Positions 1 through 64,000 of a stretch of 64,000 bases of DNA are shown here, in pieces; position 1 is the stretch's first letter; every line of letters begins with the position of its first letter. The notes beneath the pieces were generated by a model. It was not told the origin of the DNA and made no database searches. It worked only from the letters and a program-made list of their open reading frames with translations. A program made the translations under genes and the position numbers. Where the stretch lies: positions 84,322,001-84,386,000 of the forward strand of contig CM059432.1 of assembly GCA_030390025.1 (NCBI GenBank). Direction: 5' to 3'. This stretch comes from Squalus acanthias. Lineage: Eukaryota.

Positions 1-3000
1 AATTTGTCCTTTAAGACTTAATAAATACATTTATTTTCTACAGTTTAGAGGAGAGATTGTAAAATACGGTGCATTCTAGTTCATACTTTAAATTTTCATC
101 TTAGCAAGCCAAAATATGTAAGGAATTTTCAGTAAAATATTTTTCATTTTGGGAGGCAAATGCCACACACAACCAGATCACGACATACAATGGCAGAAAA
201 AATGTCTTAACGGTTTTAACACCGGGTAAGGATCTTCTGATGTCTGATAGGTTACTCTTGTTAATTAGAAAATTTTAGTTGTTACTGTTGTAGTTATTTT
301 CAAATATTTTAAGAGTGTAAGATTCACCCAATAAAATGGATTATACGGCTCACCAAATGCTGCCAGCTGATTACATAACTGACTTAGTCCTATAAAATGC
401 AATAACATACATATAACATTATTTAATATTGCATTTGCCTTATTTAGAATTGAAAGACAATATTTTCAGTACAAATCTTTCATTAGGTCGATCAGAAAGT
501 CTTCATAATAGTTTCAGTATTATTCAGATTTATCCCCAATTCAGAATACATGGCAAAATACACCTGGCCGCGACTACAAAAGGACAAATGAATGATGAAT
601 TTCTGACCATACCGTTACACTAACTAGCCAATTAAACGTCTCAGGCAAAGGATTCCCAGCTGATTGAAACTTTTCCCCCTATTCATATTTTGGAGTGAAA
701 TACATTACTTAAAATGCCACTAATTGCTGACGATTATTTTCATAATGAATAAAATGTGTCATTTAATTGAACGTAGGTCGTTCGTGCATGCACATATCTT
801 TAAAATTGTTACAGTAGAAATGTTTTAATCTTAATGAGAACAGTCTCGTGAAAAGAAACACTTCCTGTAATCCAATTATTATTAGGTAAACGTACTGGAG
901 TGTGCAGATTATATTAGAATGTATAGTTGAGTCCTGCTTTCGGATTTCCATGTAAATAAATTATATTAATTCGATGTTTATTAAATGATTCTATTGTATT
1001 CGATAATTTTACTAAACTTGATAACATGTTTATTCCGAAATAACCGAGGAACGGTCGAATGCAATATAGGTTTACCGCTTAACCGAATGATGCTGCAAAG
1101 AAAATCGATACATGGAGAAGACATACATTTCCAATGATATAAAGTCGCAATAGAGCTATATAGAGTAGCACTGAATATTGCTTCACGCGGAAATTACTCA
1201 AATATATCTAAGATGGATATATTCCTTAAAATTATACAGAAAATATTGCAGTACTCAGCGAGTTAAACATCTACAGTAATATTACCTTAATTTCTTCCGG
1301 AAACAGATTTAAACTTGCAATAACAGTATCAAAATGGTTAATTATTTTTAAAAAGCGTAATATTTCGAAGCAAACTGCTATTTCGTGCCACATTTGTAGG
1401 CGACTGAGCTGTATTAGCAACGTAAGAACACTTTTATGAAGCTTTGTTAGCAACAGCAAAGACAATCTTTGGTATTTTGAATAAATATGCCACGGCTGTT
1501 TTTTTTGGTACAAAATGCATCTTCGGGCGCAGTGGATATGCTTTGCAAGTTGATTTTGATCACTTTATCCTTTTAAAGATTTATGCCATAGTTTATCCAG
1601 AGAGATCAGTACTTTGTGGGTAATTTGGGATGAGGCAGTCAATTTGTATGGAATGGTTAAGGTTTGCGGGAGTCAACTTTTGATGTGTCAAAAAACGTTA
1701 TTCACTGTTTTAATGTTTCTCTCCATCCTATAAATTAAATTAGAATGCTCTTATATTTATTGATGATTAAAATCAATTTGTAGGAACTATCGCTGTAATT
1801 ATGACAAGGAATTTGCTTTGTTGAAAATAAATTGATTTAATAAAATTACCTCTGTCAACAGCACTGCATCCGATTTTGTGTCAACTTGTTTTGTTAGTTC
1901 AGACCTTAGAGGGAAAAAAGTCACCGTATAGGATTATCTTGTTTATAAAGATAATTCGCACTTTGCATTTCTTTCTGATTGACAACAAAGCCATCACATA
2001 TATATCTTTAGACTTCTCTAGCTATAGATTTATAACAGAAGTAAACAATACAATTGTTCAACAGGGATTAGACTTGTACTCTGGATCATTGAATTCTCAG
2101 CTTACCCTATGAGGGAAAAGTAACAAAAAACTGTTCCCAGGTTGAACAGTTCAAGTGTGTATTTCACAAGTCTATTTGCTTGGTTTAAAACTATGTGCAG
2201 AAATTATATGCATTTTAATTATTGATTAATGCAGAATGGTTTCTCAGCACAAAACACTGGAGTTTGTGCATGTGTTGGTAGTATGCACTGATGATAAACC
2301 TTGCAATTCTAATCATGGCTCGTGTCGCCTCGGGGCCTCTATCCAGAAAGGATGGTGTGGGGACATGGGTGGATGTCTGCAACAAAATACCTGTAGAAGC
2401 ATGCCCGTTTGAATACAGCACCCTAGGCAATTGCGTGGGTGGGGAAGGATCGTTTGCAACCTGAAGGTTCACAGAATTCTAATTTCTAGCAGTGAAAATA
2501 ACCCTACCTTATCACGTTGTGGCCTCCTCTCCCCACCATCACTATTAAGAAATTAGCAAAACAGCTGTGGGACATCTGCTAGACGGAATGGGCTGTGTCC
2601 GGCTAACATGTACTCCTTGCACACCTACTGTACCCAAGGTTGATTTAAAATGTTAACTCTTTGGCCTGAGCAAAAAGGTTCCATGTGAGTGACGTTTTCT
2701 AGTCTGTATATTTTTCAAATTGTACAACATTGCACATAAAATATGACAAAAGAAAACACTGATCTTCTGATCCCTGTTTATCAATTAATAATGAAAAATG
2801 TGAAGTAAACTAAGAAACTGAAGGGTTGGTCACCAATACTGGAAGAGTAATTGGTATTCCGATGACTTCAGAAAAATATTGAGTTGTCATGTGGATTTAC
2901 CGTTGTGCTATTCATTTTAATCAAGTATTTGTTTTCCATGGTAAGTGTGTAAGAGAGGAATATATGAATTCATAAAATAGATAATGTTGATTTTCTAAAC

Positions 3001-3216
3001 ACTTTTACTTTACATAAATGGTCCATTGCGTGGAAATATATAATTTTACAATATTTCCCAGAAATAGTTAATTCTTCAGAAATGTGAATCTGCTGTCTGA
3101 AAATTGAGTGTTCTTACTTTGTTGGATACTGCTACAATTTAGAAAATGCCACAGGCTGACTTGGAATAATTATTCTTTTATAGTTGTAATGTTTCAATAG
3201 AATGATCAATTTTAAT

Positions 3217-3929
3217 GGGCCAGAAATTCAGCTTTCAGGCTTCCTGCGGGTGCAAGCATCGCGCGCGTACTTGCCTACCACGCCTGCAGTTGTGCTTTGG
3301 GCCCACGAGGACTTCAGGTCCTGGGCCTCCTCCAGCTGCCGGCGCGCAGTGCTTGTGTATCCCAGGGGCGCAGTTAGTTCGAAGCGTCCCCTGGGATCAC
3401 CAGGAAGACCTGTCAAATCTATGAATAGAGATCGGCCCCAAAACCACACTTAAACTTCAAATACATTTTTTTTAAAAAATCACATTTTTAAAATAACTAT
3501 AAGTTAAATAAATTAACTACTTTAAACAAAAATTTAATTTTTGAAAAAATTAATTATACTTTGTAACGGTGCTAAAAATAAACTTACCTTTCTTTAAAGT
3601 ATCTAAAAAAGATAAACCTGTTGAAAATTTTTTTAAATTGTAATTAATTAACCACTTACCTTGTTAAAAACAGGCCTTGCGCCTCCTTTTCAAAAGCACA
3701 GCTTCTTCATACTTACCTTCCCGGAGAAACCTGAAAAAAAAATTGAAGTTCGCTGTGTACGCGCTGCCTCTCCCGCGCACGCATTCGACTTCTGAACCCC
3801 TCCCTTCAGGGGAACGGAAGTTCCGGTTTCCCGCGCATGCGCAGTGCATGCAGGAAACCGGCACTTCAGATGGCCTTACAGGTGAGTACACAGCGCGTAC
3901 TCACCTGACAACAGCCGAATTTCTGGCCC
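3217..3929. mobile_element. Non-autonomous Harbinger-type MITE (713 bp)
   Basis: TIRs GGGCCAGAAATTCAGCT / AGCCGAATTTCTGGCCC (1 mismatch); 3-bp TSD AAT on both sides; GC-rich subtermini, AT-rich centre, no ORF. Confidence 0.85.
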
Positions 3930-4544
3930 AATATGTGGTCAATGCAACAAGGTCTAAAAATCCTCTCTACGTCCTCATTGTGTGGAAATGAGGACTCATT
4001 ACACTGTCTCCTTCTCCAAAACTTTCTTCACCAGGACCTCAAAATTGTAGAACTTTCTTTGCCTCCCTCAATATTACAGCTTTTCCTATTATAATCTAGA
4101 GAAGTTTGTTAACATTCAACTGCTAGTCAACCTCCTTCCTTCTATGGTACACAACGACACGCTTCGAGTAAGCACAAGACATTTGATGGTGGAGTATACG
4201 GAACAGACTTTATTGATATCCAGCATAGATGATCAGCCTAACTAGACACTCAGGGCTGGATTTTACCAACCTCGGCAGGTCCGTGGCGGGCGACGTCAGT
4301 GGTGGGTCCCGGCCTCGCTGCCAGCTCCAGCCCGCTCTCCAAAATGATTTTCCCCTGATTGGACTTGTTAAGCCCGCCCTAGCGCGTTTGCCGGCCAATT
4401 GAAGGAAGTGGGTTTGATGACATCATTTGACGATGTGTCATCAGCTGGTTTTCTTAAAGGGACCATGTGCAAGTTGATGTGACATTTGTGCTGTCAGTGT
4501 TCTAAAGCATTGAGGTGCTGCAAACACTGACAAGCACTGCATAG

Positions 4545-4772
4545 AGGTGCACAGCTGCACCCATGCTCTCCCATTACTCCCTCCATATGCATATGGAGGG
4601 AGTCACAGCATGCAGGGAGATTCTCTTCCCTTCCAGTGGGCGGAAGAGACCTCCCCAGGAGATCAATGCAGCCTGGTTGCACATTGCACAGGAGGACACA
4701 AGCAGGGATGTCGTCAGGAGGACTAGGCTGCAGTGGCACAAACCTTTCAATGATCTCAGTAGATCACGAAAT
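4545..4772 (+). pseudogene. Myb/SANT-like DNA-binding exon remnant of Harbinger
   Basis: EGVTACREILFPSSGRKRPPQEINAAWLHIAQE...KPFNDL, homologous to the other Myb exon-1 copies in the window. Confidence 0.75.
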
Positions 4773-5725
4773 GTTACTGCAAAGCCACACTCAACATCAT
4801 CCTGCTGTGACACCCATCACATCCCCATCACTCTGCCTTCCCTATCCTACTCCTGCACATCCTTACTCACACCAACTTACCTTGCACCTCCACCCATCCC
4901 TCTCTATCTACATTATCACTTCCCCATCTCACGAGCCACCCCTCAGACTCACCCTCACCCTCATCCCAGTCCAATCATACCAACTAACAACACACAAGGG
5001 TAGGCACTTGGGTGTTTTATGCAATGTTCATGTAAAGTTTCTGTTAATGTGGTGTCAAACATTGAAACCTTTATTTTGAACACTTTGCGTTCTTGGACAG
5101 ATTTGTGTGCACCTTTGGAAGTGTCTTAGTGAGTTGCAGTGAATGGTGAGACATAACAGTACCCCCGCAATGGTGATGAGTGTGAAAGGAATGGCTTGGG
5201 CATTGTAGGGATGCTTTATGGTGTTGGTGTGGGGTGGTGCCAACTTGGTGCATCATGTGGCAGCCAGGGTGTGCAGTGTCAAGTGAAGTAAATCTGGCTA
5301 TGGTGAGGCCATCCCTGGCATCCCGGGCAGCAAAGTGGTCAGGTGCTGATGTCCTGTGTCCTGTGCAGCATCAGTTTATTGCGAAGAAGGTGGTTGTAGT
5401 TGTTGTTGTTGCTGCTGCTGGTGTGCCTGGTGCAGCTGGTGTTGGGGCTCATCGTGGTGGGATTCTGAGGACCAAGGTGAGATAGGGCTGGATTTTGCCA
5501 GCGGAGGTGGGATCACAGCGGGATAGGTAGTTGGCGGGTCCGTCCCGCTCCCAGCTCCAGCCACTCTGTGAAAACAATTTTACGTTAATTGGGCTTGTTA
5601 AGCCTGCTGTGCACGTTACGCGGCCCAATTACAAGGTGCGTTTGTTGCCGGTATATTTAAAGGGGCCATGTCCCCATTTGCGCTCACTTGTGATTTCATG
5701 CTCCTGAGTGCTGCTTGTGGGAAAA

Positions 5726-7303
5726 ATGACTGCAGAGAGACAAAGGGCTGCGCCACGATTCAACGATGATTCCCTCCATGTTCTTGTGGAGGGAGTCAGA
5801 GGATGCAGGGAGGTTCTATTCCCTGTGGATGGAAGGAGGAGACCTCCTCAGCTGACAAAGGAAGACTAGCTGCAAATAGCTGAGGAGGTCAATGCAAGGT
5901 CTGTGGTTGTTCGCACCTGTGTGCAATGTAGGAAGAGGTTTAATGATCTTCTGCGTTCAGGAAAAGTGAGTATAAAAGCACACTTACCTTCATTCTGCTG
6001 TGCCTGTCATCACATCCCCATCACTCTGCATTGCCAACCCTACTCCTGCACATCCTTACTCACCCCAACATCTCTTGCACCATCACCCATCCCTCGCTCC
6101 CTATGCACAGAATCACATCCCCATCTTACTATGCACCCCTCACACTCACCATCATTGTTATGCAATGACAACAACTAACAACTCAAAAGGAGGCAACTTG
6201 GTATTGGCACCCCACTCCATCATAGTCTCCCTCTAAACATCTATCCTATCCATTCTTTACACTCATTCCATCACTCTTACTGAAACTTCTCTTCTTTCCC
6301 TCATTGCAGGAAAAGAGAGCCCACAATAAGAGGGAGAGGGAGAGAACAGGAGGAGGACCGCCATCATTGACTGAGCTCACCAATGCTGAGGAGGCAGCTC
6401 TAGACATTACCGGAGTCATTGACCAGCCTGAAGAGGGGCTCATTAGAACAACCTGGTGACAGAATTATTTGCCATACATCTTATTATCTTATTTGGCATT
6501 CATGAGTGACTCATATGGGGTCTGATGTCAAAAGAAATTGAATACTCATCATGTGTATAATGGGATGTGTCTGCAATCTACATATCACATGTCTAACTCA
6601 TGTCTTTACTCTCCCACAGCACCATCAAGAGCCCTCCCCCCACACACACACTGTCCAGGAGGGAGAGCAGGAGCACTCCTCAGAGGATCCTAAAGCCTCT
6701 GAGGGAGCAGCGTCAACAGAAATGAGCGCACCCAGCACCAGCGCAGAGACGCACATCTCGGTGGGCCCTCTGCAAGATAGAGTAGTGTTGTCACCTGGTG
6801 TATCACAAGTCACATGTGCGCAAGATCAGATGGTGGAAACAGGGACAGCAGTGGAGACTCCTCGTCGGAAGCCGTAGGAGTCTCCTAGCTCTGCTACACT
6901 GCATGCAGACGCTGAGCCTTGGGGGCCATCCAGGAAGAGGGTGATCCTGGAGCTTCAGGAACAAGTGCAGGAGGCTCTGACAGGGTTAGCAACCACGGTG
7001 ACTGCGAGTGTGCAGAGAATGGAGGAGTCCATCTCAAATATGAGCAATGCCATGGCGCACGCACTGGCAACTGTAGGTTCCGCCATGGAAAGGATGGCCA
7101 CCTCCATGGAGGACATAAATCGCCAGACTCAGGAGAACATGGTAACACTTCTAAAAAGATGGTCATCTATGGAGGATAGATGGGCATCTATTGAGGAGAA
7201 AAACCAAAAGTTCATGGACATCCTTGTTATGAGGGATGTCAGGACAGACATGGGTCCTCATGGCTCCACTTGGGTACTCACTTGGGTGATTTGCTATAAA
7301 TGA
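5726..7303 (+). pseudogene. Harbinger Myb/SANT-like gene, 3 exons (5726-5965, 6310-6455, 6620-7303), disrupted
   Basis: MTAERQRAAPRFNDDSLHVLVEGV...QCRKRFNDLLRSGK|GTGAGT; CAG|EKRAHNKRERERTGGGPP; premature TAG at 5867 and a further stop/frameshift in exon 3. Confidence 0.85.
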
Positions 7304-8256
7304 ATGTTAAGTTTCTATTCTTTTACTTTGTTGTAATAAATTACTTTTTTCTGATTGTTTGCATTCGATGCCATATGTGTGCTCACAATTGGAAGTGGCA
7401 GAGTGAAGGGTAAGGGCGCCTTTTATGTCCAGCAATGGTGGGGACAGTGCAAGGAATGCACAGTTCATTGTAGAGATGCTCTATGGTGTTGAAGTGGGGT
7501 CATGCCAACCTTAATCCGCATGTGGCAGCCACATGTCTGTGCTGCATAAAATTGGTGAATCTGGCATTGATTAGGCCATCCCTGGCATTACGGACAGCAA
7601 TGTGCTCGCGTGCTGGTCGCATTGGGTCAGCTGCCTCTTCCAGGTCTTCCTCATGCTGAACCTCATTCTGCTCCTCCTCCTCGTCTGAAGAGGTTGTGCG
7701 CTCTGCGACTTGTTCCTCATGCAGCGCTAATCCTCGCTGCAGTGCGATGTGCAGGGCACAGCAGACAACTACGATTCTCGAGACCCTGGCTGGTGTGTAC
7801 TGAAGGGTTCCACCAGATCTGTCCAGGCATCTGAAGCGCATTTTGAGCAACCCTATTGTTTGCTCTATGAGACTTCTGGTGGAAATGTGGCTTTGATTAT
7901 AACGCTCCTCAGACTCGTTTGATGGCCTCCTCAATGGTGTCATTAGCCACGTCTTCACCGGATAGCCCTTGTCTCCAAGGAGCCAGCCGGAAAGCTCGTT
8001 TGGTGGTGCGAAGAGCTGAGGGACAGTGGACTGGCGCAAGATGTAAGAGTCATGGCAGCTGCCAGGGAACTTGATGCACACATGCATGATGCTCTTCCTA
8101 TGGTTGCACACCAGCTGCATGTTAAGGGAGTGGAAGACCTTGCGGTTGACAAATACTAATACAGTAGCAAAATACTGCTGATGCTGGAAATCTGAAATAA
8201 CAACAGACAATGCTGGAAACACTCAGCAGGTCAGGCAGCATCCGTGGAGAGAGAAA

Positions 8257-8298
8257 CAGAGTCAATGTTTCGAGTTGGGGACCCTTCGTCAGAACTGG
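8257..8298 (-). ncRNA. Minimal type-I hammerhead ribozyme motif in Penelope arm (decayed)
   Basis: Minus strand AGTT-CTGACGA-AGGGTCCCCAACTC-GAAACATT-GACT contains the CUGANGA and GAAA core boxes. Confidence 0.55.
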
Positions 8299-8751
8299 AA
8301 AAGGTTAGAGAAGAGAGATTTTTAAGCAGAGGCAGGGAGGAGGGGAGGAAAGAACAAATGGAAGGTGTGTGATAGGATGGAAGGCAGGAGAGATTGACTG
8401 ACAAAGGGGATTATGGTGCAAGGCAAAAGGAGAAGAAATGGGACAAGTTAAGAAACAAAAGATGACTCTAGAGGAGGTGTGAATGATGATAGCAGCATCA
8501 TTAACAGCTACCATGTGAAAAAACAAGAGAAAAAAATATATAAAGAAATACAGGGGTCAAGGTTATTGTCTGAAATTGTTGAACTCGATGTTAAGTCCAG
8601 AAGGCTGTACAGTACCTTATAGAAAGATGAGGTGCTGTTCCTCGAGCTTACGTTGAGCTTCGTTGGAACAGTGCAAGAGGCCGAGGACAGAGAGATCAGA
8701 GTGGGAGTGGAGGGGAGAATTAAAGTGACAGGCGACCGGAAGCTTTAAGTT

Positions 8752-9660
8752 CTCTGTCTCCATTTCTGGGATAGGCTATTGACCAACATCCACTATAAGC
8801 CCACTGACTCCCACAGCAACCTGGACTACACATCCTCCCACCCCGCTTCCTGTAAGGACTCTATTCCATTCTCCCAGTATCTCCATCTCCGCCGCATCTG
8901 TTCTGACGATGCCACCTTCCATACCAGTGCTTCCGGTATGTCTTCCTTTTTCCTCAACCGAGGATTCCCCTCTACTGTGGTTGACACGGCCCTCGACTGT
9001 GTCCATTCCATTTCCCGCACATCTGCTCTCACCCCTTCCCCATCCTCCCAGAACCACGATAGGGCTCCACTTGTCCTCGCCTTTCACCCCACCACATTCA
9101 ACGGATCATCATGCGCCATTTCCGCCACCTTCAGCGTGATCCCACCACGAAAAACATCTTCCCCTCCCCCCCCTTTCAGCATTCCGAAGGGACCATTCCC
9201 TCCGCGACACCCTGGTCCACTCCGCTATCACCCCCAACACCCCTTCCCCTTCGCCCGGCACCTTCCCATGCAAGCGCAGGAGATGCAACACCTGCCTTTT
9301 TACCTCCTCCCTTCCCACCGTCCAGGGCCCCAAACACTCCTTCCAGGTGAAACAGCGATTTACTTGTACTTCTTGCAATTTAGTATACTGTATTCACTGC
9401 TCACGATGCGGTCTCCTCTACTTTGGGGAGACCAAACGCAGATTGGGTGACCGCTTTGCGGAACACCTCCGTTCAGTCCGTAAGCGTGACCTCGAGCTTC
9501 CGGTCACCTGTCACTTTAATTCTCCCCTCCACTCCCACTCTGATCTCTCCATCCTCGGCCTCTTACACTGTTCCAACGAAGCTCAAGGAACAGTACCTCA
9601 TCTTTCTATTAGGCACTTTATAGCCTTCTGGACTCAACATCGAGTTCAACAATTTCAAAC
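8752..9660 (+). pseudogene. Penelope RT C-terminal region plus GIY-YIG endonuclease (frameshifted)
   Basis: TNIHYKPTDSHSNLDYTSSHP...IPFSQYLHLRRICS; FTCTSCNLVYCIHCSRCGLLYFGETKRRLGDRFAEH...HFNS. Confidence 0.85.
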
Positions 9661-9935
9661 TATAATCTCTGCCCCTGTATTTCTTTATATATATATTTTT
9701 TTTCTCTTGTTTTCTCACATGGTAGCTGTTAATGATGCTGCCATCATCATTCACACCTCATCTAGAGTCATCTTTTGTTTCTTAACTTGTCCCATTAACT
9801 CTCCTTTTGCCTTGCACCATCATCCCTTTTGTCAGTCAATCTCTCCTGCCTTCCATCCTATCACAGACCTTCCCTTTGTCCTTTCCTTCCCTCCTCCCTG
9901 CCTCTGCTTAAAAATCTCTCTTCTCTAAACTTTTC

Positions 9936-9975
9936 CAGTTCTGACAAAGGGTCCCTGACTCGAAACGTTGACTCT
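9936..9975 (+). ncRNA. Minimal hammerhead ribozyme motif in Penelope 3' arm (core G>A change)
   Basis: AGTT-CTGACAA-A-GGGTC-CCT-GACTC-GAAACGTT-GACT; stem II and palindromic ACGT stem III present. Confidence 0.55.
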
Positions 9976-11504
9976 GTTTCTCTCTCCTCAATGCTGCCTG
10001 ACCGGCTGAGTCTTTCCAGCATTTTCTGTTGTTATTTTAGGTCAACAAATACTGCTGGGTTCTGATGGTGTGCCCTGATGGTCACATGTGTGCAGTTGAT
10101 GACGCCCTACACCTGTGGGAAGCCAGCCAGATTGACAAAGCCGAGCGCACTCTCAGTAACACTAGCTTCATCAGTGGAAAAGTGGATGTAATTGGCTGAT
10201 TTGTCAAAGAGGGTATTGGTGACCTGCGTGATGCATCTGTGGGCGGCCGACTGGGAGATGCCGCTAATATCTGCTGCTGATCTCTGGAAGGAGCCTGACG
10301 CAAAGAAGTTGAGGGTGGTGGTGACGTTCACAGCCACTGGTAAGGGGTGTCCACCCGCTCCTCCGGGCTGCAGGTCTTGATCGAGCATTGTTCAAATGTC
10401 TGCGACTACTTGTCGCGAAAGTCTCAGCCTCCTTTGGCACTGCTGCTCAGTCATGTTGAGGAAGCTCATCCTCTGCCTGTAAACCCTGTGTTGGGGGTAT
10501 CTCCTGCGGCGCGGTGCAGCCCTGCACTGATGGCCTCTGCCCTGTGCAGCAGCAGGTGGTTGAGGAGAAGGTTGGCGCTCTTGTTGTTGGTGCTGCTGGT
10601 GTGCCTGGTTCTGCTGCTGCTGCGGCTGATCGTGGTCAGATTCTGAGGACCAGGGTGAGAGAGTATAAATTGTTCCCATTCTGTTGTATATGGCAGGTGA
10701 GGATGAGATGTTAGAAGCAATCAGTCACTGGGGAGAGAGGTTATTCCAAGGAGGTGACAGTGGATATAGAGTTTATAGAACACACGTACAGCCTCAATAA
10801 AGATCAAATGTGTCTTCTAAATCCCGAAATCAGCAACTTCTGACATTGGAAAGTGAACAGATGTGAAAGGTTAGCTTTTATACTGCAGTTGCATCTGTGA
10901 ACTATTCAGCTCGATGGAACTCCTGACATACTTACCTGACGTGATCTCCAAACGACGTAAACCCCATTAAAAATGTGGTAATATAGAAATAGGCTGCCAA
11001 AATAGTCATTAACAAGCACTTAACAAGCATTTAACTATCTTAAATGCCTCCCCCGCCGCTTGGTGTCGGGTCTGTTCTGAAATCACAGACCCGACACTTT
11101 GGAAACTTACATGGAGGCGAGTTCGGTGCGTGCTCCCAACCAGCTGTCAATCATTTCGATTTTGACAGCGATCCCGCCTCTGAACCCACCCTCTGAGTGC
11201 CGGCAAAATCGCGTCCATAATTTCAAGGGCACCAATGCTGATGGAATAGATAGCAGGTGAAGTTGAGATGACAGAAGCAAGCTGTCAATGGTGAGAGAGG
11301 TCGTTCCAATGAGATGACACTGGATAGAGAGTTTGTTCCAAACACTTGCAACCTGCTGTCAAAATTTTTTTTCCCACCCGACCCGTCACTGATCACGCCC
11401 GCTGACCCCCCAGAAAATTCTCCCTGAGAGTGCCCGCCAAAGAACAGTTGCATATCATGCTCCTTAATACACCTTATTTTGCCTACATCAACAGCACATG
11501 TCAC

Positions 11505-11654
11505 CAATGTTCCTTGTTAGTTTTTTCAGGCCACGCGGCCCATTCAAAATGCCATGCAAGTGCAGTTTTTCTATTGAAAAGTCAGCAAGTCGGCTGCATG
11601 GGACCCCTGGAGTGCTGCATAGCTGCACTGCCATGCAACTTACAGGGAACATTG
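11505..11654. mobile_element. hAT-type MITE (150 bp)
   Basis: TIRs CAATGTTCCTTGT / TTACAGGGAACATTG; perfect 8-bp TSD CATGTCAC. Confidence 0.85.
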
Positions 11655-12227
11655 CATGTCACAGATAAGACCTCATGATGAATCTATCCCTGAATCCTTT
11701 GAAAACAGTCTATTTACATAAACAGCCGTAGTTGTTTACTTCAAAGATACTTCTCTCAAACAAGACTTCCTAAAAAGTATGCATTATTAACCGTTATCTT
11801 TCTATATTATAGTTAATAGATCCCTCTGCCTATGTTTATTACACTAGCCACTAAAGTTATACTTTAATTACCCATAGTTGATGTATTCCCAGTAACTTAT
11901 TTCCTTGCACAAGCACTTCTTGTATATAATATTCAGACATCAAAAGCAGAAGACAAGCTATGCTTTCTCCTGCGGCACCCCAAAGCTATCTTATTTATAT
12001 TGGAAAGCTTGTTGTTCCAAGCTACAAGGAAGTTTGATTATTAACCCTTAACTGTCCAACATACAACCCTCCAGGATGTCCAACAAAGTTTAAAGCCAAA
12101 TCTAGGACTCATTTATTCATTGCTTCTTGATTTACCTGATTTTTTCTTCTATTCTTTCAATCTTTACAGTGAGCCCAACTGTTGGCCTTAGTCCTTTGAC
12201 TAGGTTTCTGAAATAAAGCATTGATGT

Positions 12228-12686
12228 AAGCTGTGTTTCAGTGGTAGCACTCTCTTCTCCGGGTCAGAAGGTTGTGGATTTGTCTCACTCCAGAGCCTTG
12301 AGCGCAAAATCTAGGCTAACACTCCAGTGCAGTACTGGGAGTGCTGCACTATCGGGTGAGCCGTCTTTTGGATGAGACATTAAACTGAGGCCACATCTGT
12401 CATCTAAGGTGGATGTAAAGGATCCCATGGCACTATTTCGAAGAAGAGCAGGGTGGTTCTCTCATGTGTCCTTGCCAATATTTATCCCTGAACCAACACC
12501 TAAAACAAATTATCTGGTCATTATCACATTGCTGTTTGTGGGACCTTGCTGAGTGCAAATTGGCCGCTGCACTTCCTACATTATAACAGTAACTACATTT
12601 CAAAAGTACTTAATTGGCTGTTAAGCACTTTGTGATGTCATGAGGTTGTGAAAGGTGCTATATAAATGCAAGTCTTCTTTCTTTCT
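12228..12686 (+). mobile_element. tRNA-derived Deu-domain SINE (SacSINE1-like)
   Basis: tRNA-like head, Deu-like core GATCCCATGGCACTATTTCGAAGAAGAGCAGGG, L2-like tail AAAGGTGCTATATAAATGCAAG. Confidence 0.75.
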
Positions 12687-12837
12687 AATTGTTTAGATTT
12701 TTTTAATGTAAAATTAAGACTCTTCATAGCTAAATTAAACTGTTGCTGTTTAAGCAGAAATTCACACTGTCTTTGCAAGGTCACTTGATGATAACATTTT
12801 TAGATCTGTAAAACTTGGAAACACCAACATCATCCTC

Positions 12838-14575
12838 ATTAGGGACCATAAAGGTAATCTGTGTGTTGAGGCGGAAGACATGGGTATGGTTCTTAATGAA
12901 TACTTTGCATCTGTTTTCACAAAAGAGAGGAATGATGCAGACATTGCAATCAGGGAGGAGTGTGAAATATTAGATGAAATAAACATAGTGAAAGAGGAAG
13001 TATTAAGGGGTTTAGTATCTTTGAAAGTGGATAAATCACCAGGCCCAGATGAAATGTATCTCAGACTGTTAAGAGAAGTAAGAAAGGAAATAGCAGAGGC
13101 TCTGACCATCATTTTCCAATCCTCTCTGGCTACAGGTGTGGTGCCAGAGGACTGGAGGACTGCTAACGTGGTACCGTTGTTTAAAAAGGGAGAAAGGGTT
13201 AGACTGAGTAATTACAGGCCAGCCAGCTTAACCTCGGTGGTGGGAAAATTATTGGAAAAAATTCTGAGGGACAGGGTAAATCTTCATTTAGAAAGACCTG
13301 GATTAATCAGAGACAGTCAGCATGGATTTGTCAAGGGAAGATCGTGTCTGACTAACTTGATTTAATTTTTTGAGGAGGTAACAAGGAGGGTCGATGAGGG
13401 TAGTGTATTTGATATAGTCTATATGGATTTTAGCAAGGCTTTTGATATGGCAGACTGGTCACGAAAGTAAAAGCCCATGGGATCCAAGGCAAAGTGGCAG
13501 GTTGGATCCAAAATAGGCTCCGAGGCAGGAAACAAAGGGTAATGGTTGAAGGGTGTTTTTGTGACTGGAAGACTGTTTCCAGTGGGGTTCCACTGCATTT
13601 TGTGGTATATATCAATGGTTTGGACTTGAATGTAGGAAGTATGATTAAGAAGTTTGCAGATGATACAGAAATTGTGTGGTTGATAATGAAGAAGAAAGCT
13701 GCAGACTGCAGGAAGATATCAATGGACTAGTCAGGTGGGCAGAACAGTGGCAAATGGAATTCAATCTGGAGAAGTGTGAGGTAATGCATTTGGGGAGGGC
13801 TAATAAGGCAAGGGAATACATTACAAATGGTAGGACACTGAGAAGTGCAGAAGATCAGAGGGACCTTGGAGTGCATGTCCACAGATCCCTGAAGGTAGCA
13901 GGACAGGTAGATAAGGTGGTTAAGAAGGCATACAGGATACTTGCCTTTATTAGCCGAGGCATAGAATATAAGAGCAGGGAGGTTATGCTTGAACTGTATA
14001 AAACACTGGTTAGGCTGCAGCTAGAATACTGCGTGCAGTTCTGGTCACCACATTACAGGAAGGATGTGATTACACTAGAGGGGATGCACAGGAGATTTAC
14101 GAGGATGTTGCCTGGGCTGGGGAATTTTAGCTATGAGGAAAGATTGGATAGGCTGGGGTTGTTTTCTTTGGAACAGAGGAGGCTGAGGGGAGACCTAATT
14201 GAGGTGTATAAAATTATGAGGGGCCTAGATAGAGTGGATAGGAAGGACCTATTTCCCTTAGCAGAAGGGTCAATAACCAGGGGGCATAGATTTAAAGTAA
14301 TTGGTCGAAGGTTGAGAGGGGAGTTGAGGAGAAATCTTTTCACCCAGAGGGTGGTGGGGATCTGGAACTCACTGCCTGAAAGGGTGGTAGAGGCAGAGAC
14401 CCTCATCACATTTAAAAAGTACTTGGATATGCACTTGAAGTGCTGTTACCTATAGGGCTACGGACCAAGAGCTAGAAAGTGGGATTAGGGTGAATAGCTC
14501 TTTGTTGGCCAGCGTGGACAAGTTGGGCCGAATGGCCTCCTTCTGTGACGTAAACTTCTATGATTCTATGATTCT
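12838..14575 (+). mobile_element. 5'-truncated CR1 LINE (RT pseudogene plus 3' UTR)
   Basis: LNEYFASVF, KSPGPDE, VPEDWRTANV, QHGFVKGRSCLTNL, KFADDT, LEYCVQFWSP; tail (TATGATTC)n. Confidence 0.92.
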
Positions 14576-14699
14576 CACCTGAAACCTGTTAATGGCCAAT
14601 TTAAACAGAAACTTTAGTCACAGAACAAATATATTTTTAAAGTAGTTCATTCTTTTACATTTTTAATGTATCCAGTGTGCTCAGCCATTTCTTGATACC

Positions 14700-14996
14700 A
14701 TGGTTGAAGACTGGCTTCTGTGATGGTGGGCCCCAATGTTCCTTCTAATTTTTTTGTTCCCTGCGCAGGCTATTTAAATTTGCTGAGTGGCCGTGCATGT
14801 GCGGTATCTCTGCCAGCGGTAGCAGCTGGTGGGTGGCTTGCGCGGGACCTCGTGATCAGTGCACGGCCACACGGCCACGTACCTTAGGAGGAACATTGGT
14901 GGAGACCTCAGGAGGAGGCCGAGATGGATCATCCACTTGGCACTTCTGGCTGAAGATGGTTGCAAATGCTTCAGCCTTATCTTTTGCACTCACGTC
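14700..14996 (-). mobile_element. Fragment of second LINE family (CR1/L2 group, family B), split by a MITE
   Basis: Matches 41930-42040 and 55085-55200 (ATIFSQKCRVDDPSRPPPEVP-like). Confidence 0.7.
14734..14898. mobile_element. hAT-type MITE (165 bp)
   Basis: TIRs CAATGTTCCTTCTAA / TTAGGAGGAACATTG, same type as 11505; degenerate 8-bp TSD GTGGGCCC / GTGGAGAC. Confidence 0.75.
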
Positions 14997-15237
14997 TTCT
15001 GTCCATCACCGTATGAGTCACCTACTCGGGCCCATTGTTTCCCAGAGAACTCTGTCTGCTCAGACATTCTCCCGTAATCAATTTGTAGGCCTGGCTGGAA
15101 TCTCCTGTCCATCACGAACACCTCGGCCCCACCCATCTTCTCCAAGCAGGCTGCTGGTCAATTAGCAGTAATAATCATACAAAATGTCCAATACAAAAAA
15201 AAGTCCTTGTGGACCTGTGCTGATGCTTACACTAATA

Positions 15238-15563
15238 AAGTACTTTTGAAGTGGAGTCACTGTTGTAATGTGGGAAACGCGGCAGCCAATTTGCGCACAG
15301 CAAGGTCCCACAAACAGCAATGTGATAATGACCAGATAATCTGGTTTTTTTTTGTTATGTTGGTTGAGGGATTAATATTGGCCAGGACACTGGGGATAAC
15401 TCCCCTGCTCTTCTTTGAAATAGTGTCATGGGATCTTTTACGTCCACCTGAGAGAGCAGACGGGGCCTCGGTTTAACATCTCATTCAAAAGACGGCACCT
15501 CCGACAGTGCAGCACTCCCTCAGCACTGCACTGGAGTGTCAGTCTAGCTTTATGTGCTCAAGT
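15238..15563 (-). mobile_element. Partial Deu-domain SINE
   Basis: Reverse complement of about 12295-12612. Confidence 0.8.
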
Positions 15564-16335
15564 GGGCTGCAGCAAGACTAGGGGGAAAGGGAAGCTCAGG
15601 TGCCAGCTCCCAGGACTGTGAGTTCGCCGACGAGTTCTGCTGCACATGACTCAGATGATGACCTCGATAGGGCAGCCTTCAGAAGAAGGGTGATAGGCAT
15701 GCACGTGGAAATCTTAGGTGCAAAGGCAAACCTGGCAAAGAGCCTCATGTCAGTGTCAAGGAGCAAGGAACATGGAGGAGTCTGGCTCCAACATTGGACG
15801 GACCTTGTGCAGAGCTTTGAGCCCGTGATTTCCAGGCTGGATATGATGGACAACTCCAGGAGAGATCTTGTGCACCCAGCCATGATGCTGCGTATGATGG
15901 GCGATGCCACGGCTTCCATTGCAGCACAGGCAGAAGTGACCCAACATCTCACTGCTGCAGAGGAAGCTCAGACTGCTGCCTTCGTGGCTGGGTTTACGAG
16001 TCTCGAAAGGAGCTTGCAGGCCAGCAATCTGTCCTCAAACAGATTGTTAGGAATGCTGAGGCACTGTCCCAGGGGAGTGGCAGTGGGTCTGTGGAGCAGG
16101 AACTTGCTGTCCTCTCTCAGGAAGACAGCATTCCTACTCCCACTACTGCCACTCCACCATTGCACTTGCCGCTGCCTTTCAGCCAGCCAGCCCAGACTGC
16201 TGCTGCCAATGCGGAGGTGGTGCCATCTACAGCTGGGCCTTGTAGGTCCACAGATGGCCGAGGTCATCCTGTAAGGCCATCCGTAGACTCCCCCATGGAA
16301 ACTTAGCAGCCTTCCACCAGCCATGCTGCAGCAAC
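15564..16335 (+). pseudogene. Isolated Harbinger Myb-gene exon-3 fragment
   Basis: SSAAHDSDDDLDRAAFRRRVIGMH and EQELAVLSQEDSIP, homologous to about 28725-29570. Confidence 0.75.
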
Positions 16336-16365
16336 TCTCAGGATTCTAGATTCTAGATTCTAGAT

Positions 16366-17133
16366 TTAGGTAAGGCCGACTTCAACGGGCTGAGGCAAAG
16401 ACTGTCCACAGAAAATTGGGCAAATCTGTTAATGGGTAAAATGACAGAAGATCAGTGGGAGATGTTTAAAAAAGAATTTAAAGTGAGACAGAACTAGTTT
16501 ATACCCCTGAGGGGCAAGAGCTCTACTTGCCAAAATAAACAGCCATGGACGACTAAAGAGGTAAGGGGCAGCATAAAACTAAAAGAAAAAGCATACAAAA
16601 ATGCAAAAAATAGCACAGATCCTGGTGAATGGGAAAGATACAAAGAACAGCAAAGGGCCACAAAACCGATAGTAAGAGCTACACAAAGGGAGTATGAAAA
16701 GAAACTTGCAAGTGATATCAAAATCAATAAGAAGAATTTTTACAATTACATTAGGAAAAAGAGGGTAGTCAGGAGCAATGTTGGCCCCTTAAAAACTGAA
16801 AGCGGTGATATTGTCAATGATAATAAGGAAATGGTGGACATGTTGAATAATTACTTTGCGTCAGTATTTACAGTAGAAGAAGAGGATAGCATGCCGGAAA
16901 TCCCAAGGAAACTAACATTGAATCGGGGACAGGGACTCAATAAAATTAACGTAAGTAAAATAACAGTAATAAAGAAAATAATGGCACTAAAAAGTGACAA
17001 ATCCCCAGGACAAGATGGTCTCCATCCCAGGGTTTTAAAGGAAGTAGGTGAGCACATTGCAGATGCCCTAACTATAATCTTCCAAAGGTCTCTAGATTCA
17101 GGAACCGTTCCTTTAGATTGGAAAATTGCACAT
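16366..17133 (+). mobile_element. CR1 ORF2 internal fragment
   Basis: KADF...QPWTT...LNNYFASVFT...KSPGQDGLHPRVLKE...VPLDWKIAHV. Confidence 0.8.
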
Positions 17134-18103
17134 GTTCTAGATCCAACCATCTTCAGCTGCTTCATCAATGACCTTACCTCCATCATAAGGTCAGAAGTGG
17201 AGATGTTCGCTGATGATTGCACAGTGTTCAGTTGCACTCGCAACTCCCCAGATAATGAAGCAGTCCATGCCCGCGTGCAGCAAGACCTGGAAAACATTCA
17301 GGCTTGGGCTGATAAGTGGCAAATAACATTTGTGCCACACAAGTGCCAGGCAATGACTATCTTCAACAAGAGAGAGTCTAACCACCGCCCCTTGATATTC
17401 AATGGCATTACCATCACCGAATCCCCCACCATCAACATCCTGGGGGTCACCATTGACCAGAAACTTAACTGGACCAGCCACATAAATACTGTGGCTACAA
17501 GAGCAGGTCAGAGGCTGGGTATACTGAGGGGAGTGTCTCACCTCCTGACTCCCCAAAGCCTTTCCACCATCTACAAGGCACAAGTCAGGAGTGTGATGGA
17601 ATACTCTCCACTTGCCTGGATGAGTGCAGCTCCAACAACACTCAAGAAGCTCGACACCAACCAGGACAAAGCAGCCCGCATGATCGGTACCCCATCCACC
17701 ACCTTAAACATTCACTCCCTCCACCACCGGCGCACCGTGGCTGCAGTGTGTACCGTCTACAAGATGTACTGCAGCAACTTGCCAAGGCTTCTTCGGCAGC
17801 ACCTCCCAAACCCGTGACCTCTACCGCCTAGAAGGACAGGGGCAGCAGGTGCATGGGAACACCACCACGCCCAAGTTTCCCTCCAAGTTACACACCATCC
17901 TGACTTGGAAATATATCGCCGTTCCTTCATAGTTGCTGGGTCAAAATCCTGGAACTCCCTCCCTAACAACACTGTGGGAGTACCTTCACCACACGGACTG
18001 CAGCGGTTCAAGAAGGCGGCTCACCATCACCTTCTCAAGGGCAACTAGGGATAAATGCTGACCTTGCCAGCGATGCCCACATCCCAGGAACGAATAAAAA
18101 AAG
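17134..18103 (+). mobile_element. Family-B LINE 3' portion
   Basis: PTIFSCFINDL, MFADDC, MEYSPLAWMSAAP; 3' end CCCACATCCCAGGAACGAATAAAAAAA. Confidence 0.85.
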
Positions 18104-19790
18104 AAGTTCTGATCTCGCTTGCAAGTGGAAACATCTTCGCTGCGTCTACCCTATGAAACCCTTTCATAATCTTAACGATCTCTATCAGGTCACCCCTCAG
18201 TCTACTCTTTTCTGGAGAAAAGAGCCTCAGTCTGTTCAATCTTTCCTGATAGGAATAACCTCACAGTTCTGGTTTCATTCTAGTAAATCTTTTTTGCACC
18301 TTCTCCAGTGCCTCTATATCCTTTTTGTAATATGGAAACCAGAATTGTTCACAATACTCCAAATGTGCTCTAACCAAGGTTCTATACATGTCTAACATAA
18401 CTTCTTTGCTTTTAAATTCTATCCCTCTAGAAATGAACCCCAGTGCTGTTTTTTATGGTCTTATTAACCTACATCACTACTTCCAGTAATTTGTGTATCA
18501 GTACCCCCAGATCCCTTTATTCCTCTATTCCATATAGACACTACCCCATTTAGACACTTATTTTCCAAGAGGTATGTGGCCTCCTTATTCTTCCTACCAA
18601 AAAGAACTACCTCACACTTTTCTATATTGAAGTTCATTTGCTAATAACACACCCATTCTGAAAGTTTATTAATATCTTCCTGTATTTTGTCGCAGTCTTC
18701 CTCTGTATTAACTACATCCTGCAATTTGGTGTCACCTGCAAATTTTGAAATTGTACTTCCAATTCCCGAGTCCAAATCATTTATGTAAATGGTATACAAC
18801 AGTGGTCCTAGCACCGATCCTTGTGGAACACCACTTCCTACCATTTGCCAATCTGAGTAACTATCGTTAACCCCTACTCCCTGTTTTCTGTTTTGTAGCC
18901 AGCTTGCTGTCCATTCTGCTATTTATCCCCTGACTCCACGTGTTCTGACCTTAGTCATGAATCTACTATGCGGTGCCTTATCAAAAGCTTTTTGGAAATC
19001 CAAATATATGTCTACAGCAGCACCCTTATATGCCTTTTTCTGTTACTTCTTCAAAGAATTCAGTAAGGTTGCTCAAGCACAACCTTCCCTTTTGGAATCC
19101 GTGCTGACTACTATTTATTATATTTTCAGTTTATAGATGTTTTTATATTACATCTTTTAGTAAGGATTCCATTATCTTTCCTACCACTGACGTTAAGCTA
19201 ATTGGTCTATAGTTCCCTGGACTTGTTCTATCTCCCTTTTTATATATAGGAATCACATTAGCTAGCTGCCAGTCCTCTGGTACTATTCCCTTTTCTAATG
19301 AATTTTTATATATATTTAATAGTGCCTTTGCTATCTCTTTCCTAACTTCTTTCAATATGCGCGGATGCAATCTATCCAGACCAGGGGTTTTATCCTCTCT
19401 ATGTTGATTAGTTTATCAATTATCTCTCCCACCCTCCCCCCCTTTCTATCTTAAATGTCTTTATATCTTTTTTGATCTCTTCTTCTAATGTCATGTCCAC
19501 CATGTTACTCCTCCTGGTAAATACCAAGGCAAAGTAATTATTTAATATTTCTGCCATTTTGTTATTACCTGAGCTGTGAGTTTATTGTGTGCATCCCTTA
19601 GTGGACCAAGCCCTATCCTGATTTTTCATTTGTTATTTATGGGTCTGTAGAATATTTTACTATTTCTCTTTATATTTCTTGATAATTTAATTTCATAGTT
19701 TCTCCTTGCCTTCCTAATTGTTTTTTTTAACTTCTTTCCTAACCTTTTCGAATTACCTTTCATCATCTTCTCTTTTGTTGCCTAGTGTTA

Positions 19791-21772
19791 GGGCTGGATT
19801 TTGAATCTGGGGTCGGGTTGGGGTCGGGAATCACACATTTGGCTTGTGAACCCGCCTCCATCGAGATGTGGCCAACCCACTGTATTTTCCCTTGATTGAC
19901 CATGTTGAGCCTGCCCAGTGGGCTCAGCAGGCCAATTAAGGACCACCCGGCAACAGGTGACATCAAAGGCCTTCGACAAGGTCCCACATAAAAGATTAGC
20001 ATGGAAAATTGAAGCTCATGGGATAAAGGGGAAAGTATTGACATGGATAGAGAACTGGCTGTCAGATAGAAAACAGAGAGTTGGAATAAACGGCTCATTT
20101 TCTGAATGGCAGGCAGTAACAAGTGGGGTACCACAGGGATCTGTCCTGGGTCCCCAGCTGTTCACAATTTACATTAATGACCTGGATCAGGGAGTCGGAT
20201 GCAGCATTTCCAAATTTGCAGACGACACTAAACTAGGAGGGGGGGTGGGCTCAGAGGAGGAGACCAGGAAGCTCCAGAGCGATTTGGACAGACTGGGTGA
20301 TTGGGCGGATAAATGGCAGATGCACTATAATGTGGACAAGTGCGAAGTTATCCACCTTGGGTGCAGGAACGGGAGGGCAAATTATTATTTAAATGGCAAT
20401 AAATTGGGAGAGGGGGAAGTACAGAGAGACCTGGGTGTTCTTGTACACCAGTCACTGAAGGCGAGCATGCAGGTGCAACAGGCGGTCAAGAAGGCAAACG
20501 GTATGCTGGCCTTCATAGCAAAAGAGTTGGAATACAGGAACAGGGATACCTTGCTGCAGCTGTACAGGGCACTGGTGAGACCACACCTCGAGTACTGTGT
20601 ACAGTTTTGGTCGCCTCATCTGAGGAAAGATGTTCTTGCCATGGAGGGGGTACAGCGGCGATTCACCAGGCTGATACCAGGAATGGCGGGATTGACCTAT
20701 GAGGAGAGACTATGTAGTTTAGGGATGTACACACTGGAGTTTAGAAGATTGAGAGGGGACCTCATAGAAGTGTATAAAATTCTGACAGGTCTAGACAGAC
20801 TAGATGCAGAAGGAATGTTTCCCTTGGCGGGTGAGAACAGAACTAGAGGACATAATTTAAGGATAAGGGCTAAACCATTTAGGACAGAAATGAGGGGGAA
20901 TTTCTTCACTCAGAGGGTGGTGAACCTGTGGAACTCATTGCCACAGAGGGCAGTGTACGCCAGCTCATTAAATATATTTAAGAGGGAATTAGATATATTT
21001 CTACAGGCAAAAGGGGTTAAGGGTTACGGAGAGAAGGCGGGGACGGGATACTGAATTGGAGGATCAGCCATGATCTCATTAAATGGCGGAGCAGGCTCGA
21101 AGGGCCGGGCGGCCTACTCCTGCTCCTATCTTCTATGTATCTATGTATCTATGTTTGACAGCTCTGTGAAGCTGTCAAACACTCACAATATGATTTCTAA
21201 CTTCAGTCCTTCCTTTCAGGCTGAGTTAGAAATTATTCCAGCACAGAAAACAGAAGGCTGCAGGTTTTGACAGAACCACGGCTTTCCTGCTTTCTGTACC
21301 AGTGAGATTTCTAACTCCCGAGAACTGAAGGGCTGACACCTGCAGGAGGAAGTTAAGGTAAGTAAAACTTTTTCCAACATTTAGCACTTACCTTACACAC
21401 TTACCTCTGCACACATTCACCCATCACTCACCTGCCCACCGGACATATCGACCCCTCCAACCCCTGCAGACCCACGGCCCGCCCCGATAACTTGGAGTGG
21501 TTGCCACCTGTCGGGAAGCCCACACTTTTCTTTTTAAAATAGGGATTATGCAAAAAACTGCCTGTTAAGTACCTGTTAACAGGCAGTTAATTGTCACTAA
21601 TCCGTTCCCGCCTCGGGGAGTCAGGTCTCAGAACAGGTCGGGTACCCGCCTCCAGAGAAACTGGCATGGAGGCGGGTTGGAGTCGGGATGGGGTCGGGAC
21701 CCCCGAATCTGCAACTTTAACCCCCCCCCCCGCCTCCAAACCCGACTCCACGGGTCATTGAAAATCCAGCCC
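19791..21772. mobile_element. Non-autonomous Harbinger element containing a CR1 insertion
   Basis: TIRs GGGCTGGATTTT / AAAATCCAGCCC, CCCGCC subterminal repeats; TSD imperfect (TTA / TAT). Confidence 0.8.
19963..21152 (+). mobile_element. Young 5'-truncated CR1 with uninterrupted RT C-terminal frame
   Basis: Open frame KAFDKVPH...GVPQGSVLGP...KFADDTKL...GYGEKAGTGY* ending at 21054; tail (CTATGTAT)n. Confidence 0.92.
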
Positions 21773-22159
21773 TATGTCTTTTTCTTTTGTTTCAATTTTG
21801 CTGTTATTTCTTTTTTCATCCATGGTGTGTCATTACTGGCTAGTTTGTTCTTGTTTTTTAGTGGAATATATTTCTCTGGGACTCTATTGATCATCATTTT
21901 AAATGTTTCCCATTGCTGTTGTATTTATTTGTTTGTCAGTAAATTTTTCCAGTTTATTTTCCCTAGTTCCATTCTCAACCCCTTAAAATTGGCTTTTTTC
22001 CAATTTACTACTTTGGTCTTTGTCGTACTTATGTCCTTCTCAATCTTTATCTTAAACCTTATTATGTTGAAATTACAAAAGCAAGAGTTGAGAACTGAGA
22101 AACAGGTGAATATGGAGATAAGTGTACTATGAAGTGACTGAAAGGCCAGGAGCAAAACT

Positions 22160-22520
22160 TTTTAAAAATTCATTCACGGGATGTGGGCGTTGCCAGCAAG
22201 GCCAGCATTTATTGCCCATCCCTAATTGCCCCTGAGATGAACCACATTGCTGTAGGTTATATATAGGCCACGCCAGGCAGATTTCCTTCCCTAAAAGGCA
22301 TTAGTGAACCAGATGGGTTTTTATGACAATCTGGTCGTTTCATGGTTATCCATTACTGATATTAGTTTTGTTTTATTCCAGATTTTATTGAATTAACTGA
22401 ATTTTTTAAATTCCCCAGCTGCTGGTGGTGGGATTTGTAACTCTTGTCTCTTGGATTATTAGGCCAAGGCCTAATAGGATTACTAATCCAGCAACATTAC
22501 CACTATGCTACCATTCCCTA
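22160..22520 (-). mobile_element. SINE with tRNA-like head and family-B LINE-derived 3' tail
   Basis: 22160-22235 matches the family-B 3' end (GGGATGTGGGCGT...CATTTATTGCCCATCCCTAATTGCCC); the other end reads GGTAGCATAGTGGTAATG on the minus strand. Confidence 0.65.
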
Positions 22521-22930
22521 TAAATATACAACATCAGTAAATAGGCACAGTGGATGTCCTGTGGTGTTATTCACAGATACCACAGGCAGGTGAGTAAATT
22601 ACCTTCATTATGTGCTTTTTGGGAATTTGTTCTGTGGAACTGATTAATCTGTGCCCTGTGGTTAGCATTAAACAATCAGCAATGCGACTTGATTCTTCAA
22701 TCACATTATCATACAGGCACAAAACTTTAGTAATATAAATAGGCACTGTGTATATTGACAGGGAATGAGAACTTCCACTTTTGCTGACATGCATGAGCGG
22801 CAAGATTGAAGTATTGCAGGTCATCAACTGTGCATGTGCACCGCGCTGGGGTCTCCTTGCTTCCGTTCACTAGAAGCGTGGCTCGGGGCCTGAAGGCCGA
22901 GCACTAAAATTGCCACCAATGCAGACAGCC

Positions 22931-23309
22931 ATGAGGTATTACATTTTGGTAGGAAGAATAGGGAGGTCACTTATCACTTGGAGGGTGTGAGTTGAGGTGG
23001 GGTAGAGGAACAAAGGGATCTCGGAGTATAAATACACAAATCACTAAAAGTTGCGCCACAGGTTAGCAAGACCATAAAAAAAGCAAACTAAGCACTAGGG
23101 TTTATTTCTAGAGGGATAGAACTGAAAAGTAGGAAAGTTATGCTAAACCTGTATCGAACCTTGGTTAGATCACACTTAGAGTACGGCGTGCAGTTCTGGT
23201 CACCATATTATAAAAAGGATATAGAGGCACTGGAGAGGGTGCAGAGAAGATTTACAAGGATGATACCAGAAATGCGAGGGTATACATATCAGGAAAGAAT
23301 GAACAGGCT
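22931..23309 (+). mobile_element. CR1 RT C-terminal fragment
   Basis: MLNLYRTLVRSHLEYGVQFWSPYYKKDI; cut off at a Harbinger TIR. Confidence 0.8.
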
Positions 23310-26300
23310 GGGCTCGATTTTGCCAGGCCCGAGGAGGCGGGGTTGGAGGCGTGTGAAGTGTTAAAATCGCAAAAAATGGCGGGCAGCTCCGATCCCGCCT
23401 CCAGCCCGCCTCTGAGCAATTTTCCCAGAATCGTGGTTTCAGACCCCGTTTCCATCCCGCCTCCAAGAGGCAGGATAGACCCTTAAGGCCCTTAACAACC
23501 ATTTAATTGCCTCTATAATCCCATTTTGATTTCTGATTTTAACACATTTCCCCCGTCCTGCATGTCTCCTCTGGAACACGCCAGTCAATCCTGGCTGCCT
23601 CACAAGTGGATTGCTTACTAACAGCTGCAGCTCCACCATTAAAAAGGAGTTTTCGCCAATGATCATTTGCAGGTGTCAGAACTTTGTTGTCTCAGGTCTG
23701 GGGGAACTTTTAGCAGGCATACTCATTGTTGTGGAAGTTTGGAGCCTGACACCCATCTCCAGTGTGACCTCCTGGGAAACCCCTCTCCCCACCTTGACTG
23801 AGCGCTTCCTCAACTGAGGCATATACCAGAAGCATGGGAACCATTTATTTCCTTTCCTCCTGGACATCAGATTCGGACTAAGACCAGCCGCGGCAGCAGC
23901 AGAGCCATGAACAACAGCAGCACCAACAGCAGCAGCAACAACAGGAGTGCCAAGCTGCTGCTCACCCACCTGAAGCTGCACAGGCTAGAAGGCGCCAGCG
24001 CGCGACCACATTGCTGCCCGGGATGCAAGGGATGCACTCATGTTGGCCAGATTTGCTTAGCCTGCACAATCAAACACTTTTGCCTCACAACTTCTTACCA
24101 GAGCATTGACAATGGACAAGAACCTGCGGATTCCTATCACTCTGACCACCATACTGACAATTGCAAGTCGCCCTAAGCCCTCAATGTGGAAGTCCCATTT
24201 GCGAGATGACACAGGCCACAACTTCAACAGTTTGCCATTAAATCTGTTTATCATAACATTACAACGATGGCTTGTCAAAAACAATACAACATAACACCCA
24301 AGTGACTACCCTTGTGACTACTTGTGCTTTATCTTCCTCTTATGCGTGCTCCTACATGGTACTTCCCCTGTGGCTTCAGCAGATGTGGAGGCCCCTTGCT
24401 CACTTTCTTGCTGCTCCTGTCTCGACACCTTTGGCAGGTGTCCTCTGGGGTTGTGAGCCTGTGAGGGCTCGGCAACAGTCTGCTGCTCCTGCGGCTGTGC
24501 AGGGGCTGAGACGCCCATCTCAGTTGGGTGAGGACTCTGGTGGAGCTCTGACCGAGAGCTTTGCAGTGGCATGGTCGTGTGAGCACTTGGAGAGGAGCCA
24601 CCACTTCCTTGTTGTCTGCCACCAACATCCCACTCATGGGTCAGCCCCACTTCAGAGCTAGCAAGTGGCTGGACAGCACCTTGCTGCACTTCAGGGGGCC
24701 ATGAGGACCCGTTTCTGCACTGGAAGTCCTACTCCAGAGGACTTCCATGAAGGTCTGGTTTCTATGCTCAATAGCTGACCATCGCTCATCAAGCGATGTC
24801 ATTCTATTCTGAACAATGACCATGTTTTCAACACTCTGGCGACTTAGCTCCTCCATGGCCGTAGCCATCCTCTCCTCTACCGTAGCCATCCTTTCCACAG
24901 AGGTTGCCATCCTTTCCGTGGTGATGCGTTCATGCGCCAATGACTCCACTAAGGCTCTGCTCATGATCGCTATGGACTCCTCCATTCGCTCCACACTCGC
25001 AGCGACCCTGGAGACAAAACCTGCCAGAGACTCCTGCACCTGTTCCTGGAGTTCCAGCACCGCTCTCCTTCTGGATGGACCCGGAGGCACATGGTCGACA
25101 TGCAGCTGAGCCGAGCTGGCAGAGTCCTGCACCCTCCGACGAGGACTCCCCACTGCTGTCCCTGTCTCCACCATCTGCTGATGCTCACTTGTGAGCTGTG
25201 ATACACCAGGTGCCAACACTACTCTATCTCCCGAAGGTCCCACCGAGGTGTGAGTGTCTGCGCTGGTGCTGGGTGCACTGAATTCTGCTGACGCGGTGCC
25301 CTCAGAGGTTGCAGCTTCCTCTGAGGAGTGGTGAGGCTCAGGCTGTTCCTCCTGGACAGTGGGGACGGGGGCTGTCGATGGTCCTGTGGGGGAGTAAAGG
25401 GAAGAATAGAGATGTGAGGTAAAGGTTACATGCGCATTGAATTGTGCAGATGATCATAAGTCAATCTGTTAGAGCATCAGAATCATTATCAGTCACTCAT
25501 GCAATGTCAATGAGAGAGATGCCAAACTATTCTGTCACCAGCTTGCTGTGATGCACCCGTCTGTCTGTCCCCCACTTGTGAATCATCCTCGACACCGGCG
25601 ATTTCCAGGGCCGCTTCCTCCAAGGTGGTGAGTTGGGCTACTGAGGGTGGCCCTCCTCCTGTCCTCGCTCTTTCCCTCTTATTGTGAGCTCTCTTTTCCT
25701 GCAATGAGGGAGACAAGTGGAGTTTGAGTGAGAATAAAGGAGTGAGTGTAGTTTTTCTATATCATTGATGGTTAGAAGGAGACAAATTCGGAATGAGGTG
25801 GCAAGACCATGGGCCCTCCCTGTGTGTTGTAAGTTGTTTTCATAGCATCACAGCGATAGGGAGTGTGAGGGATGCACAGTCGAATAGTTAGGTGAATGTG
25901 ACCACACAGAGAGAGGGAATGGGTAAGGGTGCAGGGATGTCAGTTTCAAGTGGGATGTGGAGGAAGAGATTGTCAAAGCTGAGTGCTGGTGAGGAGAGGC
26001 AATGGGGATCAGAATGAGGGTGATGGGAAATTCATACTCACTTTTCCAGTGCGCAGCAGGTCATGAAACCTCTTCCTGCACTGAAGCCAGGTTCTGCGGG
26101 TTATGGACAACCAGTTGACCTCCTCTGCCACCTGGATCCACACAGCCTTGGTTTGATGGGAAGGCTTCTTCCTCCCTGAAGAAGGAAAGAGCACCTCCTT
26201 ATTAGCTCTGGCTCCCTCAATTAAAGCTTGCAGGGCGACGTCATCAAATCAAGGTGCAGACTTAGGTCTCTGGCTGGCCATTCTTCCTGCAGGTACCTCT

Positions 26301-26559
26301 AACATGCAAAGGCAGAAGCTTGGCAGTCTGCAGAGGAAGCAAGGCTTGTTGCAGACCTTAAATGCTGCAGCAATGATGACGTCATCGGAAGCGACTTTCA
26401 GACTGGAAAAACTCACTGGCCATGGGTTCCCACACGTTGGAATCAATTGGTCAATTATGTTAAAATCGCATCAATCTCCCATATCGATTTAGATTCGGGT
26501 GGCTAACACAAAATGCGGATTACACGACCCCAGCCCGCCCCTGAATCAAAATCCAGCCC
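23310..26559 (-). mobile_element. Harbinger with Myb gene retained and transposase core deleted
   Basis: TIRs GGGCTCGATTTTG / CAAAATCCAGCCC; transposase N-terminus (ATG about 23833) joined to its C-terminus near 24000; flanks do not form a TSD. Confidence 0.85.
24318..26281 (-). pseudogene. Harbinger Myb/SANT-like gene, exons 26281-26042, 25698-25539, 25383-24318
   Basis: MASQRPKSAP*FDDVALQALIEG...WLQCRKRFHDLLRTGK; GT-AG introns keep frame; one TGA (probable CGA>TGA) and one frameshift near 24690. Confidence 0.85.
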
Positions 26560-27386
26560 ATAGTGTCAGTGCTGTACGTTCTCTGAACTCAATTGTATTT
26601 GCTCTGTGCACTCTCTGAGCTCAATGGTGTTAGCGCTGCGCATTCACTGAACTCGGGGATGTCAGCCCTGTGAGTTCTCTGAACGCGATAGTGTTAGTGC
26701 TGTGCATTCTCTGAACTCAACAGTGTTAGCACTGTGCATTTTCTCAACTCGATAGAGTTAGGCATTCTTTGAACTCGATAGTGTTAGCATGGTGCATTCT
26801 CTGAACTCGGTAGCGCCAGCGCTGTGTGGTATCTGAACTCGATAGTGTTAGCGCAGTGTGTTCTCTGAACTCGGGAGTGTTAGCGCTGTGTGTTTTATGA
26901 ACTCAATATTATTAGCGCTGTGCATTTTCTGAAATTGATAGTGTTAGCGCAGTGCATTCTCTGAACTCAATATTGTTACCGTTGTGCATTCTCTGAACTC
27001 GGTAGTGTCAGCGCTGCACGTTCTCTTATCTCAATATTGTTATCGTTGGGTGTTTTCTGAACTCGATTGTGTTAGCATTGAACTTGGTAATGTCAGCGCT
27101 GTGCATTCCCTGAACTTGGTAGGTGTTAGTGCTGTGTGTTCTCTGAAATCGATAGTGTCAGCGCTGTGTGTTTTCTGAACTAAATTATATTAATGCTGTA
27201 CGTTCTCTGAACTCAATAGTCTTAGCGCTGTGTGTTCTCTGAACTAAATTGTGTTAACGCTGTGTGTTCACTGAACTCAATAGTGTTAGCGCTGTGCGTT
27301 CTCTGAACTAAATTGTGTTAACGCTGTGTGTTCTCTGAACTTGGTATTGCCGTATTGCCGGTGCTGTGCATCCTCTGAAATTGATA
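26560..27386. repeat. 32-bp minisatellite block 1 (about 26 units), consensus ATAGTGTTAGCGCTGTGCATTCTCTGAACTCR
   Basis: Head-to-tail degenerate tandem units read directly. Confidence 0.92.
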
Positions 27387-30114
27387 GGGGGAGAAATTCA
27401 TTATAGCCCAGGAATGGGCGTTAACTTTTAAAAAGTTTGAGAATTAGCGCCAGGTGCTAATGCTTCAGACTGCACGCAAACTTCAGTCTCATTGAACAAA
27501 GAAAGGATTGGAGCGCTAAATCAAGTGCTAATGGCCTAGCTCAGCGGCATTAAACTTCAAGCGCTGACCAATATCAGGTGCAGTCTAATAACAGGTCATC
27601 ATTGCCACAGGCTCTTTCCAGTTCTTAAAGGCGAGGTTCAGCGATGCTGCAGAACCTCATTCCCATCATTGCTGGCTGTGAAGCCGTCTCAGCAACCAGC
27701 AGCAGGTCAAGGAGAAGGAACCGGACGACTCAAGCAGTTGCAATGATGGCAGATCCACGTCCCAGGGAGAGAGCTCGCAGATTCTGCGACCATGCATTGG
27801 AGGCATTGGTGTTCGCAGTGGAAAGACGGAGGGCGATGCTCTACCCAGCAAGTGGCAGGAGGCCGTCGCCGCAAGTCTTCCGCACCATGTGGAGAGAGGT
27901 AGCCCAGCATGTCTCGGGTAGCACTGTGGTCCCCAGGACCCACACACAGTGCAGGAAGAAGTTTAGTGACCTCACTCGGGTGGTCAGGGTGAGTCAATGC
28001 TTCAACAAATGCTACATACCACCATCTGAACCACAGTCTGCACACACTGCCCAAAGCACCACACCCCCAGCACTCACCCACCAACAATCTCCGCCTACCA
28101 ACACTCACACCCACATCTCACACCTTGCACACAATGACAGCTATTCAACTATGGCAGGCACATCACCCAAACACATTGCTCCACACTCACTCACACACTT
28201 TCCTTTCTCTTGCAGGCCAAGGTGGCTCACAACAGGAGGGAGCAGGAGCACACAGGCAGGGGACAAGCTGACACTCAACCATTGTCTGAGCTGGAGACTC
28301 AAGTGCTGCAGATTATTGGGCACCAGGTGGTGGGTGCTGTGGCCACCGGTGACATTGACCCCCTGGGGACAACAACGGTATGTTCATCCCTACTCCTTCT
28401 CACATCCCACTTCCCCCTCACCCCACAAGCCTTTTGCACTTTCCACCTAATCATGCTGCATGCATGCATTTCTCCCTTCCTGCCCCGTCCCCTCACCTTA
28501 ACCTGAATCTTATGCCTTTCTGCTTTCAGATAAATGAGCAAGCACCTGAGCAGCCTGTCCCTGAGGGCACCGTTGAGAGCAAGGTGGGAGAAGAGGAGGA
28601 GAAAGAACACACCGCATCACTGCATATCTCACCCGCAGGCACCAGCTCAGATACTGGCACTACGTGTTCTTTAGAGGCTAGTATAGTAGCGGGATCTGCA
28701 CAGGGTGATGCACTGGGGATGAGCAGGCTGCAGCAAAGCCAGAGGGAAAGGGTAGCTCAGGAGCCAGCTCCCTGGAGGGCGAGTTTGCACGCGAGTTCTG
28801 CTGCACAGGACTCAGATGAGGACGTCGATGGGGAGGCCTTCAGTAGAAGGGTGACGTGCATGCACATGGAGATGATAGGTGCACTGGCAAGGGTGCCCGA
28901 GAGCCTCTCGGCAATGGTACGGAGTGTGGAGGAGTCCGCCTCCAACATTGCACAGAGCTCTGCGCACACAATGGAGACCATCATTTCCAGTCTGCAAAGG
29001 GTGGTAGACTCCTAGAGAGACTGTGGCGACCCAGACCAGATGCCACATGTGATGGGCAATCTGGCAACCTCCACTGCAGCACAGGCAGAAGTGACGCAAC
29101 GTCTTAGTGCTGTAATGCAGTCTATGCTTGGTGGCATCCAATCTCAGACTGTTCTCATGCAGTTTCAGCTTGATGCAACGCAAGCTCTGACTGCTGCCAT
29201 CGTGGCTGGGTCTACCACCGTCGACCGGGGCTTTCATGGTGTCGCAGCAGGCCAACAATCTGTGCTCCAACAGATTGCTAGGGATGCTGAGGTGCTGCCC
29301 TTGGGGAGTGGCAGTGGGTCAGTGGAGCAGGAACCTGCTGTCCTTTCTCGGGATGACAGCATTCCTGCTCCCACCACTGTCGCTCCGCCATTGTCCTTGT
29401 CACTGTTTGTCATCCAACCAGCCCAGACTGCTGCCGCCGATGCTGAGATGGTGCAGTCTACAGCCAGGCCTTCCAGGGCCAGAGCTGGTCGCGGGCATCC
29501 TGCAAGGCCATCTGAAGTCTCCCGCATGGAAACTCAGCAGCCTTCCACCAGCCCTGCTGCAGCCACTGGGCCAATACTTCGTATGAGCACTAGAGTAGGC
29601 AAAGGCACAGTAACGAGAGACACTAAGGGATTGCACAAGGGTGAATAGGTAATAATGTTGCTGTAAATATGTGTTCACTGATTATTGATAAATTTATTAA
29701 TTCAGCTTGGATTATTTTGTGGTGTCCCTCATTTCAGCTCTGCGCTGTGATATGGCCTGCAACAGGGATGGAATGATGGGGATGTGGTGAGCAACGGGGA
29801 TCTGGGGTTTAATTCATTCGAACCGCAGTCTGATGAGGCGGTCACGGGCCACCCTTCCGGAAGGCCGATTGAGTGGCAGCCTCCTCCCTGGCTCCTGTTC
29901 CTCCTCCTCCTCCTCGTCTTCCTCTTCCTCCTCGTCCACCTCCTCCTCCTCCTCTCCCTCTTCCTCCTCCTGAGGTGATCCCGCAATCCCTGGTGGCAAG
30001 GGCTGGGCCCTCATGATGGCCAAGTTGTGGAGCATGCAGCTGACATCACAAAATGGGACACCCACTCCTCCGAGTACTGGAGGGCTCCTCCCAAGCAGTC
30101 AAAGCAGTGGAACT
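27387..30114 (+). mobile_element. Harbinger (TTAGCGC-subterminal subfamily), transposase end lost
   Basis: TIR GGGGGAGAAATTCATTATAGCC; Myb gene; transposase C-terminus on minus strand (about 29814-30114, CMLHNLAIMRAQP...LIRLRFE). Confidence 0.85.
27743..29648 (+). pseudogene. Nearly intact Harbinger Myb/SANT-like gene, exons 27743-27988, 28216-28377, 28530-29648
   Basis: MMADPRPRERARRFCDHALEALV...QCRKKFSDLTRVVR|AKVAHNRRE...|INEQAPE; splicing stays in frame; single in-frame TAG at 29013. Confidence 0.85.
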
Positions 30115-30240
30115 AATACAAAAGCAAAATACTGCGGATGCTGGAAATCTGAAATAAAAACAGAAAATGCTGGAAATATTCAGCAGGTCAGGCAGCATCT
30201 GTGGAGAGAGAAACAGAGTTAACGTTTCAGGTCGATGACG
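30115..30240 (-). mobile_element. Penelope 3'-end fragment
   Basis: AATACAAAAGCAAAATACTGCGGATGCTGGAAATCTG...GTTAACGTTTCAGGTCGATGAC, same sequence type as 8158-8290. Confidence 0.8.
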
Positions 30241-30787
30241 AAGTGTCTTCATCAACCCTCTCTGTTACCTCATCAAAAAACGCAATCAAGTTAGTTAAAC
30301 ATGATTTGCCTTTAACATATCCGTCCTGGCTTTCCTTAATTAATCCACACTTGTCCAAGTGACTGTTAATTTTGTCCTGGATTATCGTTTCTAAAAGCTT
30401 CCCCACTACTGAGGTTAAACTGACTGACCTGTAGTTGCTGGGTTTATCCTTACTCCCTTTTTTGAACAAGGGTATATCATTTGCAATTCTCCAGTCCTCT
30501 GGCACCACCCCTGTATCCAAGGAGGATTGGAAGATTATGGCCAGTACCTCCACAATTTCCACCTTTACTTCCGTCAGCATCTTCGGATGCATCTCATCCG
30601 GTCCTGGTGACTTATCTACAAGTACAGCCAGCCTTTCTAGTACCTCCTCCATATCAACTTTTTATCCCATCTAGTAACTCAACTACCCCCTCTTTCACTA
30701 TGACTTCGGCTGCATCTTCTTCCTTGGTAAAGACAGAGTACTCGTTTAGTACCTCAGCCATGCCCTCTGCCTCCATGCATAGGTCTC
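30241..30787 (-). mobile_element. CR1 RT fragment
   Basis: DKSPGPDEMHP...VPEDWRIAN...KSCLTNLIAFFDEVT. Confidence 0.85.
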
Positions 30788-30848
30788 CTGTGTGTTTTCT
30801 GAACTCAATATTGTTAGCACTGTCTGTCCTCTGAACCCGATTCTGTCA
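30788..30848. repeat. 32-bp minisatellite block 2 (about 2 units)
   Basis: CTGTGTGTTTTCTGAACTCAATATTGTTAGCACTGTCTGTCCTCTGAACCCGAT. Confidence 0.75.
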
Positions 30849-33540
30849 GAGTAAAAGGATAACTAAAGAAAGGGTAGGGCCTATTAGAGATCATGAGGGT
30901 AATCTGTGTGTGGAGGCGAGAGACGTCGGTAGGGTTCTTAATGAATACTTTGCGTCTGTTTTCACAACGGAGAGGGGCGAAGCAGACATTGCTATCGGGG
31001 GAGGAGTGTGAAATATTAGATGAAATAAACATAGTGAGAGAGGAAGTATTAAGGGGTTTAGCAGCTTTAAAAGTGGATAAATCCCCAGGCCCAGATTAAA
31101 TGTATCCCAGGCTGTTAAGCGAAGCAAAAGAGGAAATAGCAGAGGTCCTGACCATCATTTTTCAATCCTCTCTGGCTTCAGGTGTGGTGCCGGAGGACTG
31201 GAGGACTGCTAATGTGGTACCCTTGTTTAAAAAGGGAAGGATAGACCGAGTAATTACAGGCCAGTCAGCCTAACCTCGGTGGTGGGAAAATTATTGGAAA
31301 GAATTCTGAAGGACAGGATAAATCTTCATTTTAGAAAGACACGGATTAATCAAGGATAGTCAACACGGATTTATTAAGGGAAGGTCGTGTCTGACAAACT
31401 TGATTGAATTTTTTGAGGAGGTAACAAGGAGGGTCGATGAGGGTAGTGCATTTGATGTAGTGTATATGGACTTTAGCAAGGCTTTTGATAAGGTTCCACA
31501 TGGCAGACTGGTCACGAAGTTAAAAGCCCATGGGATCCAGGACAAAGTGTCAAGTTGGATTCAAAACTGGCTCGGAGACAGGAAGCAGAGGGTAATGGTT
31601 GATGGGTGTTTTTGTGACTGGAAGGCTGTTTCCAGTGGGGTTCCGCAGGGCTCAGTACTAGGTCCCTTGCTTTTTGTGGTATATATCAACGATATTTACT
31701 TGAATATAGGGGGTATGATTAAGAAGTTTGCAGATGATACTAAAATCGGCTGTGTGGTTAATACTGAAGAAGGAAGCTGTAGACTGCAGGAAGATATCAA
31801 TAAATTGGTCAGGTGGGCAGAACAGTGGCAAATGGAATTCAATCCGGAGAAGTGTGAGGTAATGCATTTGGGGAGGGCTAACAAGGAAAGGGAATACACA
31901 TTAAATGGTAGGACACTGAGTAGTGTAGAGGAACAAAGGGACCTTAGAGTGCATGTCCACAGATCCCTGAAGGTAGCAGGCCAAGTAGATCTTCTCTTCT
32001 CCTTCTTAGGCAGTCCCTCGGAACCAAGGATGACTTGCTTCCACATTAAAAATGAGTTCTCAGGTGACTGATGAGTCCAATGCGGGACCGACAGTCTCTG
32101 TCACAGGTGGGGCAGACGGTGGTTGAGGGGTGGGGTGCTTGGGTTGACGTGCGCTCCTTGCGCTGCTTGCGTTGGCTTCCGCTTGCTCCCGGCGAAGAGA
32201 CTCGAGGTGTTTGGCGCCTTCCCAGATGCTTCTCCTCCACTTCGTGCAGTCTTGGGCCATGGATACCTAGGTGTCAGTGGGGATGTTGCACTTTTTCAAG
32301 AAGGCTTTGAGAGTGTCCTTGAAGCGTTTCCTCTGGCCACCTGGGGCTCTCTTGCCGTGTCGGAGCTCCAAGTAGAGCATTTGTTTTGGGAGTCTCGTAT
32401 CAGGCAGGCGGACGATGTGACCCGTCCATCGGAGCTGATTGAGCGTGGTCAAAGCTTCGATGCTGGGGATGTTGGCCTGAGTGAGAACACTGACAATGGA
32501 TTTGCAGGATCTTGCAGAGGCAGCGTTGGTGGTACCTCTCCAGTGTTTTGAGGTGCCTGCTGTACATGGTCCATGTCTCTGAGGCATACAGCAGGGCGGG
32601 TATCGCTGCTGCTCTGTAGACCATGAGCTTAGTGCCGGGTCTGAGGTCCTGGTCTTCAAACACTCTCTTCCTCAGGTGACCGAAGGCTGCACTGGCACAC
32701 TGAAGGCGGTGTTGGACTTCATCATCGACGTCTGCCCTTGTTGACAGTAGGCTCCCGAGGTATGGAAAGTGGTCCACGTTATCCAAGGCCTTGTCGTGGA
32801 TTTTGATAATCGGGGGGCAGTACTGTGTGGCGGGGGCAGGTTGGTAGAGGACCTTTGTCCTCCGGATGTTTAGTGTAAGGCCCATGCTCTCGTATGCTTT
32901 GGTGAAGGTGTTGACGATGGTTTGGAGTTCGACCTCCGAGTGAGCACAGACGCAAGCGTCGTCTGCATATTGTAATTCGACGACAGAGGATGGGACAACA
33001 TTGGATCTGGACTGGAGGCGACGGAGGTTGAACTGTTTCCCGTTTGTTCTGTAGATTAGCTCCACTCCAGCGGGGAGCTTACTAAGGGTGAGATGGAGCA
33101 TTGCAGCAAGGAAGATCGAGAAGAGCGTTGGTGCGATGACACAGCCTTGTTTGACCCCGGTCCGTACCTGAATTGGGTCTGTGGTGGTTAAGAAGGCATA
33201 CAAAATGCTTGCCTTTATTAGCCGTGGCATAGAATACAAGAGCAGGGGAGTTATGCTTCAACTGTATAAAACACTAGTTAGGCCTCAGCTAGAGTACTGC
33301 GTGCAGTTCTGGTCACCACATTACAGGAAAGATGTGATTGCACTAGAGAGGGTACAGAGGAGATTTGCAAGGATGTTGCTGGGAGTAGAGAATCTTAGCT
33401 ATGAGGAAAGACTGGATACATAGAAGATAGGAGCAGGAGTAGGCCATTCGGCCCCTCGAGGCTGGGTCTGTTTTCCTTGGAACAGAGGAGGCTGAGGGGA
33501 GACCTTATTGAGGTGTATAAAATTATGAGGGGCATTGATA
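30849..33540 (+). mobile_element. CR1 LINE fragment, split by an RTE insertion
   Basis: Close relative of 12838-14575; KVAGQVD | VVKKAY is interrupted at 31991-33185. Confidence 0.88.
31991..33185 (-). mobile_element. RTE-clade (BovB-like) LINE 3' fragment
   Basis: GVKQGCVIAPTLF, LQYADD, FPYLGS, LLYASETWT, LRWTGHIVR, GGQRKRFKDTLK, CPTC...SHLRTH; GAA-rich tail. Confidence 0.88.
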
Positions 33541-33544
33541 AAGG

Positions 33545-34520
33545 TCACAGAACTCTGCCACCTCCTGTAACCAGACTTCCAGCCTCAGATCAGGGCGACC
33601 ACGGCTCTCTCAGTGGTAGTCAAGTTCACCGTCGCAATCAATTTCTTCGCCAGCGGATACTTCCAGTCTGCAACAGGAGACATAGCTAACATCTCGCAGT
33701 TCGCCATCTATCGCTGCATCCGGGAGGTCAGAGAGGCGCTCTTTACCGTAGGAGAAGGGACTGCATTTCCTTCCCCATCACCAGAGAGAAGCAGGATGAA
33801 CGTGCATGTGGCATTGCCAGGATAGCGGGATTCCCCATGGTGCAGGGCGCCATTGACTGCACGCATGTGGCTTTGCGGGCACCGCATAACAATCCTGAGA
33901 TCTTCCGTAACCGCAAAGGCTACCACTCACTTAATGTGCATTTGGTGTGCGACCACATACAGCGAATCCTCACCGTAAATGCCCGCTATCCTGGCAGCAG
34001 CCACGATGCCTTCATCCTGCGCCAGACTGGTGTGCCAACACTCTTCCAGCCACCACGTCAAGCTCGCGGCTGGCTTGTCAGAGACAAGGGCTATACGCTC
34101 TCCACCTGGCTCATGACTCCCCATCACAACCTCAACACTCCTGCCCAGCACTCATATAATGAGAGCCATGCTGCCACCAGGAACATCATCAAGCGGACCA
34201 TCCGCCTGCTGAAGCAATGGTTCCGCTGCCTTGACCGCTCGGAAGGAGCCCTCCAGTACTCGACTGAGCGGGTGTCCCATTTCGTCATGGTGTACTGCAT
34301 GCTCCATAACTTGGCCATCATGAGGGCCCAGCCCTTGCCACCAGGGATTGCGGCACCACTTCAGGAGGAGGAAGAAGGAGAGGAGGAGGAGGAAGATGAG
34401 GAAGAGGAAGATGAGGAGGACAACGAGGAGGAGGAACAAGAGCGAGGGAGGAGGCAGCCACTCAATCGGCCTTCTGGAAGGGTGGTTCGTGACCGCCTCA
34501 TCAGACTGCGGTTGAATAAA
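33545..34520 (+). pseudogene. Harbinger DDE transposase lacking its N-terminus
   Basis: NFFASGYFQ, VQGAIDCTHV, FRNRKGYHSLN, YPGSSHDAFIL, DKGY, LLKQWFRCLD, CMLHN. Confidence 0.9.
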
Positions 34521-34797
34521 TTAAACCCCAGATCCCCATTGCTCACCACATCCCCATCATTCCATCCCTGTCGCAGGCCGTAACACAGCGCAAATCTGAT
34601 ATGAGACACACCACAAAATAATCCAAACAGAATTAATAAATTTATCAAAAACCAATGAACACATATTTACAACAAAAATATTAACTATTCACTCTTGTGC
34701 AATCCCTTAGTGTCTCTCGTTACTGTGCCTTTCTCTACTCTAGTGCTCCTATGACGTGTTGGCCCAGTGGCTGTAGCAGGGCTGGTGGAAGGCTGCT

Positions 34798-35012
34798 GTA
34801 ACTAATTATATAAATAGAATAAGATTAGATAGAGATGGCAGTGCATGTGGTGTGTTGTAACTGAAGCATGTGGGAGTTGGTGGAGACCAACAAGATCCCA
34901 AGCAACCACAGTAGGTGCCTACAGCTCGAGGAACTTCGGCTCAGAGTTGTTGAGCTGTTATCCGAGCTTCAATCATTGCGATGCATCAGGGAAGGGGAGA
35001 GTTACGTGGACA
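34798..35012 (+). mobile_element. CR1 ORF1 N-terminal (zinc-finger/leucine-zipper) fragment
   Basis: MAVHVVCCN*SMWELV...CLQLEELRLRVVELLSELQSLRCIREGESYVD. Confidence 0.65.
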
Positions 35013-35483
35013 CCAAGCATAGTCTGAATTACACCACTATGCATTCATTCACCCTGACCACCTGAGTGACGTCGTTAAATTTATTCCTGGACTGTGTGTG
35101 GGTCCTGGGGACCACAGTGCTGCCCAAGACGTGCTGCGATACCTCCCTCCACATGGTGCGGAAGACTTGCGGCGAGGGCCTCCTGCCACTTGATGGGTAG
35201 AGCACCGCCCTCCATCTCTCCACAGCGAACACCAACGCCTCCAATGCTTGATCGCAGAATCTGCGGGCTCTCTCCCTGGGGTGTTGGTCTGTCATGATTA
35301 CAGCTGCTTCAGTCCTTTGGCTCCTTCTCCTTGACCTGCTGCTGTTTGCTGAGACAGCTGCACAGCCAGCAAAGCTGAGAATGAGGTTCTGCAGCATCAA
35401 TGAACCTCCCCTTTAAGAACTGAAAAAAGCCTGTGGCAATCATGACTTATGATTGGACTGCCCCTGATATTGGTCCACCCTTT

Positions 35484-36350
35484 GGGCTGGATTTTACTTA
35501 CCGATGCGAGTTGGGGGCGGGACTGCTGCCTTCCGGGTTCTAGTCCCACCTCCAGCGACGTCTGACGAACAGACGCTATTTTACCCTGATTGGCCTTGTT
35601 AAGTCCGCCCTGCGGGCTTGCCCGCCAATTAAGGGAAAGCCGGTGTCAGATGACGTCAGTTGATGACGCTTCATCTGCCGGTTTTCTTAAAGGCATATGC
35701 ACCACACTTGTTTGACAGATAAATTGTCAGTGTTTGACAGCATTGAGATGCTGTCAAATACTGACAATCACTGTACACAGGTGAGCCCTTGTACACAGGC
35801 TCTCCAATTACTCTCTCCTTAGAATAAAACAGATGGCAGCTGCAGGTGAGATTGCAGAAGCCATCTGTCACTTCTCCCGATGAAATGAGGCCACACAAAC
35901 ACTTCACAGCCTGTCACCTGCAGAAACATCTAACCACATTAAAAATTACTTTCATAACATTTCCTTAGCTCTGATACTAACCATTGTCACTTTGCATGCT
36001 TCACACCACTTCTGCAGCTGTCATCCAAACAACAACATAACAACAGACCCACAGCACGCCTCACTTACCCAGGCGGGGTTCCCCGACGTCAGGAAGCCCG
36101 CAGCAGCAGTCGAAAAATTGGGAAAAACCTCTTAACTGCCTGTTAACTACCTGTTAACAGGCAGTTAAGTGGCTATAATCCTCTTCCCGCCGCTAGGAGT
36201 CGGGTCCCTGCGCAAATTGGGGACTTGACTCCCGGGAAGATTGTATGGAGGCGGGTTGGGAGCAGGTTCGGGACCCGCTCCCATTCTTTTTGACTTTCCC
36301 AGCAGCCCCACCTCCACATCCGCCTCCCCAAGGCTGGTAAAATCCAGCCC
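35484..36350. mobile_element. Harbinger MITE nested in a Harbinger subterminal region
   Basis: TIRs GGGCTGGATTTTAC / GTAAAATCCAGCCC; TSD TTT / TTG; an uninterrupted homologous site is at about 42922-42948. Confidence 0.85.
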
Positions 36351-36524
36351 TTGGAGTGTAACACCGGTGAGCTTGGGCTTTAAGGTTTGAATTAGCACTC
36401 CAATCATTTCTTTGAGCAGTGAGCACGAATTTTGCGTTCAGTGAAAAGCATTAGCGCCTGGCGCTAATTCTCCAACTTTTCTACTGACACCGCCCATTCC
36501 TTGGTTATCATGAATTTCTAGCCC

Positions 36525-36591
36525 AATATTGTTAGTGCTGTGCCTTCTCTGAACTCAATTGTGTTTGCGCTGTGTGTTCACTGAACTCAAT
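36525..36591. repeat. 32-bp minisatellite block 3 (2 units)
   Basis: AATATTGTTAGTGCTGTGCCTTCTCTGAACTCAATTGTG... Confidence 0.85.
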
Positions 36592-36895
36592 GGCTGGAAT
36601 CTTTATGTTGGAATCGGGTTGCGTGTGTGCGGGCCGCGTACCTTGTCGGGAACACGAAGATGTGAACAGCGCATTCTTCAGTGCGACTTTTACTAAATGG
36701 TCCCAATTAAACCAGTCATGCGTGTTTCCCTGTCCAATTAAATGGAGCAGGTCTGATGATGTCATCGATAACTTGTTTCCAGTGCCAATATTTAAAGCAG
36801 CTGTGCACACATCTCAGTTGAAGGTTGATGTAAGAGTGAATAAGTTGGTATCCAGAGGTCTGAGTAGCATCATAAAACTGCTAAAAGTGTGGGTC

Positions 36896-38262
36896 ATGGT
36901 GACACAAAGGCAGAGGGCTGCACCAAATTCTACGATGCCTCCCTTGATGTTCTGCTGCAGACAGTTAGAGCAGGCAGCGAGGTCCTCTTCCTCAGCGATA
37001 GATGAGAAAGACCACATAAAGACACAAAAAGGGCATGGTCGGAGATTGCAGAGGAGGTCCGTAGCAGGGATGTGGTCAGGAGGACGTGGATCCAGTGCCG
37101 GAAAAGATTCAATGATCTCATGAGGTCAGGAAAGGTGAGTGCAATTCCACACTCACCTACATCCTGCTGTGCCTGTCACCCCAACCCCATCACTGCCTTC
37201 CCAAGCCTACTCCTGCACATCATTCCTCACACTAACCTACATTGCATGTTCACCCATCCCTCTCTGTCTATGTACCTACTCACATCCCCATCTGACTAAC
37301 CACCACTGACACTCCCCCTCATCCTAATGCAATCATAGCAAGTAACTCCACAGAAGGAGGCCATTTGGCAATGTCACGCCATTCCCTCATAGTCACCCTC
37401 TACAGATGTAGCCCATCCATTCCTTATACTCATTCCATCACTCTCACTCAAAGTTCTCTTCTTTCCCTCCTTGCAGGAGAAGAGAGCCCACCACAGTAGG
37501 GAGAGGCTGAGAATCGGAGGTGGCCCTCCAGTCTTCACTCAATTGACACCAGCAGAGCAGGGGGCCCTGGAGATATCAGGAGTTGCAGAGCTGCTGGCGG
37601 TGGAAGACAGAGCGAGGGGGACATCCCAGCAACCTGGTGACAGAATTACATCTCATACAGCCTCATGGCATACAGCAGTCACTCATATGGTGACTGATGT
37701 CAGCAGCCAGTGAAATGTCATCATGTGCATAATGGTAACATTACCGATTCTTAATATAACACTTCTAAATCATCTCTTTACTCTCCCACAGGTCCATCAA
37801 GTGTCCTCCCACCCCCACATTTTCCAGCTGGAGCAGTTAGACGACTCCTCAGAGGAAGTTCCAGCCTCTAGTGGTGCAGCATCAGCAGACCCAAGCACAG
37901 CCAGCACTAGCGCAGATACGCACACCTCGGTGGGTCCTGTGCGAGATAGGGTAGCGTTGTCACCTGGTGTCTCTCACATCACAAGTGAGCAAGAGCAGAT
38001 GGTGTTGACTGGGACAGCAGTGGAGACTCCTCGCTGGAGGGCACAGGACACTCCAAGCTCTGCTGAGCTGCATGCAGATGCTAAACCTCGGCGCTCATCG
38101 AGAAAGAGGGTGATCTTGGAGGGGCAGCAACAATTGCAGGAGGCTCTGGCAGCTTTTGCAGCCACGATGTCTGCAAATGTGCAGAGAATGGAGGAATCCA
38201 TCTCCAACATGAGAACCACCATCTTGCAGGCGATGGCGACGATGTGCTGTTCCATGGAATAG
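36896..38262 (+). pseudogene. Harbinger Myb/SANT-like gene (exons 36896-37134, 37477-37636, 37792-38262), truncated
   Basis: MVTQRQRAAP...VRRTWIQCRKRFNDLMRSGK|EKRAHHSRER; frameshift in exon 1. Confidence 0.8.
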
Positions 38263-38266
38263 CTGG

Positions 38267-39030
38267 TCACCTAGAGTCATGACAGCTGCCAGGGAATCTG
38301 GTGCACACATGCATGATGATCTTTTTATGATTGTAGATGAGCAGCACATTGAGGGAGTGGAAGCCCTTGCGGTTCACAAACACTCCTGGGTGATGATGGG
38401 GTGCCTTGATGGCCACATGTGTGCTGTCGATGACGCCCTGCACCTGTGGGAAGCCAGCCAGAGCTGCAAAGCTGAGCGCCCGCTCAGTAACACTGGCCTC
38501 ATCAGTGGCAAAGTTGACATTATTGGTTGACTTGTGAAACATGGCATCGGTCACCTGGATGATACATCTGTGGACAGCTGACTGCGAGAACCCGCAAATA
38601 TCAGTTGCAGATCCCTGGAAAGAGCCTGAGGTGAAGAAGTTGAGGGCGGTGGTGACTTTGACAGCCACTGGTAAGGCGTGTCCACCAGGTCCTCTGGGCA
38701 GCAGGTCTTGTTCCAGCAAGCTACAAATGTCTGCGACGATCTGGCGCGATAACCTGAGCCTGCTGAAGCATTGTTGCTCAGTCATGTCCAGGAAGCTCAT
38801 CCTCTGCCTGTATACCCTGTGTTGGGGGTATTGTCTCCGGTGCGGTGCAGCCCTGTGCTGACCCCCTCCTGTGCAGCATCAGGTCTTTGAGGAGAAGGCT
38901 GCTGTTGTGGTTGCTGCTGCTGCTGCTGGTATTGTGGCTGCTGCTGCTGGTGTGGCTGGTGTTGGTGCTGTGACTCATCTTGGTCCGATTCTGAGGTCCA
39001 AGATCAGACAGTAAGGGACACCTATGCTGA
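38267..39030 (-). pseudogene. Harbinger transposase N-terminal half
   Basis: [11 protein letters not shown]...[11 protein letters not shown]...[14 protein letters not shown]...[11 protein letters not shown]...PGSCHDS. Confidence 0.88.
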
Positions 39031-39342
39031 TGTAATAGATGGCAGGTAAAGTGGAGATCAGAGGCCCAATCACTGAACGCTGTGATAGTGACTAGCAATG
39101 TGGTGAGAGTGGGTTCGAGGTTGCAAAAATGACCTGCGAACTGTTGACAGCTAAATCTCTGCACAAAATGGAGTCAGCAAGAGCTTTTCCATTAGCCAAG
39201 TAATCAGGTGTAATGTGGGAGTATTTATATGTTGTTCCCAGCTCTCAATTAATGGACTCGCACAATGGCCACTGAACTTCCGCCTCCCCTTCACAGGCGA
39301 GGTTCCCGAGGTGCATGAATCCCATGCTCCACAAGTTAAACC

Positions 39343-39705
39343 ACAACAACAACAACAACTTGTATTTATATAGCACCTTTAACGTAGTAAAATGTCCCAA
39401 GGCACTGCACAGGAGTATTTTAAGATTAAAAATTTGACACCGAGCCACATAAGGATAAATTAGGGCAGGTGACCAAAAGCTTGGTCAAAGAGGTAGGTTT
39501 TAAAGGAGGAAAGAGAGTTCATGAGGCGGAGAGGTTTAGGCAGGGAATTCCAGAGCTTAGGGCCTAGGCAACAGGAGGCACGGCCATCAAAGGTTGAGCG
39601 ATTATAATCAGGGATGCTCAAGAGGGCAGAATTAGAGGAGCGCAGATATCTCGGGGGGGTTGTGGGGCTGAAGCAGATTACAGAGATAGGAAGGGCCATG
39701 GAGGC
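39343..39705 (-). mobile_element. L2 LINE 3' end
   Basis: GPKLWNSLP...SSFKTYLFDQAF; tail GGTGCTATATAAATACAAG(TTG)n on the minus strand. Confidence 0.75.
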
Positions 39706-39915
39706 CAAAATCTGCTGTTAAAAACCCTCTTAAGGGTCTCTTAACAAGCATTTATGTACTTGAATGAGGTCGTCCACCTCTCCCGAGCGGGTCCATGGTG
39801 TACTGGCAAATGCGCCCGAGTTAAATGCGGAAGTCGGTGGGATGACGGCGGTTTCCGATTATTGCTGCTGACCCGCCCCCAAACCCGCATGCTTGGGACT
39901 GGGAAAATTCCGGCC

Positions 39916-40302
39916 AATAGTGTTCGCGCTGAACGTTCCCTGAACTCGATTGTGTTAGCGCTATGCATTCTCTGAACTCGATTATCTTAGTGCTGTGCAT
40001 TCTCCGAACTCAATATTGTCAGCCCTATACATTTTCTGAACTCAATAGTGCCAGCGCTGTGCATTCACAAACTTGCTAGTGTTAGCACTATGCTTTCTCT
40101 GAACTCGATAGTATTAGGGCTTTGTGTTCCCTGAACTTGATAGTATTAGCACTGTGCGTTCTCTGAACACGGTAGTGTTGGTACTGTGTGTTCTCTGAAC
40201 TCAGTACTGGTAGCACTGTACGTTCTGTGAACTCGATAATGTTAGCGCTGTGTGTTCTGTGAACTCAATAGTGTTAGCGCAGTCTATTCACTGAAATCAG
40301 TA
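39916..40302. repeat. 32-bp minisatellite block 4 (about 12 units)
   Basis: Same unit and orientation as 26560-27386. Confidence 0.92.
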
Positions 40303-40304
40303 GA

Positions 40305-42560
40305 TTTTTTAAAATTTTATTCGTTCCTGGGATGTGGGCATCGTTGGCAAGGCCAGCATTTATTGCCCACCCCTAATTGCCCTTGAGAAGGTAGTGGTGA
40401 GCCGCCTTCTTGAACCGCAGCAGTCCGCGTGGTGAAGGTACTCCCATAGTGCTGTTAGGGAGGGAGTTCCAGGATTTTGACCCAGCAACGATGAAGGAAT
40501 GGTGATATTTTTCCAAGCCAGGATGGTGTGTGTGACTTGGAGGGGAACTTGGAGGTGTTCCCATGCGCCTGCTTCCCTTGTCCTTCGAGGTGGTAGAGGT
40601 TGCGGGTTTGGGAGGTACTGTCGAAGAAGCCTTGGGGTATTGTTGCAGTGCATCTTGTAGATGGTACACACTGCAGCCATGGTGCGCCGGTGGTGGAGGA
40701 AGTAAATGTTTAAGGTGGTGGATGGGGTGCCAATCAAGTGGGCTGCTTTGTCCTGGATGGTGTTGAGCTTCTTGAGTGTTGTTGGAGCTGCACTCATCCA
40801 GGCAAGTGGAGAGTATTCCATCACACTCCTGACTTGCGCCTTGTAGATGGTGGAAAGGCTTTGGAGAGTCAGGAGTTGAGACACTCATAGCAAAATACCT
40901 AGCCTCTGACCTGTTCTTGTAACAACAGTATTTATGTGGCTGGTCCAGTTACGTTTCTGGTCAATGGTGACCCCCCAGGATGTTGATGGTGGGGGATTCA
41001 GCGATGATAATGCCATTGAATGTCAAGGGGCGGTGGTTAGACTCTCTCTTGTAGGAGATAGTCATTGCCTGGCACTTCTGAGCGCGAATGTTACTTGCCA
41101 CTTTTCAGCCCAAGCCTGAATGTCGTCCAGGTCTTGCTGTATGCGGGCATAAACTGCTTCATTATCTGAGATGTTGCGAATGGAACTGAACACTGTTCAA
41201 TCATCAGCAAACATCCCCACTTTTAACCTTATGATGGAGGGAAGGTCATTGATGAAGCAGCTGAAGATGGCTGGGCCTAGGACAGTGCCCTGAGGAACTC
41301 CTGCAGCGATGTCCTGGGGCTGAGATGATTGGCCTCCAACAACCACAACCATCTTTCTTTGTGCAAGTTTGACTCCAGCCAGTGGAGAGTTTTCCCCCTG
41401 ATTCCCCTTGACCTCAATTTTACTAGGGCTCCTTGATGCCACACTCGGTCAAATGCTGCTTTGATGTCAAGGGCAGTCAATCTCACCTCACCTCTGGAAT
41501 TCAGCTCTTTTATCCATGTTTGGACCAAGGCTGTAATGATGTCTGGAGCTGAGTGGTCCTGGAGGAACCGAAACTGAGCATCAGTGAGCAGGTTATTGGT
41601 GAGTAAGTGCCGCTTGATAGCACTGTCGATAACATCTTCCATCACTTTGCTGATGATTGAGAGTAGACTGATGGCGCGGTAATTGGCCGGATTGGATTTG
41701 TCCTGCTCTTTGTGGACAGGAGATACCTGGGCAGTTTTCCACATTGTTGGGTAGATGCCAGTGCTGTAGCACTACTGGAACTGCTTGGGTAGAGGTGCAG
41801 CTAGTTCTGGAGCACAAATCTTCAGCACGACAGCCGGGATATTGTCAGGCCCATAGCCTTTGCTGTATCCATTGCGATCAGCCGTTTCTTGATATCACGT
41901 GGATTGAATCGAATTAGCGGAAGACTTGCTTATGTGATGGTGGGGTCCTCAGGAGGAGGCCGAGAAGTATCATCCTCTCGGCACTTCTGGCTGAAGATGG
42001 TTGCAAGCGCTTCAGCCTTGTCTTTTGCACTCTCGTGCTGGGCTCCACCATCATTGAGGATGGGGATGTTCATGGAGCCCCCTCCTCTCATAAGTTGTTT
42101 AATGGTCCACCACCATTCACGACTGGATGTGGCAGGACTGCAAACCTTGATTTGATCTGTTGGTTGTGGGATCACTTAGCTCTGTCTATAACATGCTGCT
42201 TCTATTGTTTAGCATGCATGTAGTCCTGTGTTACAGCTTCCCAAGGTTGGCACCTCATTTGTAGGTAAGCCAGGTGCTGCTCTAGGCATGCTCTTCTACA
42301 CTCCTTATTGAATCAGGGTTGGTCGCCTGGCTTGATGGTAATGGTAGAATGAGGGATATGCCAAGCCATGAGGTTACAGATTGTGGTGGAATACAATTCT
42401 GCTGCTGCTGATGGTCCACAGCGCCTCATGGATTCCCAGTTTTGAGCTGCTAGATCTGTTCTGAATCTATATCATTTAGCACGGTGGTAGTGCCACACAA
42501 CACAATGGAGGGTGTCCTCAGTGTGAAAATGGGATTTCGCCTCCACAAGGACTGTGTGGT
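40305..42560 (-). mobile_element. Family-B LINE, 5'-truncated
   Basis: WKTAQVSPVH, ALDIKAAFDRVWH, GVPQGTVLGP, MFADD, MEYSPLAW. Confidence 0.88.
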
Positions 42561-42564
42561 GATC

Positions 42565-42774
42565 AAATTATTCAGTATTCTGCCAGATGTGATGCTACAT
42601 AGAAGAGAAACAATGGTGGATGCAAAATTGATAATAGTTTTTAGAAGGGAAGTGCAGGAATATTTGAAAGAGAAAAAATTAGAAGAGGATGGGGACTATG
42701 TCAATAGCTGTTTTGCAAAGTCGGCACAGATGCTATCGGCCAAATGGCCTCCTTCTCTGCTGTAAAAATACTAT
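42565..42774 (+). mobile_element. Old CR1 3' end
   Basis: GGCCAAATGGCCTCCTTCT...; the tail is split by the following Harbinger. Confidence 0.55.
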
Positions 42775-44073
42775 GGGCTAGAAATTCATTATAGCCCAGG
42801 AATGGGCGGCATTTTTAGAAAGGTTTGAGAATTAGTGCCAGACTGCATGCAAAATTCATTCTCACTGCTCAAAGAAATGATTGGAGCACTAAATCAAGTC
42901 ATAAAGGCCTAGCTCAGTGATGTTACACTCAAAGGGTGGACCAATATCGGGTGCAGTCTAATCTCAACTCATCATTGCCAAAGGCTTTTCCCAGTACTTA
43001 AAGGGGAGGTTCATTGATACTGCAGCACCTCATTCTCAGCATTGCTGGCTGTGCAGCTGCCTCAGCAAGGAGAAGCACAACAAAGCGAAGGAGCCAGAGG
43101 ACTGATGCAGGTGTGCTCATGGCGGATCCACCATCTGTACCACAAGCTTCACACACTGCCCAAAGCACCAGACCCCCAGCACTCACTCACCAACAATCTC
43201 TACCGACCAACACTCACACCCACATCTCACGCCTTGCACACAATGACAGCTATTCAGCTATGGCAGGCACAAGGGTCATTAGTTATTAGAATGAATGTGA
43301 TATGGGTGATATGTTTATGCATAAATTTATTAATGAAGTGTGCAATATTTTGTGGTCTCTCTCATTTCACCTTTGCGCCCAGGAGGACGCTGTGATATGG
43401 CATGACACAGGGATGGTATGATGGGCATGCAGTGAGCAAAAGGGATCTGGGATTTAAGTCATCCTGGTGAGAGCCCTGATGTCCCTCCTCATCCCTCTGT
43501 GCACATGTTCCCATATTTCTGGCTTCATACGCTCCCTCCGCCGTAGATCCTGGAGGGCGAAGTGGCACCCCAGTACAGCCCCCATTAATGTTGCCAAGTG
43601 TAGCAGTTTGAATCTTTGAACAATAAAAGTAGGCACTTTGCACTTGCCAGAACAATGCTGATAAAAAAGAACCTTGAAATTACTCATGCAAATTCATCCA
43701 CTAGCTGAAACTGACAAGAGACCACAGAATCTAACCTGCCGTGACAGCTGCCAGTGATTAAATAACATCCCTGGAGCTGGCGTCCTGCAGCTGTACGCCT
43801 CCTCTCCCTGTCGCTGTCTGGTCGAGGCGCAAAGGTAAGTGTCCATAATGAATTTGGCAGAGGGGGTGCCCAGTGAGTGTTGCACGCTCACTGACATCAT
43901 GATCTGCCTGGCGTTGAAGTCCCCGGTGGTACCTCATACCGGCGTCGCAACGGGTGGTTCGGATTTGCCGTGCGCCACCGGATTCACCTCGCCCTGGCAC
44001 TACTGCATCAGCACCCCGTTAGCGCCAGCTGCAGGCGCTAACAGGAGGCGCTAACCAACTGAATTTTTCCCCC
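42775..44073 (+). mobile_element. Internally deleted Harbinger (27387 subfamily), 1.3 kb
   Basis: TIRs GGGCTAGAAATTCA / TGAATTTTTCCCCC; TSD TAT / TGT; three GTTAGCGCC motifs at about 44018-44054. Confidence 0.82.
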
Positions 44074-44413
44074 TGTGATTTATGTTAACCAGTTTATTAA
44101 AAGCACTAACTGCTTTACCAGCTCTAGCTATCCCTCTCTTCTGAATATTGTAGGTGAAGTGCTCTACGTTCTGTAATGTGGAACATTATATGTGACCATA
44201 AAAACAAATGCTAATAGACCTGTGCATTTCTGATATTTTGTGGTTTTATTTCATATTTCCAATATTCCAATATTTTTTAATGATACAGGACCACACATTT
44301 CTATCCAGAACAAATTAAATAAAACATTAGATGCTAAATGAAAATGAGATAACCTTAAAGTTAAATGGAGTGATTGTGTATGTCATCATTATCTTGACTA
44401 CAGTAGACAAAGT

Positions 44414-44570
44414 GGGATAAATTTTTGTCTTCACTGCCTTGGCGGTAATACAGATCACCTACCCATTGTAGAACCCGTCTGATTCTCATTCCATTTAAAC
44501 AATCAATTGAGAATCAGGTGATCCGCTCTGTCAGAATACTGCCCAGGCAGTGAAGATGGATATTTACCCC
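44414..44570. mobile_element. Short palindromic Harbinger-type MITE (157 bp)
   Basis: Imperfect inverted arms of about 35 bp, starting GGGATAAAT and ending ATTTACCCC; TSD AGT on both sides. Confidence 0.75.
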
Positions 44571-45663
44571 AGTGACTGGAAACAATTTGCATAAGAAAAT
44601 TAAAGGCAGACGCTTAAAGAAAAAGGTAACTAAATTGTTTGTATGGAATTGTTTTGGGAAACAGCACATTTTTGGAACAGAATAGATGTAAAGATCAAAT
44701 GACAAATTAAATAGTGCACTATTGTTCATCTCAGAGGGAAGTTATGTCTTGGGTCATATTTATTAACTTAAAGGTACTTTTGCAGAACATACCAGATAAA
44801 CTTGAAAATTAGTTCACAGTGAGTTCCTGTATCATACTCTCTAAATCAATTTAGAAATACATTTGAAAGAATCTCTTAATTTCTGTATCAAAATTGAGTA
44901 CTGGGTGTGGTGGGATTCACATATTTGATCCTCAATGTTCCTGTACAATAGTGAGCAGTTGTCGCTCGAGTATTGTTTTGGCCTTGCATTCTAACCGTAT
45001 GAGCTAAAAATCCTCTGAGCATTTTGATAAGAGTCAAGAAAATAAAGAAAAAGCAAGATCTGCCTTTGGTAGCTAAATGAAGACACAGTGAAGTAAAACA
45101 GTAGTCCCTCTGCCACTGCCTTACTCAATCCATATGTGAACTTAAAGTACAGGAAATACCCGCCGTTCACTGCAATCAGGCTAGAGGCCTGGTAATCCAT
45201 AAGCGCCTTGAGGAACTAATTGGGCTCTATTACGATAGTCACTGACACAAGAAAGCAGTTTAGACAGCTGAAGCTTGAATATCCAAAATATTGTAAAACA
45301 TCACAGGCAAAAAAATATGCCAAGTGAAAATATAGAAGTAAGGAGGGGGTTGCTTTAGAGAAGACTAAACACAGTTTGAGGAAAAGATTAAAAGCATTTG
45401 GCTTTTATAATTATAAGCTACTCACATCTAATGAATTGTGTGTTCATAAACTGCCATTTGGAACAAATACATTTATTGGTTATTTCTTTTAAAGTATATT
45501 TTTCTCTATTTATTAATTTTAACAAAGAGGTATAGTTGTAGGGGCAGATTTTGTTTTTTGTGTGTGGATATAAGTAATTATCTGGGTGGAAGACATAGAG
45601 GAAAATCAGGCTGGGGAGGATCACACATTTGTTACAGAGTCTACCCGATTTAAAAAAAACATT

Positions 45664-47797
45664 GGCCTAGAATTTCGAGTAGGCCGGAAACCTGCCGGTG
45701 GCACTGCGGGCCGAAGTTAACTGCCGCCCGCAAAAAGAGTGCAGACAGCACTGGTATTTTGATGCTGCCTGCTGATTTACACTAGCGCATCACAAAACCT
45801 GCAGTGTAACGCGCTGTTTCAGGTGGCAGTCTCAGCAGGAGGCCCCATGTAGCGTGGCCGTAGCTTCCCTGGAGCGAGGCAGCGTTGTCTTAAAGCTAGC
45901 CTGTCATTTTAGAAAACAGTGTCGATCCCCTAAAGGGGAACAGGCTTCTAAAATTAAAAAAATTAATATCATTTAAAAATAGGCAGTCTTTAACCCTTAG
46001 AGCTCAACTGCCTTCTGAAAATTTTTTTTTAATTAATTCCGAAATGGCAATCTTCAGCTCTTAAAGCTGAACTGCCTTCCGCATGTAAAAAAAAAATGAT
46101 AAAAGGGCTTCAGCACTAACACAAATGGCTTAACAAGCCAGGGAAGGGGCACCCAGGATCTCACACACAGCATTCCAAATTTGTTCAGGGGTTCAACACT
46201 GTTCTCTACCCACAGGGGCCAGGAGGCCCTCTAGAAAGAATGAAATGGAACCAGATCACCGAGGCTGTCACTGCCAGCAGTGTCGCCCCCACGACCTTCT
46301 GGTCAAGGTCAATGAATGCATCTTCGAAAGCCGTCTCCTACCAACTGCACCACTAGTCTCACACACTGCTTATTGCATGACGCCCCCCCATCACTCACCT
46401 ACCGACAATCTCTACCAAACACGAGGCACACCTTCCATTCCTAGCTTCACCTCACCCCCTTGGAGGAGACGGTGCTGGCCATTTTTGGCAGGGGCATGGC
46501 TGAGCCCTTGGCCAGCAACAGGGCTGAAAGGATACAAGATGCTGGTATCCTCAAACGTTATCCTGCTTCTCACATTCCACTTCCCCTCATCCCACAATCT
46601 CTGATTAACAAGATGCGCATGGTGGAAGAAGAAGAAGAAGAAGAAGGAGAGAAGGAGGAGAAGAAAAAGAAGAAGAAGAATATTCACTTGATTTGACACT
46701 TCCAGCCACCAGCTCCTCGAGGTCGTCCTGCAAGGCCTTTTGCAGTGTCCCCCATTGAAAGTTAGCAGCCTTCCACCAGTCATGCTGCAGGCACTGGGGT
46801 AGCACTGTGTGACATCACTAGGATAAGCAAAGGCACACACAAGACAGTCACTAAGGGAATGCACAAGGGTGATTAGTTGATTTCTTGATGTCAGATTGGA
46901 TGGTTAGATGTACAAAGTTGGATTGGAAAGTTTGCTTTGTGGTGGCTTTTATTTCAGCATTGTAGCCAAGAGGACGCTGAGATGGTCAGTAACAGAGGGA
47001 TGGTAAGGTGTGGGACAAATGTTGAAAGGGGAATTGGGTTTGTGGTCACTGGTATCGTAGGCGGATGATTCCATCCTGGTCAGAAAGGGGCTGTCTGGGT
47101 TGCATCCTTCCTTCCGCTTCCTCCTCTTCTGCGACTTCCTCTTCTGCTTCTTCCTTTTCCCTCTGCGAGCAGATACTGGAATTCTGAAATAAAAGCCGAA
47201 AATGCTGGAAATACTCAGCAGGTCAGGCAGCAGCTTGACCCGAGACATTAACTCTGTTTCTCTCTCCACGGATGCAGCCTGATCTGCTGAGTATTTCCAG
47301 CATTTTCTATCTTCACAGAGGCCTTCCTTTACCATCTGAAGCCTTGTACGCATCCAACAGCACTCCCTGCGCACTTCAAAAACTTTTAACATCTATTGCA
47401 CCAAGCCACTACTTCAATAAAATGTGAAAAAAACAGTCTAAAAGCTTAAATGCAAACTTACCTGAAAGATGTGTGTGTCCCTTTAAGAAGCGCTGACAGC
47501 ATCTCTGCAGGGCTGCTTCACGCATGCTTTTCTGTGCATGCTTAGGAACCAGTGTAATGATGAGTGAAAACGTCCAAGTTAGCAGTCATGGCTTCAAGTT
47601 AGGCGTTGCACACCGATTGACGTCATGATCTGCTAATTTACATTTCAGATGCCAGCGCTGTCAATGGCAGCGCTATGGCCCTTACCAAAACGGCGGCCAC
47701 CGTGTCCCACACCGGAAGCAGCCAGAGGTGAGGCAGCCGCCATTTTTCATGAAAACTAGCATTAACGGCTGGTGCTAAGGTAAGTAATTTCTAGGCC
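45664..47797 (+). mobile_element. Degenerate Harbinger with fragmented Myb gene
   Basis: Ends GGCCTAGAATT / AATTTCTAGGCC; Myb pieces (LTPLEETVLAIFG) and acidic transposase tail on the minus strand. Confidence 0.7.
47170..47310. mobile_element. Miniature inverted Penelope remnant
   Basis: AAATGCTGGAAATACTCAGCAGGTCAGGC followed by its reverse complement. Confidence 0.7.
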
Positions 47798-49785
47798 ATA
47801 AGAAATAGGAGCAGGAGTAGGCCATACGGTCCATCGACCCTGGGCCATATGGCCCACGCCTGCTCCTATTTCTTTGCTCTGATTTTCTGTTCATTTTTTT
47901 TTAAATTGGAAGGCTCTGTTATGGATGTAAAAATGAGCAAATGGAAGAAAATATAGCCCTAAAATTAAAGTGGTCGAAAAACTAATTTGTTTTCTCTTTA
48001 TTAAATTAATTCCTTTCTTGTTTCCATGTTTGGTCCTGTTATGTTACATGTATTGGTTTGATACCAGCATCTGTTTCACAGCGACGCAAAGCAGCCGCAC
48101 TGAATTATATGAGCTTGGACCTGCTTGGAATGAGCACTCTGAAGTTAAGGTTTCCCCGGTGAGGTCCAGTGTCCAACACAGAACAGCACCTATGCCTCTT
48201 CTCAGCAGATGTCGGTACAGCTGGGCCTATGAGAGGTGTATCTGGCAGGATTCTAGGGCTAGCCTGAGAATGCTCCAAAATGTGCCCCCAACCACTGACA
48301 GGATGTAAGTGGGGCAGAGATAAGAAACAGCCATGTTGAATTGAGATAGAAACTGCAAACTGGTTCATGGGGCTGATTTTGATTTCTTGACCACCCCGTT
48401 TGCACCTGAAAACAAGATGGTAGCAGTGAGGAAATGGAGCAGAATTCAGTCCTGCTCACTTTGCAATGGGGCTGCTGAATTTTTAAGAAGCATTTTTGGT
48501 GGTGCATAGAACTCCTGTCTGAAGCAGGCAGGAGTATCTTTTACATATTTGAAAGGGTGCAGGGAAAGGGACCATTTGCAATTATTTATTTTTTTGCCAT
48601 GAGCTCTCTTTAATGGCACTAGGGATATTTGCCAATAGAGATCTTCTGAACAGATGTGATCAGAGGAAGAGGAGGAATGGTGGAGCGATGCCCGGTGGGT
48701 CAGGCTGCCTAATGGGGCTCCATGTCCTCAGACTGGCACCTACACCCTCTCTACAGCAGCGAGAGGTGACATCCCTTGCTTCAGTAGATGTTCTGTTGGT
48801 GACGACTGCTCTTCCTAGAAGTGACGGTGTCAGCCGACACCAATATGCCTGACTAACCATTCAGAAGTACCCTAATCACAGCAGGTGGTGCTTTTTGGTA
48901 CTGCCTGAAAGAAGTCATGGCAAGGCTGTCGGGGCAAATGTTGCCTGTTACCCCCCACCTGCCAAGATGATGTTAACTATTTCTGGCCTTATGACCATAA
49001 GAACCTGTCTTCTCAAGGATCTGGGTCAGCAGAAAGGCAGATGCTGAGCTGTGTTATTGCTGGATCCAGGTCAGGTGGCAAGTCTCCAGGAAAGAAAGTC
49101 AAAGTGCCCCCATTAGGGGCCACATTTTAATTTTGTTTTAAATTCTGACTTTTTTCTGGACCTCAATTGGCTTGCCAGTACACTTGGTTTCACTCAGCTA
49201 CTGAGAGGCTGGGTAGGTGGGAACTCTTGGCATTGGGAATTCCTTTCCTTGGCCTCATCCTTCCCTATACCACTTGGCTTGTTTGAGGTAGGCGGAAGCT
49301 CTGGCCTTTATAGGGCCCTGCAGACTCCTCGACGTAAGGATGGGGCCTGCTACATTTAAGTTCTGGCCTAATTTGCAGCTCTTCTGATTCCTGATGTAAT
49401 TCCAACAGCAGTGCGTGAGCCAGGGGAGCTGCGGATTTTCAATTTTCCTCTCCTATCAGTGGTGTCATCTATAAACTCAACTGAGGTTATACCTGGAGCT
49501 GTGAATAATTATCAACTGGCCTGAGACTGGGGAATCTATTTCTATTTGCACTTGAGGTTCAGGCGGATCTTAAAGCAGCGTGAACCAAATTAGAACTGAC
49601 TTACACCTGATATTGACCTCACATTCTTAACACTCTCTTGAAAGTTAAGTCTGGGGAAATTATCAAAAATATTGAGTTAATTATTTATAATTGTATATAA
49701 GTTCATCATTACCTTGTTCAAAAAGCAAGGATATTCTATTGAAAATGATCAGATTAGTATTTTATTGAAATATTATGACCCCATA

Positions 49786-51300
49786 GGCCTGAAATTCCTC
49801 AGATGTGGGAAAGTTTGTGGTGGAACTTGGATCTGTCTGGTTTCCATCCCATTGGGTTTAAAGAATCTCATCATCATGAGGTGAATGCACTGTTATAGAG
49901 GAAAACAAGTTTCCATGTCACTCATATTCCTTTAACATTGTGCACTCTCTCTGTAAAGTAAAAGGTCACACATAACCAATGACAGACAGCTGCTACTGGA
50001 GGAGGAACACCACTAACAAAAACCTGAGCCCATACAGTCCTCTGCAGTTAAAAGACAGACAGGAAAGGCTTGGGAGACGGTGAGGTTGGAGTTGAGGTAG
50101 CCAGCGAAGGTTGGTAAACGCTAGGCAAGGCTCATCATATTCAGAATCATGCTTTCTTAAAAGTATTGGAATGCCCTTACACTCAGCCGCTATTACTTCA
50201 AAAGGAAATGTCACTGCGTGAACAGCTAGATCAGCTTTTCTCTTTTTCACATCATAGGGGGTGCCTTGGAGGAAGAGACTAGCCATTTCAAAGACCACCA
50301 GGAACTTTTAGATTCACAATTCCTGTCCACAACCACTGTCACGTGCTTGCCAACTCTGTCATGGCATCACCCTTACTCCAGCACCAGCATAGAGACACCC
50401 ACTTCAGAGCAAATACTTGGTGAATCAGAAGGGTTTACACTGGATGAAGCACTGACCACTACTGAGCATGAGGACTTGGGCGTGGAAAAGAAGGAGAGTG
50501 TCTATCCTCCACAGAGGGGGAATAAATGACTGCCATCAGCTGATTTACTTAGGAAACCAGATCTCAAAAGCCCAGTCTTCACAAATGCAATGATTAAAGA
50601 GCATCAATCTCACATGTAAGCAATGGAGATGGTTTCTGTGCATATGGTTGAGATGATGGAAAAGAAGGAGGCGTTCAATATCTGCAACTGCAACACACTG
50701 CATGAAGTTTCTCAAAACATACAGAACACCCTGGAGAGAGTGGCAATCCAATAAGTTTCTGAAACAACAAGGAGGAGGTACTAATGACATTGGTGGCATA
50801 GAGTATGGCAGCTAACACTGCTTCAAAAGATGGCTCGAGGGTCAGCCTGAACACAACACTTGCATACGGTTTTCAAGACCTGATTGGAACTATTTACACT
50901 ATAATAACACCTAACAGTAGCACCTCAGAGCCTGTGCCTTGCACCAGTGGTCACAGATATTGCTGTTGCTCTGGAGAGTGGCAATGAGCTTGCTTCCTTA
51001 AGGCCCCCTCTAATGAGGGACCTTCAGATATGAGCTTGGCACCCCCTTGACACTGCAAGAGAAAAGCTGCCATAGAGGTCCCTCTGTGACAGCTGCTTCA
51101 TTGAGATAAAAGTCACCTCAGATCTCTATAGCTGCAAAGGAACCATTCCAGTCATCCACTGCTGAACCTTGTGTCAATCAGGGAGGACCGTGTAGAAGTA
51201 GAAGACTAAGAGCAAGTAAATTAGCTGGCACAAAGGTTAGACACAGTTTTAGAAATAGTTGTAGTTATGGTGAATGATCTTTGGGCACATTTTTGCTTGA
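49786..51300 (+). mobile_element. Highly degenerate Harbinger/Myb-gene remnant
   Basis: GGCCTGAAATT-like end; SSTSIETPTS and GFTLDEAL resemble Myb exon 3; boundaries uncertain. Confidence 0.4.
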
Positions 51301-51639
51301 GAACATACACTGGAATTTTCTCCTTCCAGCTCCACTGTTGTAACTTTGGTTTATCAGAAACCTCGTTTATGCACGCAAGAAGGGTCTATGCTGAAGTTCT
51401 GTTGAAATTACGGCGATGGAGCAGAAAAAACCTGAGCAATCCTAGTGATACAGTTCTGAGTTCATTTCTATGTATGCTTGCAACTTTTTGTTGCTGGAAA
51501 ATGTCTGGGAAATGTAGACTTCTGTCTTATCAAGGAAATAGGTGGAAGCTTTGTGCGTGTGGTGGGGAGAACTGGAGAGTGTCAAGTGACTTTATTTTGG
51601 GTGACAAATTTTATTCAATGAAAACGCTGAACTAGAAGT

Positions 51640-52045
51640 TGTCTCCACCTTGTTCTGGCTGCTGGCTGTCCTGTCCACATCCTCTCCATCTTGTCCTTTT
51701 TAAAATCCTTCATGGATTTGCCTCTCCCTAGCACTGTAATATCCTCCAGCCCTACAATTTACCCGCCACAGAACTTTCCATTTCTCAGACTTTGGCCTCT
51801 TGTGCATCCGCCCTCCCTTCAGCTCATCATTGGCGGCCATGCTTTCAGCTATCTATGCCCTACGCTCTGGAATTCCATCTCTAAACCTTTCCACTTCCCT
51901 CTCCTCCTTTAAGACTTTCCTTAAAACCTACCTCCTTGACCAACCCCTCCTAATATTTCCTTCTTTGGATTGGTGTCCATTTTGACTGATTACACCTCTG
52001 TGAAGTACATTGAGACATTTTTCTACATTAAAGGTGCTACATAAA
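51640..52045 (+). mobile_element. L2 LINE 3' end
   Basis: GGHAFSYLCPTLWNS; SSFKTFLKTYL; AAAGGTGCTACATAAATGTAAG followed by TTG repeats. Confidence 0.7.
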
Positions 52046-52725
52046 TGTAAGTTCTTGTTGTTGAGCACACTTCTCATGTTGTGAGGATGGAGGCCCTTTC
52101 CCCCACCTTCATCATCATCCCATTCACCTCATGGATGCAGCAAGCATTTTTTCACAGCAATATAGTAAGCACCAAGCTACAATGATTTTGGTGACTTTTG
52201 CTGGGCTGTATTGCAAGGCAATAGATTTATCCCGGCACCAAAACGAGACATCAGAATCTTTAGTAACACCTATCTCATGGGTGTCATTAAGTCTGCTTTG
52301 TCCCTCAGTCTGCAGAAGTCAGGAAGCCATGACTGATCACCAATCAACCCTCCTGATACATTACTTTGAGTCATGAAGGTTGGTATGGTGGATTGTCGCA
52401 TTAGGAAAGTGTCATGACAGCTTTCTCGGTCTTATGTATTAATGTGCAGGATAGGATGATTAGCACAGCACACTAGCTGCAGATTATGGAATGAAAGTCT
52501 TTCCTATTTATGAAACTGAGGGGGTTGTCACATGAGGTTTTAAATGCCATATGCATTCCACCAACTGATTTTTGCATCTGTGGGAACCCTGCTAGTCTGT
52601 AGAATTGGACTACTCACTTTCTTTGTTTATCTGGTTCCATTAAGAAGGAATTGAACTGCATGGCCTACCTGAAAAGAGCATCAGTGACCTTTTTCTACAA
52701 TGATGAGTTGCCTGACTCATCAGGT

Positions 52726-54082
52726 CATAAGAACATAAGAACATAAGAAATAGGAGCAGGAGTAGGCCATTTGGCCCCTCGAGCCTGCTCCGCCATTCAA
52801 TAAGATCATGGCTGATCTTCTACCTCATCTCCACTTTCCTGTACTATCCCTATATCCATTGATTCCCTTAATATCCAAAAATCTATTGATCTCTGTCTTG
52901 AATATACTCAACGACTGAGCCTCCACAGCCCTCTGGGTTAGAGAATTCCAAAAATTCACCACCCTCTGAGTGAAGAAATTTCTCCTCATCTCAGTCCTAA
53001 ATGGCCATCCTTTTACTCTGAGACTGTGACCCTGGGTTCTAGACTCCCCAGCCAGGGGAAACATCCTCCTTACATCTACCCTGTCAAGTCCTGTACGAAG
53101 TTTGTATATTTCAATGAGATCACCTCTCATTCTTCTAAACTCTAGAGAATATAGGCCTAGTCTACTCAATCTCTCCTCATAGAACAATCCCCCCATCCCA
53201 GGAATCAATCTGGTGAACTCCCTCTATGGCAAGTATATCCTTCCTTAGGTAAGGAAAGCAAAACTGTACACAATACTCCAGGTGTGGTCTCACCAAGGCC
53301 CTATATAATTGCAGTAAGATGTCTTTACTCTTATACTCAAATCCTCTTGTAATAAAGGCCAACATACCATTTGCTTTCCTAATTGCTTGCTGTACCTGCA
53401 TGTTAACTTTCAGTGATTTATGTAAAAGGACACCCAGGTCCCTCTGAACACCAACATTTCCCAATCTCTCACCATTTAAAAAATACTCTGCTTTTCTATT
53501 TTTCCTACCAAATTGGATAACTTCACATTTTTCCGCATTATATTCCATTTGCCATGTTCTTGCCCACTCAATTAGCTTGTCTATATCCCCTTGAAGCCTC
53601 TTTGCATCCTCCTCACAACTTACATTCCCACCCAGCTTTGTATCATCAGCAAACTTGGATATATTACATTTGGTCCCCTCATCCAAAACATTGATATAGA
53701 TTGTAAATAGCTGAGGCCCAAGCACTGATCCTTGCGGTACCCCACTAGTTACAGCCTGCCAACCCGAAAATGACCCGTTTATTCCTACTCTCTGTTTTCT
53801 GCCCGTTAACCAATCCTCAGTCCATGCTAGTATATTACCCCAATCTGATGAGCCCTAATTTTGTTCAATAACCTCTTGTGTGGCACCTTATCGAATGCCT
53901 TCTAAAAATCCAAATACACCACATCCATCTGGTTCCCCCTTATCTATTCTGCTAGTTACAACCTCAAAAAAATGCGAACAGATTCGTCAACACGACTTCC
54001 CTTTCATAAATCCATGTTGACTCTGCCCAATCCTATTATTATTTTCTAAGTGCCCTGTTACCACGTCCTTAATAATAGATTA
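52726..54082 (-). mobile_element. CR1 LINE 3' portion
   Basis: (CATAAGAA)n tail; LGPQLFTIYIN, KFADDTKL, HLEYCVQF, RRNFFTQRVV. Confidence 0.9.
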
Positions 54083-54085
54083 TAA

Positions 54086-55550
54086 TTTTATTAAAATTTG
54101 TTTATGGGATGTGGGTGTCGCTGGCAAGGCCAGCATTTATTGCCCATCCCTAATTGCCCTCGAGAAGGTGGCGGTGAGCTGCCTTCTTGAACCACTGCAG
54201 TCCCTGTAGTGAAGGTACTCCCACAGTGGTACTGCCCAGGGACTGCATTGGCGAGTTGCTGCAGTGCATCTTGTAGATGGTACACACTGCAGCCACGGTA
54301 CACCGGTGGTGGAGGAAGTGAATGTTTAAGGTGGTGGATGGGGTGCCGATCAAATGGGCTGCTTTGTCTTGGATGTTGTTGAGCTTCTTGAGTGTTGTTG
54401 GAGCTGCACTCATCCAGGCAAGTGGAGAGTATTCCATCACACTCCTTATTTGTGCCTTGTAGATAGTGGAAAGGCTTTGGGGAGTCAGGAGGTGAGACAC
54501 TCGCTGCAGAATACCTAGCCTTTGACCTGCTCTTGTTGCCACAGTATTTATGTGGCTTGTCCAGTTAAGTTTCTGGTCAATGGTGACCCCCAGGATGTTG
54601 ATGGTGGGGGATTCGGCGATGGTAATGTCGTTGAATGTCAAGGGGCGGTGGTTAGACTCTCGCTTGTTGGAGATAGTCATTGCCTGGCACTTCTGTGGTG
54701 CGAATGTTACCTGCCACTTATCAGCCCAAGCCTGAACATCGTCCAGGTCTTGTTGCATGCGGGCATGGACTGCTTCATTATCTGAGGAGTTGTGAATGGC
54801 GCTGAACACTGCAGTCATCAGCAAACATCCCCATTTCTGACCTTATGTTGGAGGGAAAGTCATTGATGAAGCAGCTGAAGATGGTTGGGCATAGGACACT
54901 GCCCTGAGGAACTCCTGCAGCGATGTCCTGGGGCTGTGATAATTGAGCTTCAACCACCACAATCATCTTCTTTTGTGCTAGGTATGACTCCAGCCAGTGG
55001 AGCGTTTTGTTTGCATATATTTAGTCAGCTCTGTAGAAAGTAGCTCTGTTTCTTGATATCACGTGGAGTGACTCGAATTGGCTAAAGACTGGCTTCTGTG
55101 ATGGTCGGGACCTCAGGAGGAGGCCGATATGGATCATCCACTCGGCACTTCTGTCTGAAGATGGTTGCAAACGCGTCAGCCTTGTCTGTTGCACTCACGT
55201 GCTGGGCTCCACCATCATTGAGGATGGGGTTATTCATGGAGCCTCCTCCTCCCCCCATTAATGGTACACCACCATTCACGACTGGATGTGGCAGGACTGC
55301 AGTGCTTTGATCTGATCCGTTGATTGTGGGATCGCTTAGCTCTGTCTATGGCATGCTGCTGCCGCTTTTTAGCATGCATGTAGTCCTGTGTTGCAGCTTC
55401 CCCAAGTTGGCACCTCATTTTTAGGTATGCCTGGTGCTGCTCCTGGCATGCTCTTCTACACTCCTTATTGAACCAGGGTTGGTCCCCTGGCTTGATGGTA
55501 ATGGTAGAGTGAGGGATATGCTGGGCCATGAGGTTACAGATTGTGCTGCT
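54086..55550 (-). mobile_element. Family-B LINE with internal deletion
   Basis: KPGDQPWFN, GVPQGSVL, MFADDC, MEYSPLAW. Confidence 0.85.
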
Positions 55551-56312
55551 GGACATATGCAAACAAAATGGCCTCCTTAATGTGGTTTCCACCTCAAGGA
55601 TACCACTGTGCTGCTCATACCAATGTTTATGTAGCGGCAGTTTTAATTTGGGTCACGTTTGGGGTGGAAGTTGGAGGATTTGTGCGTGGAAGTTGGCTAC
55701 ACCCTATTGATCACATTTAAATGCATGAAGACCAAAAGGAGATGAGATGGAAAATACAGACAATATTTGTCGACCCAAAGATTGCAATAATTTCCAAAGA
55801 CTTTTCTCACAAAGGTTAATTAAGGCATTATGGATAATACTCATTGGGGCTGACTATTTGACTCAAGTGCTGCACCACTGGTGCTGTCGCTACATGAACC
55901 TGTGCACAAGTGGGCAGATTTCCTGGGATAAAGTGAGGTTAGTCCATTTGTATTACCTACAGCTGTATTTAGTGTTTTACCATTGTTGTTAATGGGTTAT
56001 AAATTAAATCGCATTCTAGTGCTATTTGCTGGATAAGAAATTAAAAACAGAAATGCCACTATTAAGACTAGAATTCAATTTGTAATAATACAAATCACAA
56101 TAATACAATTCTGGAGAATACTGCAGAGCGCCATCCAACCTGTCCAGGCTGCGACTTTAAGACTCTGATGATCCTCTCAAAGACCAATCTTGTGGAGACA
56201 TGTGCCTCATCATAGAACTCCTCTGCTGCTGTTGAGACCAATTTAACTCGGGAAATCATCCATAGGAGTGGGGGTAGGCTTTGTCACCCAAAAGTCTACC
56301 TACAACAAGGGT

Positions 56313-56622
56313 TACCTCCCAAACCTGTGACCTCTACCACCTAAAAGGACAAGGGCAGCAAGTGCATGGGAACACCATCACCTCCAAGTTCCCCTCTAAG
56401 TCACACACTATCCTGACTTGGAAATATATCGCTGTTCCTTCATCGTTGCTGGGTCAAAATCCTGGAACTCCCTCCCTAACAGCACTGTGAGAGTACCTTC
56501 ACTGCACGGACTTCAGCGGTTCAAGAAGGTGGCTCTCCACCACCTTCTCAAGGACAATTAGGGATGGGCAATAAATGCTGGCCTTGCCAGCGACGCCCAC
56601 ATCCCAGGAACGAATAAAAAGA
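56313..56622 (+). mobile_element. Family-B LINE 3' end
   Basis: Near copy of 17800-18100. Confidence 0.85.
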
Positions 56623-57589
56623 AACAACAGGTACCAGTGAAACGTGGCCATGTAAATTAGGTGGGGGAGGCAATCCTGGCCCTCCCGATTTTTTTTCTCA
56701 AGGTTTGTAGGAACAGCACTCAAATGTGGGAGTGCCCATGGAAGCTGACATTGGACCTTGTGCTGGGTACCCCGCAGATCCTTGCTCTGAGGGGGCAGAC
56801 AGCATGGCAGGCCTGAGAAGGTGAGTTCTACTTAATCTTTCAGCCTCCCACAGATTTTCAGGCCTAGAGGCTTTGTGTTTTCCAACAGCAGCCAGAAGGC
56901 GCTGACGCCAGCAGTGAGTCCTGCAGCTGTGCTTTTATTCTCACCCCTGTTTCCAGGTGCAAGGCCCTACCAGGGATAGACCGGCACTAGGGGTGTGACT
57001 GGGCCATTTAAATGACCTGAATTACCAAATTCAGACATGGTCAGTTCAAGACAGGTGCAGTACCTGTTCAGTCCCCAGGCAATAGGGAGAGGGGAAATGA
57101 GGAAAATTGGTGCCATAAACCCATTTACGCGTGTGAATTGGGTTTCCACCGCACTGCCGATGAAGTTATGGTGACAGAGCGGTAGCAGCTCTGAGGAAAT
57201 TCCCAGCCATAGTATTTCCACAAGAAGATCTTGTCATTGAGGCAGCTATGTTTTATACTGTTATTATGGGATGCAGATTGCTCTGAATGGATTTTGCATA
57301 TTATGATAACATTAATTATGGACAAATCATTTCTAAATTTGTTTTTAATTATCTAACTCTTTCACCAGCACCTCACATCACTAATCTACCTCACCACACT
57401 CAACTATGACCTCCCCTCCATCACATCCTTTAACATATAATCACAAGGCCACACTGAAATAACTCTTGCTCATTCCAAACATAGTCACCTCTTCCTTTCC
57501 TCTATTCACACCACGTCACTAGCACCATTCTCTTCTCACATATAACTTTCCCAACCATCAACTACTCCCACCACTCCTTCCTCACTTTG

Positions 57590-58610
57590 CATCACACACA
57601 ATTCCATTTATATTCAGCAGCTCCTCATCATCATTCCATCTTGCTTCTTCGACACCTCTCACCACATATACCATGTGCACAAGCTCCAAACATCACCACT
57701 CACCTTTTCAACACACACTCACTAACTCACACCCTCTCTTTCTGCAGGATAAGACTATGCATAATGTCAGGGGGAAGAACAGAATGGGTGCAGGAGTCCC
57801 CAACATTATTGCCCTCACACAAGCAGAGCAAGAAGCCCTGGTCATCACTGGCCCAGGCAGCGTCATGAGTATCGGCGAAGAAGAGGCTGGTGGCATGCAC
57901 AAGCAGGGTGTCTGCATATTACTTGTATCCCTTCATTCACCTCAGCATAGATGTAGCATGCTTAGCAACTTCAAACTGCATTCTCAAAACTGTTACCTGA
58001 TGTACCACTTCTCTCTCTCTCCCATCCTAACTCTTCTCCTTTTTTCCTTTCTTCTAGGGCATTCTCAACACCAACAATCTCCTGCAGAATAACAGACTTC
58101 AGAGGAGGACACTCCCTCTGAGATTGCACCATCAGGCGCTCCACCCATCCCAGGCACCAGCTCAGATGTTGGCACTCCATGTAGACTTGATAACGAGCTA
58201 GAGGGGTCTGCACATGTTGAAATACCTAACTCCAGTGGACAACATCAGGTTGTGGTGGAAGGGGCAGCACAGGAGAGAACCTCATCAGATGGAGAGGCTC
58301 TCTGCCAAGTCTGTTGAAGACGACAGAGATGAGAACTTTGAGGGCCCAGCCATGAAAAGAAAACTGCTGACCTCACATAAACAACTCGATGAGGTATTGG
58401 AAGGCATGCCAAGAAGTCTGACCACTATAGCTGAGAGTGTGGAGGAGTCCGCATCCTGTCTCTCACATGGCATCACCACTCTGTAGTCTACCCTAGATAG
58501 TATGGTCACCAAGAACGCTACAACTGGACCCTCACAACAGAATCCATGTGAGCACGATTTGCAGCTTTGGAGGAAGCTCAAATGGCTGTGATGCAGACTC
58601 TGGACAAGCT
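57590..58610 (+). pseudogene. Degenerate Harbinger Myb-gene exons 2-3
   Basis: CAG|DKTMHNVRGKNRMGAGVP...LTQAEQEAL; DENFEGPAMKRK...SVEESAS. Confidence 0.55.
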
Positions 58611-59426
58611 GGATTAAAATTAACCATCTAATCTACATTTCCCAGCTCTGTCTCGGGGTCTGCAGGATTTTTAAGCCTGTACAAATTCATTACATTTCAA
58701 AACCCAGTCCTTAAACATAACTCATTCCTAAATCCTTTCCTTGAAAAAAAGATTAAAATTCCTGAAACATGACAGTAGCTTTATACAAATCTCATAAATA
58801 ATTGTTTTATTTATGAGTCATTTTACTCAAGTGGTCACTTCAAAATGAAAACTGTTTTGGAATCTTCAGAAGTACGCATTTGCCTTTGCAACTGTAAAAT
58901 TTGTTATACCTCTATCAGACATACTTTCTGAGCCTTTGCAAGAAACTTTTCTATTTATCCATTTGACAATGCAGTTTAAACAAAGAATAAAGCTGCAGTC
59001 TATTTTCCTTCTACAGTTTCTAGTAGTATCAATGTAAGCCCTGAAAGTCTGAGGCTTAGCTGTTCGGCCAGGGCCTCGTCACAAGAAAGTACAAGTTATA
59101 ATTTTGGATTTGCAGAAGCTGTATAGATGAATTTTGCAACACCATGCAATGATGACTACCAAGTGTTATTCTGATGCCTAAATGATCATTTAGAATTTCC
59201 TAATAATTGCTTCATTAGAAAGAAATGGTTGTGTTTATATAGTGCATATTAATTAGTGAAAGAACAAGATTATTGAGTTGTACATGGTTTGTTTAGTCAT
59301 GGCACACCATAGGCTTCCAATTGTGCAGAAAACTCTTTACATTTAAGTAGCACAATGTATTGATAAGATTGAGGTTGTTCTTTGACAGGTTTATTTGAAG
59401 CAGGAAAGGTGAGTGAAGAGACTAAA

Positions 59427-60703
59427 GGGGTTATTTTGGCCAAAGGGTGAAAGCAGGTGCTAAATGGGTGCTGCGCGAATAAGAAACGCCTGTTTGAAAG
59501 TGCGGATTTAGTGCACAATTTTTGGGCTAATTGATGATTATCATGAATTAAATGTGCCTGCAGGTGCTAAAACCGACAACTGACGTTTACCATTCAAGCA
59601 CCAATTAGACGCAATTTTCCTGGAGCTGCATCTGTAGCCTCCATTCACCCACTTCCACTGAAGGTGCGGAATGCGCTGGCAGGGAGAGAAGCCAACGTGG
59701 AAGGATGTCTTAGGGACCGAGAGAGAGGGCGCCCAGGTTCTCAGACGCAGCACTGGAGGTCCTGGCGGAGGAGGTACAGAGGAGGAGGGATGTCCTCTAC
59801 CCGCAGGAGGAAAGGAGACCACAGAGGCAGCTAATGCGACGCATGTTAGAGGGGATTGCCCGGGAGGTGACAGCCAGGAGCCCTGGCCCTAGGACATGGC
59901 TGCAGTGTTGCAAGAGATATAATGGATTGACACGAGTGGTTAAGGTAAGATCCCATCTCACAAACACACTGCTCAATAACTGCACCACCATCACCAGCAT
60001 CACAACCTCAACACACTTTATCCACAATCTAACTATACACTGACATTCAAACACCCCACACCATTGCATCCTGCACAGGCACTATTCACACCTCAGACAC
60101 ATCTCACAGCTCTTCAATCATGTGAGGCAGCACACACACAAACACACACGCGCGCGCGCACACACACACACACACACACAGACCCGTCAATACACTCATT
60201 AACAATCACACTCTCTTCCAGGAAAAAATAGCACATGACAGGCAGCAGCAGGACCTGGCTGGGGGAGGCCAACCATGCCTGCATGACATTACTCCCCTTG
60301 AGGAGGCAGTGCTGGCTGTGATCAGGAGGGGAGTGTCAAACAGGCAGAGCAGGGGCAATATCGCCTAGAGGTATGTGGCAATCCAGCTTCTTTACAGATG
60401 CACAACTATTCCTGATCCCTAATCCCCCAAAGCTATCCTCACTCCCAAATTCCATATGATCTCATCACATCCTCCTATAGTGGCCACACACACTGCAGCC
60501 GAACCATTCCAGCTTTATTATTGCAGGCTTCCAGGAGCAAGATCCACCTCACTCCCAGACCAAGTGCAAGATGAGCAACAACTACTTCGCCACCCCCCCC
60601 ACTCCCCAGAGGAAGAGGAGGAGGAGAGCGAGGACAAATGCACTGCCTCAATGGCTAACACTGTCGCAGGCACCAGCTCAGAGACCGACACCACGCGTAA
60701 CTT
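59427..60703 (+). mobile_element. Harbinger left part with Myb gene (exon 1 59705-59944, exon 2 60222-60370, exon 3 from 60527), cut by CR1
   Basis: PRERAPRFSDAALEVLAEEVQRRRDVLYP...TWLQCCKRYNGLTRVVK|GTAAG; CAG|EKIAHDR. Confidence 0.75.
60131..60180. repeat. (CA)n/(CG)n microsatellite
   Basis: Read directly; lies within Myb intron 1. Confidence 0.9.
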
Positions 60704-60787
60704 AGTCATAGAGTCATAGAGTTATATAGCACAGAAAGAGGCCCTTCGGCCCATTGTGTCCGCGCCGGCCATCAAGCCCTGTCTAAT

Positions 60788-63590
60788 CTAATCCCATTTT
60801 CCAGCACTTGGTCTGTAGCCTTGTATGCTATGGCGTTTCAAGTGCTCATCTAAATGCTTCTTGAATGTTGTGAGGGTTCCTGCCTCTACCACACTTACAG
60901 GCAGTGAGTTCGAGATTCCAACCACCCTCTGGGTGAAAAAGTTTTTCCTCAAATCCCCTCTAAACCTCCTGCCCCTTACCTTGAAACTATGCCCCCTGGT
61001 TATTGACCCCTCTACTAAGGGAAAAAGTTCCTTTCTATCTACCCTATCTATGCCCCTCATAATTTTGTACACCTCAATCAGGTCCCCCCTCAGCCTTCTC
61101 TGCTCTAAGGAAAACAACCCCAGCCTGTCCAGTCTCTCTTCCTAGCTGAAGTGCTCCAGCCCAGGTAAAATCCTGGTGAATCTCCTCTGCACCCTCGCCA
61201 ATGCAATCACATCCCTCCTATAGTGTGGCGACCAGAACTGCACACAGTATTCCAGCTCTGGCCTAACTAGCGTTTTGTTCAGCTCCATCATAACCTCCCT
61301 GCTCTTATATTCTATGCCTCGGCTAATGAAGGCAAGTATCCCATATGCCTCTTAACCACCTTATCTACCTGTCCTGCTGCCTTCAGGGATCTATGTACAC
61401 GCACACCAAGGTCCCTCTGATCCTCTGTCCTTCCTAGGGTCCTACCATTCATTGTGTATTCCCTTGCCTTGTTAGTCCGCCCAAAATGCATCACCTCACA
61501 CTTTTCAGGGTTAAATTCTATTTGCCACTGTTCTGCCTATCTGACCAACCCGTCTATATCGTCCTGTAGCCTGAGGCTTCCCTCCTCACTATTTACCACT
61601 CCACCAATTTTCGTGTCATCTGCGAACTTACTGATCATACCTCCTGCATTCATATCTAAATCATTAATGTACACTACAAACAGCAAAGGACCCAGCACCG
61701 ATCCCTGCGGTACACCACTGGACACAGGCTTCCAGTCACAAAAACAACCTTCGACCATCATACTCTGCCTCCTGCCACGAAGCCAATTTTGGATCCAATG
61801 TGCCAAATTGCCCTGGATCCCATGGGCTCTTACCTTCTTGACCAGTCTCCCATGTGGGACTTTGTCAAAAGCCTTACTGAAGTCCATGTAGACTACATCA
61901 ACGCACTACCCTCATCCACACACCTAGTCACCCCCTCGAAAAATTCAATCAAATTGGTTAGACATGATCTCCCCCTGACAAAGCCATGCTGACTATCCTT
62001 GATTAATCCTTGCCTCTCCAAATGGAGACTAATTCTGTGCCTCAGAATTTTTTCCAATAATTTCCCTACCACTGATGTTAGGCTCACTGGCCTGTAATTC
62101 CCTGGTTTATCCCTACTACCCTTCTTGAATAATGATACTACGTTAGCTGTTCTCCAGTCCTCTGGCACCTCCCCTGTGGCCAGAGAGGTTCTGAAAATTT
62201 GTGTTAGAGCCCCTGCAATCTCCTCCCTTGCCTCACACTGCAGCCTGGGATACATCTCGTCTGGGCCTGGGGATTTATCCACTTTTAAGCCCACTAAAAC
62301 TGCTAGTACCTCCTCCCTCTCAGTACTAATTTGTTCAAGTATATAACAATCCCCCTGCCTGATTTCTATGCCTACATCGTCCTTCTCCATAGTGAACACA
62401 GATGCAAAATATTCATTTAAAACCTCACCTACATCTTCCGGCTCTACACACAGATTGTCACTTTGGTCCCTAATGGGCCCTACTCGTTCCCTGGTTATCC
62501 TCTTGCCCTGAATATACTTATAAAACACCTTGGGATTTTCCTTTATTTTGACCGCCAGTGTTTTTTCATGCCCCCTCTTCGCTCTCCAATTTATTTTTTA
62601 AGTACCCCCCTGCACTTTCTATACTCCTCTAGGGCTTCCACTGTTTTTAGTCCTTTGTATCTGCCAAAAGCCTCCCTTTTTTCCTAATCCATTATTGTAT
62701 ACCCCTTGACATCCAGGGTTCCCTGGGCTTGTTGGTCCTACCCTTGACCTTTACGGGAACATGTTGGCGTTGTACTCTCTCTATTTCCTTTCTGAAAGAC
62801 TCCCACTGCTCTGATGTGGATTTTCCTACAAGTAGCTGATCCCAGTCCACTTTGGCCAGATCCTGCCTTATCATATTAAAATCGGCCTTCCCCCAATTTA
62901 GAACCTTTATTTTTGTCCATCTTTGTCCTTTTCCATGACTACCTTAAATCTCACCGAATTATGGTCACTGTCACCAAAATGCTCTCCTACTGACACTTCT
63001 ACCACTAACCCGGCTACATTCCCTAGAATTAGGTCCAGTACCGCCCCCTCTCTTGTAGGACTTTCTACATGCTGGCTCAAAAAGCTCTCCTGGATGCACT
63101 TTAAGAATTCCGTACCCTCTAAGCCTTTCACACTCTGACTATCCCAGTTAATATTGGGGAAGTTGAAATCCCCTACTATTATTACCCTATTATTTCTACA
63201 CTTCTCTGAGATTTATATCTGTTCCTCTATCTCCCCCTGACTGTTTGGGGGCCTATAGTACACTCCCAGCAAAGTGCTGGCCCCCTTTTTGTTTTTAAGT
63301 TCTACCCATATGGCCTCATTAGAGGAACCTGCTAAGATATCATCCCTCCTTACTGCAGTAATTGACTCCTTGATTAATATTGCAACACCCCCTCCTCTTT
63401 TACACACCCCTCTGTCTCGCCTGAAGATTCTATACCCTGGAATATTGAGCTGCCAGTCCTGCCCCTCCCTCAACCATGTCTCTGTGATAGCAACAATATC
63501 ATACTCCCATGTGTTCATCAACACCTTCAATTCATCTGCCTTACTCACAAGACTCCTTGCATTAAAATAAATGCCATCCAGCCTTGCCAT
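60788..63590 (-). pseudogene. CR1 ORF2 (APE endonuclease plus RT) with stops and frameshifts
   Basis: YFNARSL, AITETWL, RGGGVA, GVYYRPP, SDHN, DFSKAFDKVPH, KFADDTK. Confidence 0.9.
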
Positions 63591-63709
63591 ACTCCCTTGT
63601 GCCGTTACATATTTGCTCTGCCTTCCAGGCTGACTTGATGTTTCCTCTATATTTGGCTGTGGATCACCCCCTACTATAGCTCCACTCTGTATCCCATCCC
63701 CCTGCCAAG

Positions 63710-64000
63710 TTAGTTTAAACTCCCCCCAACAGTACTAGCAAACCTCCCCGCAAGGATGTTGGTCCCATTCCGGTTCAGGTGCAACCCGTCCGACTTGTAC
63801 AGGTCCCACCTTCCCCAGAAGCAGACCCAGTGATCCAGGAAACAAAAGCCCTCCCTCCTGCACCAACTCTTTAGCCACACATTCATCTGCTCTATCCTCC
63901 TATTCCTATACTCACTAGCACATGGCACCGGGAGTAATCCAGAGATTAAAACCTTTGAGGTCCTGCTTTTTAATCTGCTACCTAGCTCCCTAAATTCTTG
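63710..64000 (-). pseudogene. CR1 ORF1 SGNH-esterase-like C-terminus
   Basis: NVWLKSWCRREGFCFLDHW...DGLHLN. Confidence 0.8.

What the first reader, a model, noticed from the sequence alone, without database searches (positions are those of the whole stretch)
26560..40302. 32-bp minisatellite acting as a position-specific Harbinger landing array
Seen: one co-oriented array (about 42 units, about 1.35 kb) is spread over 13.7 kb by insertions. Four Harbingers from at least three subfamilies have five ends abutting the array, all at the same point of the unit within 1 bp: CCC|ATAGTGTC (26559), GAAATTGATA|GGG (27387), CCC|AATATTGTT (36524), and GAACTCAAT|GGC...GCC|AATAGTGTT (36592/39915, TSD AAT). 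Known: zebrafish Harbinger3_DR prefers AAACAC-CWG-GTCTTT targets. Inference: the unit offers the half-sites GAACTC and GTGTTA 4 nt apart, which would explain the two registers (AAT and ATA) and make the array a repeated target or sink for Harbingers.
Basis: partly seen in the sequence, partly recalled or inferred. Interest (0 to 1): 0.75.

Follow-up and report, generated by a model that had tools for sequence, protein, structure and literature searches.

The report
Harbinger pile-up in LINE-borne minisatellite
Four cut-and-paste jumping genes sit at the same spot of a 32-letter repeat, likely because that spot is the closest match the repeat offers to the landing sequence these elements prefer everywhere in the genome, but other arrays of the same repeat are not enriched for them, so this is a local pile-up and not a dedicated landing pad.

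Summary
Observation confirmed: about 42 co-oriented 32-bp units in four pieces, with five Harbinger ends at unit phase 1 (AAT) or 2 (ATA). The phase is real. Six of 7 independent Harbinger insertions in other arrays start at phases 1-4 (p=2e-5), and a matrix trained on 222 ends outside arrays ranks phases 1 and 2 in its top three for this array. These families prefer RRACWC-NNN-GWGTYY genome-wide, like zebrafish Harbinger3_DR.

The 'landing array/sink' is not supported. Each register has only one good half-site (3rd percentile of 35 real sites). None of 87 sibling copies lies in an array. Genome-wide junction scans found 5 against about 18 expected, and 2 against about 12. LTR and CR1 insertions are commoner in arrays.

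The repeat is the 3' VNTR of an old L2-derived dispersed element (about 0.83 Mb of array in the genome). This copy is old, lies in a Harbinger-rich region and has likely shrunk by deletions; element A is a two-subfamily chimera. Four insertions in 1.35 kb is still a partly unexplained local excess. The scan noted similar Harbinger hotspots in other repeats of this genome.

The parts
23310..26559 (-). Harbinger 'A': chimera. Left about 2.4 kb from subfamily A' (left end in a CR1), right about 0.85 kb from the younger subfamily A (end in the array, target ATA, phase 2); crossover near 25.6-25.8 kb
   Evidence: left windows 91-96% to A' copies (77-83% to A in the first 450 bp); right windows 95-99% to A and 79-90% to A'
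26560..27386 (+). 32-bp array piece 1 (about 26 units, 84% to consensus)
27387..30115 (+). Harbinger B (Myb-like gene and transposase 3' part); left end in the array after ATA (phase 2); far end, about 1.3 kb, missing
30116..30787 (-). short retroelement tail (30116-30239) plus a CR1-type RT fragment on the minus strand whose 5' end abuts array piece 2
   Evidence: (RVT_1 E 3e-5, below the curated cut-off); clade name recalled
30788..30849 (+). 32-bp array piece 2 (about 2 units) between two LINE 5' ends
30850..33543 (+). CR1-type LINE fragment, 3' end missing, split by an RTE-like LINE on the minus strand (about 31995-33183)
   Evidence: RVT_1 in both; clade names recalled
33544..36524 (-). 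Harbinger C (B-related subfamily; DDE transposase and Myb-like gene); right end in the array before AAT (phase 1); far end, about 0.7 kb, missing
35484..36350 (.). Harbinger-type MITE nested in C, outside the array
36525..36591 (+). 32-bp array piece 3 (about 2 units) between C and D
36592..39915 (+). Harbinger D, both ends in the array, TSD AAT (phase 1); about 1 kb internal deletion at 38272; LINE fragment at about 39345-39703
39916..40302 (+). 32-bp array piece 4 (about 12 units); ends at the tail of a minus-strand LINE; the element's natural 150-bp 3' end is absent from the window

Best explanation
The four Harbingers share a position in the unit most likely because that position is the best available, though weak, match to the ordinary 15-bp target these transposons prefer everywhere; the repeat family is not enriched for them. 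Shown: the families prefer RRACWC-NNN-GWGTYY outside arrays; the unit carries one good half-site for the AAT register and one for the ATA register; insertions in other arrays fall at the same few phases; arrays hold fewer Harbinger ends than the genome average; the array is the 3' VNTR of an L2-derived dispersed element. Inferred: this copy is older than the large arrays, lies in a region about twice as rich in Harbingers, took independent insertions in at least two periods (B, C, D about 10% from their relatives, the A end about 2-3%), and then lost array DNA and element ends through at least three deletions, one by recombination between an A' copy in a CR1 and an A copy in the array. This brought the surviving junctions close together.
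For: Target matrix from 222 ends outside arrays; flanks of 29 copies each of A, B and D. Matrix-predicted share of insertions in the focal array: phase 1 0.35, phase 15 0.25, phase 2 0.22. For the GGSC end class it predicts phase 1 0.42, phase 4 0.22, phase 2 0.11 in other arrays, and all 6 events of that class are at phase 1 or 4. Predicted mean target weight of arrays is 0.55-0.96 of the genome mean. Unit registers score at the 3rd percentile of 35 complete real sites. 0 of 87 sibling copies have array within 1.5 kb. Junction scans: 5 of 11 matches in arrays against 18.1 expected (P=3e-4); 2 of 30 fetched matches in arrays against about 11.9. Dispersed small arrays: 1 event in 21.5 kb, 0.96 expected. 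Deletions: chimeric A, missing far ends of B and C, both natural flanks of the VNTR element absent from the window. Focal units are 81-84% to consensus, three large arrays 91-95%. Window outside the focal elements is about 20% Harbinger-like against 9% in 200 kb at arbitrary positions.
Against: Four insertions in the surviving 1.35 kb remain very unlikely at face value: P=5e-7 at genome density, 8e-6 at twice that, 0.013 if the array was once 10 kb at twice density. Focal rate against dispersed arrays: p=6e-5. The original array size cannot be measured. The matrix also predicts phase 15 strongly (0.25-0.75 in four of five matrices), and 0 of 11 events are there; for the A class it gives phase 2 only 0.07. 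Most non-focal array DNA (233 of 255 kb held) is in large, more homogeneous and probably younger arrays, so the depletion is partly an age effect. Six of the 7 non-focal events come from one C4 domain.
Confidence: 0.75

Rival explanations
1. One reading: the 32-bp array family is a preferred target or sink because repeated half-sites attract Harbinger transposases.
For: 4 insertions in 42 units here; the same phases recur in other arrays; insertions span at least two ages.
Against: 0 of 87 sibling copies in arrays; 5 observed against 18.1 expected and 2 against 11.9 in genome-wide scans; 2 against 9.6 in 215 kb of array not chosen through a Harbinger hit; Harbinger events to CR1 tails 2:15 in arrays against about 12:9 in arbitrary DNA (Fisher p=0.006, rough tallies); unit sites at the 3rd percentile of real sites.
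Confidence: 0.07
2. Local attraction or local hopping: resident Harbinger ends, bound by their Myb-like protein, draw new insertions nearby, and the unit only sets the exact base.
For: C and D face each other across 67 bp. The 1.5-kb outer flanks of 98 sibling copies hold 31 other ends in 147 kb, 2.2 times the genome average (P=6e-5). For A, B and C the end at the array is the Myb-side end (3 of 3; for A inferred from similarity).
Against: The 31 neighbouring ends are spread evenly over 0-1500 bp (9, 10 and 12 per 500 bp), which fits regional richness and not short-range attraction. The four elements belong to different subfamilies and ages (B and C are 87-89% identical), so they are not hops of one copy.
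Confidence: 0.12
3. Transposase-made adjacent deletions: single ends of A, B or C attacked nearby sites in the array, giving one-ended junctions without full independent insertions.
For: Three of the four elements have only one end at the array, and both natural flanks of the VNTR element are gone.
Against: A changes subfamily in its middle, which points to homologous recombination between two inserted copies. The missing ends of B and C are lost at LINE junctions inside the elements, not at inverted repeats.
Confidence: 0.06

Closest known systems
Harbinger3_DR / Harbinger3N_DR of zebrafish (PIF/Harbinger superfamily)
   Same: Two genes (DDE transposase, Myb-like protein), 3-bp TSD, 15-bp palindromic target. 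Published consensus AAACAC-CWG-GTCTTT (PMC3016246, passages read); 15-bp preference in vertebrates (PMC2836001, passages read). That consensus outscores all 35 real sites on the matrix built here.
   Different: The central triplet here is A/T-rich and loosely specified rather than CWG, the half-site is more degenerate (RRACWC), and the duplicated triplets often disagree (20 of 46 automatically paired elements, some pairs possibly wrong).
Position-specific insertion hotspots of one transposable element inside another (Levy, Schwartz and Ast, PMC2836564; abstract and section list only)
   Same: Insertions fall at specific positions of a host repeat because it carries the integration motif.
   Different: The host here is a tandem unit, so the hotspot appears as a phase, and there is no excess of insertions into the host family.
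Strictly repeat-targeting elements such as R2 in 28S rDNA (search listing only), Pokey and Dada (recalled)
   Same: Insertion at a fixed position of a multicopy sequence.
   Different: Those elements live mostly in their target repeat; here 0 of 87 sibling copies are in the array and the arrays are not enriched.
Minisatellites carried by or born in retroelements (SVA VNTR, B1- and MaLR-derived mouse VNTRs; recalled, also named in earlier scan notes)
   Same: A dispersed VNTR family with shared flanks from a retroelement and very variable array length.
   Different: The carrier is an L2-type ORF2 3' part joined to the array and a 150-bp unique end; array domains reach hundreds of kb. No paper on this unit turned up in searches (listings only).

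Membership tests
PIF/Harbinger DNA transposons (elements A-D) | DDE_Tnp_4-type transposase gene | tested here: met
   C E 1.3e-33, D E 3.8e-11; B by 89% identity to C's transposase region; no transposase frame of A was scanned
PIF/Harbinger DNA transposons (elements A-D) | second gene with a Myb/SANT-like domain | tested here: met
   PF13873 in B and C above cut-off; A's tested frame (a downstream exon) had no hit; D's was not scanned
PIF/Harbinger DNA transposons (elements A-D) | short terminal inverted repeats and 3-bp TSD | tested here: met
   D: AAT on both sides; full-length siblings of A, B and D mostly show 3-bp duplications, several with mismatches; 26 of 46 paired elements perfect, 9 with one mismatch
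PIF/Harbinger DNA transposons (elements A-D) | extended 15-bp target preference | tested here: met
   information at positions -9 to -4, strongest A at -7 and C at -4
Repeat-targeting (site-specific) transposon systems | most copies sit in the target repeat | tested here: not met
   0 of 87 sibling copies
Repeat-targeting (site-specific) transposon systems | target repeat enriched for the element | tested here: not met
   5 against 18.1 and 2 against 11.9 expected; 2 against 9.6, and 1 against 0.96; age of arrays only partly controlled
Repeat-targeting (site-specific) transposon systems | fixed insertion position in the repeat | tested here: met
   10 of 11 events start at phases 1, 2 or 4 of 32: a few positions rather than one
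L2-derived dispersed VNTR element (carrier of the array) | shared 5' flank from LINE ORF2 with variable 5' truncation | tested here: met
   shared 250-830 bp at 77-86%; RVT_1 E 1e-4 upstream in L309, below the curated cut-off; other copies of this LINE continue differently at the same point; the L2 clade label rests on recalled motifs
L2-derived dispersed VNTR element (carrier of the array) | mobilised as a unit by retrotransposition (tail, TSD) | tested here: inconclusive
   shared 150-bp 3' end with a sharp boundary, no simple-repeat tail seen, TSDs not examined; no matching inverted repeat upstream in 12 of 12 copies

The most novel reading that the evidence does not exclude
This locus is a true Harbinger trap: once one element is in an old array of half-sites, its protein-bound end recruits later transpososomes of other subfamilies, which then use the phased half-sites. 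A tandem repeat plus a resident element would thus build a self-reinforcing, phase-locked landing zone over millions of years.
Probability: 0.1. Interest if true: 0.6.

Novelty: new member of a known kind. Interest (0 to 1): 0.27.

Why it matters
It is a clean natural read-out of vertebrate Harbinger target choice: the zebrafish-type 15-bp preference is shared by several families in a distant vertebrate genome, and one good half-site appears to be enough to set the insertion base. It is also a caution: phase-locked insertions in a tandem repeat do not imply targeting of that repeat, since LTR elements show their own phases in the same arrays. The carrier, an L2-derived VNTR whose copies range from 2 units to a domain of about 0.8 Mb, is a usable model of satellite growth. 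None of this needs a new mechanism.

Tried and rejected
B and C as the two ends of one element: rejected. Their end sequences and registers differ, they are 87-89% identical, and each matches one side of full-length B-family copies.

The B-C interval as an inverted duplication: rejected. The arrays stay on the + strand and the inverted CR1 pieces are only 73% identical.

A as one intact element with mismatched flanks: rejected. It switches subfamily near 25.7 kb; none of 8 A copies has the A' left end, and none of the 4-7 A' copies that align in the right-hand windows has the A right end.

The VNTR carrier as an inverted-repeat DNA transposon: no matching inverted repeat within up to 8 kb upstream in 12 copies.

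The VNTR as an insertion into an intact L2: L2 sequence does not resume after the 150-bp end.

The two registers as an artefact of overwritten duplications: rejected. Register is set by bases beyond the triplet, and C4:85028176 shows phase 2 at both ends.

Short-range attraction between ends: no distance trend within 1.5 kb.

Pfam gave no meaningful family for the L2 C-terminal stretch. Look-ups of earlier scan notes by sequence and by words returned nothing. Ten further array-flank stretches (C4, C6, C9, C10) were not examined, so the junction census is smaller than planned.
Full report
Setting. The window is G000:C8:84322001-84386000 of a 3.7-Gb assembly; a cartilaginous fish is my guess from recalled repeat motifs and earlier scan notes, not tested. 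Phase 0 below is the C that ends TGAACTC, so RAT is phase 1-3, ATA phase 2-4 and AGT phase 4-6.

1. Observation. Tandem Repeats Finder and a cyclic HMM give four co-oriented pieces totalling about 42 units: 26560-27386, 30788-30849, 36525-36591 and 39916-40302. Five Harbinger ends abut them: A right end 26559 (target starts at phase 2), B left end 27387 (phase 2), C right end 36524 (phase 1), and D at 36592 and 39915 (phase 1, TSD AAT). Pfam finds DDE_Tnp_4 in C and D and Myb_DNA-bind_5 in B and C; 2 of the 9 frames scanned had no hit, among them A's.

2. Anatomy of the locus. Against full-length siblings, B lacks about 1.3 kb and C about 0.7 kb of the far end, and D has an internal deletion of about 1 kb. 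Between B and C lie a minus-strand CR1-type piece, two array units and a plus-strand CR1-type piece split by another LINE; both CR1 pieces have lost their 3' ends. A is a chimera. Windows left of about 25.7 kb are 91-96% identical to subfamily A' (8 copies), while the first 450 bp are only 77-83% to A. Windows to the right are 95-99% to A (8 copies) and 79-90% to A'. Its left end sits in a CR1 behind a good half-site, its right end in the array. I infer recombination between two inserted copies with loss of the DNA between them. So at least three deletions have shaped the locus, and the original array length is unknown. B, C and D are about 90% identical to their relatives and the A end 97-98%, which implies at least two periods of insertion.

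3. What the repeat is. The unit is genome-wide (386 matches from 37 of 716 candidates scored). Arrays share a 150-bp 3' end (685 candidates, a rough figure) and a 5' flank that is the 3' part of a LINE ORF2, truncated at variable points and 77-86% alike between copies (weak RVT_1). At the junction about ten copies run into the array, whereas the other copies of this LINE that I hold continue with ordinary sequence. The L2 label is recalled from the protein motif. Arrays run from 2 units to uninterrupted stretches of 29 kb. An exact 12-base anchor occurs 15,707 times against 2,580 for its control; at 0.51 anchors per unit this gives about 0.83 Mb of array, of which I hold 255 kb outside the window. 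Neither natural flank is present in the window. Focal units are 81-84% identical to consensus, three large arrays 91-95% to their own, so this copy is likely older.

4. Target preference. The 29 nearest other copies each of A, B and D show the half-site R-R-A-C-W-C at -9 to -4; 222 distinct ends outside arrays give the same matrix (many come from those searches, so the classes are not a random sample). This matches the published Harbinger3_DR consensus (PMC3016246, passages) and the 15-bp vertebrate preference (PMC2836001, passages). In the unit, phase 1 has a good left half (+4.2 bits) and a bad right half (-1.8); phase 2 has the reverse (-4.3, +4.4). Among 35 complete real sites (46 automatic pairs, 11 dropped for two or more TSD mismatches) the median two-half score is 7.5 and only 6% have a negative half. 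Both unit registers fall at the 3rd percentile, though within the top 3-9% of arbitrary positions. The unit is thus a weak target with two least-bad registers. Mean predicted weight is 0.96 (focal) and 0.55 (others) of the genome mean.

5. Phase in other arrays. I found seven independent Harbinger insertions: C4:84802310 (phase 4), C4:84911024 (phase 1; eight tandem copies counted once), C4:85028176 (2), C4:85106637 (4), C4:85426053 (1), C4:85546138 (1) and C2:108892608 (8). Two came from fetched regions and five from a scan that allowed any phase within 30 bases of the anchor. The matrix for the GGSC end class predicts phases 1, 4 and 2, and all six such events (C included) are at 1 or 4. Against the model: it predicts phase 15 strongly for other classes and none of 11 events is there. 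Phase is not special to Harbingers: 21 of 42 distinct LTR-type junctions start their 4-bp duplication at phase 4, 27 or 28, and only 2 at phases 1-2 (phases picked after inspection).

6. Enrichment. Exact end patterns occur 249,985 and 102,153 times, with controls of 17,740 and 3,581, or 4.45e-5 per strand position. After 13,127 array anchors one expects 18.1 junctions; 5 of 11 matches were in arrays (P=3e-4). A second anchor on the other side gave 32 matches, of which 30 were fetched and 2 were in arrays, one of them focal A; about 11.9 were expected, from an anchor count scaled from held loci. In 215 kb of array not chosen through a Harbinger hit there are 2 events against 9.6 expected; in 21.5 kb of dispersed small arrays 1 against 0.96. 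With CR1 tails as a rough clock, arrays have 2 Harbinger events to about 15 tails, and 200 kb of arbitrary DNA about 12 to 9 (p=0.006). None of 87 siblings is near an array. Caveat: most array DNA is in large, probably young arrays, much of it one C4 domain, so 'depleted' is partly age; 'not enriched' also holds for the small dispersed arrays, on one event.

7. The residue. Four insertions in 1.35 kb have P=5e-7 at genome density and 8e-6 at twice that; with a former length of 10-20 kb at twice density P is 0.01-0.1. The region is about twice as Harbinger-rich as average, and Harbingers cluster regionally in general (31 ends in 147 kb of outer flanks, 2.2-fold, with no distance trend). Age, region, contraction and the selection of one striking window out of tens of thousands probably account for the pile-up, but I cannot show that they do so fully.

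8. Comparison and verdict. The elements are ordinary PIF/Harbingers. Position-specific nesting through integration motifs is described for human elements (PMC2836564, abstract). PMC9179366 (passages) reports no Harbinger in elephant shark and asks for other cartilaginous fish to be checked. Searches (listings only) showed no paper on this unit or on Harbinger phase in a minisatellite; the primary Harbinger3_DR papers were not read and no supplements were opened. Earlier scan notes describe like Harbinger hotspots in Penelope and CR1 repeats, and an L2-born minisatellite with a different unit, in this genome (unchecked AI notes). Verdict: real feature, phase explained by a known preference, sink not supported; new member of a known kind; interest 0.27.

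Noticed in passing
G000:C4:84741183-85575585 (loci L051-L070, L232-L250): Array pieces of this unit, all on the + strand in the parts read, are spread over about 835 kb and end in the element's natural 3' end; possibly one L2-borne VNTR grown into a satellite domain. Roughly half the span was fetched.
   Followed up: partly
same C4 domain; also C6:54543141-54544777: LTR-type elements (TGT...ACA, 4-bp duplications) are the commonest identified insertions, and 21 of 42 distinct junctions start their duplication at phase 4, 27 or 28. Almost all are in the C4 domain.
   Followed up: partly
G000:C4:84911024-84927435: A higher-order repeat of about 2.46 kb made of about 1.7 kb of array plus one 760-bp Harbinger MITE, copied about seven times in tandem.
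   Followed up: no
   Followed up: partly
L294 (C1:33613591-33613433) and L188 (C22:57054079-57054243): A short MITE with CAATGT-type ends and an apparent 8-bp duplication (hAT-like, label recalled) inserted twice into arrays at neighbouring phases.
   Followed up: no
G000:C6:55.15-57.11 Mb (L173-L175, L177, L179, L180, L182, L184): A set of arrays with the same derived 5' junction: segmental copies of one VNTR locus with array lengths from 188 bp to 5.9 kb.
   Followed up: no
G000:C17:62017570-62033178, L302 (C7:955600), L188 (C22:57054-57055 kb): Array pieces in opposite orientation close together, directly abutting at C7, suggesting local inversions.
   Followed up: no
L102 (C20:49581257): A young A copy sits about 17 bp from the end of a related element, head to head.
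   Followed up: no
genome-wide: About 330,000 exact Harbinger-type ends net of controls, whereas PMC9179366 found no Harbinger in elephant shark; of interest if this genome is a cartilaginous fish.
   Followed up: no
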